Shown: positions 1-55,438 of the stretch, piece after piece | How positions within the stretch are numbered: position 1 is the first letter of the stretch | How the letters are laid out: each line of letters starts with the position of its first letter | Assembly: GCA_029262475.1 (NCBI GenBank) | Contig: JAJCZG010000022.1 | Coordinates: 1 to 55,438, forward strand | Length of the DNA stretch: 55,438 nucleotides | Direction: 5' to 3' | Origin: Deltaproteobacteria bacterium | GTDB lineage: Bacteria > Desulfobacterota > GWC2-55-46 > JAJCZF01 | Position numbers and translations under genes: made by a program | The notes under the pieces: generated by a model | What the model saw: only the letters and a program-made list of their open reading frames with translations | Database searches by the model: none | What the model was told of the DNA's origin: nothing

Positions 1-633
1 CTCGTTTAACTTTTTGATAAAAGACAACGCATCATTCCAGCTCATGAAATTAAGCGGAAGCTCTTTACCTTTATCAACGGAGGGGTTAAAACCCATTAGC
101 TTCTCAAAGGAATCCTGAGTGAGCTCCGTCTCCTGGAGGAAATAGTCGTCTACACAGACCTCATGAACTGGTTTTTCGTCAAAATGTCCGTCGCCGAAGT
201 TATCGCCCATCATGAAGCAGCCGCCCTTAACGAAGATCATCTTTATTCCAAGCTCTTCAGGCGTCATATTCTCTGTAATTATCATCTTTTCTTCGGCTGC
301 GTCCTCGTCTACGGCGTCTCCTTCGGCGTCTCCATCAACGGTATCGTCGGCAACAGTCTCTTCTTCGCCGTATAGCTCGTCTTCAAAGAAATCCTCGTCC
401 TCATCGGTGAAACCCTCGTCAAGGCTTTCATTCATTATGGCGTCCAGCTCGTCGAAGAGCTCCTCTGTATTATATTCAGAGATATCAAGATCTTCATCTT
501 CAATAAACTCGGTGTCTTCAATGGCTGTATCGGCGGTCGACTCCGTGTCTGTCTGGGCGTAAGAGCCAGGGGTGGGGGCTAGAAACAAGAATAGCGGTAT
601 GAATAGAATCGAAAGAAAAAATTTTATCCTCAA
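1..633 (-). CDS. Exported protein with acidic linker and formylglycine-generating-enzyme (FGE/SUMF1)-like domain; partial, runs off the window
   Basis: Not in the ORF track. Manual translation from TTG at 633 (GAGGAG RBS upstream) gives a signal peptide, ~90 D/E-rich residues, then MIFVKGGCFMMGDNFGDGHFDEKPVHEVCVDDYFLQETELTQ...GFNPS...LPLNFMSWNDA, typical of the FGE-sulfatase N-terminus. Confidence 0.8.
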   Translation of the reverse strand, partial: MRIKFFLSILFIPLFLFLAPTPGSYAQTDTESTADTAIEDTEFIEDEDLDISEYNTEELFDELDAIMNESLDEGFTDEDEDFFEDELYGEEETVADDTVDGDAEGDAVDEDAAEEKMIITENMTPEELGIKMIFVKGGCFMMGDNFGDGHFDEKPVHEVCVDDYFLQETELTQDSFEKLMGFNPSVDKGKELPLNFMSWNDALSFIKKLNE

Positions 634-681
634 CGTATCTTCTCCTCGGCAATCAGGTTTTTCATAATAACAATAAAAACT

Positions 682-2073
682 CTAACCAAAGAGCGCCAAC
701 TGCGGCGCTCTTCTCTCAGACACACTAACGGGGTAACGCCCCGTAAAACAAGCATCACAAAAACTGGACCCGGCCCCACTAACAGCCCGGTACATTCCCT
801 CAAAGCTCAGATACCCGAGCGTATCGGACGTTATAAATTCATTTATTTCACTAACGCTCATCTTGGCGCCGATAAGCTCCTCGGCGTCAGGCGTATCGAT
901 GCCATAATAACACGGGCTAACAGTCGGCGGAGAGCTTATCCTCATATGAACCTCCTTTGCGCCGGCGTTTCTAAGCATCTTTATGATCTTGCGGCTGGTC
1001 GTACCCCTTACGATAGAGTCGTCAACGACGATTACCCTCTTTCCCTTTACAAGGTCGCGAATGGGGTTAAGCTTAACCTTTACTCCGAAATGCCTGATCG
1101 AATCCTTCGGCTCGATAAAAGTCCTGCCGACGTAGTGGTTCCTGACCATACCCATCTGAAAGGGAATACCGGAGGCTTCCGCGTATCCTACAGCTGCAGG
1201 CCCCCCGGAGTCCGGTACGGATATAACAATGTCGCCGTCCACGGGATGCTCCTTGGCAAGCTCTCTACCGAACCTGATCCGAGCTTCGTAGACATTGGTA
1301 CCAAAGATCGTGCTATCGGGGCGGGCAAAATATACAAATTCGAATATGCACGGCGTATACGGGGCCTCTTCGAAGGGCTTGTGGGAGGTAAGCCCCTTAT
1401 CATCTATAACCAGCACCTCTCCGGGTTCGATATCCCTGACGAATTCGGCCTCTATAAGATCGAATGCGCACGTCTCCGAGGCAATTACCCACGAGTCCTT
1501 AAGCCTACCCAGTTGAAGGGGCCTGAAGCCGTGCGGATCCCTTGCGGCTATAAGCTTGTTTTCCGAGAGGAGCACGAGAGAGTACGCCCCCTGTACCCTT
1601 TTCAGCGCGCCCGTCAAGCGGTCGAGGAGCTTACTTTCCTTGCTCGTCGCGATAAGGTGCACGATGACCTCGGTATCCATATTTGACTGGAATATGGAGC
1701 CGTAAGCCTCAAGTTCGTCCTTTAACCTTCCGGCGTTCACCAGGTTGCCGTTGTGGGCCACGGCAAGCTCGCCCATGGAATACTCCACGAGAAATGGCTG
1801 GGCGTTCTTTATATGTGAAGCCCCGGTCGTGGAGTACCTGACGTGTCCTATGGCCTTCTCGCCCGGAAGTTTAGCTAGAGACTCTTCGCTAAAGACATCG
1901 GCGACGAGCCCCATCCCCTTGTGGGAGCTTAAGCTTCTATTCGATGAGACTATTCCCGCGCTCTCCTGCCCCCTGTGCTGAAGGGAATAGAGCCCGAGAT
2001 AAGTAATATTAGCTGCCTCCGGGTGATTATAGACGCCAAATACTCCGCACTCGTCTTTAAATTTGTCAAACAC
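682..2073 (-). CDS. purF: Amidophosphoribosyltransferase
   Basis: ECGVFG propeptide/Ntn cysteine, [20 protein letters not shown] loop [10 protein letters not shown], Fe-S cysteines (CDACF). Start moved to GTG 2073 ([10 protein letters not shown]). Confidence 0.97.
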
Positions 2074-2155
2074 CTCTAATGTAAACCTTTCAAAGACTCT
2101 CCCGCCCAAAGGGTTTAAGAGAGCATAAAGGGAGCGGCTAAACTATATTTCATAA

Positions 2156-4375
2156 TTACACAAAAAGTCCCGGGAGCGCGCCCTCCCAGGCATCTCTGAT
2201 AACCGAAAGTTCCAAATCGATAAATCCGTCGATAAAAAGGCGTTCGCCGCCAACTCTTCCAAGCTCGCTTAGGGTTACACCCTTCTCCGACGCTATAGCA
2301 TTTAATTTTTCAAGGTCGCCGGGGGCGACACTTACTATGATCCTGGACTGACTCTCTCCAAATAGCAGGGCATCGGCCCTCTCGCCCCCGGAGTGGCATT
2401 TAACGCTTACGCCTACTTCTCTCTCCGGCGCCAGACACGATTCCGCAAGGGCCACTGCAAGGCCGCCTTCCGAGAGATCATGGGCAGATTTAATTATACC
2501 AGCTTTTATAGCGTTTAAACAAGCTTCATCTACACTTTTGGCCTTCTTGAGGTCTATCCCCGGCGGCATTCCCCTCTCCAGGCCGTGCTTTACCTTGAGG
2601 TACTCGCTTCCGCCGAGTTCCGCCCCCATATCGCCAAGGAGAAGGATTACATCTCCCTCATCCTTGAACCAGATGGTGGTGTGGAGAGAAAGGTCTTCTA
2701 TAAGACCGACCATGCCGATGGTAGGCGTCGGGAAGATCGACTCCCCTGATGTCTCGTTATAAAAACTTACATTACCGCTTACGACCGGTATGCCGAGAGT
2801 GCGGCAAGCATTGCTTATCCCTTTTACCGACTCGCTGAACTGCCACATTACGTCCGCTCGTTCCGGGTTGCCGAAATTAAGGCAGTCGGTTACGGCAAGA
2901 GGTGTAGCGCCACTTACGGCAAGATTCCTCGCGGCCTCGGCAACGGCAATCTCTCCGCCCGTAAACGGGTCCAGATAACAGTACCTGGAGTTACAGTCCG
3001 TCGTAAGGGCTATAGCCTTATTCGTGCCCTTCACCCTCACGACCGCAGCGTCGGAACCGGGCCTTACGACCGTATCGGTCCGTACCATATGGTCGTACTG
3101 GCGGTAAATCCAGCGGCGGCTCGCGAGATTCGGCGAGGAGATCATCTCAAGCATTAAGGAGTTAAAATCCGAAGGGATATCAATAGCATTTAAATCAAGG
3201 GTGTTACGTTCGTCCTGCTCTTCCGGCCTCTTTATAGGGCGGTTATAGACCGGGGCAGCGTCGGTTAGCGAGTCTATCGGCATCTCGCCTTCGAGCGCGT
3301 CTCCGTTCATTAGCCTTAGCGTAGAGCCGTCGGTTACGCTCCCGATTACCGTTGCCTCAAGGTCCCATTTATGGACTATCTCCATCACCTTATCTTCGGT
3401 CCCGGCACTGACGACCATCAGCATCCTCTCCTGAGATTCCGAGAGCATCATCTCGTAGGCCGTCATCCCCTCCTCGCGACACGGTACCTTGCTTATATCA
3501 ATTTCTAGGCCGAGCCCGGCGCGAGAGGCCATCTCTACGCTCGACGAGGTAAGCCCGGCTGCGCCCATATCCTGAATGCCGATGATATAGTCGGTCTTAA
3601 AGACCTCAAGGCAAGCTTCGAGGAGTAATTTCTCCATAAACGGGTCGCCGACCTGAACGGTAGGGCGTCTCTCCTCGCCGCCCTCTCCGAAGACATCCGA
3701 GGCCATTACGGCTCCGTGTATGCCGTCCCTGCCAGTTCTAGACCCGACGTAAATCACCGGATTCCCTACGCCGGAGGCATATCCCTTAAATATCTTATCT
3801 GACTTTGCGATACCTGCGGTCATCGCGTTTACGAGGCAGTTTCCGTTATATGATTCGTTAAAATATACCTCTCCGCCTACCGTAGGGACGCCCATGCAGT
3901 TACCGTAACCGGCGATACCGGCTACTACGCCATCGAGCAGGAAAGGGGTCTTTTGGTGGTCGGCAGAGCCGAAGCGCAGCGAGTTCAGGTTAGCTATTGG
4001 CCTTGCGCCCATCGTAAAGACGTCCCTCATTATGCCGCCAACACCTGTGGCAGCGCCCTGGTACGGTTCTATAAAGGACGGGTGGTTGTGGCTCTCCATC
4101 TTAAATACACACGCGAGGCCGTCTCCGATAGCCACTACCCCGGCATTCTCCCCCGGCCCCTCGATAACATTTCGCCCGGTCGTAGGGAAATTCTTAAGAT
4201 GTACCCGTGAGGATTTATAAGAGCAGTGCTCGCTCCACATCACGGAGTAGATACCAAGCTCCAGCATATTAGGTTCACGCCCGAGGATATCCAGAATCTT
4301 CTGGTATTCGTCACCCTTGAGGCCGTGCTCCTCGATGACCTGATCAGTTATCTTCAATGCAGAGGACTCCATCAT
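2156..4375 (-). CDS. purL: Phosphoribosylformylglycinamidine synthase subunit PurL (small type)
   Basis: [40 protein letters not shown] motifs; 739 aa, no glutaminase domain. Confidence 0.97.
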
Positions 4376-4731
4376 AAGAGAGAAATTAACACAGAATAAT
4401 GAATTTTAGATTAGAAAGAAATTAAGAGATAAAAATAACCCAAAAACCATAAAAATTCAAGGCATATATCGATACGGGAAGGAAGTTTAACTTCGCTCAC
4501 CGGAAAAAAAGGCATAACGGTCTAAAATATTGGTTGGACGGGGTTTTTCATCCCAAGCAAGAGAGTCTCTCCTTCCTTCAATAAGAGTGAATAGAAGCGG
4601 AATTCCCTAATGATTTCGTTCTAACGGCATTATAAACGGATAGCTTGGATGTATTTAAAGTATCCTGCAACTATACCGATATAAAGTATGTTGCAATATT
4701 TATTTTTTTCATCGTTACGAAAGGAATAACT

Positions 4732-5046
4732 ATGTCAAAAAAGAACTGCTGGGAAGTGAAGAACTGCGGCAGAGAGGCCGGGGGTGCAAAGACCGAAGAG
4801 CTAGGCGTATGCCCCGCAACTACTGACACCTCAATTGATGGGACAAATAGCGGCTATAACGGAGGTAGGGTCTGTTGGGCTGTTTCCGGGACTTTCTGCG
4901 AGGGCCAAGTTCAGGGCACCTATGCACAAAAGGAATCGAGCTGCCTCAATTGCGACTTCTATCGTAACGTTAAGAAAGAAGAAAGTTTTATTACCTTCAC
5001 CGCTCTTTTGCCGGGTCAGGAAGTCAAACGTAGCGGGAACGACTAA
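4732..5046 (+). CDS. Small Cys-rich two-CW-domain protein
   Basis: ATG 4732 with AAGGA RBS; NCWEVKNC...CPA...GRVCW...GTFC...CLNCDFY pattern. Confidence 0.7.
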   Translation: MSKKNCWEVKNCGREAGGAKTEELGVCPATTDTSIDGTNSGYNGGRVCWAVSGTFCEGQVQGTYAQKESSCLNCDFYRNVKKEESFITFTALLPGQEVKRSGND

Positions 5047-5086
5047 GCCCAAAACACTCCAAGCAATAGATATAATAAACAAACGC

Positions 5087-6490
5087 TTATGGCGTATTTC
5101 CAGGGTCTAGGCCACTGACGAGCAGCCCCATGCTATTGCTTAGTTCGAGTATGCCTAGCTGGTAGTCGTATCTGGCGTTCATGAGCCCGCTCTCGGCCTC
5201 GACGAGTGTCGAGTCGGCGTCTATAAGATCGGTGCTGTCGGCGAGCCCGTAGGTAAAACGCTTGAAGACCATCCGGTAATTCTCTCCTGCAAAGCTCAGC
5301 TGCTTCTCGAATGCCTCGGTTACAGCCCCCTGCGTTTCAACCTCGTTATACCGTCTCCGCACTTCGACCTCCAAATCCTTCTTATACCTGCTCCTCTCAA
5401 GGCTTGCGGCCCTTCTTCTGCTCTTGGCCTCATTTAAGCGCGCCTTCCTCACACCGCCGTCAAAGAGCGGGTACGAGACGACTATCGCCGCAGATGCGCT
5501 GTCTTTTAAGAAGAAGGTCGTCTCGGGGGATTGATCCCTATAGGTATACCCCCCCTCGACCGTTACAGTAGGCAGGTATCCTCCCCTGGCGTAGCCGACA
5601 TCCTCTTTCGATGCCTTCTCCGAAAAGAGCCTCGCCCTGTAGTCCGGGCGCTTACTGAAGGCGACCTTGACGATTTCACTTATATCTTCTAAGGGAGGCG
5701 TTATATCATCCGGGTCTTTTAACGTGAGTTCGCCCTCAAAGCCTGTAATACTCTTCAGGAGGTCTATGGCGTCGATCAAAACCTTCTCGGCCTTAATAAG
5801 CTCTGCCGCCCGCCCGGCCTTTTCGGCCTCGGCACGGAGCACCACGGCCCTCGTGGCGGTACCTGCCTTAAGGCGCGCACGACTCGCGCGGAGCTGCTCC
5901 GAGACCCTTTTAAGAGAGGCTTCCTTAATATTAACCTCACTAAATGCCTTTAGCGAGGCGAAATAGACCCTTGCCGTAGTTATAAGGAGTTCGTCTTCCG
6001 TGGCGAGGGCCAACGCCTCTGTCGCCTCGGCGCGCATCCTCGACCCCCTCAAATTACTTAAGTTTTTACCTCCAGCGTAAAGGGACTGAGTTAGTACCAG
6101 GTCAACGCGTTTCGTCCGGTCGGGCTGAAGTAAAAAGCTAGCCGATGATTGTTCTGTTGAAAACTTTCTAAGCTCGCCGCTCGCGGTTACGGAGGGAAGG
6201 AAGGCGGCATATGCCTCGCGAACCCCCTCCCTGCCCTGTAGTGAGAGTTCTCCGGCCACTCTGACGGATTCGTGGTTCTCCATCGCCATTACATATGCGT
6301 CTTTTAACGCCAGCTCCGAAGCCTGACCCTCGCCGCAAAGAAATAGGCTGAAAAACCCGGTAAATACGGCAATAGACAGGATAAAAGGGAAACCTGGCCC
6401 GCCAGGCCTCATGGCCCGTAAAGTGGCTTTAACCCTTTTTAAAGGGGAATATAATGGAGATTCAATTCTATTCATCATAATATATCTCAT
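5087..6490 (-). CDS. TolC-family outer membrane efflux protein (true start probably downstream of the ORF start)
   Basis: Hydrophobic leader, two OEP-like halves (A..LP.V motifs, YPLFDGG), C-terminal L.NARYDY..L..SMG. Confidence 0.85.
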   Translation of the reverse strand: MRYIMMNRIESPLYSPLKRVKATLRAMRPGGPGFPFILSIAVFTGFFSLFLCGEGQASELALKDAYVMAMENHESVRVAGELSLQGREGVREAYAAFLPSVTASGELRKFSTEQSSASFLLQPDRTKRVDLVLTQSLYAGGKNLSNLRGSRMRAEATEALALATEDELLITTARVYFASLKAFSEVNIKEASLKRVSEQLRASRARLKAGTATRAVVLRAEAEKAGRAAELIKAEKVLIDAIDLLKSITGFEGELTLKDPDDITPPLEDISEIVKVAFSKRPDYRARLFSEKASKEDVGYARGGYLPTVTVEGGYTYRDQSPETTFFLKDSASAAIVVSYPLFDGGVRKARLNEAKSRRRAASLERSRYKKDLEVEVRRRYNEVETQGAVTEAFEKQLSFAGENYRMVFKRFTYGLADSTDLIDADSTLVEAESGLMNARYDYQLGILELSNSMGLLVSGLDPGNTP

Positions 6491-6740
6491 ATTATCTTAA
6501 AGAAGCCTTTTTGGCGGCCCTTAACGGGTTAATAGTGACCCGCAATTATGAATTATAACCCAAAAAACTCTTAACGTGAAGCCAGTTTTATGATTTTATC
6601 GCTCAGGGGTCGATATTTGCAGTGCGCGAGCGGGCTTTTATCATTTTTATTATTATCCGCGAGAAGAGTTAAAGAGCGGGGCTAAACCGATGCTTAATCT
6701 AAGCCTCAATCTTTGGAGAGCCCCTAATGCCTGTATTTAC

Positions 6741-6770
6741 TTGACTTTTGGTATCAAAATAGGCTATAAG
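6741..6770 (+). promoter_or_regulatory. Putative sigma70 promoter of the carboxylase operon
   Basis: TTGACT-N18-TATAAG; the spacer contains an imperfect palindrome TTTTG-GTAT-CAAAA. Confidence 0.4.
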
Positions 6771-6826
6771 AATTCTTCTATTACAATTTCCTAATGTAAG
6801 CAATTAAAGACTAAGCAGGCGGTTAT

Positions 6827-8260
6827 ATGACTAAGCAAGGCTTATTCAAAAAAATACTTATAGCCAACAGGGGCGAGATAGCAACGCGTATCATAAGGGC
6901 ATGTAAGGAACTCGGCATCCCCACCGTGGCCATATATTCGGAGGACGATTCTACGGCCCTCTACGTTCAGAAGGCAGATGAGGCCTACCTCGTCGGCCCA
7001 GGCCCCATACAGGGATATATGAACATCCACCGGATAGTGGATCTCGCCATGAAGGTCGGCGTGGACGCCATACACCCCGGCTACGGCTTTCTCTCCGAGA
7101 AGGTACGCTTACCCCTCCTCTGCGAGAAGAAGGGCATAACCTTCATCGGCCCGACGGCGAGGAGCATAGCCGACATGGGTGATAAGATAAAGGCCCGCCA
7201 GCTTATGATAAAGGCCGGGGTGCCGGTAGTGCCCGGCACGGAAGAGCCGGTAAAGGACGCCGAAGAAGCAAAGAAATGGGCTAAGGAAATCGGGTACCCG
7301 ATAATGGTCAAGGCCGCAGGCGGCGGAGGCGGCAGAGGGCTTCGCAGGGTTGAGGACGAGAGCCAGCTTGCCGCTGCATTCGAGTCGGCGGTAAACGAGA
7401 CCAAGGCCGCCTTCGGCTCATCCGATATCTTTCTTGAAAAATACGTCGACGAGCCGCACCACATAGAGTTCCAGATACTCGCCGACAAGCACGGCAACAT
7501 TGTCCACATCGGAGACAGAGACTGCTCCATTCAGAGAAGGCACCAGAAGCTCGTCGAGATAGCGCCTTCCCTCATCTTAACTGACGACTTAAGGCGGCGA
7601 ATGGGCAAGGCTGCGGTGAAGGCCGCAAAGGCAGCTAATTACACCAACGCCGGGACAATTGAATTCCTCGTCGACAGGGACAGAAACTTCTACTTCCTCG
7701 AAATGAATACCAGGATACAGGTCGAGCACCCGGTAACAGAGCAGATTAGCGGTATTGATCTGGTAAAGAAGCAAATTGAGATTGCCGCCGGAGAGAAGCT
7801 CGGCTTCACGAATAAAGACATTAAGTTCAGGGGTTTCTCCATAGAGTGCCGTATCTGCGACGAGGATCCGAAGAATAATTTCATGCCGAACTCCGGACTC
7901 GTTACGGCCTACTACTCCCCCGGAGGCATCGGTGTCCGCATTGACGGCTCCATATACAAAGACTACGTAATTCCCGACTCCTACGACTCTCTTATCGTTA
8001 AGCTCATAGTGACGGGCAGCACATGGGAGGAGGCCGTAAGCCGCATGAGGCGGTCCCTTGAGGAGTACGTAATAAGGGGTGTCAAGACGACGATCCCCTA
8101 CCTTTTAAATATCATGAACGACGAAGACTTTAAGGCCGGAAATTTCGACACCGGATATATAGATAGAAAACCGGAGCTCATGCAGTATTATGAATACGGA
8201 GAGCCAACGGACCACGTAGCCGCCATAAGCGCCGCCATAGCGGCCCACTACGGCTTCTAA
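6827..8260 (+). CDS. pycA: Biotin carboxylase subunit of two-subunit pyruvate carboxylase
   Basis: IANRGEIA, HPGYGFLSE, GGGGRG, RDCSIQRRHQK, EMNTRIQVEH motifs; C-terminal AAISAAIAAHYGF tail; adjacent to a CT-BCCP subunit. Confidence 0.85.
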   Translation: MTKQGLFKKILIANRGEIATRIIRACKELGIPTVAIYSEDDSTALYVQKADEAYLVGPGPIQGYMNIHRIVDLAMKVGVDAIHPGYGFLSEKVRLPLLCEKKGITFIGPTARSIADMGDKIKARQLMIKAGVPVVPGTEEPVKDAEEAKKWAKEIGYPIMVKAAGGGGGRGLRRVEDESQLAAAFESAVNETKAAFGSSDIFLEKYVDEPHHIEFQILADKHGNIVHIGDRDCSIQRRHQKLVEIAPSLILTDDLRRRMGKAAVKAAKAANYTNAGTIEFLVDRDRNFYFLEMNTRIQVEHPVTEQISGIDLVKKQIEIAAGEKLGFTNKDIKFRGFSIECRICDEDPKNNFMPNSGLVTAYYSPGGIGVRIDGSIYKDYVIPDSYDSLIVKLIVTGSTWEEAVSRMRRSLEEYVIRGVKTTIPYLLNIMNDEDFKAGNFDTGYIDRKPELMQYYEYGEPTDHVAAISAAIAAHYGF

Positions 8261-8292
8261 AAACATTTTTTTCACTACGGAGATTTGAAGTT

Positions 8293-10179
8293 ATGACTGA
8301 GACCAGAACAGAACTCAGAAAACTTAACGACATGAGTGACGGCAGGACCAGGATAATGGATACGGTCCTCCGGGACTCGCACCAGTCGCTCATTGCGACA
8401 CGGATGAGGACCGCCGACATGCTGGAGCTGACCGACCTCTTAGACAAAGTCGGCTACTGGAGCCTCGAGGTGTGGGGCGGCGCGACATTCGACGCATGTC
8501 TGAGGTTCCTTAAAGAAGACCCCTGGGAGAGGCTAAAGACCTTAAGGAAGGCCCTTCCGAACACAAGGCTTCAAATGCTTCTACGCGGTCAAAACCTCGT
8601 AGGCTACAGGCACTACTCAGACGATGTAGTTGAAAAGTTCGTAAGCCGGAGCGCAAAGCACGGCATAGACGTCTTCAGAATATTTGACGCCCTAAACGAC
8701 ACCCGTAACATCGAGGTGGCGATGAGATCGGTTAAGGAGGCGAAGGCTATCGCCGAGGCTTGCATCTGTTACACGACAAGCCCAGTGCACACACACGAGG
8801 GCTTTGCCGAAATGGCGACAAAACTCGTAAATATGGGCGCAGATACCATATGCATTAAGGATATGGCCGGGCTCCTTACCCCCGACGCTGCCCACGACCT
8901 CATTGGTAAAATCAGGGAAAAGGTAGATATACCGATTCACCTCCACTCACATGATTCCTCCGGGCTCGCCTCCATGAGCTACATGAAGGCCATCGAGGCC
9001 GGCGCGAATATCATAGACACAGGCATTTCGAGCATGGCGTCGGGTACCTCACAGCCGCCGACCGAGAGCATGGTAGCGGCCTTCAAGGGCACCAAGTACG
9101 ACACAGGGCTCGACCTCTCCCTTCTCGCCGATATCGCCGAGAAGGTTCGCGAGATACGCAAAAAATATAAACGCTTCGAGAGCGAGTTTACCGGCATAAA
9201 TCCGAGAACTCTCGTCGTCCAGATCCCCGGCGGGATGATATCCAACCTCGCCAACCAGTTGAAGGAGCAAAACGCCCTTGATAAGATGAACGAGGTCTTC
9301 GATGAGATACCGAGGGTACGAAAGGATATGGGTTATCCGCCGCTGGTTACCCCGTCGAGCCAGGTCGTCGGCACCCAGGCTACTCTTAACGTCCTCATGG
9401 GCGAGAGATACAAGGTCATAACGAGCGAGACGCGAAACTACTTTAAGGGGCTCTACGGCAAGCCGCCCGGAGAGGTAAACGACTACGCAATGAAGAAGGC
9501 CATCGGAGACGAAGAGCCGATCACCTGCAGGCCCGCCGACTTACTTGAGCCTGAGCTCGATAAGATAGCTAGAAAGAACGACGATAAACTTAAAACCATA
9601 GAAGATATGCTCTCATACGCCATATTTCCGGTAGTGGCGATGGAGTTCTTCGAGCAGAGGGAGGCCGGGACACTTGAGCCCGAGTCGCTTGAAATGCCCG
9701 AGGATTTGCTAGGGTCTTCCGGTAACGCATCACCTGCTCCGCACCTATCTCCGAGCGAATTCAACGTCACTGTCCACGGCGAGACCTTCCACATAAAGGT
9801 AGCGGGCGCAGGGCACCAGGTCGATGGAAAACGCCCCTTCTTCTTAAAGGTTGACGACCGCCTCGAAGAGGTAATGCTAGAGTCCCTGACCGAAGTCGTA
9901 CCCTCGACGGCAGGTGAGATCGAGGGCGACTCCATGGCGCGTTCGTTTAGGCCGAGGGCCAAGCAGGAAGGCGACGTCACGACACCGGTACCGGGGAAGG
10001 TCATCTCCGTCAAGGTCGCCGTTGGCGATAAGGTCGAGGAAGGCGATACGGTACTTACCGTTGAGGCCATGAAGATGGAGAACGAAGTCCACGCCCCGAT
10101 AAGCGGCGAGGTAAAGAAGATAATGATAAAGGTCGGGGACTCGGTAAACCCGGACGAAACACTTATTGAAATAGAATAA
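8293..10179 (+). CDS. pycB: Carboxyltransferase-biotin carrier subunit of pyruvate carboxylase (OadA-like)
   Basis: RDSHQSLIATRMRT, EVWGGATFD, IKDMAG, HLHSH, GYPPLVTPSSQ, biotinylation motif EAMKM. Confidence 0.88.
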   Translation: MTETRTELRKLNDMSDGRTRIMDTVLRDSHQSLIATRMRTADMLELTDLLDKVGYWSLEVWGGATFDACLRFLKEDPWERLKTLRKALPNTRLQMLLRGQNLVGYRHYSDDVVEKFVSRSAKHGIDVFRIFDALNDTRNIEVAMRSVKEAKAIAEACICYTTSPVHTHEGFAEMATKLVNMGADTICIKDMAGLLTPDAAHDLIGKIREKVDIPIHLHSHDSSGLASMSYMKAIEAGANIIDTGISSMASGTSQPPTESMVAAFKGTKYDTGLDLSLLADIAEKVREIRKKYKRFESEFTGINPRTLVVQIPGGMISNLANQLKEQNALDKMNEVFDEIPRVRKDMGYPPLVTPSSQVVGTQATLNVLMGERYKVITSETRNYFKGLYGKPPGEVNDYAMKKAIGDEEPITCRPADLLEPELDKIARKNDDKLKTIEDMLSYAIFPVVAMEFFEQREAGTLEPESLEMPEDLLGSSGNASPAPHLSPSEFNVTVHGETFHIKVAGAGHQVDGKRPFFLKVDDRLEEVMLESLTEVVPSTAGEIEGDSMARSFRPRAKQEGDVTTPVPGKVISVKVAVGDKVEEGDTVLTVEAMKMENEVHAPISGEVKKIMIKVGDSVNPDETLIEIE

Positions 10180-10287
10180 CGGGGCCGCGTCGGGGCACGG
10201 TCATTTACGCCCCCCCCACTCCCACGGGGCATAACTAAACCAGTAATCTTAAGCAACGCTGGCAATTAATTCACCTGTAGCGGCCAA

Positions 10288-10426
10288 TGACCGCACCGGC
10301 AAGTTACAAGAACCGCCTGAAGCTGGAACCAACGATTAAATGGCACTATGACCGGTAGTTGACCTGACCGCACCGGCAAGTTACAAGAACCGCCTGAAGC
10401 TGGAACCAACGATTAAATGGCACTAT
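10288..10426 (+). repeat. Perfect 62-bp direct repeat (10288-10349 and 10365-10426)
   Basis: tgaccgcaccggcaagttacaagaaccgcctgaagctggaaccaacgattaaatggcactat occurs twice, 15 bp apart. Confidence 0.97.
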
Positions 10427-11304
10427 TAAAAGTTCTTTCAATTATTTTTCCGGTCTTTTTCACCATCGCACTCGGCTTCATCTTCGCACGCTTTAAGAAG
10501 ATCGACCTTAGTCCGGTAATAGATATTCTCCTCTATCTTGCCATACCGGCGCTTGTAATATCCTCACTCTCACAGAAGAAATTCCTCGTTTCAGAGCTCG
10601 CTATAGTAGCGATATCAGTAACTGTCGTAGTCCTTTCATGCGGTCTATTAAGCTACTTATACCTTCGTAGTACCGGGAGGGGTGGAGTTAAGGGCTTTTA
10701 CCTTCCGGCGATGTTCATGAACTCGGGGAATATGGCCTTCCCCCTCGCCCTCCTGGCATTCGGGAGCGAGGGACTAAGCATTGCCGTACTATATTACATC
10801 GCCGTCGGCATCCTCGTCTCCACCATCGGTGTCGCTATAGCCAATGGAAGAAGCGGCTTTAAGGAGATACTAAGGCTTCCTCTCATATACGCCGCAGCCT
10901 TTAGCCTGGGCCTGAATTTCATGGATATCGAGCTCCCGGGGCCTCTACTTGAGACGACTACCATGCTCGGGGCGGCTACCATACCGCTCATGCAGCTAAG
11001 CCTCGGATACAGGCTCTACTCCACCAAACTCACAAACATCGGCCCGTCGTTTGCAGCATCCGTCATCCGTATCGGCGGCGGCTTTATCGTAGCCTACGTC
11101 CTTGTGACGATGCTCGGGATAGAGGGATTAAATAAGAAGATAATAATACTCTCGTCCAGCATGCCTGCTGCGGTGATAACCTTTGTAATAAGCCATAAAT
11201 ACAAGGCCGATAGCGACCTCGTGGCTTCGGCAATAGCCATGAGCACTATTATAAGTATCATTACTACACCTCTCCTGCTCCTATGGCTCATGAATGATCT
11301 ATAG
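10417..11304 (+). CDS. AEC (auxin efflux carrier)-family transporter
   Basis: About 10 TM helices, P..V.SSL, NSGNMAFPL, SMPAAV, C-terminal STIISIITTP. Confidence 0.9.
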   Translation: MALLKVLSIIFPVFFTIALGFIFARFKKIDLSPVIDILLYLAIPALVISSLSQKKFLVSELAIVAISVTVVVLSCGLLSYLYLRSTGRGGVKGFYLPAMFMNSGNMAFPLALLAFGSEGLSIAVLYYIAVGILVSTIGVAIANGRSGFKEILRLPLIYAAAFSLGLNFMDIELPGPLLETTTMLGAATIPLMQLSLGYRLYSTKLTNIGPSFAASVIRIGGGFIVAYVLVTMLGIEGLNKKIIILSSSMPAAVITFVISHKYKADSDLVASAIAMSTIISIITTPLLLLWLMNDL

Positions 11305-11356
11305 ACGTCCACGACTAAAAACTCTCACCTCAAGAATCATGAATAAGAGCCATTCC

Positions 11357-11385
11357 TTGACGGTAATCGTCCATTATGCTATCTT
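11357..11385 (+). promoter_or_regulatory. Putative sigma70 promoter
   Basis: TTGACG-N17-TATCTT with extended -10 TG; ~200 nt upstream of the CDS at 11592. Confidence 0.5.
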
Positions 11386-11591
11386 CAACACAGATGGCAA
11401 TTGCTTCATCATATGACATACGCAACCCTTCACCCTGAAGCTTAGCCTGATTTTCTAGCAACCGGCGCACTTGAGATTCATCATCCTTTGACATACACCA
11501 GCGCACGAAAAAACATTCATCAGTAAATATTCCCGGTTAATCAAGACATTTCGGTACGGATTAACCGTTACTACCAATGGATAACTGATCT

Positions 11592-12761
11592 TTGTCTAAA
11601 CGACGACTACTGCTGGCAATCTTACTAACCGTACTCTCTCTCGCATGCACTACCCCGGAGGCACACTCCGGGGAGGGTTATTCATGGGAGTTCGAGGATA
11701 ACGGTGAGGACTATCCATGGAAGGTATTTAATAACGCCGCCTCACGGGACTTCTCCGGAGGGAACCTCAATCTTCACGGCGGCGACTCACCGCATATCGC
11801 TCAATTCTCCATCCCCCCGGTCCCCTCCTCATCGACTATACTAATTAAGATAAAGAGCGAAGAGAGCTTTACCCTGGACCTTATTACCCGCAAGGCCTCG
11901 GAGAAACTAAGCTATCTTAAGTCGTATTCCCATAAAGGTTCCGAAGAGTTTCAAGAGTACCGCTTCTATCTAAATGAAATCATAGAAGAAGGCCGGGTGA
12001 GCGCCATAGGGATAAGGTTCAACGTAAGTAACGCGGAAATATCAATCGCCTCCATAAAACTTTACGAGACGACCTTTACCGAAGATCTTATCTCCTTCTG
12101 GAATCTCTTATGGAGCCCCTTCGAGCGGTATATGAGCACCATAAACCGCATCGAAAGCCCGCGTGCCAAGCCCCTGCCCTTCATAGCCATTATAGGCATC
12201 ATCACGTTGCTCATCTTCTCGGCCTCCATGCTCGTAGCACTTGTACGGGGAGGAAAAGGCCGGAATACGAGACGGACGCTCTTAAACTCCGTAGCCGTCT
12301 CGTTTATTACCGGCGGCCTCATCTTCTCAGTACGCATGGACTATAACTGGCTCTACCTCTTAAAGGACGATCTCACAACACTCGCCGGGAGACCCGTTGA
12401 GGAGCGTATATCAAAGATCTATAGAGAAGGTTTTGACGACTTTTTTGGTTTTCTTGATCTAATTAGAGAGACACTCCCCGAAGGCGAAGCCACGCGCCCG
12501 GCGGAGAAGGGGTTTATGAACTTTTACGCACAGCTCGGAAGGTACTACCTACTCCCCATAAAGAGCTCCGGGGGAGCGCGGTATCTATGGACATATAACG
12601 ACAAGGGCGTTAAGTACGACCGCTTGGCGATGACCCTTACGAAGAACGGAGGGGTGATAGCCTCTCCCGTGATACTCGTAGCCGGGGAGAGCGCAAAAAA
12701 GGGCGTATTCCTGATTCTTGGAGATAAGGACGCCGCAGACGCCGTCAGGGAGGATGAATAG
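11592..12761 (+). CDS. Hypothetical membrane protein: signal peptide, beta-rich extracytoplasmic domain, two TM helices
   Basis: 389-aa ORF; hydrophobic N-terminus (LSLAC, possible lipobox), two internal hydrophobic segments; abuts the next gene. Confidence 0.7.
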   Translation: MSKRRLLLAILLTVLSLACTTPEAHSGEGYSWEFEDNGEDYPWKVFNNAASRDFSGGNLNLHGGDSPHIAQFSIPPVPSSSTILIKIKSEESFTLDLITRKASEKLSYLKSYSHKGSEEFQEYRFYLNEIIEEGRVSAIGIRFNVSNAEISIASIKLYETTFTEDLISFWNLLWSPFERYMSTINRIESPRAKPLPFIAIIGIITLLIFSASMLVALVRGGKGRNTRRTLLNSVAVSFITGGLIFSVRMDYNWLYLLKDDLTTLAGRPVEERISKIYREGFDDFFGFLDLIRETLPEGEATRPAEKGFMNFYAQLGRYYLLPIKSSGGARYLWTYNDKGVKYDRLAMTLTKNGGVIASPVILVAGESAKKGVFLILGDKDAADAVREDE

Positions 12762-14189
12762 ATGATCATATTCGTCCCGTTTATCATAACAACGCTATCG
12801 GGCTACCTCCTCGCCTCCATCTTCATGAGGGAGATTGAGGGGGTGGGGCCGATGGAGAGGTTATTTGCGGGCTACGGTCTTGGTCTCGGGGTACTTACAT
12901 TTCAGATGGTGATAATGGGCGCGCTCGGGGCGAGCTTCACGCTTGAGACGGTAACTTCGGTTAACCTCTTGATCTCAGCCGTTACGCTCTATATCCTTAG
13001 CAGGGGTGGGAGTCTTAAGCTTTCACTCCTCGGAGCGCCCACTACCCGCTACCTGTATAAGGTGGTAAAACCCTTCGGAGTTAGAGACGTCTTTCTCTGG
13101 GCGCTCGCCGCATGGATAGTATTCAGGTGTCTCTTCGTATTCTTCGACAGTATCTCAACACCGCTCTATTCGGTCGATGCCTGGAGCAACTGGTCTGCCG
13201 GGGCCAAACTCTTCTTCTTTGAGGGGGGGCTCCTCGGCCCGGCCGACGAGCATTACCTCGGTGAGGGATACAGGCGTTTTCTCGGGCACCCGCTTCACAC
13301 CCCCCTTTCTCAAGTATGGCTCGCGTTGTGGCTCGGTGAATTTCACGAGGTATACGTAAAGCTCTGGAACGTATTCTATTACTACTCTGTGCTAGGGATA
13401 TTCTACCTTGCGATAAGACGCGAGGCCGGGGCCGGTTACGCGCTTATAATGACCTTCTTCCTCTCAAGTGCGCCGCTCTTCACCTATCACGGCGCCGACG
13501 CCTTAGCCGAGCTGCCGCTAAGCTATTATAACCTCGTCTCAATCGTCTTTCTCTTCATCTATATGAAGAGCGGCAACTTTAAAAGCCTCATCCTCTCGGG
13601 GCTCTTAATGGGCATGGGGCTATCCACGAAGAACGAAGCAATCTTATTTATCGGGGCGTCGCTTCTCTCTCTACTCATCTTTACTATCAGTGAGAAGCGG
13701 CCACTATTAAAGAGCGCTGCCGCCTATCTGATTCCTCTCGTTACCGTCTCGGCTCCGTGGCTAATCCTTAAGACGATAAACGGTATCGGCGTCGGACACA
13801 GCGGTGAGAAGTCGGGTATAGAGTGGTTTAACGCGCCCTTCGGCCCGGCGTCGGTGGACGACACCTATCTGGAGCTCATCGGCCAGATACTCTACCAGCT
13901 ATTCCTCTCGCCGAACTTTAGCCTCCTCTTCCCCTTCTGGGTTGTCGTGACGATCATAGGGGCTAAGCTCATAATAAAGACCGAGCTCAAATACCTCTAC
14001 GTAATCGTCTGCTCGGTCATATCGGGCTATATATTCATCTATCTCACCCTGGAGGTCACCGCCGTAACCGACGTAAGCGGAATACACCGAAATATCCTCA
14101 CCTACATGCCTATCCTCTTTTATACGTCGTCGGTCGTGCTCGCGTGGTTATATAGGGAGGGACGAAATGAAAATTCTTCATGCCGCTGA
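12762..14189 (+). CDS. Polytopic membrane protein, probable GT-C (ArnT/PMT, GT39-like) glycosyltransferase
   Basis: Many TM helices; loop DAWSNWSAGAK, HPLHTPL, AELPL and TKNEA motifs resembling GT-C proteins. Confidence 0.65.
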   Translation: MIIFVPFIITTLSGYLLASIFMREIEGVGPMERLFAGYGLGLGVLTFQMVIMGALGASFTLETVTSVNLLISAVTLYILSRGGSLKLSLLGAPTTRYLYKVVKPFGVRDVFLWALAAWIVFRCLFVFFDSISTPLYSVDAWSNWSAGAKLFFFEGGLLGPADEHYLGEGYRRFLGHPLHTPLSQVWLALWLGEFHEVYVKLWNVFYYYSVLGIFYLAIRREAGAGYALIMTFFLSSAPLFTYHGADALAELPLSYYNLVSIVFLFIYMKSGNFKSLILSGLLMGMGLSTKNEAILFIGASLLSLLIFTISEKRPLLKSAAAYLIPLVTVSAPWLILKTINGIGVGHSGEKSGIEWFNAPFGPASVDDTYLELIGQILYQLFLSPNFSLLFPFWVVVTIIGAKLIIKTELKYLYVIVCSVISGYIFIYLTLEVTAVTDVSGIHRNILTYMPILFYTSSVVLAWLYREGRNENSSCR

Positions 14190-14311
14190 GGAGAAGATAA
14201 TTAAAAACCCCCTCCCCACTTGCCAATTGGCGCGTAAGGAGGGGGGAGGATAGGATTTTTACTAAAAACCCGCTATCAAGCAGGTCTAATTAAAAACCTT
14301 CGAGGAAGTAC

Positions 14312-14878
14312 TTAATTATTCTCTTCATCGCCGGTGACAGCGTTGTCGTCAGCATCGTCTTCGCCGTCTTTATCTTTATTCTTCCATTTCTTCTTGTTCT
14401 TTTTCTTGTGATCTTTCTTCTTCATATTGCGTCTTTCATCACGCATCGACTTTACGCCCTTGCTGAACTTCTGGAACTGCTCGGGGGTGAGTATCTCTTT
14501 GACGGCTAGCACGCTGTCTATCCTGTGGTCGATCATCTGCCCCTGGATATCCTTCAGGTCACCGGCGAGCGCGTTTATAGCTGACCTGTTCGTAGACTCC
14601 TTTTCGAGTTCGTCTGCGAGTTCCTTCTGCTTCTCGGCAAAGCCCTTAAAGAGCTTCTTACCGTTTACAATCTGTGCCTCTCTATTGGCCTCAAGTTTTT
14701 GCTGCTGGTCTTCGGTCAGGTCAAGCTCCTCCATCATGCGTTCCATATGCTGACCTCCTCCACCGCCAAAGCCCCTTACACCGGCCATGCCGCCACCCGG
14801 GCCCCTGGCAAAGGCCTGCGTCTCAAAGAGGAGCGCCGTAACCCCAAGCATTACAAATAAAACAAAAAATCTCTTCAT
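14312..14878 (-). CDS. Spy/CpxP/ZraP-like periplasmic helical protein
   Basis: Signal peptide ending AFA, Gly/Met-rich segment, two LTxxQ motifs (LTEDQQQ, LTPEQF), AGGAGG RBS. Confidence 0.85.
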   Translation of the reverse strand: MKRFFVLFVMLGVTALLFETQAFARGPGGGMAGVRGFGGGGGQHMERMMEELDLTEDQQQKLEANREAQIVNGKKLFKGFAEKQKELADELEKESTNRSAINALAGDLKDIQGQMIDHRIDSVLAVKEILTPEQFQKFSKGVKSMRDERRNMKKKDHKKKNKKKWKNKDKDGEDDADDNAVTGDEENN

Positions 14879-14897
14879 CGTCTTACCTCCTTTTAGT

Positions 14898-15431
14898 TTA
14901 CAAGAAATACTCTTCTATACTGGTTCCAAGCTTCACAAACTGAAGGCCGTTAGCAGTCTCGTCATCGCTACCAAGAGAGGAGAGAAACTCCACATCGTCA
15001 GCAAGGAATGCGTAACTCGCAGCCCCTCCATTCTCCATCGGTGAAAACACATAAACGCCTGTAAGTATCGCGGCTACGGCTACGGCCGCAAGCGCGGGGC
15101 GGGGGATAATAAAGCCGCTCAGTAGCCTTGAAAAGAAACCCGGCCTCTCTCTAACGCGGCTAACTTCGCTAACAGGCAGGGGGGATAAATCTTCCCTTAC
15201 GGCTCCGGACGAGAGAAGTTCGGCTTTAATGCCAAGCCACACGTCGTCGGGCGGCGAGATGTCGGAGAGCTCTCTAAAGGGTTCCAGGACGTGCTCCCTC
15301 ACCTCTTCACTAAAGGTAGCGCAAGCAGGGCAAGCCAGCAGGTGGGCATGAACTTCCCTTGAGGTCAAAGCCCCGGCCTCGCCGTCACTGAAGTCAGCGA
15401 CTATAAGCTCTCTTATCTCACAACATTCCAT
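14898..15431 (-). CDS. zf-HC2 transmembrane anti-sigma factor
   Basis: HLLACPAC zinc motif, single TM helix; ATG 15431 overlaps the sigma stop codon (TGATG). Confidence 0.85.
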   Translation of the reverse strand: MECCEIRELIVADFSDGEAGALTSREVHAHLLACPACATFSEEVREHVLEPFRELSDISPPDDVWLGIKAELLSSGAVREDLSPLPVSEVSRVRERPGFFSRLLSGFIIPRPALAAVAVAAILTGVYVFSPMENGGAASYAFLADDVEFLSSLGSDDETANGLQFVKLGTSIEEYFL

Positions 15432-15997
15432 CAGGCGCACCTCTCAACTCTACCGTGTTTCATAAGCGCCAGCCTCGCCCTTACGAGCCTCGTTCTGACG
15501 GTATTGATATTTATTCCCAGTGTATCGGATATCTCCCTGTAGCTTAAACCCTGAAGTTCCCTTAAGACGATACATTCCCGATGCTCCGGGCTTAGAAGAG
15601 CCAGCAAGGCTATGAGCTTTTCTTCATTCTCGATCTTTAGGACCTTCTTCTCGGCGCACTCTACGTCGGGGGAGTTCAGGTCGAGGAGAGCCTCGAAATC
15701 GTCGTTTACTCCCGGAGTACCCGGCTCGGTGGAGTGCTTCCTTAACCTTCCGAGCGCAGTATTTACAGCGACCCTGTAGAGCCACGACTTAAAGGACGAG
15801 CGATACTCAAAGTTACCGAGAGACTTAAATACCTTAATAAAGACCTCCTGAGTAACCTCAAGTGCCTCTTCCCTCTCCGAGGTAATGGCAAGGGTAAGCG
15901 AATATACAAACCCGGAATAAGCCCTGTATATCTCCTCAAAGGCACCCTCTTCGCCGGCTAACGCCAGCTCTATTATTTCTCTACTTATCTCTTTCAT
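15431..15997 (-). CDS. ECF sigma-70 factor (RpoE-like)
   Basis: Region 2 (QEVFIKVF...FKSWLYRVAVN) and region 4 (GLSYREIS...TVRTRLVRAR). Confidence 0.93.
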   Translation of the reverse strand: MKEISREIIELALAGEEGAFEEIYRAYSGFVYSLTLAITSEREEALEVTQEVFIKVFKSLGNFEYRSSFKSWLYRVAVNTALGRLRKHSTEPGTPGVNDDFEALLDLNSPDVECAEKKVLKIENEEKLIALLALLSPEHRECIVLRELQGLSYREISDTLGININTVRTRLVRARLALMKHGRVERCA

Positions 15998-16013
15998 ACG
16001 CCCCTTATATACC

Positions 16014-16041
16014 TAGACTCTTCAAAGGTAATAAAAGTTCC
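16014..16041 (-). promoter_or_regulatory. RpoE/AlgU-type ECF promoter, probably autoregulatory
   Basis: Minus strand GGAACTT-N16-GTCTA, 17 bp upstream of the sigma ATG. Confidence 0.7.
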
Positions 16042-16251
16042 GTCATATATGAATTATCTTTCATTTTATCCATTTTATCATGTATAAGAGCGAATTATAA
16101 GTGCTGGCCAAATGGCTAAAAACTCTTTATATAGGGTAGCAATCTACGGGCCGGAGAAGCAAGGCTCATGAATGAGCGGCCTTTCTCACGACTGGAGTGG
16201 GCCTTAAAGAAGAATACTCAATGTAATTGTGACACTTTCAAGCCGAGTCTA

Positions 16252-16353
16252 TAAAAAAAGAGGGTCGAAAGTTCACCACACCTTCGACCCTCTTCTAATT
16301 GAAATTCCGTCTCCCGGAGCAGGGTGGGAGAAAGAAAGTTCGTTGTCTTTGTT
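16252..16353 (-). ncRNA. Putative ~100-nt small RNA, copy 1
   Basis: Upstream TTGATT-N16-(TG)nTATATT promoter (16360-16387), internal UCUCCC/GGGAGA hairpin, 3' terminator hairpin plus U7; no ORF. Confidence 0.6.
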
Positions 16354-16508
16354 GAATATAATATAACACCCATTTATTAAAAATCAATAGACGGGAAGAT
16401 TAAGAGATTTTAAGGATCAAATCGGTCTTCTTTAGGCGGCTTCTATTGTTGATCCCCAAAGGCACCCTACTGGAGCCCCTGCAACGCCGGTGCGGATAGC
16501 AACGTGTA

Positions 16509-16610
16509 TAAAAAAAGAGGGTCGAAAGTTCACCACACCTTCGACCCTCTTTTAATTGTATTCCTGTCTCCCGGAGCAGGGTGGGAGAAGGAAAGTTCGT
16601 TGTCTTTGTT
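16509..16610 (-). ncRNA. Putative ~100-nt small RNA, copy 2
   Basis: Same promoter, hairpin and terminator architecture as copy 1. Confidence 0.6.
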
Positions 16611-16771
16611 GAATATAATATAACACTACTTTATTAAAAATCAATACACGGGAAGATTAAGAGATTTTAAGGTATAATATGTTGAGAGGTCGGTGATATA
16701 CGGATATTCCCTGTCTATATCCAGGGAAATATTTTCAGGCATGGATTGGAGCGGAGTTCAAAGGAAAGTCT

Positions 16772-16848
16772 TGGTGACGGTGGGTGGACTCGAACCACCG
16801 ACTCGGGGCTTATGAGACCCCTGCTCTGACCACCTGAGCTACACCGCC
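16772..16848 (-). tRNA. tRNA-Met (CAT), probably elongator
   Basis: GGCGGTGTAGCTCAGGTGGTCAGAGCAGGGGTCTCATAAGCCCCGAGTCGGTGGTTCGAGTCCACCCACCGTCACCA: 77-nt cloverleaf, CAT anticodon, paired G1-C72, encoded CCA. Confidence 0.95.
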
Positions 16849-16867
16849 GTATAAAGAAGCAAAAGAG

Positions 16868-16896
16868 ATTATATGATATTTTCTACGGCGTTTCAA
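16868..16896 (-). promoter_or_regulatory. Sigma70 promoter of tRNA-Met
   Basis: TTGAAA-N17-TATAAT, ~20 bp upstream of the tRNA. Confidence 0.75.
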
Positions 16897-17035
16897 CCGT
16901 GATTATCGCCTTAAGGCAATCTATTTGCTTTCCGGCTAAGATTCGCATGAGCTTGCCCCTTACGGAGCTATTGAAAGTTCAAAGAAAAGCGCGGCTGAGC
17001 AGTAGTAAGGCGGCTCCAAGAGGTAAAAGACCGCC

Positions 17036-18715
17036 CTACAGGCCGTGCGTCAGGAGGTAACTCGTCTCCTTACTTCCCTTCAAAAAAAGCCCTGTCCCCT
17101 CCACAACGAGAAGGGTAATTTCATTCTTGCCGTCTCCGTCGAGGTCTGTGAGGGTAAAGTCGGCTATATAACCGCTGATATCTTTAGTACGCCACTCCTC
17201 TTCCAGATTTGCTACGCCCCATGAGAGGGCAGAGGCAAAGCCGTCCTTAAAGCGGGTCTTTCTCCTGGCGTACTTGCCAAACCCTTCGGTATTGTTCTTC
17301 TTTAAGAGAATTTCGCTCTTCCCGTCGCCATCAAGATCCGCTTGTATGAAGTCTCCCCGGACCGTTACGAATATCAAGGTATCGCCATCGGAGGTATTCT
17401 CCGGCGTATCGAAGGTGTTGAGCGTCCCGCCAAAGCTCTCAGGACTAGTCCAGTATATCGACCACTCGCCCTTTTCGTCAGCCCTGTAGACTTGAAGAGA
17501 CCCGCGCTCGCCGATCCTCACAAGCTCTCTCTCCCCCTCGCCCGTCAGGTCAAAGAAATGATAGCCGAAGAGCCCTTCGCGGATTATTTCCCTGGGGAGC
17601 GTTATCTTACCGGCGTCCACGTAGCCACCGGGGCCCTTTGTAATCCTTATTACCTTACTGAGGTAGCCCCTGGCGGGCCTGAAACCCTGAGCAATCAAGG
17701 CGGTCTCACCGTTACCGAAATCCACCGCCCTCGCAAAGCGGCCCTTGAAGACAGAGTGGTCGGCCCTTTTATATTCGCCGTCCGAATACTCTATCAGATA
17801 CGTCTCGGCCACTCCCGAAGTGAGAGAGGAGACGTAAACCTCCGGGGTTCCGTCCCCGTCTATATCAGCTGAAGAGATGTATATATTGATGCTGCCCGGG
17901 GTATTATTATCCAAGCTCATCTTCGCTGTAAGCCCCTTCGGGCCGAAGTCGGCAATCAGGAGCTTGCTCCTGCTCATGAGAAAGAACTCTTCGGTTCCGT
18001 CACCGTCAAGATCGGCGGTACTCATAGCATGGTAGAAGTCGTCCTGGTTAGCGCTCCTCCAGGTGGAGACTTTATCTTCGGGATTCGTCTTCCTGGTTAC
18101 AACTATAAAGCCTTCTCCATCACCGGCTCCAGGAGCCGCAGTTACACCTGTCTTCTGAGCGCTCTCTTCCTTAAAGATACCGGTATAGGTAATATCGACT
18201 GGTTCTTTAGTCGAGAAGGTCTTCTTTATCTCGGAGACGGCCCCTTTGGAGACCGAGTCGGCCATAGCAATGACAGATGAAATGTCATTACCGCTCGCAT
18301 ATAACGGCTTGGAGAGCTTGCTCTTCACATTTAAGAGTTTAGCGTCGAGGCTTACGCTTTCGCCAAGGACCGTCACGCTCCCGAAGAGTACGAAATCTAC
18401 ACCAAGCGCCACTGCGGCCTTTAACGCCTCCTCTTCTGTAACCGTACCCGATGTAAGTGGAGAAAGCGCCTCTTTGACCTTATCCGACCTCTCTAGCAAA
18501 ATGGTTGGCTCTGAGCCTAGGCGAGACGAGAGCATATCGGTTAGGGCAGGGCCTATATAGCTGTGCTCGTCAGCGGCGTTTACGCTCCATTCCAGCACAG
18601 CTACGCGCGCTCCAGCGCCGTCCACGCTAACAGCAGGAAGTGCTACGGAGAGTATAATCAGAAGAGATGCAATTATTATAAACGTCTTCTTCACTGTATA
18701 AACCGGTCCCGTCAA
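17036..18715 (-). CDS. Exported FG-GAP/VCBS-repeat protein with N-terminal TolB-N/CsgG-like domain
   Basis: Signal peptide; DFVLFGSVT...SLDAKLL; several DLDGDGxxE-type repeats. Confidence 0.8.
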   Translation of the reverse strand: MTGPVYTVKKTFIIIASLLIILSVALPAVSVDGAGARVAVLEWSVNAADEHSYIGPALTDMLSSRLGSEPTILLERSDKVKEALSPLTSGTVTEEEALKAAVALGVDFVLFGSVTVLGESVSLDAKLLNVKSKLSKPLYASGNDISSVIAMADSVSKGAVSEIKKTFSTKEPVDITYTGIFKEESAQKTGVTAAPGAGDGEGFIVVTRKTNPEDKVSTWRSANQDDFYHAMSTADLDGDGTEEFFLMSRSKLLIADFGPKGLTAKMSLDNNTPGSINIYISSADIDGDGTPEVYVSSLTSGVAETYLIEYSDGEYKRADHSVFKGRFARAVDFGNGETALIAQGFRPARGYLSKVIRITKGPGGYVDAGKITLPREIIREGLFGYHFFDLTGEGERELVRIGERGSLQVYRADEKGEWSIYWTSPESFGGTLNTFDTPENTSDGDTLIFVTVRGDFIQADLDGDGKSEILLKKNNTEGFGKYARRKTRFKDGFASALSWGVANLEEEWRTKDISGYIADFTLTDLDGDGKNEITLLVVEGTGLFLKGSKETSYLLTHGL

Positions 18716-18919
18716 AAGATTATATTAATAAAAGAGCAATATAACTTTAAAACACAACAGGCTTATGATAGTCAAGATTTATTTCCCCGGAGAGCGATAT
18801 AAGATGGTGTCGAGGGTGTGGTTTTTACCCCCTCTCCTGTGATATGCTTGTAGTTGTTAAGCACCCTAACCTAAACCGCATGGCGCTCTCCTCCTCGCGC
18901 AGAACGGGACATTAACCTT

Positions 18920-20869
18920 ATGAGTAAAACCACTATTGCAGATACTGGCGGAAAAGGCTTTACCTTCACCTCCGACGACGCCTATCTCTTCAAGGAAGGC
19001 ACGCATTATAAGCTTTATGAGAAGCTCGGTTCAACCCTCGTAAAGGAAAAGGGAGTCGATGGGGGAAGTTTCAGGGTATGGGCTCCCAATGCGGATTCAG
19101 TCTCCGTTATAGGAGACTTTAACGGCTGGAACTTCACGGCTAACCCCCTTGATGTTCGCCATGACTCATCGGGTATATGGGAGGGTTTTATCCCCGGCCT
19201 CAAGCAAGGGAGCACCTATAAATATCACATCGCCGCGAAGAGCCATGCCAGGGCCGTAGACAAATGCGACCCCTTTGCTCGCCGTGCTGAAGAGCCGCCG
19301 AAGTCTGCTTCGGTCCTCTGGAAGACGGAGTACGACTGGAACGACGGTGAGTGGATGAAATCTCGGGCTAAGAAGCACACCCTCTCCGCTCCCGTATCCA
19401 TCTACGAGGTGCACCTTGGTTCCTGGCGGAGAGTCCCGCACGAACATAACCGTTCTCTCACCTACCGCGAACTCGCTCACGAGCTCTCGGAATATATAAA
19501 GGATACGGGTTTTACACACGTTGAGCTCATGCCCGTAATGGAGCACCCCTTCTACGGCTCCTGGGGCTACCAGATAACAGGGTATTTCGCTCCTTCCAGC
19601 CGCTACGGCACCCCGGAGGATTTAATGTACCTGATAGACCACCTCCACCAGAGCGGCATCGGCGTAATCCTCGACTGGGTGCCGTCTCACTTCCCATCCG
19701 ACGAGCACGGCCTGGCGAACTTCGACGGAACGCACCTCTACGAACACGAGGATTTGCGTAAAGGATTCCACCCGGAGTGGAAGAGCCTTATCTTCAACTA
19801 TGGACGCCACGAGGTACGTGCCTTTCTCATAAGTAATGCCCTATTCTGGCTCGATAAATTCCACATAGACGCCCTCAGGGTAGACGCCGTGGCCTCGATG
19901 CTATACCTCGACTATTCGAGAGAAGAAGGGGAATGGGTGCCCAATGAATTCGGCGGGAACGAAAACATCGAAGCGATGGATTTCATAAAACGTCTTAACA
20001 CTGCGGCCTACGGCGAGTTCCCTGACGTACATATCATAGCCGAGGAGTCAACGGACTGGCCGATGGTCTCCCGCCCTATCTATACAGGGGGCCTGGGCTT
20101 CGGCATGAAGTGGAATATGGGTTGGATGCACGATACCCTCAAGTACTTCTCCAAGGACCCGGTCTACAGGAAATACAGCCACGACAAGCTGACCTTCAGC
20201 CTCTGCTACGCCTTTAACGAAAATTTTATGCTCCCGCTCTCCCACGACGAGGTGGTCCACGGCAAGGGCTCGCTCCTCGGTAAGATGCCGGGGGACGATT
20301 GGCAAAAGTTCGCTAACCTCCGAGCCCTATACGGCTATATGTACGGCCATCCGGGGAAGAAACTCCTCTTCATGGGCGCAGAACTTGCGCAGACAGCGGA
20401 GTGGAACCATGACTGTAGCCTCGACTGGCACCTCCTCGACCACGAGTCGCACTCGGGCGTTAAACGCTGGATAAGCGACCTGAACGCATTCTACAAACGC
20501 GAGCCGGCCCTCTACGAATTAGACTTCGAGCATGATGGATTTGAATGGGTAGACTGCCGTAACTGGGAGGATAGCATTATAAGCTTCATAAGAAAGGGGA
20601 AAGAGCCGGGTAGCGCCGTTCTCGTAGTATGTAACTTTACTCCCGTCCCGAGATATGATTTCCTCGTCGGAGTGCCGTTCGGGGGCTACTGGACCGAAGA
20701 ACTCAATAGCGACTCGACCGCATACTGGGGGAGCGGTCTCGGGAATCTGGGCGGCCTTGAGGCAACGGAAGAGAGGGCCAACGAAAAGCCCTTCTCGCTT
20801 AAGATGACGCTCCCGCCTCTCTCTACCGTCTTCTTTAAAGGAAGAGCGCCAAAGGGGCTCGGCAAATAA
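18920..20869 (+). CDS. glgB: 1,4-alpha-glucan branching enzyme
   Basis: FRVWAPNA, YEVHLGSW, SWGYQ, DWVPSHF, LRVDAVASMLY, AEESTDW, LSHDEVVHGK. Confidence 0.97.
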   Translation: MSKTTIADTGGKGFTFTSDDAYLFKEGTHYKLYEKLGSTLVKEKGVDGGSFRVWAPNADSVSVIGDFNGWNFTANPLDVRHDSSGIWEGFIPGLKQGSTYKYHIAAKSHARAVDKCDPFARRAEEPPKSASVLWKTEYDWNDGEWMKSRAKKHTLSAPVSIYEVHLGSWRRVPHEHNRSLTYRELAHELSEYIKDTGFTHVELMPVMEHPFYGSWGYQITGYFAPSSRYGTPEDLMYLIDHLHQSGIGVILDWVPSHFPSDEHGLANFDGTHLYEHEDLRKGFHPEWKSLIFNYGRHEVRAFLISNALFWLDKFHIDALRVDAVASMLYLDYSREEGEWVPNEFGGNENIEAMDFIKRLNTAAYGEFPDVHIIAEESTDWPMVSRPIYTGGLGFGMKWNMGWMHDTLKYFSKDPVYRKYSHDKLTFSLCYAFNENFMLPLSHDEVVHGKGSLLGKMPGDDWQKFANLRALYGYMYGHPGKKLLFMGAELAQTAEWNHDCSLDWHLLDHESHSGVKRWISDLNAFYKREPALYELDFEHDGFEWVDCRNWEDSIISFIRKGKEPGSAVLVVCNFTPVPRYDFLVGVPFGGYWTEELNSDSTAYWGSGLGNLGGLEATEERANEKPFSLKMTLPPLSTVFFKGRAPKGLGK

Positions 20870-20973
20870 GAGACTGAGCTCTTTACCTCCGGGCCATGAC
20901 GTGGCTGCTGCTTTAAAAAACTTACCTGCCGCGGCGGTGCCGCGGCGGCGGTTGCGGAGCGAAACGCGAGGCG

Positions 20974-21624
20974 TTACTTATTAAATTCGACGATTATCTT
21001 ATCGGCAAGATATTGAGCGGCCCTGGATGTAAGGGTCCCCTTAAGCGCCTTAGTGCTCCTGCCATCAGAGAGGGCGCGGCAAAGTATCTCTGTCTCCTCG
21101 TACCCTGAGAGTGAGCAGGTCGGCAAAATTCCGTCCGTAATCTTTGCGATCTTCTTTCTATCCTTTCCTTCCATGAAGTCAATGCCCACCATAAATGTAA
21201 AGGGAACGATAGAAATCTTGCTGGTCTCTTTTGTCGCATCAAAGCTCTTAGTTAAACATTCACGCGCATTTTTGAGGTCGTCATTTAAAATATAGGCCGA
21301 ACCCGCGCCGAGGTTTATGATTGCCGTTTCAAGCTCGTACTGACTCTTGTCGTCCGGGTTAAGTTCGGCGAGATGAGCGTTCAAGAGCGAAAGGTTCTCA
21401 TAGGCGTCTACGAAGAGCGAATCCAGGCTTATCGCCTGCTGGTACCTCTCGCCGGACTCTATATATAACTCTTCGGCCTTTGCATTATCTGCCTTCTTTA
21501 CATGCTCGTTTGCCCACTCAAAGTAGTGGGAACCCCAGTCGTTAAAGAGTGCCGCATCATTAGGCCTTATCTCATTGGTCTTTATAAAGCTCTCGTTCTT
21601 TATATTGAATTCTTCCTCAGTCAT
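20974..21624 (-). CDS. Hypothetical protein with TPR-like helices
   Basis: 216-aa ORF; ALFNDWG...YQQAISLD...AYENL pattern. Confidence 0.6.
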   Translation of the reverse strand: MTEEEFNIKNESFIKTNEIRPNDAALFNDWGSHYFEWANEHVKKADNAKAEELYIESGERYQQAISLDSLFVDAYENLSLLNAHLAELNPDDKSQYELETAIINLGAGSAYILNDDLKNARECLTKSFDATKETSKISIVPFTFMVGIDFMEGKDRKKIAKITDGILPTCSLSGYEETEILCRALSDGRSTKALKGTLTSRAAQYLADKIIVEFNK

Positions 21625-21784
21625 TCCAAAAGCCCCGTATATGAATTAGGTTATTAACTTCTATGGTGTGATTACAGGATATGCTACCACTTAAAATATT
21701 AGAATACCAGCGCTTAATTGTACTGCGGAAGTCCTCTATGCGGAGACGGGCGGAAGATACGGCGCGCAAAAGGGGCTTTTAGTA

Positions 21785-22375
21785 TCACTCCTCCGGAGCC
21801 ACCGGCGGAAACGTTACAGGCGATACATAATTACCTCCACGCTGCAAAAGCTCAATAGAGTGCCTAGCCCCTTTCTCCTTAAGATAATCCATATACCACT
21901 GGATAGCCTCGCGCGGGGAATCGTCGCGGGCGTTACTCTTAAGGCGCACTATATAGTCGAGGAGGCTCTCGCCGTTAGCGTCCAAATGGTTGAGGATCAT
22001 ATCGGTGTATGTGGTCTTATCCCACTCGTCTCTATCCTTAAGGTAGTACATAAAATCAGAGACAAACTCCTTGCTGGACATGGCGACAGCGTACTCAAGG
22101 ATGGTGGAGTCACTTGTGTCGTTTCCGCAGCTTATAGTGAAGTAGACATCTACAATATCAAGGCTCTTCTTCTCAAGGCGTGAAATGATATCGTCAAAGT
22201 TATTTGAGCTGACCCTGGAGCAAACGTAACGGAGCGTATCACTTGGAATTGATGGTTCCTGAGAGGTCTCGCCGGATGCTACAGAGGCGTCTGCGCGGGG
22301 AAAGGCCGGAAGCAGAACAGAGAGAGCCACGAGGATAACAAGAGTGAAGAGAAAATTCCTTTTAGAGAAACCCAT
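21785..22375 (-). CDS. Hypothetical exported protein with ankyrin-like motif
   Basis: AAGGAG RBS, signal peptide, NHLDANGESLLDY...YLKEKGA. Confidence 0.7.
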   Translation of the reverse strand: MGFSKRNFLFTLVILVALSVLLPAFPRADASVASGETSQEPSIPSDTLRYVCSRVSSNNFDDIISRLEKKSLDIVDVYFTISCGNDTSDSTILEYAVAMSSKEFVSDFMYYLKDRDEWDKTTYTDMILNHLDANGESLLDYIVRLKSNARDDSPREAIQWYMDYLKEKGARHSIELLQRGGNYVSPVTFPPVAPEE

Positions 22376-22567
22376 AAACTCCTTTGCTTATTCCATAAAT
22401 AATAGAAGAAGACCGGTTAGTGCCTAACGATGCGACCGGACAAAGCACCCTGTACCTAAAATTAAATAAGGGGTAAACTATTTATCCGGCAAAACAAGAG
22501 AAGTACCGTGAAAGAACCGTCTCTCTTAAAGCCGTCTCACCCATCCACATCATACAGGGGTAAGGCG

Positions 22568-22602
22568 AAAAAGTCCTGGCAGTTTTGCGTCATGCCAGGG
22601 AC
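22568..22602 (-). terminator. Intrinsic terminator
   Basis: Minus strand GTCC(C)TGGCA-loop-TGCCAGGAC followed by TTTTT. Confidence 0.6.
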
Positions 22603-22658
22603 GCTATACGGCAGCCGTCGCTACAGTGGGCTACGCGTGGTAGCATGAAACGTCTCAT
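22590..22658 (-). CDS. Putative 22-aa small or leader peptide MRRFMLPRVAHCSDGCRIASLA
   Basis: AAGGAG RBS 8 nt before the ATG, near-consensus promoter upstream, stop codon inside the terminator hairpin. Confidence 0.45.
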   Translation of the reverse strand: MRRFMLPRVAHCSDGCRIASLA

Positions 22659-22692
22659 CTCTAATCTCCTTGATATTGAGGCTACTCTATTA

Positions 22693-22721
22693 ATTATACT
22701 ACCGCATGGCGACTTATGCAA
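22693..22721 (-). promoter_or_regulatory. Sigma70 promoter
   Basis: TTGCAT-N17-TATAAT on the minus strand. Confidence 0.65.
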
Positions 22722-22815
22722 AAGGGTTTTTAATAATTAAAAATCTATTTTAAAGTCGTAAGAGCCACAGGGTATTTCACCCTGGTGTAAGCAGATGGAG
22801 CGGCACCTGGCGAGT

Positions 22816-23082
22816 CTACTTTACTTCGTCCTTCCAACGCCACCACTTAAGAAGCTCCGGGTCGTGGACTTCGTTAGCGGCGAAGTAGACGGCGCATCTG
22901 AAGACATAGAGGAGGCACCGGTCGGCGGTTACGCCGCGCCGGGCATTAAGCCTTTCGTATATCTCTTCACCTTGAGCGTCCCTTAAATCACTCACCTCAC
23001 TATAGCCGAGCTCCGTAAGGAGAGCCGCAATCTTAACGCCCACACCGGGGATTATGCGAAGTCCATTCCTTGCCGGATTCAT
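22816..23082 (-). CDS. Cdd1/McrB-like small helix-hairpin-helix protein
   Basis: IPGVG HhH motif, DRCLLYVFRCAVYFA...LLKWWRWKD; start moved to ATG 23082 (GGAAGG RBS). Confidence 0.8.
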   Translation of the reverse strand: MNPARNGLRIIPGVGVKIAALLTELGYSEVSDLRDAQGEEIYERLNARRGVTADRCLLYVFRCAVYFAANEVHDPELLKWWRWKDEVK

Positions 23083-23143
23083 CTTAAAATACCTTCCGGG
23101 TATTTCAAAAAATCCATAATGGTACGGCGGCGAAGCATCACAT

Positions 23144-24319
23144 TCAAAACTCCACCTCGGTACTATAAAGAATATAAGGAGACTCTTCACTCAACCGGAG
23201 CGCCTCTTTAAGTTCTTCCTTCTTGAAGTTCGGCCAGTCATTATCTGTGGCGGCGCGGTAGAAGCGGTTATAGAATTCGTCGGGGTAGACGGTAACATCT
23301 ATTAAGAGCTTCTTACCTTTTGTACCACCAGCCGGGAGAGAGTACTTAAAATCAAAGCTCTCGCGAGGAAGGATTCTCGTATCATACTCCTCCCTTGAAA
23401 GATCAAGCGGAAGTTTGCGAACTATCCTCTCCACCTTCTCGCTGTCCTTAATAACCCCTCCGTCCCTGCCGGTGAGGCGACCCCTTACGACGACCATTGG
23501 GGTGATATATGTCGGAAAGTAATGTCCGGCACCGGTATTAGTAATCCTTAAGGTGACGGAGCCTTCGCGCTTAACCAGCTTGAAGTCGACGGCGCTCTTT
23601 GTCGTCTCAGGGTCGTGAATCCCTTTGAAGAGGTGGCGGCGCTCCGGCATATGGCAGTCCTGACAGGTTACTCCACGCTCTCCGTAAGTGCTCTCCCGCC
23701 ACTCGGTGAATGTATTTACGAGCGGCTTACCATTTAGGACAAAACCGTTATCCAGTTGGTGACACGCGGCACAAAACGTAGAGCTGGTGAAGAGCGGATT
23801 CATGACCGTACTATGAAGCCCCTCCAGTGCACCTGCTGCCGGTTTTACCGGGCCGTTTATGGTGCCTGAGCGCATATGACATGCCACGCACGTTACGCCG
23901 GCCTTCTGGAGTTCTTCGTTAAAGAAGGGGTTCTTCTCGTAGCCGCCACCCGTATCCGTATTAGCCCGGATCTCGCTTTGAATAAGTGCCGGAGCGTGAC
24001 ATTTGTAACAGCTATAAGCGAACTCCGGGTCAGTTAGCGGATGGAGCTGGGTCGAGAGGCCGGGGCTAAAACTTTTAGCATGAAGAGAAGCGCTCCACTC
24101 CCTCACCTTACCCGGGTGACAGGCCGAACACTCTCCCGACGTAAGCCCCGCCACTGAGTGCCCTACCATAACCGGCCTTGACCAGTGGGGGGCGCTCTCC
24201 GTAGCCCCATGCGTACTCATTTTATCTATCTCAATAGGAGCAGCTTCAGCACCGGCCAGAGTAGCGGCAGAGATAAGTAGAGCTAGAGAAAAAGCTATAT
24301 CCGGAAGACAACGTATCAA
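23144..24319 (-). CDS. Exported pentaheme c-type cytochrome (c554/c552-4-like)
   Basis: Five CxxCH motifs (CSACH, CYKCH, CVACH, CAACH, CQDCH), W..S.HA and N.GAGH.FPT motifs; probable TTG start at 24319 followed by a signal peptide. Confidence 0.85.
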   Translation of the reverse strand: MIRCLPDIAFSLALLISAATLAGAEAAPIEIDKMSTHGATESAPHWSRPVMVGHSVAGLTSGECSACHPGKVREWSASLHAKSFSPGLSTQLHPLTDPEFAYSCYKCHAPALIQSEIRANTDTGGGYEKNPFFNEELQKAGVTCVACHMRSGTINGPVKPAAGALEGLHSTVMNPLFTSSTFCAACHQLDNGFVLNGKPLVNTFTEWRESTYGERGVTCQDCHMPERRHLFKGIHDPETTKSAVDFKLVKREGSVTLRITNTGAGHYFPTYITPMVVVRGRLTGRDGGVIKDSEKVERIVRKLPLDLSREEYDTRILPRESFDFKYSLPAGGTKGKKLLIDVTVYPDEFYNRFYRAATDNDWPNFKKEELKEALRLSEESPYILYSTEVEF

Positions 24320-24323
24320 AGCA

Positions 24324-25223
24324 TTACCTTGAGCACGGGTTCGCAGCACACGGGTTTTTAGGCCTGGAGTTCGCATTGACGTATGCAGCAAGTGCCGTCA
24401 TCTCACGGCTATTCCAGGAAAGATAATCTCCCTTCATCGGGTTCTTCATACAAAAATTTATCATCTGGTCGAGTGTTACAAAATCTTTGGTCATGGAGAC
24501 ATATTTAGGATAGGGTTCGGAGTAAAGCCCCTGTCCGGACGGATGACACGTGGCACATGATAAACCCGAGGTGCCAAGCGAAGTGTCCTTCCAGAGCCTC
24601 TTGCCCATTGCTGAAAGTTTTGATTCTTCTACAAAAGGCTTGCTTCTTATGAGAATATTTTTCGTAGCACACGGGTTAGCGGCACACGGGTTAGCGGCAC
24701 ACGGGTTCGCAGCACACGGGTTCGCAGCACACGGGTTCGCAGCGCACGGGTTAGCGGCGCACGGGTTAGCGGCACACGGGTTCGCAGCACACGGGTTAGC
24801 GGCACACGGGTTAGCGGCGCACGGGTTAGCGGCGCACGGGTTAGCAGCGCACGGGTTGGCGGCGCACGGGTTAGCGGCACACGGGTTAGCGGCACACGGG
24901 TTAGCGGCGCACGGGTTAGCGGCGCACGGGTTAGCGGCGCACGGGTTAGCAGCGCACGGGTTGGCGGCGCACGGGTTGGCGGCGCACGGGTTAGCGGCGC
25001 ACGGGTTAGCAGCGCACGGGTTGGCGGCGCACGGGTTAGCGGCACACGGGTTAGCGGCGCACGGGTTAGCGGCGCACGGGTTAGCAGCGCACGGGTTGGC
25101 GGCGCACGGGTTGGCGGCGGGTTCTCCGGCGGGACGTTTCCCGGCTGCCGCTACACTACTAACCCCGTAGCCTAAAGAGATGAAGATAGCTAGCATAATT
25201 ATCGGCACTAATCTTCTAAACAT
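24324..25223 (-). CDS. Exported monoheme c-type cytochrome with 30 AANPC repeats
   Basis: AAGGAGG RBS, signal peptide, (AANPC)30, CATCH heme motif, TLDQMINFC motif, C-terminal KNPCAANPCSR. Confidence 0.88.
   Translation of the reverse strand: MFRRLVPIIMLAIFISLGYGVSSVAAAGKRPAGEPAANPCAANPCAANPCAANPCAANPCAANPCAANPCAANPCAANPCAANPCAANPCAANPCAANPCAANPCAANPCAANPCAANPCAANPCAANPCAANPCAANPCAANPCAANPCAANPCAANPCAANPCAANPCAANPCAANPCAANPCATKNILIRSKPFVEESKLSAMGKRLWKDTSLGTSGLSCATCHPSGQGLYSEPYPKYVSMTKDFVTLDQMINFCMKNPMKGDYLSWNSREMTALAAYVNANSRPKNPCAANPCSR
24669..25118 (-). repeat. 15-bp coding minisatellite, 30 units
   Basis: Units GCy GCn AAC CCG TGy; variation only at wobble positions. Confidence 0.97.
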
Positions 25224-25300
25224 TTTTTCCTCCTTAAAAAATTAGGTTAATCGTCTTCTTGAAAAATATCGAAGTTGATGATTACTGAAAAAAACGCGCA

Positions 25301-25325
25301 TGTCGTTTCAAGCCTTGAAACGACA
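25301..25325. promoter_or_regulatory. Perfect 25-bp palindrome (operator or hairpin)
   Basis: TGTCGTTTCAAG-C-CTTGAAACGACA, ~80-100 bp upstream of the cytochrome start. Confidence 0.55.
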
Positions 25326-25409
25326 CTATCACATTTGTACTTCTACGGACTGTAAGATAGATTACACCGGGACCGAACAGATAAGATTCTAATCATTCAG
25401 CTCGGCATG

Positions 25410-25890
25410 TCACCCGGTAAAGAGATCATAGTTATCAAGAAATACTTTATGGACCGTTGGACAGAAATCCCCCCCCGGGATTCGTCTTTTCGTCACCTTC
25501 GGCCATAATCTCAAATGTACGGTCATATTCTATCGCCGGTTTATAGACCCGCGTTGAGACCAGTGCGTCGAATGTATCGACGACCGAGACTATGCGGGCC
25601 GAGATCTGGCAACGGATAGGCGCTGGTGATCGCCGATGATCTTAGCTCCGAAAATCGTATGTTTCTTCATTACCGCCGCTTCGGAGGAATTCACTAAAAC
25701 TCTCTCTCCCCTTCTCCTCACTTAAAAGGATCTCTCCGAAGAAATCAGCGACCTTCATACCCTTCAGGGTCTGGCCGAATAGCTCACAGGCCGCCGGATT
25801 GACATAAGTAAATACCGTCTCCTCCGGCCTCTCATCGAGAGTCGCCGCAAGCGCTCCGAATATGGCATTATCCGGATTGAAGCGGTACAT
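25410..25890 (-). pseudogene. Internally deleted PAS + HD-GYP phosphodiesterase remnant
   Basis: Three fragments with frame changes between them: PAS-like FTYVNPAACELFG; MKKHTIFGAKIIGDHQRLSVARS (from 25670); SARIVSVVDTFDALVSTRVYKPA...stop 25410. The HD and HHE/GYP segments are missing. Confidence 0.75.
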
Positions 25891-26363
25891 CAGAGCCCCC
25901 CGCTAGTAGTCTCTTCGATCCCTTCCTTCGCCCTTCTGATGATATCCCGTTCGTCATCAAAGCTCATAAGAGATAGAGCCTCGTCAATTGGAAACCACCT
26001 GCACTCAGAAACCTCATCGTCGTGATTTGAAGTATCCCCTTCCGTATACTCCATGAGAAAAAAATATACGATCTTAAAAACTTTTTTTGTTACGTGTTGG
26101 TCCTTATACGTATAAAAATATTCTATATCGCCGAGCTTCTTGATGATCCTTCCGTTTAGCCCGGTCTCTTCCCGTACTTCGCGGTGGGCAGTCGCGGCCA
26201 AATTCTCTCCCTCTTCCTGAAGCCCCTTCGGGAGGGCCCAGGGCTTACCCTTGCTGACAGATATGAGAGCAACTTCTATCTCCGCGCCTCTCCTTCTATA
26301 TACCACCCCTCCGGCAGATATAAGGCGGCCCGGCGGTACACCGGCGTCTTTCATATTTTCCAT
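25890..26363 (-). CDS. NUDIX hydrolase (Ap4A hydrolase-like)
   Basis: SAGGVV, WALPKG, Nudix box G.QEEGE...TAHREVREETG. Confidence 0.92.
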   Translation of the reverse strand: MENMKDAGVPPGRLISAGGVVYRRRGAEIEVALISVSKGKPWALPKGLQEEGENLAATAHREVREETGLNGRIIKKLGDIEYFYTYKDQHVTKKVFKIVYFFLMEYTEGDTSNHDDEVSECRWFPIDEALSLMSFDDERDIIRRAKEGIEETTSGGL

Positions 26364-26396
26364 TATACTCCGTAAAGACGGGTTGACAAGACCTAT

Positions 26397-27326
26397 TCAC
26401 TCCTCTATACCGGCTATCCGCTTTAGCCCCGCTTCTCTTGCAAAGGCTAACGCCTCCTCGAACTCCGCCCTGGTGATGGGCCTCGATAACTCAGGAAAGT
26501 CAGGGTTATCGCCGGCCTTATGGCAAGGCCTGTACTGGTCCATGAGATTTACATAAGTACTCGGTGAAAGCTCTTTGGCGATGAACTCCATGACCTCCCT
26601 TGTCCCTGCAATAGACCCGGGCAAGACGAGATGACGCACCATAAGACCCCTTCTAGCTATACCGGCGGGGGTTAGTACGAGTTCCCCCACCTGGCGATGC
26701 ATTTCCATTACGGCGAGCTTAGCAACCTCGAAGTATCCGGGAGCGAAAGAGAGAGCCATCGCAGGCCAGTCGTCGCCGTACTTTATATCAGGCAGGTAGA
26801 TATCAAATATGCCGTCGAGTAATTTTATCGTCTCCGGAGAGTCGTAGCCGCCGGAGTTATAGACTAGAGGGACTTCGAGCCCACCTTCAATCGCCTTCGG
26901 AAGACTTTTGACAATCTGGGCTATTTGGTGAGTCGGGGTAACAAAATTGATATTATGGCAGCCCTTCTCCTGGAGAAGAAGCATGATGGAGGCGAGTTCG
27001 TCTGTGGATATCTCCCTGCCTGAGCCAAGCTGGCTTACCTCATAGTTCTGGCAATATGCGCATGTAAGGTTACATGAGGAGAAAAATATAGTACCACTCC
27101 CGCGTGACCCGGTAAGCGGCGGCTCCTCACCGAAGTGTGGCGCATAGGAGTCTATGACCGGGAGCGCAGCAACGCGGCAGATACCCGTAACCCCTCTCGT
27201 CCTGTCGACCATGCACCCCCTCGGGCATAGCGTGCACTTCTTCATGAGAGCCGTAAGGGTATCTATCCTCGATAAAAGCTCACCGTTCTCATAGAGCCTG
27301 AGATATGAAGGCCTAAAGGTTGACAT
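26397..27326 (-). CDS. PflX-like radical SAM protein
   Basis: CTLCPRGC, HFGEEP, GSGTIFF, CNLTCAYCQN, GCHNINFVTP, YLPDIKY; start at MSTFRPSY. Confidence 0.9.
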   Translation of the reverse strand: MSTFRPSYLRLYENGELLSRIDTLTALMKKCTLCPRGCMVDRTRGVTGICRVAALPVIDSYAPHFGEEPPLTGSRGSGTIFFSSCNLTCAYCQNYEVSQLGSGREISTDELASIMLLLQEKGCHNINFVTPTHQIAQIVKSLPKAIEGGLEVPLVYNSGGYDSPETIKLLDGIFDIYLPDIKYGDDWPAMALSFAPGYFEVAKLAVMEMHRQVGELVLTPAGIARRGLMVRHLVLPGSIAGTREVMEFIAKELSPSTYVNLMDQYRPCHKAGDNPDFPELSRPITRAEFEEALAFAREAGLKRIAGIEE

Positions 27327-27425
27327 GCGTAAAGGATAACACAAGTGGGGGTAAAAACAGCAATCTAAAAGACGGGTATTTATGTCAGATAAGGATGCGG
27401 GAGACTGAAATCATGCGGTGCAGGG

Positions 27426-29633
27426 CTACATGCCTCTCCAGTTCGCTATCTGAAAGTAAGGAATGACATTGGGGATTTCTTCAAGGGAAATAAGGCCGTC
27501 CTCCACCTTAATAAGGGCGTCCTTTAACATCGGCATGAGGCCGTTTTCCAGGGCATTCTCGTAGAGTTCGTCAAATGAAGCGTTGGCCATGATGAGCTTC
27601 TTGCTAACGGCGTCCACGCACCAGAACTCGAATACCGGCATCCGTCCCTTGTGTCCCATAAACTCGCACTTCTCGCATCCGTATCCCTTGTAGAACTCCA
27701 CCGAGTCCGGAACCCCATCAGGATAGAAGGTATCGACAAGTTCTTTTTCGGGCTTATGTTTGACCTTGCAGTACTGACAATTCCGTTTTGCGAGCCTCTG
27801 TGAGATGACGGCGATAAGTTCGGAGGATATGGAGCCAGGCATCATGTCCAGATCGATGAGCCTTCTTATAGTTTCAACGGAGTTATTGACGTGTAGAGTC
27901 GCGAAGACCAGATGTCCCGTCTGGCTGGCCCTGAGCGACTCCAGGGCGGTCTCCTGGTCTCTTATCTCTCCTATGAGCATTATATCAGGGTCTTCACGGA
28001 GAAAGGCCCTTATCGCCTGTGGGAAGCCGAAGCCGATCTCCTTCTTGGTCTGCGACTGTTGTATCCTGCTTATCGAATATTCTATCGGGTCCTCGATTGT
28101 AAGAATCTTCTTACGGACGTCCCTGCTGAGTTGAGCAAGCGTCGAGTATAGGGTAGTAGTCTTTCCGCTGCCTGTAGGCCCGGTGATGAGTATCAAACCC
28201 GAGGGGTTTTTTATAAGCCTTTCATACTGCACCAAAACGTCCGGGAGGAAACCTATCTTGTTTAAGCCTATAATTGAGCCCGAGTGCTTAAGAAGTCTTA
28301 TGACAATATTCTCGCCGTATAAGGTTGGCTGGGTCTGGAGCCTGAAATCGTATACCTTGCCGCCGGTCCTTCTCCTGAAACGCCCTCCCTGAGGCAGGCG
28401 CCGTTCGGCGATATTAAGGTCTGAACAAATCTTCAAAACATTTACAACGCCGCTCACATTGGTCTTGTTTATCTTTATATGTTCGTCGTCATAGAGCGTG
28501 CCGTCAACCCTGTAACGAATAAAGACGTCAGTCTCAAAGCATTCGATATGGATATCGCTCGCATCTTTCTTAATTGCGGTGAGCAGCAGCGCATTGGTTA
28601 TCTTCTGGAACTTTCTGGTGAGATACTCAATACTCTCGATCCCCTGGCTATCAATCTCTTCGGTGATCGGAATATCTTCCAGGAAGTCTGAATATTCCTC
28701 GTTATCGGACACTTCAGCATTATTCTCATCGACGTCAAGGAAAATAGCCCTGAGTATGGTAGTGATATCCGTATAAGTAGCGAGGTCCATATGAACGTGC
28801 TTACAATTGAATGCTGCCATCAGCTCGTCGGGGTTTAGGGATGGCTCTGAGGTAACGATATATACGGTATCGTCTTCCATCAGGTAAGGGATAAGGTAAT
28901 TATGTATGCAGAAGGCCTTACTTAGTTTCTTGGCGAGGCTCTTATCTAGCATGTTCAGGATGTCGTGGCTCGACACGACTGCAATCCTTCTCTGAAGCGA
29001 GAGCATCTTGAAAAAGTCTAACTCGTTAACTTTGCCCGTCTCTATGAGGATCTTCCCGACCATCCTCTGGGTCTTCTGGCTAAGCTCTATCGCCAGTTTC
29101 ATATCCTCTTCGCTGACGTAATTGTCCCTTACAAGAACCTCGCCTATTCGTATCCCGCTAAGCCCCCTCTTCGTGAGAAGATCGTAACACTTCTCAATAT
29201 TCTCGATGAAGGCATCGTCTTTGACTTCAAAAAAGTCCACCTTGCGCCCGATAAGGGAGCCTATATCCTTTAATTCTTCTTCGGAGAGAGCCTTTATAGA
29301 GGCGACCAGCATAAAATCATCGCTCAGCGAGACGAGCGGCATGAGCGAGTGTTCGATGGCGAAGCTCTTGCTCATCCATGTGGTAGTCCTGGGTTCGACA
29401 AGGTACTGTCCGGAATAGAGGAAATCAACATTTCCCTTTTGTTCGCAAAGGACCCTTACAAGCTCCATGGGCTCTATACAACCCATCTTGACAATGATCT
29501 TTCCGATGAGTTCTCCGACACGGACACCTTTTTCCTCGTCGCCGGTCGTCTGTATATCGAGGGCCGTTCGCAGGTGGTCCCTGCTAATTAAACCCTTCCT
29601 TATTAATATTTCACCGAGCATCATCTTGCTCAT
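27426..29633 (-). CDS. GspE/PilB-family ATPase with tandem N-terminal MshEN-like domains
   Basis: ASDIHIE, ERRLPQGG, Walker A GPTGSGKTT, EDPIEY, LREDPD, GHLVFATLH, CxxC zinc motifs; LGEIL..G repeats. Confidence 0.9.
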   Translation of the reverse strand: MSKMMLGEILIRKGLISRDHLRTALDIQTTGDEEKGVRVGELIGKIIVKMGCIEPMELVRVLCEQKGNVDFLYSGQYLVEPRTTTWMSKSFAIEHSLMPLVSLSDDFMLVASIKALSEEELKDIGSLIGRKVDFFEVKDDAFIENIEKCYDLLTKRGLSGIRIGEVLVRDNYVSEEDMKLAIELSQKTQRMVGKILIETGKVNELDFFKMLSLQRRIAVVSSHDILNMLDKSLAKKLSKAFCIHNYLIPYLMEDDTVYIVTSEPSLNPDELMAAFNCKHVHMDLATYTDITTILRAIFLDVDENNAEVSDNEEYSDFLEDIPITEEIDSQGIESIEYLTRKFQKITNALLLTAIKKDASDIHIECFETDVFIRYRVDGTLYDDEHIKINKTNVSGVVNVLKICSDLNIAERRLPQGGRFRRRTGGKVYDFRLQTQPTLYGENIVIRLLKHSGSIIGLNKIGFLPDVLVQYERLIKNPSGLILITGPTGSGKTTTLYSTLAQLSRDVRKKILTIEDPIEYSISRIQQSQTKKEIGFGFPQAIRAFLREDPDIMLIGEIRDQETALESLRASQTGHLVFATLHVNNSVETIRRLIDLDMMPGSISSELIAVISQRLAKRNCQYCKVKHKPEKELVDTFYPDGVPDSVEFYKGYGCEKCEFMGHKGRMPVFEFWCVDAVSKKLIMANASFDELYENALENGLMPMLKDALIKVEDGLISLEEIPNVIPYFQIANWRGM

Positions 29634-29718
29634 AAAGCAGTCCAGTTCATATAGAAAATGTTAGTTGGAATAAGAGTCAGTACGAAGAAACGAGTTTTTG
29701 AAGAAACTATGCAAGTGA

Positions 29719-30324
29719 TTAACCGAAGACAGCGTCCCTTTCAAGAGAGCCTTTAGGTTCAATTTTATACCTCTCCATCCAACTGTAGATACAGCCGCAG
29801 TACTGTTGCCTGTAGAGCCCCATCTCCTTGCTCTCCTCGATTCCTTCTTTCCAGCCAATGCGAAAATCCCGGTAGAATAAGGAGATACAATATTTATCGG
29901 CAAGTTCCTCGGATAGCTTGAGCATTAGTTCGTGATTCTGATACTTGGAGTAAAAGAGAGATGAAGAAAAATAATCAAAACCTCTAAGAGAGGCTTCCCT
30001 GGCGACGGCCTCAAGGCGGAGACTGTAACAGTGACGGCATCTTTCTTCCTTCTTAAGGGTCTTTATGGCCCTACCATCCGAGTCTTTTACAAACTCCGCC
30101 GCGTCGTAATCCTCTCCACCTCCAAAGATTACATCTATATCCATAAGGCGCGAGAGAGTTTCAACGGCTTTGCGCCTCTTATCGTGTTCTCCCCTCGGCT
30201 GGATATTAGGGTTATAGAAATAACCAGCGACCTCCATCTCCCCCTTTAGAGCGGTCTTAAGCGGGTAGATAGAACACGGGCCGCAGCACATATGTACGAG
30301 CACTTTCTTCATTAAATCGTCCAT
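29719..30324 (-). CDS. queH: Epoxyqueuosine reductase QueH (DUF208)
   Basis: HMCCGPCS, FYNPNI, RCRHCYSLRL, YRQQYCGCIYS; start at 30324 or 30312. Confidence 0.9.
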   Translation of the reverse strand: MDDLMKKVLVHMCCGPCSIYPLKTALKGEMEVAGYFYNPNIQPRGEHDKRRKAVETLSRLMDIDVIFGGGEDYDAAEFVKDSDGRAIKTLKKEERCRHCYSLRLEAVAREASLRGFDYFSSSLFYSKYQNHELMLKLSEELADKYCISLFYRDFRIGWKEGIEESKEMGLYRQQYCGCIYSWMERYKIEPKGSLERDAVFG

Positions 30325-30419
30325 TCGTGTTAAGTCCAGATAATGATTATAATAGACTAGCTCCCGGCTTCCGCCGGAGGCTGTCAGTAAGGTGCGAATC
30401 CCCACAACTTAATTTGGGA

Positions 30420-31454
30420 TTATAAAAGCCTGTCCTGGCCGTCGCCTGCGGCGGTCTTCTCCGGAGAGCTCATACCAAAATGTTCGTAGGCCAGAGGTGT
30501 CGCCACCCTGCCCCTGGAGGTCCTCTGTATAAAACCTTCTTGAATCAGAAAGGGCTCGTAGAGGTCTTCTATCGCGTCCCTCTCCTCGTGGAGCGCGGCA
30601 GAGAGAGAGTCGACGCCTACAGGGCCTCCGGCGAATTTCTCGATTATCGCCAGAAGTATCCTTCTATCCATCTTATCGAAGCCTCGGGAGTCTATCTCAA
30701 GCATATCGAGCGCCCCGGAGGCCACCTCACGGGTTATGACGCCGTCCGCCTTCACGTCTGCGAAGTCCCTTACCCTCTTAACGAGCCTGTTCGAAATCCT
30801 TGGCGTACCGCGTGAGCGTGAGGCTATCTCCACTGCGCCGTCGTCCGTTATCTCGCACCTGAGTATCGAAGAAGTCCTTTTAACTATAGTCACTATCTCC
30901 TCTGTGCTGTAGAAGTCAAGTCGTGAGATCACGCCGAACCTATCACGCAGCGGTGAGGTTAGGAGCCCGGCCCTGGTCGTGGCGCCTACGAGCGTAAAAC
31001 GCGGGATATCGAGGCGAACGGACCTCGCCGACGGTCCCTGCCCGATGATGATATCAATCTTAAAATCCTCCATCGCAGGGTATAAAATCTCCTCCACGAC
31101 AGTCGAGAGCCTGTGTATCTCGTCTATGAAGAGCACGTCCCCCTCATCGAGGTTCGTGAGTATCGCAGCTAAATCTCCCTGCTTCTCTATCGCCGGTCCG
31201 GAGGTGCTTTTGATATTCGCACCGAGCTCGAAGGCGATGATATTTGCAAGAGTAGTCTTACCGAGCCCAGGCGGGCCGTAGAAGAGGACGTGGTCGAGGC
31301 TCTCGCCCCTGCCCCTTGCAGCCTCGATAAATATCTTGAGGTTCTCCTTTATCCTCTCCTGCCCTACGTAATCTACCAGGCGAGTCGGTCGAAGAGATGT
31401 GTCGAAACCCTCGTCAACCGCTAGGTCAAAGGCTGAAATTTCACCGTCGGTCAT
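30420..31454 (-). CDS. ruvB: Holliday junction branch migration helicase RuvB
   Basis: LRP...[38 protein letters not shown]. Confidence 0.98.
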
Positions 31455-31494
31455 CTTAGTAATCTTTCTTTAAGATAGATTGGAATAAATACTT

Positions 31495-32097
31495 CTATGT
31501 GAAAAATCTTAGCGTCTTTTTAAGCAGCTCTTCAAAGCCAATGGAGTCGTTCTCCTTTAAAACCTTCTTTACGGCGTCGGTTGCGGCTGGGCGTTTATAA
31601 CCGAGGTTAATGAGGGCCGACACTACGTCAGTTGATAGCATGCCGCTTAGGGTCGATGTGTCGAGTTCACCTCCGCCCGGCGCCTCGGCCGCCATGAGCT
31701 TTACCTTGTCCTTTAGCTCAAGGATAAGGCGCTCGGCCGTCTTCTTGCCGAGCCCCGGAACCCTTGTCAGCGCCAAAAGCTCTTCAGAGACGACGGAGTC
31801 GATAAAGTCGCCTACCGAGATGCCTGATAGTATATTACACGCAAGCTTCGGTCCAACTCCGTTTACCGATATGAGCATCAAGAAGAGCGTCTTCTCATCA
31901 TCGGTAAAAAACCCGTAGAGCTTTATGGAGTCGTCCTTAATTAAGGTATGAACCCGCAGGGAAAGACTTTCGCCCGGCTCGGGGAGATTGTAATAACTGG
32001 AGAGCGGAATAGTAAGCTCATAGCCAACGCCGCCGACGTCAACTATTGCCGTATCGGATCTCTTAAGGAGTAGGGATCCTTTAATATTAGCTATCAT
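31495..32097 (-). CDS. ruvA: Holliday junction branch migration protein RuvA
   Basis: GVGYEL, LYGF, VNGVGPKLA, PGLGKKTAERLILELK. Confidence 0.97.
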   Translation of the reverse strand: MIANIKGSLLLKRSDTAIVDVGGVGYELTIPLSSYYNLPEPGESLSLRVHTLIKDDSIKLYGFFTDDEKTLFLMLISVNGVGPKLACNILSGISVGDFIDSVVSEELLALTRVPGLGKKTAERLILELKDKVKLMAAEAPGGGELDTSTLSGMLSTDVVSALINLGYKRPAATDAVKKVLKENDSIGFEELLKKTLRFFT

Positions 32098-32172
32098 ATG
32101 TCGTTAGAGTCCGTTAGAGAGGTTTATAGGTGAGAACCGGTCAGAAGGCCCAGTGCTGCCTGCCGGTGGGGT

Positions 32173-32661
32173 TTAAAGGTTAGTGAGCGGGCCGGAGCTA
32201 TTAATATGACAGATAGCCACGGCAAGGGCGTCAGCCGCATCAGGTGGCGGCGCCTTCGGTATATTTAAAAGGGCTTTTACCATATGCTGAACCTGCACCT
32301 TGGCGGCTGAGCCGTAGCCGACGACCGCAAGCTTCACGGAAGCGGGGCTGTACTCGAATACCTTTATACCGTATGAGGACGCAGCTAAGAGTGCCACGCC
32401 CCTCACGTGGCTAAGGACTATGGCGCTCTTAACATTTTTTGCATAAAAGACCGACTCTACCGAGACGGCGTCGGGGCGAAACTCTTCGATAACGTCACGT
32501 AGCGCGCCGGAGATGATGAGCAGGCGCCCTGAAAGCTCTTTTGAGGCTGCGGTCTTTATCTCTCCGTCACAGACGTGTTTTAGGCCGCTCCCTCCCCTTA
32601 CGCTCTCAACGATGCCGTAGCCCGTTACCCTCGACCCGGGGTCTATGCCAAGGACCTTCAA
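32173..32661 (-). CDS. ruvC: Crossover junction endodeoxyribonuclease RuvC
   Basis: LGIDPG, E.VF, GYGSA.K.QV, DAADALAVAICH. Confidence 0.97.
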   Translation of the reverse strand: MKVLGIDPGSRVTGYGIVESVRGGSGLKHVCDGEIKTAASKELSGRLLIISGALRDVIEEFRPDAVSVESVFYAKNVKSAIVLSHVRGVALLAASSYGIKVFEYSPASVKLAVVGYGSAAKVQVQHMVKALLNIPKAPPPDAADALAVAICHINSSGPLTNL

Positions 32662-32702
32662 CTGAAAAAGACCAGCAAATGGTCCACGGGAAAGCTCACA
32701 GC

Positions 32703-33455
32703 CTACATCGCCTCTTCCATGGCGTCCATGTCCATGTCGAAATTCGCATAAACCTCCTGTACGTCGTCCAGGTCCTCAAGCGCATCTATGAGACGCAAGA
32801 GCTGCACGGCGACCTTTCCTTCGACCCGTACAGTATTTTGCGGGATCATAGTCGTCTCGGCCATATCGATCTGAAAGCCGCCTTCCGAAAGGGCGGATTT
32901 AACGTCGAGAAAATCAGTGGGCTCCGTATATATCTCGAATACCCCGTCCTCCTCATTCGTTGTAACGTCTATTGCTCCGGCTTCGAGGGCAGAGTCCATG
33001 ACCGTATCCTCGTCGGTTGACTCCGTCGGTACGGTGATAAGACCCCTGAGGTCGAATATCCAACCCACAGAGCCGTTCTCACCGAGATTGCCGTTGCCTT
33101 TGGCAAAGGCATGACGCACCTCGGAGGCGGTCCTGTTCCTGTTGTCGGTCATAAAGCTTACAAGCACCGCCACTCCGCCCGGACCGTATCCCTCGTAGGT
33201 ACCCTCTTCGTAATTTACACCCGAGAGTTCGCCAGCGCCCTTCTTTATTGCCCTGTCGATATTATCGGCCGGCAGGTTAACGGATTTGGCCTTCTCTATA
33301 ATGGTCCGCAATCTTGCGTTCGAGTCGGGGTCGGAGCCGCCCATCTTAGCGGCGACCATTATCTCCTTAACCACCTTACTAAAGATCTTTCCCCTCTTTG
33401 CGTCGGTCTTGGCCTTCTTGTGCTTGATAGTTGACCACTTGGAATGTCCTGACAT
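32703..33455 (-). CDS. yebC: YebC/PmpR-family protein
   Basis: [38 protein letters not shown]; canonical position before ruvC. Confidence 0.95.
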
Positions 33456-33514
33456 AATCTCATCCTGAATTAATATTAGTTGGTTTTATAACAATTATCG
33501 GTTCAATCTATTGA

Positions 33515-33543
33515 AAAATAACATAAAAACTTGCGTTTTGCAA
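33515..33543 (-). promoter_or_regulatory. Putative sigma70 promoter of yebC-ruvCAB
   Basis: TTGCAA-N17-(TG)nTATTTT. Confidence 0.4.
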
Positions 33544-33579
33544 TGCTTTGCTGACGAGAAGGCAGGGTGAAGTCTTCCC

Positions 33580-34971
33580 CTATTGCTCGCCCGGGCCGTC
33601 CATAAGGTCGTACTCTCTCATCTTGGAGAGAAGCGTATTCCTGTGCACCTTGAGCTCACTTGCCGTCTTATTCCTATTCCACTTCGTCTTTTTGAGGACC
33701 TTCAGGATAAACCTCTTCTCGAAATCCTTACATGCCTGGCGAAAATCCCCATCATCGCTCTCAGCCTGCTTGCCGGTGATTGCGGCGTCACTGTCAGAGA
33801 AGAAAAAATCTTCAGGAAGGTCCTCAACCCCTATCTGAGATAGATCGGAGACATAGACCATCAGCCTCTCAATCATATTCTCAAGCTCCCTGACGTTACC
33901 GGGCCAGTTATAGGATACCATCGCCTGTAGGGCCTCATTGGAGATTCCGGGGATGGCCTTCTTATATTTACGATTAAATATCGCTATAAAATGATCAATG
34001 AGTATCGGGATATCCTCAACCCTCTCTCGAAGAGGCGGGAGCGTTATTGGAACAACATTTAGCCTGTAGAAGAGATCATCACGGAACTCACCCTTTGAGA
34101 CGGCATCTTCCAGATCGGTATTCGTAGCGGCTATTACACGTATATCCACGCTTACTGTAATATTACCCCCGACACGCTCAAAGCTCCTCTCCTGAAGCAC
34201 CCTCAAAAGCTTTACCTGAAGCCCAAGCGGCATCGTAGATATCTCGTCAAGGAAGATCGTCCCACCGTCCGCATACTCGAACTTCCCGATCTTCTTTACG
34301 TGCGCCCCTGTAAATGCCCCTTTTTCATGGCCGAAGAGTTCGCTCTCCATGAGCTCGTACGGCACTGCCCCGCAGTTGACCGCCACAAATGGGGCGGCGG
34401 CCCTTATGCCGTTATTATGAATGGCCCTTGCGATGAGCTCCTTACCTGTGCCGCTCTCCCCTGCTATCAAGACGCCCGAGGAGGTGGAGGAGACCTTGTT
34501 TATCACCCCGAAGATTGCTCTCATCTTTGAGGATTTGCTTATTATCTCTCCATAAGTATGCTTACTCTCAAGCTCCTCGCTAAGGAGGAAAACTTTACGC
34601 TTCAACTTGAGGCCGTCTATATACCTCTTGATTGTCGTTAAGAGGTCGTTCTCGTCAAATGGTTTGGTAATATAATCATAAGCGCCAAGCTTTAAGGCCT
34701 GGACGGCGTCCTCGGCCCTGTCCATGGCGCTAATGACTATGAAGCCGAGTTCGCTATCGAGCTTCCTCGCCATCTTCATAGTCTCGAAGCCGTCCATCAT
34801 GGGAAGGTTCAGGTCGATTAGCATAAGGTCAACGACCCTTTGCCTGATGACCTCTAGCGCCTTTATCCCGTCTTCGGCAAGGACTAGCTCATAATCGTCC
34901 TGCAAGAGGAGCGAAAAGGTTCTCCTTACTATGGTGTCGTCTTCGACGATTAAAAGTACAGGTCTCTTCAT
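33580..34971 (-). CDS. Sigma54-dependent response regulator (REC-AAA+-Fis HTH)
   Basis: VEDD/D/KP receiver, [23 protein letters not shown]-terminal HTH. Confidence 0.93.
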
Positions 34972-34995
34972 ATGCGTTAAATCCGGAAGTAAAAG

Positions 34996-36344
<1,349 letters not shown>

Positions 36345-36348
<4 letters not shown>

Positions 36349-38582
36349 ATAGGCACTACCTTTACCGGAAGTTCGATTATAAATTTTGTCCCTCTGGGGA
36401 GATTATCCTTTACTTTTATGTAGCCGTTATGGTCGGCGATGATATTGCTGACTATGGCAAGTCCAAGGCCGGTGCCGGATTTCTTTGTTGAAAAATACGG
36501 CTCGAAGAGACGCTGCTTATCGTCGGGAGAAATGCCAGGACCATTATCTATGACACTTATTATCGCAAGCCCCTTCTCCTCCTCGTAGCGAGTCTCAACG
36601 AGCACCCTTCCGTCTCCACCGACCGCCGCTATGGCGTTATCCATAAGGTTTATGATGACCCTCTTTAACTGGTCGCGGTCAACAGCGAGTATTGGAAGGC
36701 GCTTGTCGGTGCGCGCGTCTATAGTTATCATCTTCTCTCCCACCCGGTAGAGGGACACGGTCTCCTCGACTATCTCGTTTAGGTCATTCGGGCTAGGAGA
36801 GGCCATCGGCATCCTCGCAAAGCTTGAGAACTCGTTAACGAGCCTTTTAAGCTCTTCGACCTGACGGATGATCGTCCTAGTGCAATCGTCGAATACGCCC
36901 TCTTCAGATGATGGTATCACATCCATATACTTCTTTCTAAGCCTCTGGGCCGAGAGTTGAATCGGGGTTAGCGGGTTCTTTATCTCGTGTGCAATACGCC
37001 TCGCAACCTCTTTCCAGGCGAACATGCGCTGCGTCTTTATGAGATTTGTGAGGTCGTCCATAACGGCTACGAGACCGATATAATTACCGTCCTCGTCTTC
37101 GAGGGCGTTATAGTTAACGAGCACTGTCATGAGGTTTCCCCCGGCCTTTATCTTAACCTGTATCTCCATCGCCTCATCCCCTTTGCTGCGAACCTCGGAG
37201 ATCATCTCGCTAAGTAAGGTCGAGCCCTCCTCGCTAAGAACTTCAGTAAAACCCTTGCCGAGAGCCGCTTGTTCTTCGGCCCCGAGCATATCGGCAGCTA
37301 CCCTGTTTATGGAGAGTATTGTGCCGTCCATGTCTATGGATAAGACACCGGCCGGAACGTTACCAAGGACTATTTCTATGTAGCGGCGCCTTTGCTCCAG
37401 CTCGGTATTGGTGCCCCTTAGTTCAAGGTTCGCCTTCTCAATCTCCTGCTTACCTGCCTTAAGGTCCTCGGTCATCCTGTTAAAACTTCTTACAAGAACC
37501 CCAATCTCATCACTGCTCTTTGTAGTAATCTTATAGTCGAGGTTGCCGCTTGCGACCTCGTGGGTACCTTCGGCCAGATCTTTTATGGGTACTGTTATCT
37601 GACGGGCGATATAGCGGCCAACCCATATAGAAAAGAATACTATAAGGAGGGTAACTATCAGAAGTATCGTAATATAGGTGGCCTTTACCGGGTTCTTAAG
37701 AAGCTTTAGCTCCTGGTACTTATGGAAGGTCTCCTGGATATCGTTCATCTTTGCCATAAGGCTTCGAGGCACGTAATAGCTCACAACTACGGCCCCGGCC
37801 GCAACAGGGCGACCCTCCACAAACACAGGCGAGAGCCCTCTAACGACGTCGCCTGAGCTTATAGTGTCTATGATGGTGACGGCTTCTCCAAGCAGGGCCT
37901 GGCTCAAAACCTCATCCGAGGCATAAGGGACCATGTTACGGTTGACCTTCCCTGAAATAGATGTTGCTACGCGCTCACCCGCAGGGAGATAAATATCAAC
38001 AGTTGATATGTCGTTATCTTCCCTTACGCCTTCGATAAGCTCCATGAGGGTGGAGAGTTCTCCCGGGGAGAGAAAGCCCTCCTCCTTACTTATCTTATTA
38101 GAAAGGCTGTGCGCGATACTCATCGTCTTATCGGAGGTTACCTTGTAATAGTTTCTCGCAAGGTCAAGACTCTCTTCGAGGGCGTCCTCAATCTTAATGT
38201 CGAACCACGCATCTATACTCTTATTTATAAAACCGACAACTAAGAAGAAGAGAACAAAGGTAGGGATAATGGTTAAAACGACGAATGAGACTATAAGCTT
38301 GGTCCGGAGCCTCGAGCCCATGACATTACTTCGACTCTCGAAGAAGAGTTTAACAGCATTACGAAGTACAAGGAAGATCAGGAGAACGAGGAGTATGATG
38401 TTGACGTTTATGAGGCTCAGTACCAGGAGATTTGTTGCAACAGGGACGTCAACGCTTATGATGGAGGTGTGAGACTCCAGATAGGTCAAGAGTATTATAA
38501 GCGGGATAACCGCAAGTATAATATAAAAGTCCCTGCGGCGCCTCTTCTGTTCCGCCTCTAATCTCACCGGTGTATCTGTCAT
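36345..38582 (-). CDS. ntrY: NtrY-like sensor histidine kinase (TM-HAMP-PAS-HisKA-HATPase)
   Basis: GSRLRTKL, SIDAWF, HAMP DEIG.L..SFN.M, AWKEVARRIAHEIKNPLTPIQLSAQRL. Confidence 0.88.
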
Positions 38583-38799
38583 CTGGCCCCTTCGGGAAAA
38601 ATGGAAAATATATGAAAACGACTACCCCTTCGAGGCATTATGGATAGATCAAAACACTAAATAAAGCATGTCACAGAACACAAGTGAGGTTTTTAAATTC
38701 GCTAAGCGCAGTGAATGTGGTTGTATTGCATTAGACTACGCGTTTAATGTTTACCCAAAATTAAGGCCGGATAACTCCCGCGCCACCCGGCGAGCATTC

Positions 38800-39357
38800 T
38801 TACTTACGGGTGAACCTGGCGCTGTACCAGTCGGTTTCAAAGTCCCAGAACTTTACGAAGAAGAGCATATGTCTTAATAGGAATGGCAGTTTTACCGTAT
38901 CCAACTGAGCCTTTATGCGCACTTCATAGACCGCGCCACGGATAAGGGTAAGGGCCGGGAGTATGGCGATATCTTCGCCCGAGCTCATGAGGCGTTTCAT
39001 CTCCTCGAAGTCGTTAGTCCTTATCTCGATATAATCCTTCTCGTCGAGCCTTACCACATACTCTTCCTTGATGGCGTCGTATTTGACGGTATGCCTGAAC
39101 TTCCACTTTCCGGCAACCTTGTCGAACCATGCACCCCTAACACGGTATGCCTCCATCATGAATGTAAAAGAGGTGGGGATTCCACTCTTTATCGCTTCTA
39201 CAATTTCGTCGGTAAAGGCGCTACGCACCATAAAGGAGACGTTAACTACCGAAGCTGAATCTACCTTCAGAGAGTCTATAGTGGCCGAGTCGGCTCGTGC
39301 AGATACTGGGACGAATAAGGCCGTAAGAATAGTGAGTATAAGAAGAGTTTTTTTCAT
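38800..39357 (-). CDS. DUF4390-like exported protein
   Basis: Signal peptide, EAIKSGIPTSFTF, LP..L...FW.F.T.W; conserved position upstream of ntrY-like genes. Confidence 0.75.
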   Translation of the reverse strand: MKKTLLILTILTALFVPVSARADSATIDSLKVDSASVVNVSFMVRSAFTDEIVEAIKSGIPTSFTFMMEAYRVRGAWFDKVAGKWKFRHTVKYDAIKEEYVVRLDEKDYIEIRTNDFEEMKRLMSSGEDIAILPALTLIRGAVYEVRIKAQLDTVKLPFLLRHMLFFVKFWDFETDWYSARFTRK

Positions 39358-39529
39358 AGATAAAGGAATTAGTCAGGTAAATAGATGGTGCCATAAAATA
39401 AATAGAGGCCACCAATCAAAAGTGTTAAGTTCTCGTAATATATAAAAAATATAACTCATATGAAAGATAAAAGCAAGGTCAAGGAAAGTGGGGTGTATTT
39501 ATGGACGGATAGAAAAATAGCGAAGTGAT

Positions 39530-39560
39530 AAAAAAAAGGCAAGGTTCGCACCTTGCCTTC
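39530..39560 (-). terminator. Intrinsic terminator downstream of the alpha operon
   Basis: GAAGGCAAGGT-GCGA-ACCTTGCCTT followed by a T-tract. Confidence 0.8.
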
Positions 39561-39701
39561 TGGGTCTTTATTATTTTTTGGTGTTTAAGGTGAGAGCGTT
39601 TTTCAATAAGCCCCACTCCTCTAGCAGTGACCAGAAGAGAACGACTGTAATGAGATCACGCTGCGCGAAACGATGCGGAAGCAAGCGACATTTGACCGGA
39701 G

Positions 39702-40283
39702 CTATTCCTTTTCTTCCTTCTTTGGAGCGGCCTTCTTGACGGCAGGTTTCTTCTCAGAGCCCTCGGCGTCTTCTGCCTTCTTGGCGGCAGGCTTCTTCGG
39801 AGCGGCCTTCTTGGCCTTGGTGGCCTTCTTCTCAGAACCCTCGGCGTCTGCCTTCTTAGCAGCAGGCTTCTTCGGAGCGGCCTTCTTGGCGGCAGGCTTT
39901 TTATCCGGCTCTGCCTCTACCTCGGAGACGGAGTCAACCAGCTCTATGAGTGAAACAGGGGCGCAGTCGCCTGGGCGAACGCCAAGCTTTAATATCCTGG
40001 TATAACCGCCTTTTCTCTCCTCGTAACGCTTGGCAAGCTCGTTAAATATCTTTGTAACGACCGCTTTATTCCTGAGGAACCCCATAGCGCGCCTTCTTGC
40101 CGAGAGGCTGCCGTCTTTTCCAAGCGTAATCATACGCTCGGCATAACGTCTGAGCTCCTTTGCCTTCGGCGTGGTCGTCTTAATCCTCTCATGGTTCAAG
40201 AGGTCGCAGGTAAGGTTGGCCATCATGCAACGTAAATGTCCACTCGGCCTGTTAAATCTCTTATCGTCTCTATTGTGTCTCAC
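39702..40283 (-). CDS. rplQ: 50S ribosomal protein L17 with Lys/Ala/Pro-rich C-terminal extension
   Basis: MRH...HERIKTT.PKAKELR, R.GGYTRI.K. Confidence 0.96.
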   Translation of the reverse strand: MRHNRDDKRFNRPSGHLRCMMANLTCDLLNHERIKTTTPKAKELRRYAERMITLGKDGSLSARRRAMGFLRNKAVVTKIFNELAKRYEERKGGYTRILKLGVRPGDCAPVSLIELVDSVSEVEAEPDKKPAAKKAAPKKPAAKKADAEGSEKKATKAKKAAPKKPAAKKAEDAEGSEKKPAVKKAAPKKEEKE

Positions 40284-40419
40284 CTTATCACTCCGTTAAA
40301 ACGTCTTTATTCACGCCTGCACTTTCGCGGCATGACGGCAAACTGCCTGATAAATCATTATAATATCTCGTCCGGACCTGGTAGTTAGACTACCGGTGGC
40401 GCGGATGTGTTAAGCGCTT

Positions 40420-41436
40420 TTAGGCGCTCTCCTTATGTTCAACGGACATATTGTCAAGTTCATCCCTTGTGGGGAAGCCCTCGATATTCATCCCGAAGTC
40501 AAGTTCCATGGTATGGAGGAGTTCCTTTATCTCGTTTAGGGATTTCCTGCCAAAATTTTTCGTCCTGAGCATCTCCTGATCGGTCTTCATTACCATCTCG
40601 CCTATGAATTTGATATTGGCGTTCTTCAGGCAATTAGCACTTCTAACGGAGAGCTCCATTTCGTCTACGGTCTTGAAGAGACTTGGGTTGAACTTTGGAG
40701 CTTCCTCCTTCTTCTCATCAAACTCTTCTGCCATCTCCTCGAACGTGATAAATACGCTGTACTGATCCTTTAAGATCTTTGACGCAACGGCCACAGCGTC
40801 GTGAGGAGTAATGGAGCCGGTGGTCCAGACCTCAAGCGTGAGCTTATCGTAATCCGTTCTCTGTCCTACCCTGGCGTTGGATACGTCGAAGTTCACCCTG
40901 ACGACAGGATTAAAGATGGCATCTATGGGTATTGAGCCTACAGGAAGATCCGGGTCGTCGTTTGCGTCCGCCGACATATAGCCCTTACCTACGGAAGCCG
41001 TAAGCTCCATATTTATTTCCGCGTCGTTTGCGAGCGTTGCAATATGGAGCGCCGGGTTTAGGACCTCAACACTAGCGTCGCCCTGAATGTCGGCTGCCGT
41101 GAAATCACCAGGACCTTTCAGGTTAACCCTTAAAGTTCTGCTCTCGTCTCCTTCAATACGCAGGCGTACCTGCTTGAGGGAGAGAATTATATCGGATACA
41201 TCTTCCTTAACACCGTCTATCGATGAAAACTCATGCAAGACGCCATCTAGCTTGACGCTCGTAATGGCTGCTCCCCTGAGGGAACTCATGAGCACCCTTC
41301 TAAGCGACGACCCCATCGTTACTCCAAAACCCCTCTCAAGAGGCTCTATAACGAATTTTGTATAAGTATTGGAAAGGGTATCGTTATCAATATCAAGTTT
41401 TTTGGGTTTGATCAAATCACGCCAGTTCTTCTGCAT
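40420..41436 (-). CDS. rpoA: RNA polymerase alpha subunit
   Basis: EPLERGFG, VLHEFS, VGQRTDYDKL, LSVRSANCL, NFGRKSLNEI. Confidence 0.98.
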   Translation of the reverse strand: MQKNWRDLIKPKKLDIDNDTLSNTYTKFVIEPLERGFGVTMGSSLRRVLMSSLRGAAITSVKLDGVLHEFSSIDGVKEDVSDIILSLKQVRLRIEGDESRTLRVNLKGPGDFTAADIQGDASVEVLNPALHIATLANDAEINMELTASVGKGYMSADANDDPDLPVGSIPIDAIFNPVVRVNFDVSNARVGQRTDYDKLTLEVWTTGSITPHDAVAVASKILKDQYSVFITFEEMAEEFDEKKEEAPKFNPSLFKTVDEMELSVRSANCLKNANIKFIGEMVMKTDQEMLRTKNFGRKSLNEIKELLHTMELDFGMNIEGFPTRDELDNMSVEHKESA

Positions 41437-41469
41437 AACGCCCCCGTTTATTTAGTATATCTTAAATTA

Positions 41470-42096
41470 CTATTTTGAGTAGAGCTCAACGATGTACTGC
41501 TCCTGGATCGGAAGCGTGACGTCATCCCTATCGGGAAGTCTTCTTACCGAGCCCTTCAGGCTATCCTTGTCGAGCATCAACCACTCGGGAACACCGCGTC
41601 TGTCAGCGGACTTAACGCTGCCCTCAAATACATTCGCCTTCCTGCTCTTTTCCGTAACCTGAATCTCGTCGTTTAGATTGATCGAATAGGACGGGATATT
41701 AACCTTACGGTTATTAACGGAAAAATGACCCTGGGTTATGAGCATCCTCGCCTGACGCCTGGAGTTGGCGAGCCCGAGTCTGAAGACTACGTTATCGAGC
41801 CTTTTTTCGAGTAGGCTTATAAGGTTCTCACCTGTAACGCCCTTCTCTCTCTCGGCCTTCCTGAAGGTATTTATGAACTGGCCTTCCATGAGGCCGTAAA
41901 GACGCTTTACCTTCTGTTTCTCTCTGAGCTGAATGGCGTACTCGGAGACTTTACCCTTCGCCTGACCGTGCTGACCTGGCGCATAGCTCCTTCTTTCGAA
42001 AGAACATTTATCAGTATAACACCTGTCGCCCTTGAAGAAGAGCTTCATGCCTTCACGCCTACATACCTTACATACTGAACCTATATACCGTGCCAA
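41470..42096 (-). CDS. rpsD: 30S ribosomal protein S4
   Basis: [35 protein letters not shown]. Confidence 0.98.
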
Positions 42097-42115
42097 AATC
42101 TTGCCTCCCGTGAAA

Positions 42116-42496
42116 TTATACTCTGCGCCTCTTCGGCGGCCTGCAACCGTTGTGCGGAAGAGGGGTTACGTCCCTTATGAGAGTTATACTGAAACCGGCA
42201 CTCTGAAGGGCCCTTAGGGCGGCCTCTCTGCCGGAACCCGGACCGTTTAGGAGTACGCTTACCGTCTTCATGCCGCATTCGGCGGCCTTGGCGGCGGCAT
42301 TCTCAGCCGCTACCTGCGCTGCGAACGGAGTGCCTTTCCTTGAGCCCTTGAAGCCTGCGGCGCCTGAACTCGACCACGCCACAACGTCACCGGCCGGATC
42401 CGTTATACTGATTATCGTATTGTTGAATGTAGCCTTTATGTGTGCCACACCCTTCAGTACGTTCTTTTTTACTTTCTTGCCCCTTGGCTTAGCCAT
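42116..42496 (-). CDS. rpsK: 30S ribosomal protein S11
   Basis: [31 protein letters not shown]. Confidence 0.98.
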
Positions 42497-42514
42497 GAAT
42501 CTCCTCCGGTAGTG

Positions 42515-42883
42515 TTAGCTTTTGCGGGATACCGCGCCCTTCTTGGGGCCTTTTCTTGTCCTTGCGTTGGTGGACGTACGCTGTCCCCTGACGGGTAAAT
42601 TCTTTCTATGTCTGATACCCCTGTAAGAGGCCATGTCCATAAGTCTCTTTATGTCCATCGAGACCTCTTTCCTGAGATCGCCCTCGACCTTATAGGCGCT
42701 GTCTATCTCCTTACGAATAGAAGAGACCTGGGCTTCGGTAAGGTCTGAGACGCGTACCGCAGAATCGACGCCTGCAGTGTCGAGTATCCTCGACGAGAGT
42801 TCTCTGCCAATACCGTATATCTTCGTAAGGGCTATATCGATCCTTTTCTTCTTTTCAAGATCAACCCCAGCTATCCTGGCCAA
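42515..42883 (-). CDS. rpsM: 30S ribosomal protein S13
   Basis: [29 protein letters not shown]. Confidence 0.98.
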
Positions 42884-42934
42884 AACAAACCTCCTTAATA
42901 AAAAAACCTACTCTGAAAGTGGTCTTTAAGACGC

Positions 42935-43048
42935 CTAACCCTGTCTCTGCTTGTGCTTCGGGTTTTCACAGACGACCCTTATAACACCCTTGCGCTTTAT
43001 TACTTTGCATTTAGTGCAAATCTTCTTAACCGAGCTTCTAACCTTCAT
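42935..43048 (-). CDS. rpmJ: 50S ribosomal protein L36 (Zn-binding form)
   Basis: Not in the ORF track; manual translation [37 protein letters not shown]. Confidence 0.97.
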
Positions 43049-43064
43049 CTGAAAACTCCGAATA

Positions 43065-43283
43065 CTATTTGGACCTGTATGTTATCCTACCCCTTGTGAG
43101 GTCGTAAGGAGAAAGCTCCATCGTAACCTTATCGCCGGGCAGGATCTTTATAAAATGCATTCTCATCTTGCCGGATACATGGGCAAGCACCTTGTGTCCG
43201 TTCTCCAGCTCAACCCTGAACATAGCGTTCGGGAGGGTCTCAAGAACGGTGCCTTCTACTTCTATTGATTCTTCTTTAGCCAT
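43065..43283 (-). CDS. infA: Translation initiation factor IF-1
   Basis: [32 protein letters not shown]. Confidence 0.98.
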
Positions 43284-43289
43284 AATCCC

Positions 43290-44036
43290 CTAGAGCTTGC
43301 TCAGGACAAAAGGTCCATTTTGTGTAATTGCGACAGAATGCTCAAAATGCGCTGAAAGCGAAGCGTCCTTTGTAACGGCTGTCCATCCGTCCTTAAGGAC
43401 TTTTACCTCGTGATCCCCTGCACTTACCATTGGTTCAATGGCTAACACCATCCCAGGCTTGAGCTTCAGGTCAAGCCCCGGTGTTACGAAGTTCGGTACC
43501 TGAGGAGCTTCATGAAGCGCTTTTCCGATGCCGTGACCAACGAAGGCTCTTACAACCGAGTAACCGTTACCTTCGACATGTCTCTGTACGGCTGCGGCGA
43601 TATCTTTTAGAAGGTTACCCTTCCTCATCGCCTCTATAGCCATATCGAGAGAGACTTTAGTTACATCCATCAGCCTCTCCGCATCGGCGGATACCTTGCC
43701 TACAGGTAAGGTAACGGCGGAGTCTCCATAAAAACCTTCGCACTCAACGCCAAAATCTATGCTAAGTATGTCGCCTTCGTCGAGAACCCTATTCGATGGA
43801 ATTCCGTGTACAACTTCTGTATTTACTGATGTACAGAGGCAGTGCTGAAAACCGTGATAGCCCTTAAAGGCCGGTCGTACGTTTCTCTTTTTGCACTCTT
43901 CCTCAGCTATAAGCTCGAGGTCCATGGTGGTGATGCCAGGCTGAACCTTCTCTTTCAGGATCGCCAAAACCTCTGCCACTATAACGTTGCTCGTCCTAAG
44001 CTTTGCAATATCGCGCGGAGACTTAAGGCTTAACAC
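43290..44036 (-). CDS. map: Methionine aminopeptidase type I
   Basis: CTSVN.EVVHGIP, GHGIG..LHE.P, AIEPM, SAHFEH. Confidence 0.97.
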   Translation of the reverse strand: MLSLKSPRDIAKLRTSNVIVAEVLAILKEKVQPGITTMDLELIAEEECKKRNVRPAFKGYHGFQHCLCTSVNTEVVHGIPSNRVLDEGDILSIDFGVECEGFYGDSAVTLPVGKVSADAERLMDVTKVSLDMAIEAMRKGNLLKDIAAAVQRHVEGNGYSVVRAFVGHGIGKALHEAPQVPNFVTPGLDLKLKPGMVLAIEPMVSAGDHEVKVLKDGWTAVTKDASLSAHFEHSVAITQNGPFVLSKL

Positions 44037-44688
44037 ATCTATCGTCTATCGCTGCCGTTACGAGAGCGTTTATCTCGTCCACGGTGCCAAGTCCGTTAAT
44101 GCCTTTAAAAAGATCTCTCTCCGTATAATACTCTATCAGAGGCTTGGTCTGTTCTTCGTAGACTTCAAGCCTCGATTTTATCGTCTCTTCTTTATCGTCG
44201 GCTCTCTGGTAGAGCGCGCTCTTACAGTCGTCACAGGCACCATCTACTGCCGGAGGGTCGAAGTCAACGTGATAGCCTGAGCCGCATTCCTTGTTGGTGC
44301 ATACTCTCCTGCCGCAGAGCCTTCTTACCAGCTCGTCCGGCGGGACTTCTATGCCAAGCGCCAGGTCAACTGATTTCGATAGGCTATAAAGCGTAACTTC
44401 AAGGGCCTCAGCCTGGGCAGTGTTCCTCGGGAAGCCATCGAGAATGAACCCATCTGCGCAGTCGTCTTCGTCGAGCCTGCTTTCGATCATCTCCAGAACC
44501 AGTTTATCCGGTACCAGAGCACCCTTCTCCATGAAATCCTTAGCCTTCTTACCGAGCTCTGTTCCCTCTCCTACATTAGCGCGGAGGATATCACCGGTGC
44601 TAACGAGAGGTATTGAAAATTTGGCCGCAAGGCGTTTGCCCTGAGTGCCCTTGCCAGCCCCTGGAGGGCCCATAAGTAATAGATTCAT
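44023..44688 (-). CDS. adk: Adenylate kinase
   Basis: GPPGAGKGTQ, STGDILR, GFILDGFPR, Cys-containing LID; start at ATG 44688. Confidence 0.97.
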   Translation of the reverse strand: MNLLLMGPPGAGKGTQGKRLAAKFSIPLVSTGDILRANVGEGTELGKKAKDFMEKGALVPDKLVLEMIESRLDEDDCADGFILDGFPRNTAQAEALEVTLYSLSKSVDLALGIEVPPDELVRRLCGRRVCTNKECGSGYHVDFDPPAVDGACDDCKSALYQRADDKEETIKSRLEVYEEQTKPLIEYYTERDLFKGINGLGTVDEINALVTAAIDDRCVKP

Positions 44689-44728
44689 ATCATACACCCG
44701 CTTGAAAGAATATAGTTTTGAGCCGGGG

Positions 44729-46024
44729 CTAATACTTCGACTTGCCCTTGCCCTTCTTCATTAGCCCGTCGTAATTGCGTGAAAGCATATGCGACTGGGC
44801 CTGCTGTGCAGTATCTATGGCTACTCCTACTACGATCAGGAGGCTGGTGCCGCCGAAGTAGAAGGGTACGTTGAATCTCCAGATAAGAATCGATGGCAGG
44901 ACACAGACGCCCGCCAGGTATATCGCGCCCCAGAATGTCAGGCGAGTAAGTATCATATCCAGGTGCGTCGCGGTATTTGCGCCCGGCCTAATGCCGGGTA
45001 TAAAGCCGCCGTTCTTCTTGAGATTTTCAGCAATCTCCTTTGGATTGTACTGAATAGCCGTGTAAAAGAATGTGAAAAATATCGTAGCTATGATGAAGAC
45101 CAGGTTGTACATGACGCCGCCCGGATTCATCAAATCGGCAAAACCCTGCATTATGGAATTATCCGTAAATTGAACGATAGTCGCCGGGAAAAAGAGTATC
45201 GAGGAGGCGAATATCGGCGGAATAACACCAGCCGCGTTTACCTTCATCGGAAGGTGCTGGGTGCCGCCACCCATGACTTTTCTACCGACGACCCTCTTCG
45301 GATACTGTATCGGTATCTTTCTCTGAGCGCTCTCAAAGAATACGATAAAGGCAATTACCGCAAACATCAGGATGATGAGGAGGATGGCGATAAGAACGTT
45401 CATCTCTCCAGCCCTGATGAGCTTTATCATATTTACAATTGCCGAAGGGAACCTTGCGACGATATTTGCAAATATTATCAGGGATATGCCGTTTCCGACA
45501 CCCCTTTCGGTAATTTGTTCACCGAGCCACATGATAAAGACGGAACCACCGGTAAGGGTGATCATCGTCATTATCCTGAAACTCCATCCGCCGTGAAGAA
45601 CAATCGGCGAAGTGCCCGGACCCGACATACTTTCGAGACCTATGGCTATCATCAGACCCTGAACGGCGCTAAGCACGACGGTCAGGTACCTTGTATACTT
45701 GGTTATCTTCTCCTGTCCACCGGACTCCTTCTTAAGATTCTCAAGCTGCGGCATAACTGCCGTAAGGAGCTGAAGGATAATAGAAGCACTGATGTAAGGC
45801 ATAATGCCGAGAGCGAAGACTGAGAAGTTCTCAAGAGCTCCGCCCGTGAACATCGTGGCCATGTCAAGGAGTGTTCCCTTGGCCTGCGCAAAAAAGCCGG
45901 CAAGAGCGACAGCGTCAATACCGGGTGTCGGTACATAAACACCTATCCTGTACACTATCAAGAGCGCACAGGTAAAGAGTATTCTTTTATTTAACTCCGG
46001 TACCTTACCGAGTGAAGAAGCCAA
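44729..46024 (-). CDS. secY: Preprotein translocase SecY
   Basis: ALGIMPYISASII, WLGEQIT..GVGNG.SL, IPGIRPG, FGGTSLLI.VGV. Confidence 0.98.
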   Translation of the reverse strand: MASSLGKVPELNKRILFTCALLIVYRIGVYVPTPGIDAVALAGFFAQAKGTLLDMATMFTGGALENFSVFALGIMPYISASIILQLLTAVMPQLENLKKESGGQEKITKYTRYLTVVLSAVQGLMIAIGLESMSGPGTSPIVLHGGWSFRIMTMITLTGGSVFIMWLGEQITERGVGNGISLIIFANIVARFPSAIVNMIKLIRAGEMNVLIAILLIILMFAVIAFIVFFESAQRKIPIQYPKRVVGRKVMGGGTQHLPMKVNAAGVIPPIFASSILFFPATIVQFTDNSIMQGFADLMNPGGVMYNLVFIIATIFFTFFYTAIQYNPKEIAENLKKNGGFIPGIRPGANTATHLDMILTRLTFWGAIYLAGVCVLPSILIWRFNVPFYFGGTSLLIVVGVAIDTAQQAQSHMLSRNYDGLMKKGKGKSKY

Positions 46025-46465
46025 TTAACAGACCTCCGCCTTACCGCCTGCCGCAGTTATCTTCTCTGTGGCACTCTTGCTGAATGAATCAGCTTTGACG
46101 GTGAGGGCAAAACCAAGCACGCCATTTCCAAGGATCTTAAGAGGCGCCTTGGAGGACCTAATAATTCCCTTCTCTTCCAGAACCGCTGCGTCCACGGTTT
46201 CGCCTTCCTTAAAGAGTAAAGCCAGATTAGCCAGATTTACTATGCGGTTCTCAACCCTGAAGATATTGGTGAAGCCGCGCTTCGGCAAACGCCTCTGCAG
46301 CGGCATCTGACCACCCTCGAATCCGGCCTTTATATGACCGCCGGACCTGGATAACTGGCCCTTTTCTCCCCTGCCGGAGTTCCTCCCCCAACCGGAAGCA
46401 TTACCGCGGCCAACCCTCTTTCTCTTCTTTACAGCGCCCTTTGGAGGCCTTAACCTATTTAACAT
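46025..46465 (-). CDS. rplO: 50S ribosomal protein L15
   Basis: RVGRG, GFEGGQMPLQRRLPKRGF. Confidence 0.97.
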   Translation of the reverse strand: MLNRLRPPKGAVKKRKRVGRGNASGWGRNSGRGEKGQLSRSGGHIKAGFEGGQMPLQRRLPKRGFTNIFRVENRIVNLANLALLFKEGETVDAAVLEEKGIIRSSKAPLKILGNGVLGFALTVKADSFSKSATEKITAAGGKAEVC

Positions 46466-46523
46466 AACTTAAACCTAACATTAATAGCAAACAAATAATA
46501 ACTTATACCGGTCTTACTGTAAA

Positions 46524-46718
46524 TTATCCGGCCTCTTCTATGACCTCCACAAGGTGGGAGACCTTTCTGATCATTCCGCGTATATTGGGTGTGTCCTTAA
46601 AAGTCCTGGTCTTGTTCATCCTCGTAAGACCCATGGTCTTTAGTGTTAATTTCTGATTTTTATTGTAACCGATGGGGCTCTTTCTAAGAGCGACAGTTAC
46701 GAAAGTCTCTTCACTCAT
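46524..46718 (-). CDS. rpmD: 50S ribosomal protein L30
   Basis: [21 protein letters not shown]; between rpsE and rplO. Confidence 0.95.
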
Positions 46719-47218
46719 CCCATCACCTCTTCTACCGTCTTACCCCTTAAAGCCGCTATCTCCTGAACGCTCCTTAACTGCCTGAGGCCGTCGATGGTAG
46801 CTTTTACGACATTATGGGGGTTATTGGTTCCAAGCGATTTTGTTAGGACGTTATGAACGCCTACGCTCTCAAGAACTGCCCTTACACCACCGCCCGCTAT
46901 TACTCCGGTACCCGGGGATGCAGGCTTCAAGACTACGCGCCCGGCTCCGTAACGACCGATGACGGCGAATGGTATAGTTCCTTCCTCGACTAGCGGCACC
47001 TTGAAGACAGCTTTCTTGGCGGTGTCTACAGCCTTTCGTATAGCCTCTGGAACTTCGTTTGCCTTACCGAGCCCTATGCCAACATGGCCGGCCCCGTCGC
47101 CAACGACGACTATGCAGTTAAAACTAAAGCGCTTACCGCCCTTGACAACCTTGGCAACCCTGTTCAGGTATATAAGCTTGTCCTTCAGGTCCTGGGTATT
47201 TATGTCGAGCTTTTCCAA
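46715..47218 (-). CDS. rpsE: 30S ribosomal protein S5
   Basis: [30 protein letters not shown]. Confidence 0.98.
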
Positions 47219-47254
47219 AAGTTTACTCCGTAAAGATAATTAAAAAGTTATTGG

Positions 47255-47626
47255 CTAAAACTGAAGACCCGCTTCCCTGGCTCCATCGGCAAGGGCTTTC
47301 ACCCTGCCGTGATAGAGGTATCCTCCCCTGTCGAATACGGCCTTGTCGATGCCTTTCTGAACGGCTATCTTTCCTATGAGCTCGCCGACCTTCTTTGCAG
47401 CTTCCGTCTTGTTCGCTACTGCGCCTAGCTCTTTAAAGGAGGCTGAGAGCGTTGATGCGGTGGCTAGCGTGGTGCCCGTAGCATCGTCAATGAGCTGAGC
47501 GTAAATATGGCTGTTGCTCCTGAAGACGTTTAGCCTTGGCCTCTCGCCTGCTGCCTTCCTGATTCTACGTCTAACCCTCGCCGACCTCTTGGCGTGTGCG
47601 GCATGTCTTTTATGTAAATGACTCAT
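47255..47626 (-). CDS. rplR: 50S ribosomal protein L18
   Basis: [32 protein letters not shown]. Confidence 0.97.
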
Positions 47627-47632
47627 ATTCTC

Positions 47633-48178
47633 TTAACCTCCGGCCTTGCCAGCCTTGCCGGCTTTCCTTCTAATAGTCTCATTATCGTACTTAACGCCCT
47701 TGCCCTTGTACGGCTCCGGCGGACGGAACGAACGTATCTCTGCGGCGACCTGGCCGACCAGCTGCTTGTCCACACCGGAGATGGTTACGAGTGTCTGCTT
47801 TTCGACGGCTGCCTTTATGCCGTCCGGGAGCGCGTAGTTGATGGGGTGTGAGAAGCCGAGGGCTAAATTCAGGGTAGACCCTGAAACCTCTGCTCTGTAA
47901 CCAACACCTATGATCTCAAGCTTCTTCTCAAAACCCTCGCTTACGCCCTTAACCATATTGGCTACGAGTGACCTTGTGAGGCCGTGTAAGCTCCTTGCCT
48001 CGCGTGTGTCGTCTGTACGCTTGACGTTAATTACGTTATCGGCTAAAACTACACTTACTTCATCGCGCACGGTGAGTTCAAGGATACCCTTGGAACCCGA
48101 TACTTTGACGTTAGTGCCGCTCTGTTCAACTTTTACTCCGGCCGGTATCTCTATCGGCTGAATGCCTATTCTTGACAT
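47633..48178 (-). CDS. rplF: 50S ribosomal protein L6
   Basis: [25 protein letters not shown]. Confidence 0.98.
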
Positions 48179-48189
48179 GAGTTCTTCCT

Positions 48190-48588
48190 CTAATATACGC
48201 TTAAAAGGAGCTCGCCACCAACGCCGAGTTCCCGTGCTCTCTTATCAGTCATAACACCGGCTGATGTCGAGATGATGGCAACACCCATGCCGTTTAGTAT
48301 CCTCGGGATGGAATCCTTGCCGACGTACCTCCTGAGCCCTGGTTTGCTTAAACGCTTTATCTCAACGATAACAGGTCTCTTCTTCTCGCACGGCTTGAGG
48401 TTTATCGTAAGGATGCCCTGCTTCGTGTCGTCCTGATGGGAAGAGCCTTTAATATAACCCTCCTCGGCCAGAACCCTTGCGACCTCCTGCTTTAATTTGC
48501 TGGAGGGGAGTTTTAGCTCCTTTATCCCAGCCTGCTGCGCGTTTCGTACCCTCGTTAGCATATCAGCCAACGGATCAGTCATCGACAT
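48190..48588 (-). CDS. rpsH: 30S ribosomal protein S8
   Basis: [25 protein letters not shown]. Confidence 0.97.
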
Positions 48589-48620
48589 AACAAAATACTC
48601 CAGTTAAAGACTATTAAAAA

Positions 48621-48806
48621 CTACCAGCTCGATTTGGTAACGCCGGGGAGTTCTCCCTTGAGCGCCATGTTGCGAAAACAAATTCTGCAGAGATCAAACT
48701 TCCGGTAGTAGGCCTTTGGTCTTCCGCAGACCGGGCAACGGTTATACTCTCTGACTTTGAACTTATTCTTCTTCGAAGACTTGATTATTAAAGATTTTCT
48801 TGCCAA
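48621..48806 (-). CDS. rpsN: 30S ribosomal protein S14, type Z (Zn-binding)
   Basis: RCPVCGR...[18 protein letters not shown]. Confidence 0.97.
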
Positions 48807-48838
48807 ACCGATCCTCCGTACAACCCGTAGGCCTCTAG

Positions 48839-49381
48839 TTACTTCTTAAATGGCATACCGAGGTGCCTTAAGAGGGCTTTGCCCTCTTCGTCGCCTGATG
48901 CCGTTGTGTTAATAGTTATATTCATACCCCTGATGCGGTCTATCTTATCATACTCTATCTCAGGGAAGATGATCTGTTCCTGAATGCCGAGGGTATAATT
49001 GCCGCGACCATCAAAACTCTTATCCGGGATTCCTTGAAAATCCCTGATCCTCGGAAGGCTCGAGTTGACGAGACGGTCAAAGAACTCGTACATCATCTTG
49101 CCGCGAAGCGTCACCATCGTGCCGATAGGCATGCCGGCGCGGAGCTTAAAGGTAGCAATGGACTTCCTGGCGCGTGTTACTACGGGCTTCTGTCCGGCTA
49201 TCTGTGTAAGATCCTTTACGGCGAAGTCGATGATCTTTACATCCTTGGTGGCCTCGCCCAGTCCGATATTTACAACGATCTTATCGAGCTTCGGGACCTG
49301 CATGACGTTAGTGTAACTAAACTCCTTGGTCATTGCCGGGATTACTTCTTCCCTGTACTGTGTTTTTATCCTCGGGATCAT
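48839..49381 (-). CDS. rplE: 50S ribosomal protein L5
   Basis: [32 protein letters not shown]. Confidence 0.98.
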
Positions 49382-49713
49382 TTGTCGATAACCTCACCGC
49401 ATTTTCTGCAAAACCGAACCTTGCTCTTATCTTCCAGAATCTTCTTACCGACCCTGACCGGCTTCGAGCACTTGGAGCAGAGGATCATTACATTAGAGAG
49501 ATGGAGCGGGGCCTCTTTTTCGATGATACCGCCCTGCTGGTTCTGCTCGGAGGGTTTAGTATGGCGTTTCACCATATTAAGCTTCTCGATGAGAACGGTG
49601 CCCTTGGGGCCGTTGACCATCATGACCTTACCGGTCTTGCCCCTGTCCTTGCCGGCGATGACCATTATCTGATCATCCTTCTTTATCCTGAATCCTTTAT
49701 TAAGCATACCCAA
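49378..49713 (-). CDS. rplX: 50S ribosomal protein L24
   Basis: [25 protein letters not shown]. Confidence 0.97.
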
Positions 49714-49744
49714 AACTATACCTCTTTAATATCCGTGGCTCTTA

Positions 49745-50113
49745 CTAGAGCACCTCAGGGGCGAGAGAGACAATCTTCATGAACTTCCTGGCCCTTAATT
49801 CCCTTGCGACTGGGCCGAAGATTCTGGTGCCTACCGGCTCCTTGTCCTTATTTATTATAACAACCGAATTTTCGTCGAACTTAATGCTCGACCCGTCCGG
49901 ACGTCTGATTTCCTTGACGGTGCGAACGACAACTGCCTTTACGACATCGCCCTTCTTGACCTTGCCGTCGTGGGCAGCCTCTTTTATGTTGGCGACTATT
50001 ACGTCGCCAACGCTTGCGAACTTCTTATTGGAAGCGCCAACGACTCTTATACAGTGAACCTTCTTGGCGCCGGAGTTATCAGCCACCTTAAGGCTTGATC
50101 TTAATTGAATCAT
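49745..50113 (-). CDS. rplN: 50S ribosomal protein L14
   Basis: [28 protein letters not shown]. Confidence 0.98.
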
Positions 50114-50367
50114 TTTGCCTTCTCCAGTACCTCGGTGACGCGCCAGTTCTTACGCTTGCTGATAGGGCGGCACTGAATTATGCTGACCTTGTCATTAGCG
50201 TTGCACTCATTAGACTCGTCATGGGCCATATGTTTGACCCTTCTCTTTAAATATTTACCGTAAAGGGGATGCTTTTTAAGCGTCTCGATGGATACAATTA
50301 CGGACTTATCCATATTCTTCGATACAACGGTACCGACAAGCGTTTTCTTAAGGCCGCCGTTACTCAT
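50110..50367 (-). CDS. rpsQ: 30S ribosomal protein S17
   Basis: G.VVS..MDK, HPLYGK, AHDE, RPISK.K.W; start at ATG 50367. Confidence 0.96.
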
Positions 50368-50560
50368 TTGTCTTCTTCTCCTTCTCGGCAATGATGGTCT
50401 TCAACCTGGCGATATCTCTTCTCTTGTTGCGTAGAGTCATCGGGTTCTCGGACTGTCCTGTCGCAACCTGCATACGCAGATTAAAATACTCTTTACGAAA
50501 ATCCGACTCTTTGGCCGTAAGTTCCTCAACCGTCATATTTCTAAGTTCCTGGGGGTTCAT
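50360..50560 (-). CDS. rpmC: 50S ribosomal protein L29
   Basis: ELR, FNLR.Q...GQ, RRDIAR.KT; between rplP and rpsQ. Confidence 0.95.
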
Positions 50561-50970
50561 ATCTCTTCTCTCTTAACAAATTTGGTCGGTAACGCGAGCT
50601 TGTGGGCTGCGAGCCTAAATGCCTCTTTAGCGACATCCAGATCAACACCCTCCATCTCATAAAGCACCTTGCCCGGCTTTACAACCGCCACCCACTCTTC
50701 GGGGGCGCCCTTACCACTACCCATTCTCGTCTCAGCCGGCTTCTTGGAGATCGGCTTATCCGGGAATACGCGTATCCAGATCTTTCCACCCCTCTTGATA
50801 TAACGGGTCATGGCGACACGAGCGGCCTCTATCTGACGCGCCGTGATCCAACCGCAGGCAGTAACTTTAAGGCCATACTGCCCGAAGCTTATATCCGAAC
50901 CCCTCAATGCCTTGCCCCTGCGCTTGCCGCGCTGCTGTTTTCTAAATTTTACTTTCTTCGGCATTAACAT
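50557..50970 (-). CDS. rplP: 50S ribosomal protein L16
   Basis: QIEAAR, WIRVFP, RMGSGKG.PE.W. Confidence 0.98.
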
Positions 50971-51023
50971 GGTAAAAAAGCCTCTCTATATAAAAAATTC
51001 CTAATTGCAAAACGTTTAAAAAC

Positions 51024-51695
51024 TTACTTCGTGATCGTCTTCTTGTCATCCTTGGGGATGGCATTCGGATGGGCCTTGACCTCACCCTTGTATATCAGCA
51101 CTTTTACGCCGATTATTCCGTAAGTGGTGCGTGCCTCGGCGACACCGTAATCTATGTCTGCCCTCAAGGTATGAAGAGGTACTCTGCCCTCCCTGTACCA
51201 CTCGGTCCTGGCAATCTCGGCTCCGCCGAGTCTGCCGCCGCAGGTTATCTTTATTCCCTTAGCGCCCATCCTCATGGAGCTTGTGACGGCCTTCTTCATC
51301 GCGCGCCTGAAGGAGACTCTTCTCTCTAGCTGCGTGGTAATATTTTCCGCTACCAACTGCGCTTCGAGATCAGGCTTTCTTATCTCGATTATATCGATAT
51401 TTATATCCCTGCCGGTCTGGGCCACGAGCTCTTTCTTCATGACGTCAACCTCGGCGCCGCGACGGCCTATAACAAGACCGGGTCTCGCGGTATGGATGAT
51501 AACCCTTGCCTTGTCAGAGGTCCTCTCGATTTCTATCCTTGCAATACCGGCGTGGAAGAGGCGTTTCTTAACGTATTTTCTTATCTTAAGGTCTTCGTGG
51601 AGAAATATAGAGTAGTTCTTCTCTCCGTACCATCTAGATGACCAGTCCTTATAAATACCAACCCGAAAACCTATTGGATGAACCTTTTGACCCAA
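51024..51695 (-). CDS. rpsC: 30S ribosomal protein S3
   Basis: MGQKVHP.GFR from TTG 51695, [27 protein letters not shown]. Confidence 0.98.
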
Positions 51696-51711
51696 AACCT
51701 TCCTCCTCTTC

Positions 51712-52053
51712 CTACTTGCCGCTATCGTCGCCAAGGACGATGGTAATGTGGCTTGAGCGTTTTCTTATGGTAAATCCCCTGCCCTGTGCCCTCGGACGCA
51801 TACGTTTCATAACAGGACCGCCGTCAGCGAATGCGCTCTTAACGAAGAGGCTGTCTACGTCCATGTCGTGGTTATTCTCGGCATTGGCCATCACACTCTT
51901 AAGGGCTTTGGTTATCTCCTTGGAGACTGCCTTGTCGCTAAGCGTAAGTATCTTCATCGCCTCGCCGACCTTCTTGCCGCGTATCTGGTTCACAACTAGT
52001 CTTGCCTTCTGTGGACCGACCTTTAAATATTTAGCTACTACCTTGGCTTCCAT
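51712..52053 (-). CDS. rplV: 50S ribosomal protein L22
   Basis: PQKARLV, ANAE.N, KR.RPRAQGR, SHITIV. Confidence 0.97.
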
Positions 52054-52075
52054 ATCATATAATCCTTAATATACT

Positions 52076-52351
52076 CTACCTGCCCTTGCTCTTCTTGGAG
52101 CCGGCATGACCGTGAAATGTCCTGGTAGGAGAAAACTCACCGAGCTTGTGTCCGACCATATTCTCGGTAACGAAGACCGGGATGTGCTTCCTGCCGTTAT
52201 GCACGGCAATAGTGAAGCCGACCATATCCGGAATAACCATCGACCTTCTGGACCAGGTCTTTATAACCTTCTTTGAACCGCTCTCAATCGCCGTCTCAAC
52301 CTTCTTTATGAGATGGCCGTCAATGAACGGGCCTTTCTTTGCGGAACGCAC
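52076..52351 (-). CDS. rpsS: 30S ribosomal protein S19
   Basis: [30 protein letters not shown]. Confidence 0.98.
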
Positions 52352-52446
52352 TTTATACGCCTCCTGAAATTCTAAAAATTATTTCCGGGGTGCAAAACAT
52401 ACCCCATATTATATTCACTCTCGTTAAATGCCGGGCTACCGTACGC

Positions 52447-53274
52447 CTAGCGCTTCTTTCTTGATACTATATACTTTGAAGAATGCTTCTTCTTACTACG
52501 TGTCTTATAACCCTTTGCCGGCTGTCCCCAGGGGCTCGACGGGTGATTTCCGCCCTTGCTTCTACCCTCACCACCTCCGTGAGGGTGATCGACCGGGTTC
52601 ATCACGACACCCCTTACGTGAGGAGTACGACCGAGCCAGCGCTTTCTGCCGGCCTTTCCTATCGTTACGTTCTCGTGTTCGAGGTTGCCTATCTGCCCGA
52701 TGGATGCGCGGCAGTTAAGCTGGATAAGCCTTACCTCGTTCGAGGGAAGTTTTATATTTGCATAGTCGCCGGACTTGGCCATGAGCTGCGCGTATGCTCC
52801 GGCGCTCCTTGCAATTTGACCGCCCTTGCCCGGCTTCATCTCGATATTATGTATCCAGGTACCGAGGGGGATATTCCTTATCGGTAGAGTATTGCCGATC
52901 TTTATATCGGCGTCGTCAGAGCTAAGTATCGAGTCTCCGGGGTTTAAACCCTCCGGGGCGAGTATGTAATTCTTCTCACCGTCTGCATATACCACGAGGG
53001 CTATATTACAGCTGCGGTTCGGATCGTACTCAATGTCGGAGACCTTCGCGGGTATCCCGAGCTTACTCCTCTTGAAGTCGATAATACGATATAACTTCTT
53101 ATGACCACCACCTCTAAAACGTGATGTAATCCTACCGTTTACGTTTCTTCCGCCGGTGCGTCTCTTCGGAGCGGTCAGAGACTTCTCCGGTCTCTTCTTT
53201 GATAGCCCCTCTACTACGAGGCAGCTCATTGATCTTACGCCGGGGGAAGTCGGTTTGAATTTTCTTATCGCCAT
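52447..53274 (-). CDS. rplB: 50S ribosomal protein L2
   Basis: [30 protein letters not shown]. Confidence 0.98.
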
Positions 53275-53342
53275 AACTACTCAGCCTTTATATAAATGAT
53301 TCAGATTTAGTATAATATCAGGGAACTTTACTTATAAAATTA

Positions 53343-53645
53343 CTACTTGGTTGCTCCGCCGCTTACAAGCTCTTCTATCGAGTCGCCCTCTTTAAGCGTT
53401 ATGTAGGCCTTCTTCCTGATAGATGTCCTGCCGGCGTGTCTGCCGAGCCTCTTTACTTTGCTCGGTACGCGCTGCGTATTTACATCTACGACATTTACGC
53501 CAAAAACCTTCTCCACAGCGTCTTTAATCTGGTATTTATTAGCCTTAAGCTCGACCCAGAAGACAACCTTATTAGCGGTCATGCCCTGATTGGCACTCTT
53601 TTCGGTAATAACCGGGCTCTTTATTATTGAATATATATCGTTCAT
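53343..53645 (-). CDS. rplW: 50S ribosomal protein L23
   Basis: PVITEKS, ANK.QIK.AVE, KKAYITL. Confidence 0.96.
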   Translation of the reverse strand: MNDIYSIIKSPVITEKSANQGMTANKVVFWVELKANKYQIKDAVEKVFGVNVVDVNTQRVPSKVKRLGRHAGRTSIRKKAYITLKEGDSIEELVSGGATK

Positions 53646-54256
53646 TTAAGTAACGTCTCTACCTTCTCGAAGCTCTCCTTGGTCATGACAAGATACTCAT
53701 GGTCAAGCACATCGTATACGTTAATACCAGGGGTATAGAGGAATTTAACAGACCTAAGATTCCTTGCAGCGAGCTTTAAATTCTTATTCTGCTCTCCGTC
53801 TACTATAAGGGCGCTACCGATGGAGTTACCCTTGAGCACACCAGAAAGTTCCTTGCACTTGGGTTCCGAGAGCTCAAACTTGTCGAATACTCTAAGCTTA
53901 TCTTCCCTGATCTTAAGGGTTATTGCGCTCTTTAGAGCGGCCCTTGCGACCTTCTTCGGGACGTTATAGGAGTAATCTCTCGGCTTCGGCCCGAAACATG
54001 TGCCTCCGTGCCTCCATATCGGGCTCCTTGTTGTACCGGCCCTGGCCCTGCCTGAACCCTTCTGCTTCCAGGGTTTAGCTCCGCCTCCACTCACTTCGCT
54101 CCTGGTCTTCGTACATGCGGTGCCCAAGCGACGATTGGCGAGCTGCATCTTAACTACCTCGTAGAAGAGGTCCTCATTTACGGAATTGAAGATCTCCTCT
54201 GAAATATTAAGTGTGGAGCTCTTCTTGCCGTTTATATCAATTATGTCGATACTCAT
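53642..54256 (-). CDS. rplD: 50S ribosomal protein L4
   Basis: KTRSEVSGGGAKPWKQKGSGRARAG, GG..FGPKPR. Confidence 0.98.
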   Translation of the reverse strand: MSIDIIDINGKKSSTLNISEEIFNSVNEDLFYEVVKMQLANRRLGTACTKTRSEVSGGGAKPWKQKGSGRARAGTTRSPIWRHGGTCFGPKPRDYSYNVPKKVARAALKSAITLKIREDKLRVFDKFELSEPKCKELSGVLKGNSIGSALIVDGEQNKNLKLAARNLRSVKFLYTPGINVYDVLDHEYLVMTKESFEKVETLLK

Positions 54257-54280
54257 AACCTGTTCTTTCGCCTTGTTAGA

Positions 54281-54907
54281 TTACTTCTTTAGGGCTTTCC
54301 TGATCTCTATTAGCGTACCTCTCGAGCCCGGTATGGCGCCCTTTAGAAGCAGTATCTCCCCGTCGTTCCTTATCCCTACTACTTCTACATTCTGTATGGT
54401 AATACGCTTATTTCCGGTCTGCCCCGGCATCTTCATACCCTTAAAGACCTTGGAGGGGCTAGAGCCCTGACCTACCGAGCCTGAAGTCCTTCCGTGCATG
54501 GAGCCGTGTCCTGCCGGGCCGCCTTTAAAGTTCCAGCGCTTTACGACACCCTGGAATCCCTTACCCTTGCTCGTAGAGGAGACATCGACAAAGTTACCTA
54601 CTTCAACGACATCGGATGTCTTAACGATGTCGCCCGGGCTATACTTGTCTATATCCGAGGTCTTAAATTCCTTCAAGTAGTAAACCGTTGGTGCGTCGGC
54701 CTTCTTTACGTGGCCTGCCAGCGCCTTATTAACCCTTGAAGGCTTCTTCTCGGAGAAGCCGACCTGGAGGGCGTCGTAGCCATCCTTGGCAACGGTCTTC
54801 TTTTGCACAATATGAACGGGCCCAGCCTGTACTACAGTAACAGGCACCTGCATCACACCCGTAAATATATGGGTCATTCCGACCTTTTTTCCTAATATAC
54901 CTTCCAT
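54281..54907 (-). CDS. rplC: 50S ribosomal protein L3
   Basis: GKKVGMT, SKGKGFQG, KG.KMPG, KGAIPG. Confidence 0.98.
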   Translation of the reverse strand: MEGILGKKVGMTHIFTGVMQVPVTVVQAGPVHIVQKKTVAKDGYDALQVGFSEKKPSRVNKALAGHVKKADAPTVYYLKEFKTSDIDKYSPGDIVKTSDVVEVGNFVDVSSTSKGKGFQGVVKRWNFKGGPAGHGSMHGRTSGSVGQGSSPSKVFKGMKMPGQTGNKRITIQNVEVVGIRNDGEILLLKGAIPGSRGTLIEIRKALKK

Positions 54908-54951
54908 TTATCCATCCGCTTCAAAGCGTTCAAACGCTTAAATAATTAATT

Positions 54952-55263
54952 CTAGTCGAGCTTTATCTCCACATCAACACCGGCAGGCAAATCGAGCTTC
55001 ATGAGTGCGTCTACGGTATTTTGAGACGGCTCAAGGATATCCATAATCCTCTTATGGGTTCTCATCTCGAACTGTTCCCTGCTCTTCTTGTCCACATGAG
55101 GAGAACGCAGGACACAGAATTTGACTATCTTCGTAGGAAGGGGAATAGGACCTTTGATATTCGCCCCCGTCCTTCTGGTAGTCTCAACAATCTCTTTTAC
55201 AGACCTGTCCAGCAGTCTGTGATCGTAGGCCTTAAGCCTTATTCTTATACTCTGGTTCTCCAC
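54952..55263 (-). CDS. rpsJ: 30S ribosomal protein S10
   Basis: [31 protein letters not shown]. Confidence 0.98.
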
Positions 55264-55299
55264 CTTATATACTATCCTTATAGATTTAAAAAGTTAGGA

Positions 55300-55438
55300 C
55301 TACTCTATTACCTTGGTTACAACTCCGGCGCCAACTGTGCGGCCACCCTCTCTTATCGCAAACTTAAGACCATCTTCCATGGCGATCGGCATGATCAGCT
55401 CGACGTCCAGCTTTACGCTGTCGCCGGGCATTACCATC
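55300..55438 (-). CDS. tuf: Elongation factor Tu, C-terminal fragment
   Basis: Manual translation [45 protein letters not shown]. Confidence 0.97.

Follow-up and report, generated by a model that had tools for sequence, protein, structure and literature searches.

A tandem pair of candidate small RNA genes with a conserved C-rich loop beside an ECF sigma factor operon in an uncultured deltaproteobacterium

The locus and its two repeated units

The DNA analysed here (the window) is a stretch of 55,438 nt from a deltaproteobacterial genome of 2.4 Mb (G000). On its minus strand a tRNA-Met gene is followed by two direct repeats and by a three-gene operon for an ECF sigma factor, an anti-sigma-like protein (zf-HC2) and a periplasmic protein that carries the domains LTXXQ and Metal_resist (Table 1); we take these two Pfam families to be those that contain CpxP and Spy. 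A first-pass annotation, made by a model from the sequence alone, had placed two small RNA (sRNA) genes between tRNA-Met and an ECF operon, and the placement was confirmed by a tRNA search and by Pfam. An ECF-type promoter-like motif, GGAACTT-N16-GTCTA, is found only before the sigma gene, both in G000 and in a related genome, G001; it lies ~220 nt from the sRNAs and not before them.

Table 1. Coordinates of the features at the locus, numbered from the first letter of the window.
Feature	Positions	Strand	Basis or remark
Downstream operon, three genes	14312..15997	-	Pfam
Periplasmic protein gene, LTXXQ and Metal_resist domains	14312-14878	-	Pfam
zf-HC2 anti-sigma-like protein gene	14898-15440	-	Pfam
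ECF sigma factor gene	15431-15997	-	Pfam
ECF-type promoter-like motif before sigma gene, outside sRNA units	16014..16041	-	Sequence, genome scan
sRNA unit A, upstream block to end of U-run	16247..16415	-	Direct repeat D1, alignment boundaries
Terminator A, 17-bp stem, 7-nt loop GUGGUGA, U-run	16250..16296	-	Inverted repeat I4, fold
Predicted transcript A, ~100-104 nt, start near 16353	16250..16353	-	Fold, no conserved ORF
Hairpin 1, copy A, 6-bp stem UCUCCC/GGGAGA, 10-nt loop ACCCUGCUCC (16316-16325)	16310..16331	-	Fold
Promoter A, TTGATT, 16-nt spacer, TG-extended TATATT	16360..16387	-	Promoter scan
Conserved upstream block A, ~-63 to -36 (CCTTAAAATCTCTTAATCTTCCCGTCTA)	16388..16415	-	Comparison of paralogues and G001
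sRNA unit B, whole repeated unit	16504..16672	-	Direct repeat, alignment boundaries
Terminator B	16507..16553	-	Inverted repeat I3, fold
Predicted transcript B, start near 16610	16507..16610	-	Fold
Hairpin 1, copy B, loop 16573-16582	16567..16588	-	Fold, paralogue comparison
Promoter B, TTGATT, 16-nt spacer, TG-extended TATATT	16617..16644	-	Promoter scan
Conserved upstream block B	16645..16672	-	Alignment of copies
tRNA-Met (CAU), upstream neighbour, same strand	16772..16848	-	Own promoter TTGAAA-N17-TATAAT at 16868-16896

A repeat search of the window returned one family of two members, direct copies that are 93% identical and 257 nt apart. The tandem copies were as annotated, except that their length, given as 166 bp, was measured as 169 nt. 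By our own count units A and B differ at 11 of these 169 positions. In a 211-nt alignment of the two copies identity drops sharply on both flanks; as described before, the homology starts ~28 nt upstream of the -35 element, ends after the U-run and is absent beyond. The parts with a predicted function (upstream block, -35, extended -10, 5' tail, upper stem with loop, and terminator; 123 positions in all) contain only 2 of the 11 differences; the promoter spacer, lower stem, linker and tail end account for the remaining 9. This avoidance of the functional parts has a hypergeometric P of 1.5e-4, for classes that were chosen after the fact.

Two adjacent copies, 93% identical and next to a tRNA gene, might be thought non-functional or selfish DNA: a recent intergenic duplication, a relic promoter and terminator, or a MITE- or REP-like element. 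Genes for tRNA are common sites of rearrangement. A MITE or REP element, which the first-pass annotation had expected to appear as many dispersed copies, is contradicted by a genome-wide search, since G000 holds just these two adjacent copies; G001 has one. Neither terminal inverted repeats nor target duplications were found at the units, where the sole inverted repeats are the terminator stems. The avoidance of signal-bearing parts by the A/B differences also argues against this explanation, as do the conservation of the unit in another genus, where its genomic surroundings differ, and the tandem pair of a metagenomic relative, whose spacer is far more diverged than its units (see below). We regard it as largely refuted and very unlikely indeed.

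Promoters and predicted RNAs

The promoters read by the first-pass annotation were listed for both copies, on the minus strand, by a promoter scan. Both have the form TTGATT-N16-TGtTATATT, with 9 of 12 consensus positions, and the -35 and extended -10 elements are without differences between the copies. The scan found 7 promoter-like sites in the region, compared to 2.2 +/- 1.7 in shuffled sequences. These promoters are of a sigma-70-like type, in which they differ from the ECF-type promoter of the operon nearby, and the sigma-70-like type is used elsewhere in the genome, as at the adjacent tRNA-Met gene. The block upstream of the -35 element, noted earlier as conserved, differs between the paralogues at 1 of its 28 positions and is kept in part in G001. 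Its edge is a homology boundary in a contig of a metagenomic relative (X7, record 6), where the match to the window ends at 16415. A pattern search of G000 gave no further copies of the block or of the promoter pattern. The block could be an activator site or, equally, an UP-like element.

The start and end of each transcript are predicted from the promoter and the U-run; a search of sequencing runs gave 7 that contain the sequence, none of them of RNA. Each RNA would consist of an unstructured A-rich (A/G-rich) 5' tail, a first hairpin (hairpin 1), a variable linker in which the copies differ (16297-16309 in copy A, 16554-16566 in copy B), and a 17-bp terminator hairpin with its U-run; its sequence, including the U/C difference at RNA position 22, is as first quoted. 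The 104-nt minus-strand RNAs fold with -40.5 kcal/mol (z -5.44) for copy A and -41.2 kcal/mol (z -5.26) for copy B, and in each case none of 200 shuffled sequences was as stable. The plus-strand folds of the two copies are weaker, with z scores of -2.8 and -3.8.

Hairpin 1 is identical in the paralogues at all 22 positions, and its loop, ACCCUGCUCC, is predicted to be fully unpaired in the ensemble. The same 10 nucleotides are present in 3 of 3 sequences, the third being that of G001, so that the loop is both invariant and accessible, as a seed would be. The first-pass annotation had referred to CU-rich anti-Shine-Dalgarno seeds and had proposed the C-rich loop and the terminator loop for target prediction. 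The conserved, accessible element is the C-rich loop rather than the CU-rich stretch that precedes it, most of which is paired and which G001 does not conserve. The terminator loop, rich in G and exchanged for another in G001, is therefore not a candidate seed. The terminator hairpin itself, AGAGGGUCGAAG.../...UUUCGACCCUCU followed by a run of 7 T, is evident from both sequence and folds, as described. A terminator scan gave 3 sites in the region, with neither sRNA hairpin among them, presumably because the stem absorbs part of the T-run. Each unit has the generic make-up of an sRNA gene, a short non-coding region bounded by a promoter and a hairpin with a U-run, and the two together, paralogous and each with its own predicted promoter and terminator, have that of sibling sRNAs.

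The units had been said to contain no ORF. This is correct for conserved ORFs, but copy A has a minus-strand ORF of 51 aa and a plus-strand ORF of 45 aa, either of which might be taken for the gene of a micro-peptide. Copy B, however, has no ORF of at least 40 aa, and the 51-aa ORF of copy A opens with an ATG that precedes the predicted start site and is missing from copy B. No AUG occurs in the RNAs of the window, and the sole AUG of the G001 RNA is inside its non-homologous terminator. A small-protein gene is scarcely credible.

A search of the whole window with Rfam 15 gave only tRNA at gathering score, which agrees with the earlier description of the sRNAs as an unrecognised family. Between 15900 and 17100, at E<=10, there were three further matches, all far below gathering: MIR821 (19.3 bits vs. 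249), snoR22 (22.6 bits vs. 50) and lincRNA-p21 (15.6 bits vs. 75). SR6_antitoxin matched the G001 copy with 28.9 bits (gathering 55; E 0.009), and no such match was obtained with the copies in the window. The 14-nt loop motif was not found in the literature retrieved for the loop sequence. Judged by sequence, the two units are probably a real pair of non-coding RNA genes.

Relatives and genomic setting

The search for further copies and orthologues and the covariance model (CM R1), both suggested by the first-pass annotation, yielded one orthologue and no third copy in G000. The orthologue is in G001, which belongs to a sister genus in the same family; it was found by BLAST with an E value of 4.3e-12 and scores 111.4 bits with CM R1, with which copies A and B score 144.2 and 142 bits. 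It keeps the upstream block, the -35 element (TTGAAT), the -10 region (TGTTATAGT), the start region, the loop (10/10) and the two C-G pairs that close it, and the next four stem pairs are altered on both sides and are still paired. RNAalifold gave nine pairs, six of them with changes on both sides, in a full alignment of three sequences, namely two near-identical paralogues and one orthologue. A single register shift of the alternating CU/GA stem would also account for the four apparently compensatory pairs, and for this reason the support from covariation is thin. The terminator and both flanks in G001 are unrelated to those of the G000 units. The ~95-nt non-coding stretch shared by the two genomes is 76% identical, and it stands out because the other proteins compared are just 40-49% identical. 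The G001 RNA folds with a z score of -4.77 and the opposite strand at least equally well (z -5.85); the strand was assigned there by the promoter and the U-run rather than by the fold.

Diverged versions of the unit with identical boundaries are present in DNA contigs of three other studies; in the contigs of one relative the match to the window breaks off at 16415 and close to 16257 or 16253. The tandem pair is bridged by a contig from a relative ~85% alike (X6, record 4), for which unit A shows 11 listed changes over its 169 nt, compared to 18 over the first 49 nt of the inter-copy spacer. Hairpin 1 (16310-16331) has no change among those listed for the contigs of the 4 runs that cover it.

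The family appears to be narrowly distributed. Neither BLAST in 41 relatives nor CM R1, run on 77 genomes from the order and on 96 from the class, gave anything beyond G001; three CM R1 matches at E 0.76-0.99 were noise on inspection. In G002, the third genome of the family, which is rated 100% complete, neither BLAST nor the CM revealed a copy, nor did a loop pattern that allowed <=2 mismatches, for which the counts equalled those of the reversed control. An exact pattern from the -10 element to the loop occurred in 4 stretches of genome contigs, where the G001 record alone was real, and in 6 stretches of metagenome contigs, none of them real, the pattern being too strict for diverged relatives. 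With a looser pattern, 401 genomes of the phylum, a sample that excludes G001, gave 2 other matches, compared to 4 for the reversed control. The family is thus present in 2 of 96 genomes of the class and in a few metagenomic relatives.

In G001 the unit adjoins an HtrA-like protease gene, which lies ~460 nt away on the same strand. In both genomes, then, the gene that follows the sRNA downstream is a same-strand gene of envelope quality control, the ECF operon in one and the protease in the other. This arrangement would suit a cis-acting leader or attenuator, in which a promoter and a conditional terminator gate read-through into the envelope-stress gene, and tandem attenuators are known in other systems. 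Several features weigh against it. A conserved ECF-type promoter that belongs to the ECF operon itself lies downstream of the sRNA and ahead of the start codon; the orthologous operon in G001 is preceded by the same motif, and its 160-nt upstream region contains no such unit. In G001 the protease gene is ~460 nt from the unit. The terminators form long perfect stems, for which no conserved alternative pairing (an antiterminator) is seen, and in G001 the terminator is unrelated in sequence, yet the hairpin upstream of it is conserved. We consider an attenuator decidedly unlikely.

No sRNA unit was found beside the HtrA homologue of G000 either, and since both this gene and the G001 ECF operon lack an adjacent sRNA, the location of the sRNA is not conserved. 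The first-pass annotation had associated the sRNAs with an ECF envelope-stress operon. The operon is indeed their neighbour; the link is one of neighbourhood alone, and the sRNA promoters are sigma-70-like, not ECF-type. That the pair is tied to envelope stress, as the neighbouring genes might suggest, is doubtful.

Possible mode of action and known counterparts

In the explanation that we favour as probable, the units are paralogous, independently transcribed sibling sRNAs that pair with mRNAs by means of the C-rich loop and form a lineage-restricted family outside Rfam. The part of this explanation that concerns loop-mediated base-pairing is only slightly favoured. We infer from the sequence that the RNAs are transcribed, that the loop is their seed, that they repress translation and that they do so independently of Hfq and ProQ. 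Each unit would be read from a housekeeping-type promoter (sigma-70-like, with a TG-extended -10) behind the conserved 28-nt block, which may recruit an activator or serve as an UP-like element, and a strong intrinsic terminator would end transcription to give an RNA of ~100 nt. Hairpin 1 would then present the invariant 10-nt loop as a seed for antisense pairing with G-rich stretches of mRNA. The CUCC at the 3' side of the loop could pair with the GGAG core of the Shine-Dalgarno sequence and block ribosome binding, as C/U-rich loops do in chaperone-independent sRNAs. The presence of two copies would probably serve dosage or a slightly different regulation.

With respect to RNA chaperones, no match to Hfq (PF17209) was obtained in G000, which is rated 100% complete, while 5 of 14 control genomes were matched; ProQ was likewise not found in G000. 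These results fit a chaperone-free sRNA with a loop seed, and the sRNAs probably work without either protein.

The search for targets gave no site that stands out. Pairing of the loop, tail and linker with 2188 start regions was no better than with intragenic windows or for 5 shuffled seeds each, in a segment-wise duplexfold test with crude gene calls and an energy model lacking an accessibility term. The exact complement of the loop occurs at 50 sites in the genome, compared to 47 for the reversed control, and neither exact nor wobble complements are in excess at start sites. The sites common to G000 and G001 are confined to the sRNA itself, a tRNA-Pro and a coding stretch of a histidine kinase, with no start-region site among them; the tRNA-Pro site, 1 of the 50 and within a structured tRNA, was judged a chance match. 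The neighbouring genes are not predicted targets, with ranks from 143 to 2176 of 2188. One candidate, on C21, proved to be internal to a full-length dnaA (open frame of 468 aa). Another, in the start region of the [NiFe] hydrogenase large subunit (GGAGUAGGG), is conserved in G001 and is uninformative, because the whole locus is 94% identical in the two genomes.

An invariant loop for which no mRNA complement stands out could also be a recognition site for a protein, hairpin 1 and its loop belonging to a decoy or scaffold RNA that titrates or delivers its partner. CsrA is encoded in G000, and all three RNAs have a GGA in the 3' half of hairpin 1. This GGA, however, is paired in the stem rather than displayed in a loop. 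CsrA sponges of the CsrB/RsmY type carry GGA repeatedly, in multiple loops, whereas each RNA here has a single hairpin besides the terminator, with a loop that lacks GGA. Rfam gave no match to 6S-like or other known protein-binding RNAs, and nothing points to a partner protein. A protein-binding RNA is improbable.

To our knowledge almost nothing is known of RNA regulators in uncultured lineages of the deltaproteobacterium type; for sRNAs of such lineages the literature retrieved contained only a preprint on a Desulfovibrio riboswitch/sRNA. A clean sRNA candidate in a genome without detected Hfq or ProQ offers an entry to post-transcriptional control there, and the pair could seed a new Rfam family. 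It is a tentative and rather unlikely extension that this family, chaperone-independent and private to one uncultured Thermodesulfobacteriota-like lineage, is the RNA arm of an envelope-stress response. If so, an activator bound at ~-63 to -36 would switch on the sRNA, and the invariant loop would silence mRNAs of envelope proteins. The family would then be an independently arisen functional counterpart of MicA, RybB and LhrC, and its placement beside the ECF operon in one genus and the HtrA-like protease gene in the other would reflect a functional link. No general picture is changed by these findings: what is new is a small undescribed sRNA family of narrow distribution, and its design, sibling sRNAs with C-rich loop seeds, is of a familiar type, believable but ordinary.

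Some copies of LhrC, an sRNA of Listeria monocytogenes, lie in tandem, and LhrC acts without Hfq. LhrC1-5 are described as near-identical copies, each with its own promoter, in which C/U-rich single-stranded regions in the hairpin loop bind Shine-Dalgarno regions; there are three CU-rich regions, the terminator loop included. Their transcription requires LisR, a response regulator, and responds to stress on the cell envelope; envelope proteins are the targets (PMC5880928). The units of the window are similarly multicopy siblings with their own predicted promoters and a C-rich loop as the proposed Shine-Dalgarno binder. In contrast to LhrC they have one conserved C-rich loop, the loop of the terminator being GUGGUGA; no similarity to LhrC in sequence or covariance model was found with Rfam, and the organisms are in different phyla.

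RybB, MicL and CpxQ are enterobacterial sRNAs of the envelope-stress regulon and have an intrinsic terminator. Another, MicA, depends on sigmaE (PMC1851643). The units resemble these sigmaE and Cpx sRNAs in their intrinsic terminators and in their position, next to an operon for ECF, anti-sigma and LTXXQ proteins or, in G001, to the HtrA-like protease gene. They differ from the sigmaE-type sRNAs in that their promoter is sigma-70-like and not of the sigmaE type, and in that those sRNAs are Hfq-dependent, whereas Hfq was not found in G000. They also differ from MicA, RybB, MicL and CpxQ in that the proposed seed is a hairpin loop rather than the 5' end, and none of these is matched in Rfam.

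An exposed C-rich loop is a functional element of GsrN as well, a stress sRNA of Caulobacter that recognizes its targets through this loop (PMC5869019; bioRxiv 10.1101/344820). GsrN, however, is a single-copy, sigmaT-dependent and processed RNA, with no sequence relation to the units.

Most tandem families of sibling sRNAs depend on Hfq. AbcR and CcsR use C/U-rich anti-Shine-Dalgarno motifs, and the CcsR copies are transcribed together, downstream of a small ORF. AbcR1/2 (PMC8844928), OmrA/B (PMC13473878) and the Neisseria siblings (PMC5362039) are described as sibling sRNAs. None of these families, nor PrrF1/2 or CcsR1-4, matches the units in Rfam, but all share with them adjacent, duplicated sRNA genes with their own promoters and terminators; unlike the co-transcribed CcsR copies, each copy here has its own predicted promoter.

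Architecture of the paired units

The first-pass annotation had described two tandem sibling RNA genes. A minus-strand reading of 15900-17100 and a repeat finder confirmed two direct copies, units A and B, 257 nt apart from start to start, each 169 nt long rather than the 166 bp proposed. Homology does run from the upstream block to the U-run and then stop, as had been claimed; in a 211-nt alignment similarity is lost abruptly on either side. Tandem Repeats Finder omitted the pair because there are just two copies with a spacer between them. A promoter scan, which gave 7 promoter-like sites in the region compared with 2.2 +/- 1.7 in shuffles, lists the predicted extended -10 promoter in both copies. 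The proposed terminators are apparent in sequence and fold but not in a simple terminator scan, presumably because the scan, in extending the stem, takes in part of the T-run.

Features of the two units and their surroundings, with the counterpart in the sister-genus genome G001
Feature	Position or sequence	Strand	A/B differences	G001	Basis
Unit A	16247-16415	-			minus-strand reading, repeat finder
Unit B	16504-16672	-			minus-strand reading, repeat finder
Upstream block	28 nt, 5' end of each unit, CCTTAAAATCTCTTAATCTTCCCGT(C/G)TA	-	1/28	related block	
Promoter	TTGATT, 16-nt spacer, TG-T-TATATT	-	-35, 0/6; spacer, 3/16; extended -10, 0/9	TTGAAT, spacer, TGTTATAGT	promoter scan
Presumed RNA start	~7 nt past -10, AACAAAGACAACGAAC	-			
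5' tail			0/17	A/G-rich	
Hairpin 1	upper stem UCUCCC/GGGAGA, 10-nt loop ACCCUGCUCC	-	lower stem 5' side, 1/5; upper stem plus loop, 0/22	stem CUCUCC/GGAGAG, identical loop ACCCUGCUCC	sequence and fold
Linker	variable, between hairpin 1 and terminator hairpin	-	4/13, with lower stem 3' side	between hairpin 1 and terminator	
Terminator hairpin	17-bp stem, then U-run	-	1/41	15-bp-plus stem, U8; quite unlike window terminators	sequence and fold
Last 9 nt			1/9		
tRNA-Met (CAU), promoter TTGAAA-N17-TATAAT (near-consensus)	16772-16848	-			
ECF-type promoter-like motif GGAACTT-N16-GTCTA	16014-16041, 17-20 nt ahead of ECF sigma start codon	-		precedes orthologous operon (L078 ~3297-3324, +)	
ECF sigma factor, zf-HC2 anti-sigma-like protein, LTXXQ/Metal_resist periplasmic protein	downstream of units	-			Pfam

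The predicted 104-nt minus-strand RNAs have folding energies of -40.5 and -41.2 kcal/mol (z -5.4 and -5.3; 0/200 shuffles as good), and the plus strand folds less exceptionally (z -2.8 and -3.8). The copies differ at 11 positions, which are unevenly spread: 123 signal-bearing positions hold 2 of them (hypergeometric P = 1.5e-4, with classes picked after the data were seen), and the sole terminator difference changes a G-U to an A-U pair. The upstream block, whose conservation had been noted, carries CTTAA twice, about 10 nt apart, ahead of the -35. It may be an activator site or an UP-like element, and a genome pattern search found no further copy of it in the source genome, G000.

The family had been called unrecognised, and Rfam at gathering score gave nothing but tRNA in the window; at E <= 10 the sRNA region yielded far sub-threshold noise only. 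The G001 copy scored 28.9 bits against SR6_antitoxin (gathering score 55), a match absent from the window copies. A dispersed mobile repeat of the MITE/REP kind is ruled out by the count of two copies, A and B only, in the whole of G000, a genome of 2.40 Mb in 145 contigs with a completeness rating of 100%, and one in G001. A coding unit is likewise ruled out. The first annotation had noted no ORF, and none is conserved between the units: the two of copy A, 51 and 45 aa long, are peculiar to it, and copy B lacks any that reaches 40 aa. The sRNA reading is clearly the best one, and the units are likely to be a real RNA gene pair.

Orthologue, diverged versions and distribution

The suggested search for further copies and orthologues gave a single true BLAST match among 41 relatives, in G001, which belongs to another genus of the same family (E 4.3e-12, 76% identity, query positions 13-106); the remaining matches were of 17-26 nt (E >= 0.008). 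The G001 locus (L010 ~1480-1650) has the same architecture. The predicted RNA has a folding energy of -35.9 kcal/mol (z -4.8) and the opposite strand folds at least equally well (z -5.85), so that the strand at this locus cannot be assigned by folding alone. Of the 9 pairs that RNAalifold predicted for the three 5' halves, 6 are maintained by two-sided changes; these lend hairpin 1 modest backing, since four upper-stem pairs could be explained by one register shift of the alternating CU/GA stem.

A covariance model, R1, spanning block, promoter, tail and hairpin scored the three known copies at 144.2, 142 and 111.4 bits (the last G001) in 77 genomes of the order, with nothing further better than E 0.76; three weak matches were rejected on inspection. 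R1 found none at E <= 0.1 outside G000 and G001 in 96 genomes of the class, and BLAST, R1 and a loop pattern found no copy in G002, a third genome of the family. The exact -10-to-loop pattern was real in 1 of 4 stretches in genome_contigs, that of G001, and in 0 of 6 in metagenome_contigs; when the pattern was loosened and run on 401 genomes of the phylum, 2 more matches appeared, vs 4 for the reversed control. The candidate pair is new and narrowly distributed, and would belong to a familiar class of sRNA.

Contigs of four public DNA runs match the window with at least 80% likeness, and diverged versions occur among them. One from X6 (record 4, labelled marine) bridges both copies over 16226-16735, differing at 68 letters and carrying 11 gaps; the tandem pair is thus present in a relative about 85% alike as well. 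It has at least 11 changes in the 169 nt of unit A, compared with at least 18 over the initial 49 nt of the inter-copy spacer. In X7 (record 6, also labelled marine but from another study) the match is confined to 16257-16415, with unlike flanks on both sides; these limits are the unit boundaries seen between the paralogues. Its -10 reads TATAGT for TATATT, as in G001, and many of its listed changes fall in the 5' tail (16338-16353) and linker. The X5 contig (record 3, labelled sediment) aligns over 16253-16343 and carries TGTTATAGT on the minus strand of its loose end at the expected distance. None of the changes listed in the four covering runs lies in 16310-16331, the upper stem plus loop.

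The loop and possible targets

The 10-nt loop is the sole part both accessible and invariant among paralogues, orthologue and the metagenomic changes listed. Tail and linker are variable and the terminator can be replaced, a combination characteristic of a loop-seed antisense RNA, which the units probably encode. The CUCC at the 3' end of the loop can pair with the GGAG of a Shine-Dalgarno core. No match to Hfq (PF17209) or ProQ (PF04352) turned up in G000; CsrA (PF02599) is encoded at C122:66439-66597 (+). The closest documented functional analogue would be LhrC1-5 of Listeria. The published account describes these as multicopy sRNAs whose CU-rich loop A binds SD regions, which are turned on by the response regulator LisR during envelope stress and down-regulate envelope proteins (PMC5880928).

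Crude gene calls in G000 (2225 genes) supplied 2188 start regions, with which the tail, loop and linker gave duplex energies no different from those with intragenic windows or from those of five shuffled seeds each; the loop averaged -10.9 at starts, vs -11.4 in intragenic windows and a range of -10.5 to -11.7 among shuffles. Exact loop complements numbered 50 in G000, 2 of them the sRNA genes, vs 47 for the reversed control, and starts were not enriched for them; in G001 the corresponding counts were 21 and 26. Neighbouring genes ranked 143 to 2176 of 2188 as predicted targets, and two candidates picked by eye failed on follow-up. Complement sites with flanks conserved in both genomes were only the sRNA itself, tRNA-Pro and a histidine-kinase coding stretch. 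In tRNA-Pro(UGG) (G000 C62, minus strand; G001 C13, L091) a 9-nt complement covers part of the anticodon stem (its 3' half) together with the variable region, probably a chance match within a structured tRNA.

The [NiFe]-hydrogenase large subunit of G000 (C123:11405-12964, L081/L111) and that of G001 (C36, L112) are 98% identical in protein and ~94% in DNA, vs 40-49% for other proteins compared; this suggests either that the locus was recently transferred or that one MAG contains a mis-binned contig. The gene is absent from G002.

Genomic neighbourhood

The units do lie between tRNA-Met and an ECF operon, as first described, all on one strand. They are probably not a leader of that operon, which has its own GGAACTT-N16-GTCTA, conserved in G001, where the operon has only 160 nt upstream and no sRNA there. 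Retention of the motif in both genomes suggests that the sigma operon may be autoregulated; a similar motif occurs at G000 C7 ~39869 (+). Between tRNA-Met and unit B, a 7-bp hairpin, TTCCCTG...CAGGGAA (16707-16728), is terminator-like on the plus strand only; it has no U-run on the minus strand, so the tRNA transcript might continue into unit B.

The LTXXQ and Metal_resist families contain CpxP and Spy. The G001 sRNA is preceded by a SAM-methyltransferase gene and has an HtrA-like (Trypsin_2 plus PDZ) gene ~460 nt downstream; no sRNA was found near the HtrA homologue of G000 (C97). The link to envelope stress is only a lead, resting on two different neighbourhoods. The interval between sRNA and HtrA-like gene in G001 holds a 171-aa ORF with no Pfam match. 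At L010 1700-1890 (+) it also contains two ~22-nt copies of a GCGAAAT-TAAGA-CACA-CTGT-like motif, each adjoining a short hairpin, which may be a further regulatory element.

Follow-up and report, generated by a model that had tools for sequence, protein, structure and literature searches.

What could a bacterium do with a protein that carries thirty exact copies of a cysteine-bearing pentapeptide beside a single heme? The question is raised by a 55,438-nt stretch of DNA from a Deltaproteobacteria bacterium (GCA_029262475.1 JAJCZG010000022.1; the whole stretch is called the window below), in which this protein (gene 1) is followed by a pentaheme cytochrome (gene 2), both genes being on the minus strand. 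A His/Cys-ligated heme is the hallmark of the few heme enzymes that make or break S-S bonds, namely SoxAX, TsdA and, recently, MccSep. Our main finding is that the two genes form a cassette that joins a predicted His/Cys heme to as many as 32 thiols of its own polypeptide and to an MccSep-like pentaheme protein without a catalytic Cys or Sec of its own. We tentatively read the pair as a periplasmic module in which a thiol carrier and hemes together serve S-S or chalcogen chemistry.

The features of the locus are collected in Table 1. For gene 1, the ORF and a script count agree with the earlier note, which had described a protein of 299 aa with 30 exact AANPC units, one CxxCH motif, two NPC motifs at the C-terminus (residues 290-292 and 295-297) and totals of 32 NPC and 35 Cys. 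Its N-terminus, with a basic start, a hydrophobic core and an AxA-like site, is a probable Sec signal peptide; comparable N-termini are found in homologues, most of which also have an NPC tail at their C-terminus. Our homologue search found 197 sequences. The same note had placed the next gene, with five CxxCH motifs, about 4 bp past the stop, and this placement holds for the most likely start of gene 2: within an ORF spanning 23144..24391, the in-frame TTG at 24319-24317 follows the TAA of gene 1 (24326-24324) after 4 nt, is preceded by AAGG and yields a signal-peptide-like N-terminus. The other in-frame starts, ATG 24376 and TTG 24391, overlap gene 1, and the two genes abut or overlap with any candidate start. 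On the 5' side of the pair, a hairpin that matches the terminator consensus probably ends the transcript of the decayed upstream gene. A radical SAM gene (26397-27344) lies 1.2 kb 5' of the pair on the same strand.

Table 1. Features of the two-gene locus, in coordinates of the window
Feature	Coordinates	Strand	Basis
Gene 1, monoheme c-type cytochrome with NPC-repeat tails, predicted exported	24324..25223	-	ORF, 299 aa, stop codon included
Shine-Dalgarno-like AAGGAGG, 5 nt 5' of the gene-1 ATG	25229..25235	-	read from sequence
Probable Sec signal peptide, gene 1, residues ~1-27, end VAAA/GK (slash, cleavage site)	25143..25223	-	from sequence
AANPC array, 30 exact units, residues 36-185, predicted disordered	24669..25118	-	script count
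Heme domain, SoxA/TsdA-type, residues ~190-287	24363..24656	-	Pfam; profile A1 against PDB
Heme-binding motif CATCH, residues 223-227	24543..24557	-	sole CxxCH of gene 1
Cys258 in QMINFCM, predicted distal heme ligand	24450..24452	-	alignment
C-terminal tail, gene 1, two NPC motifs, residues 290-297	24333..24356	-	script count
Terminator-like hairpin and T-run, between decayed upstream gene and gene 1	25300..25326	-	consensus match (12 pairs); fold
Gene 2, pentaheme c-type cytochrome with C-terminal Ig-like domain, predicted exported	23144..24319	-	391 aa from TTG
Gene 2, CxxCH motif 1, C64-H68	24116..24130	-	invariant in alignment A2
Gene 2, CxxCH motif 2, C104-H108	23996..24010	-	alignment A2; alignment to MccSep
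Gene 2, CxxCH motif 3, C144-H148	23876..23890	-	alignment A2
Gene 2, CxxCH motif 4, C183-H187	23759..23773	-	alignment A2
Gene 2, CxxCH motif 5, C219-H223	23651..23665	-	alignment A2
Ig-like domain loop GHYFPTYITP, gene 2, residues 265-274	23498..23527	-	aligns with MccSep loop GHSIPDGUPTP

Tandem Repeats Finder reports the repeat as one array (24670-25119, period 15, 30.0 copies, 93% matches, score 704), for which the full-length AlphaFold2 model of gene 1 gives a pLDDT of 35-49. At the DNA level the 30 units comprise five variants that differ at three third-codon positions only, and all the differences are synonymous. The variants follow one another in an aperiodic order, CCDABACDACCDAABBACDABBEAAEEEBB.

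Whether the two genes belong together was assessed in 80 related genome loci (81 with the window in the ORF clustering). The pentaheme neighbour that the earlier note had paired with gene 1 is indeed conserved: tblastn detects a gene-2 homologue in 66 of the 80 loci, nearly all directly downstream and on the same strand, and ORF clustering, window included, places gene 1 in 81/81 loci and gene 2 in 70/81. The reciprocal search agrees: of nine strong gene-2 homologues with DNA on their upstream side, seven are preceded by a gene-1 homologue. The next real ORF cluster is found in 12 loci, and no other neighbour in more. The titles of the source records name Deltaproteobacteria/Thermodesulfobacteriota, Nitrospirae, Nitrospinota, Tectomicrobia and Zetaproteobacteria. 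We conclude that the pair is a conserved, self-contained two-gene cassette, horizontally scattered among several bacterial phyla. Its presence in cultured Mariprofundus strains (M. micogutta ET2 and Mariprofundus sp. EBB-1) makes it directly testable.

The tails travel with the heme domain, another point raised by the earlier note: all 120 near homologues listed are Cys-rich there (at least 3 tail Cys). The number of NPC motifs ranges from 0 to 32; the highest count is that of the window, and in the other loci the median is 9 and the maximum 24. Two or more NPC motifs are present in 71 of the best 150 representatives (50% clustering), and 74 have none. The closest gene-1 homologue (86% domain identity) has only 7, and counts of 7, 24 and 32 are met among relatives at 82-86% domain identity; no fixed NPC number is needed. 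Other tails are attached to the same heme domain, with HPC (representative P0179), GPC/DPC (P0180) or KCGAC (P0185) repeats, and that of P0123 is Met-rich and Cys-free (10 Met in 47 tail residues), the one clearly Met-rich case among the 3 of 137 classified representatives that fit our Met-rich rule. Cys tails occur on both sides of the gene-1 heme domain.

The heme domain itself has known relatives. It matches the SoxA/TsdA cytochrome c domain PF21342 over residues 207-287 (57.4 bits, cut-off 27 bits), and profile A1, compared with the PDB, matches 1h31, 2c1d and 4wq7, with E 5.3e-13 for the N-terminal domain of SoxA 1h31 and E 1.5e-4 for TsdA. These homologies place gene 1 among the Cys-ligated cytochromes of the SoxA/TsdA superfamily, with the N-terminal (heme-1) domain of SoxA as its nearest relative; it reaches 51.6 bits with the SoxA equivalog model TIGR04484, against a cut-off of 110. 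The CATCH motif is invariant (C42/C45/H46 in alignment A1, C223/C226/H227 in alignment A3). So is Cys258 (27/27 in A1, 28/28 in A3), whose aligned counterparts are the Cys of QMINAC in 1h31 (residue ~114, counted from the alignment), a ligand of SoxA heme 1, and, in TsdA, the catalytic Cys, likewise a heme ligand. The gene-1 heme is predicted to be His/Cys-ligated via Cys258, alternative ligand candidates being the invariant Met244, Met254 and Met263. Members of the SoxA/TsdA family, as described in the available text of PMC4423706, conjugate thiosulfate oxidatively to another thiolate, or catalyze the reverse reaction; the acceptor for SoxAX is a Cys of the carrier protein SoxYZ, and TsdA holds thiosulfate by Arg109, Arg119 and Ser127 around Cys123. 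These three TsdA residues align with invariant Met244, Met254 and Pro262 of gene 1, so the pocket is not a thiosulfate site. That the closest solved relative is the heme-1 domain of SoxA, and not its catalytic C-terminal domain, counts against S-S chemistry; to our knowledge, no role is established for the heme-1 domain within SoxA. A di-heme cytochrome c peroxidase was considered and rejected: PF03150 (CCP_MauG) scores 20.3 bits against 25.6, over residues 204-235 only, and there is one heme motif. Homologues of gene 1 bear the source names 'cytochrome c peroxidase' or hypothetical protein.

Gene 2 resembles a recently described enzyme. In the available text of the preprint (bioRxiv 10.1101/2025.11.18.688581), MccSep is a polysulfide reductase, a multiheme cytochrome c selenoprotein of Geobacter sulfurreducens (PDB 9wt8/9wt9), that cleaves S-S bonds with a His/Cys heme and a Sec nucleophile, and also reduces selenite. 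The His/Cys active-site heme is heme 2, the equivalent of gene-2 motif 2, the selenocysteine U325 is carried by the loop GHSIPDGUPTP, and both C239 and U325 are reported to be essential for activity; five heme motifs and a conserved Sec/Cys at the U325 site are given as the unique characteristics of the family. The same text leaves the electron donor unidentified, proposing that it docks at the solvent-exposed heme 1, and states that sulfur-transfer components may be missing. Profile A2 aligns with MccSep 9wt9 over ~270 residues (E 1.8e-16). The AlphaFold2 model of gene 2 (pLDDT 77) has beta strands across residues 244-345, and its only Foldseek match at E<=0.001 is 5ze8 (E 9e-13, TM 0.56-0.57), which profile A2 also matches (E 8e-15). 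With the ExtKL model NF040886, gene 2 scores 71.4 bits (62.9 in the genome search) against a cut-off of 250.

The residues on which MccSep depends are absent from gene 2. Its heme-2 ligand C239 (in NPTQCC) aligns with Cys-free residues of the NGKLLE type. In the loop, where G265, H266, P269, Y271, T273 and P274 are invariant in 35/35 sequences, two HMMER alignments set Y271 opposite either G324 or U325, and the U325 site is thus Tyr271 or Ile272. No invariant Cys lies outside the heme motifs in alignment A2 (35 sequences); most gene-2 ORFs have the ten motif Cys only, and extra Cys were seen within the N-terminal 45 residues, the part that was inspected. A catalytic Cys or Sec is therefore absent or supplied from elsewhere. 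Exactly four non-motif His are invariant in the alignment, which is enough for four bis-His hemes, and the fifth heme could be an open catalytic site. Judged by these alignments, gene 2 is related to MccSep (ExtKL), the polysulfide/selenite reductase, whose heme-ligating Cys and selenocysteine it has lost or never had. The system had been called novel, a term that needs qualification: both proteins are in known superfamilies, and the cassette is widespread yet unstudied. Our literature search found no description of the NPC-repeat family of gene 1.

How might such a pair work? In the thiol-carrier reading, the tail thiols of gene 1 would be protein-borne carrier arms, by analogy with the arm of SoxY, to which sulfane sulfur or a related chalcogen would be bound covalently in the form of persulfide, polysulfide or S-Se adducts. 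If the two proteins interact, so that the five gene-2 hemes are wired to the His/Cys heme of gene 1, the latter would give or take the electrons by which those bonds are made or broken; the thiol nucleophile and the Cys-ligated heme, which MccSep has in one chain, would here come from the partner protein. We regard this as a real possibility, short of probable. The earlier note had proposed a flexible thiol arm that stores sulfane sulfur, metal ions or redox equivalents and exchanges them with a heme centre; the recurrence of the tails and of the pentaheme neighbour favours that proposal in part, the storage and exchange steps being hypothetical. The thiol-carrier reading is supported by the conservation of the pair and by the homology of both proteins to enzymes of S-S bonds (SoxA/TsdA and MccSep). 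Counted in its favour are also the whole-genome searches, which found neither SoxY (genome completeness given as 100) nor another MccSep-like gene, and the thiol-disulfide proteins that recur near some copies of the pair, namely a DUF255 thioredoxin with a DsbD_N domain (6 loci) and, in Mariprofundus loci, a ResA-like protein. The Cys-rich tails of all listed near homologues, together with the synonymous-only variation between units, indicate that the tails belong to the family. Several observations count against the thiol-carrier reading, besides the replaced thiosulfate-binding residues and the closeness to SoxA heme-1. Methionine cannot carry a persulfide, and some relatives have HPC or Met-rich tails; the NPC number varies, and nearly half of the best 150 representatives have no NPC. 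The immediate neighbours of the pair (132 flanking genes) are heterogeneous, and the absence of any recognised sulfur-metabolism family among their 25 commonest Pfam families argues against a simple sulfur reading. So does the identity of many hosts, as Zetaproteobacteria and Nitrospinota are known as iron and nitrite oxidisers, not as sulfur metabolisers.

A more specific form of the thiol-carrier reading is a split, carrier-arm multiheme S-S (chalcogen) oxidoreductase. A tail Cys of gene 1 would enter the substrate channel of gene 2 and provide in trans the missing nucleophile or heme ligand, the substrate being a protein-borne array of poly-persulfide (or Se/As adducts) that could store tens of sulfur or electron equivalents per molecule. 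We consider this version distinctly unlikely.

The main rival to the thiol-carrier reading is the handling of soft metals or metalloids, which we hold to be rather unlikely, if still a serious candidate. In the manner of a phytochelatin, but encoded by a gene, the Cys tails would chelate a thiophilic species in the periplasm, for example As(III), products of selenite or tellurite, Cu(I) or Hg(II). The low-potential hemes of both genes would then either change the oxidation state of what is bound, by reduction or oxidation, or bring the thiols back to the reduced form. The HPC, GPC/DPC, KCGAC and Met-rich tails of the relatives would then simply be other soft-ligand tails, although a clearly Met-rich tail is found in only one of the 137 classified representatives. 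A distal pocket in which two invariant Met, next to the Cys, take the place of the Arg of TsdA, and the reduction of selenite by MccSep (in the available text of bioRxiv 10.1101/2025.11.18.688581) point the same way. Arsenic genes occur in some neighbourhoods. The flanks of 12 of the 80 loci hold a methyltransferase cluster, of which four members were compared with the arsenite methyltransferase model NF008823 (cut-off 263 bits): L071 is above it (355 bits), and L009, L048 and L051 score 247, 196 and 71. In 6 Mariprofundus loci an ArsS radical SAM gene (TIGR04167, 467 bits against 300) and ArsM accompany the pair, in the order ArsS-(ResA-like)-ArsM-gene 1-gene 2 on one strand, and in two genomes of the same order as the window gene 1 is followed, 1.6-2.6 kb downstream, by an ArsM-like gene, in L009 with a PHO4 phosphate transporter in between. 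Yet only a minority of loci show the arsenic link. Of the 132 immediate neighbours, no more than 7 match methyltransferase families, 4 of them the rRNA methyltransferase family RsmB. The 6 Mariprofundus loci are related to one another and amount to about one event, and ArsM-like genes are common in the order regardless (~30 of 41 genomes at 215 bits or more). No ars gene is found beside the pair in the window; a search of its genome found no ArsS, and the best ArsM-like match is below the cut-off and on another contig. Finally, for metal sequestration alone no heme would be required, and the pair has six.

It is also possible, but unlikely, that the two proteins are a plain electron-transfer pair, gene 1 being only a low-potential redox partner, the hemes of gene 2 acting on an unknown substrate, and the Cys repeats serving not as carriers but as a low-complexity spacer that can expand, or as a disulfide redox buffer. 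The affinity of gene 1 to SoxA heme-1 rather than to a catalytic domain, the absence from gene 1 of the thiosulfate-binding residues, the possibly open, catalytic fifth heme of gene 2 left by the four invariant His, and the proposal that the donor of MccSep docks at its exposed heme 1 (available text of bioRxiv 10.1101/2025.11.18.688581) would all suit such a pair, as would tails that AlphaFold2 predicts to be without structure and whose repeat number shifts between close relatives. A neutral spacer, however, would not stay Cys-rich in every listed near homologue, nor would it turn up again at either end of the domain or as independent NPC, HPC, GPC and KCGAC types; the unit-to-unit DNA differences in the window are all synonymous, and the Cys in the position of the heme ligand does not vary.

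A narrower doubt concerns the length of the array, which could be an artefact of assembly, the true gene being shorter or longer. We looked for independent copies in the Logan contigs of four public runs, the best two being DNA runs of one study. In these two, the flanks of the array are 99+% identical, and every contig breaks at the array edges, ending at 24696 and restarting at 25054-25112; no contig of the four runs bridges the array. The relatives that come next in count have 24-26 NPC. Against an artefact, the aperiodic order of the five synonymous variants is unlike a collapsed loop, and independent records hold arrays of 21-26 units. The 85-mers across 24601-25200 are all unique, so a long-k assembler could resolve the array, while unitigs at k=31 could not and had to break. 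The array itself is real, 30 being its exact count in this assembly alone, and an artefactual length seems to us improbable.

That the repeat is a RiPP-like precursor region of the 'Cys-every-fifth' CefA type, or undergoes some other heavy post-translational modification by a maturase of its own, is scarcely credible: the model NF038108 ('Cys-every-fifth RiPP peptide CefA') does score 42.4 bits against a cut-off of 30 at residues 36-85, and the radical SAM gene does lie upstream on the same strand, but the match covers only the low-complexity periodic stretch and sets a 65-position model against a 299-aa heme protein, a whole-genome search with this model gave no match even at this locus, the radical SAM gene matches no SPASM or RiPP-maturase family and belongs to a cluster common to only 1 other of the 80 loci, and no conserved maturase-like gene stands beside the pair in the 80-81 loci and 132 flanking genes.

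What would follow from the thiol-carrier reading? If the tails are carrier arms, the cassette would be a new solution to the trafficking of sulfur (or selenium or arsenic), and a two-gene unit present in several phyla of environmentally important lithotrophs would gain a function. If the split version is true, iron-oxidising Zetaproteobacteria, Nitrospinota, Nitrospirota and Thermodesulfobacteriota would have a periplasmic 'sulfur/redox capacitor' of an undescribed kind. Even on the dullest reading, the gene-1 family is mis-named in the source names of its homologues, and its repeat falsely triggers the RiPP model NF038108.

Compared with known systems, gene 1 shares with CefA a Cys period of five residues, but a RiPP of this type is expected to be a short precursor peptide with an adjacent dedicated maturase, and gene 1 is a large heme protein, predicted to be exported; no description of the CefA family was found in our literature search. 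With SoxA and TsdA, gene 1 has in common the CxxCH motif followed by a conserved Cys ~31 residues past the His, and the motif QMINxC. Unlike them, it is monoheme, with neither a second heme domain nor a SoxX partner; it has a pentaheme cytochrome as its partner, and Cys-repeat tails that are found in none of the aligned structures 1h31, 2c1d and 4wq7. Gene 2 resembles MccSep in its five CxxCH motifs in the same order, C-terminal beta-sandwich stem, GH..P..P loop and periplasmic location (predicted for gene 2), and differs from it in having no Cys at the C239 site, no Sec/Cys at the U325 site, a score below the NF040886 cut-off, and gene 1 as a companion, a kind of partner that does not appear in the available text of the MccSep paper (bioRxiv 10.1101/2025.11.18.688581). 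It also resembles the penta-heme cytochrome c552 of Thermochromatium tepidum (5ze8), which has five hemes and a C-terminal domain with an H..PTG loop, but at only 19% sequence identity. The likeness to SoxYZ is a proposed one of function: a flexible arm, with a Cys flanked by small residues, that in gene 1 too would carry sulfur intermediates between a heme and other enzymes. SoxYZ has no sequence relation to gene 1, and presents one carrier Cys on a folded SoxY, against up to 32 repeat Cys fused to a cytochrome.

The repeat-bearing monoheme cytochrome (gene 1) and the adjoining pentaheme cytochrome (gene 2) are conserved as a unit. The earlier note described the two genes from the sequence, and that description is correct; strand and start details are added here. 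Gene 1 begins with a signal-peptide-like N-terminus preceded by an AAGGAGG ribosome-binding site, carries a single heme motif, CATCH (residues 223-227), followed by two further NPC motifs at the C-terminal end, and contains 32 NPC motifs and 35 cysteines by script count. Gene 2 has five CxxCH motifs; its opening offers an in-frame TTG at 24319, with AAGG before it and a signal-peptide-like sequence after it, and beginning at 24376 or 24391 instead would make it overlap gene 1.

Features of the pair, of its surroundings and of related loci (window coordinates unless a contig or locus is named), with structure-profile matches of gene 1
Feature	Position	Strand	Description
Gene 1	24324..25223	minus	ORF, 299 aa
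Gene 1 stop	24326-24324		TAA
Gene 2 ORF	23144..24391	minus	next ORF after gene 1
Tandem array in gene 1	24670-25119		Tandem Repeats Finder: period 15, 30.0 copies, 93% matches, score 704
AANPC array, gene-1 residues 36-185	24669-25118		script count: 30 consecutive exact units
PAS/HD-GYP-type gene remnant	25400-25890	minus	directly upstream of gene 1
Aligned part of remnant	25504-25599		residues 135-166 only of a 293-aa HD_5 homologue, 41% identity
ORF in remnant region	25642..25890		82 aa
NUDIX gene	25890-26363
Radical SAM gene	26397-27344	minus	315 aa
Three-gene sigma factor unit	14312-15997	minus	about 8 kb from pair
Second gene-1 paralogue, own genome	contig C13:25960-26304; locus L081, ORF 1348..1953	minus	201 aa, unpaired
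Fused gene-2 ORF	L013 3025-3252		75 aa
ArsS-ArsM-gene 1-gene 2	L071 3429-7650		Mariprofundus micogutta ET2
Pair with ArsM-like gene	L009 5836-11570		'Deltaproteobacteria' MAG
ArsM-like frames	G001:C4:10537-11349; G002:C26:19060-19719		one in-frame TGA each
Profile match, SoxA N-terminal domain, Rhodovulum sulfidophilum (1h31)			E 5.3e-13
Profile match, Paracoccus SoxA (2c1d)			E 1.8e-8
Profile match, TsdA			E 1.5e-4

A scan of one genome per species yielded 117 confirmed gene-1 relatives, from which we retained the 80 best loci. The titles of these records give Deltaproteobacteria/Thermodesulfobacteriota, Nitrospirae, Nitrospinota, Candidatus Tectomicrobia and Zetaproteobacteria, and the cultured hosts among them are Mariprofundus micogutta ET2 and Mariprofundus sp. 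EBB-1. The pentaheme neighbour that the earlier note made part of its redox module is conserved: tblastn finds gene 2 in 66 of the 80 loci, and in nearly all of these the match begins no more than a few hundred bases past gene 1, downstream and on its strand, the exceptions being an inverted copy (L020) and two lying further away (L057 and L058). Clustering of all ORFs detects a gene-2 piece in 69 of the 80, a count that takes in three copies truncated at the end of a contig and the remnant of a deletion (L013); in the 11 other loci gene 2 is missing, four of them breaking off no more than about 250 bases from gene 1 and seven having room for it. By the same clustering, no other real gene cluster occurs in more than 12 of the 80 loci. 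In the reverse direction, 301 genomes of the phylum were sampled, with the own genome among them, and 15 have a gene-2 match at E<=1e-20; the 10 strong matches outside the own genome comprise seven with gene 1 directly upstream, one at a contig end and two without it, and gene 1 lies beside none of four weak matches (0/4). Of the other 40 genomes in the window's order, 22 have a strong gene-1 match. In L013, beside an intact gene 1, the short ORF runs straight from YWKRP..., the N-terminal motif of gene 2, into PEEFYDRFY, the C-terminal one, and looks like an internal-deletion remnant.

The association of NPC repeats with the heme domain also holds among near homologues. A heme-domain search restricted to proteins of 164-524 aa gave 197 homologues, and each of the 120 listed has NPC motifs before or after the domain (1-24 copies) and at least three tail cysteines. 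A second search, unrestricted in protein length and run against representatives at 50% identity, gave 517 proteins at E<=1e-3 (133 at E<=1e-10); in the best 150 of these 517 representatives, 71 have at least two NPC motifs, 45 at least five, and 74 (including one spurious match) none, so bare heme domains exist further out. The spurious match, P0138 (924 aa), has eukaryote-like Cys repeats and no CxxCH, and was rejected as a relative. Cys-rich tails are the defining trait of the subfamily that surrounds the window's protein. Distant members carry HPC, GPC/DPC or KCGAC repeats, or ACNPCAAK units with two cysteines, and one has a Met-rich, Cys-free tail; P0179, P0180, P0185, P0150 and P0123 are relatives of the heme domain with such differing soft-ligand tails, and the ACNPCAAK protein has 50 cysteines in 365 aa. 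Across 81 loci the window's 32 NPC motifs are the highest count (others: median 9, range 0-24). The closest listed homologue (domain 86% identical) has 2+5 NPC and the next (82%) has 21+3, in ATNPC units; copy number therefore changes quickly. In source records the homologues appear as 'hypothetical protein', 'cytochrome c' or 'cytochrome c peroxidase'. The idea that the repeat is a heme-regulatory 'CP motif' was dropped because its order is Pro-Cys, not Cys-Pro. The paralogue in the own genome (L081) has 4 N-terminal and 8 C-terminal NPC motifs, mostly in MKNPC/AMNPC units, and is flanked by a 121-aa DsrE-like ORF (22.3 bits, cut-off 22.7) and a Glu_synthase-domain protein. It has no gene-2-like neighbour, and the own genome has only one gene-2-like gene.

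The 30 DNA units of the array fall into five variants whose order is aperiodic; they differ only by third-position changes in both Ala codons and in the codon for Cys, all of them therefore synonymous. Every 85-mer across the array is unique, so a long-k assembly could resolve it, and independent records contain arrays of 21-26 units. Two DNA runs of a single study supply contigs that agree with the flanks at >=99%; built from short words, these contigs all end at the array edges and none spans it. We take the array as real and its copy number of 30, as assembled, as provisional; that this number is a product of mis-assembly we judge improbable. Contigs of a marine metagenome run (X4), 90-95% alike and mapped to 24187-24998, contain junctions at which segments of the array are left out or reordered (24641, for instance, is linked to 24978 through 24 letters of other sequence), which fits a relative with a different repeat layout.

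Residues 207-287 of gene 1 match the Pfam SoxA/TsdA cytochrome c domain (57.4 bits, cut-off 27); the NCBIfam SoxA model gives 51.6, far under its cut-off of 110. When a profile of 27 family members was compared with structures, the invariant Cys258 (QMINFCM) aligned with the Cys of QMINAC in SoxA 1h31 (residue 114, counted from the alignment), which we take to be the heme-1 ligand, and also with the catalytic Cys of TsdA. The substrate-binding residues described for TsdA around Cys123, namely Arg109, Arg119 and Ser127 (Grabarczyk et al. 2015, PMC4423706), are replaced in gene 1 by Met244, Met254 and Pro262, all invariant in its family. The aligned Cys258 and these replacements suggest that the domain probably has a His/Cys heme and, judged from these residues, does not have a thiosulfate pocket. 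In the same paper, the SoxA/TsdA family is described as conjugating thiosulfate oxidatively to another thiolate, or the reverse, and SoxAX as passing a thiosulfonate to a Cys of the carrier SoxYZ (PMC4423706). The full-length AlphaFold2 model of gene 1 (mean pLDDT 45, heme domain also poor) goes no further than being compatible with tails lacking a fixed structure, and the complex predicted from mature gene 2 and the gene-1 heme domain (score 0.02, mark 0.32) has no bearing either way.

Gene 2 obtains only generic multiheme matches from Pfam, and 71.4 bits from the NCBIfam ExtKL model (cut-off 250). A profile of 35 family members matches the structure of MccSep, the Geobacter sulfurreducens polysulfide reductase (9wt8/9wt9; about E 2e-16, some 270 residues), and the Thermochromatium tepidum penta-heme cytochrome c552 (5ze8; E 8e-15). 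The AlphaFold2 model (pLDDT 77, pTM 0.76) is helical where the hemes lie and beta-rich towards the C-terminus, with 5ze8 as the sole Foldseek match at E<=0.001 (E 9e-13, TM 0.56); in the ESM Atlas gene 2 matched only unnamed multiheme cytochrome clusters of several phyla, which gave no functional lead. Four non-motif histidines (H80, H229, H235, H266) are invariant, enough for four of the five hemes to be bis-His; most gene-2 ORFs have just the ten heme-motif cysteines.

Three facts bear on function: a probable His/Cys cytochrome, of a family coupling sulfur compounds to thiolates, bears numerous thiols on flexible tails; its gene is nearly always accompanied by one for a pentaheme protein related to an S-S-cleaving reductase; and that pentaheme protein is without its own catalytic Cys and Sec. 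We tentatively favour, because it is the simplest mechanism using all three, a reading in which the tail thiols would be arms that covalently carry sulfane sulfur or a related chalcogen, and electrons moved by the six hemes of the pair would load or unload these arms; we infer export and ligation, and likewise interaction, substrate and direction. Cytochrome c assembly genes are present in the own genome, which has no SoxY, no dsrA above cut-off (checked for sulfate-reduction context) and no ArsS; its best ArsM-like match is under cut-off and on a different contig.

The main rival, that the pair handles soft metals or metalloids, is rather unlikely. It draws on the Met-for-Arg pocket of gene 1, the HPC and Met-rich tails, and ArsM/ArsS neighbours, but the neighbours are heterogeneous and no ars genes lie near the window's pair. 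In six Mariprofundus loci (L071, L057, L059, L068, L069 and L080), ArsS radical SAM (TIGR04167, 467 bits), sometimes a ResA-like thiol-disulfide oxidoreductase, ArsM (NF008823, 355 bits in L071), gene 1 and gene 2 follow on one strand, then rsmB. One methyltransferase ORF cluster, several members of which resemble arsenite methyltransferases, is represented in 12 loci, and two genomes from the window's order have an ArsM-like gene at 1.6-2.6 kb from gene 1 on its downstream side. The link to arsenic/selenium genes is real but a minority pattern, partly kinship. No Pfam family matches more than 7 of the 132 immediate flanking genes; recurrent neighbours are a Crp/Fnr regulator directly upstream (10 loci), an 813-aa DUF255-thioredoxin/DsbD_N protein (6), an FGE-sulfatase-like protein (5), DJ-1 (5) and ECF sigma factors. 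After the pair in L009 come a PHO4-family phosphate transporter, an ArsM-like methyltransferase whose 247 bits narrowly miss the cut-off, and a class-I pyridine nucleotide-disulfide oxidoreductase. The TGA-bearing ArsM-like frames of two same-family genomes are possible selenoprotein forms.

A plain electron-transfer pair with an expandable Cys-rich spacer is unlikely, slightly more so than metal handling; the tails stay Cys-rich throughout, which speaks against such a spacer. That the repeat is a RiPP is highly improbable, even with the 'Cys-every-fifth RiPP peptide CefA' model triggered by it (42.4, cut-off 30). The radical SAM protein was rejected as a repeat maturase: it has no RiPP-maturase match, only weak NrdG/AmmeMemoRadiSam-like ones, and is scarcely shared, being common, with the NUDIX gene, to one other of the 80 loci.

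Besides this protein and the NUDIX hydrolase, the pair is surrounded in the window by a Cdd1/TfoX_C-like gene, two proteins without family matches and a type II/IV secretion ATPase. The three-gene unit encodes an ECF sigma factor, a zf-HC2 anti-sigma factor and a periplasmic Metal_resist/LTXXQ (CpxP/Spy-like) protein. The PAS/HD-GYP remnant, with a G run near 25470, is either a decayed gene or a frameshifted assembly. An Rfam scan of 22600-26000 at E<=1 gave just two chance-level matches (a miRNA and a snoRNA model) and the fold of the 176-nt leader is not more stable than those of shuffled sequences (z -1.0), leaving no lead to a riboswitch. The promoter/terminator scan gave counts not above shuffles, with a hairpin upstream of gene 1 and no terminator between the genes or after the pair.

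Searches of main texts returned nothing relevant on 'Cys-every-fifth', NPC repeats with a cytochrome, or NPC repeat strings, and the literature searched does not describe a SoxA-type cytochrome that bears Cys-repeat tails and has as its partner an MccSep-like pentaheme lacking Cys and Sec. The existence of cultured hosts makes the cassette testable. As described in the MccSep preprint, that enzyme is a homotetrameric periplasmic polysulfide (and selenite) reductase that has an Ig-like stem and binds five hemes; the ligands of heme 2 are His and C239, the nucleophile is selenocysteine U325 on a stem loop, and both are essential to activity. Its authors report the electron donor as unidentified and list 637 homologues in the supplement (bioRxiv 10.1101/2025.11.18.688581). 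In gene 2, the C239 position is non-Cys, and the U325 loop reads GHYFPTYITP (G265, H266, P269, Y271, T273 and P274 being invariant in the family), with Tyr271 or Ile272, depending on the alignment, at the Sec position; gene 2 is thus an MccSep relative that lacks the catalytic features by which the family is defined. Both proteins are members of known superfamilies, and it is their combination that appears to be new.
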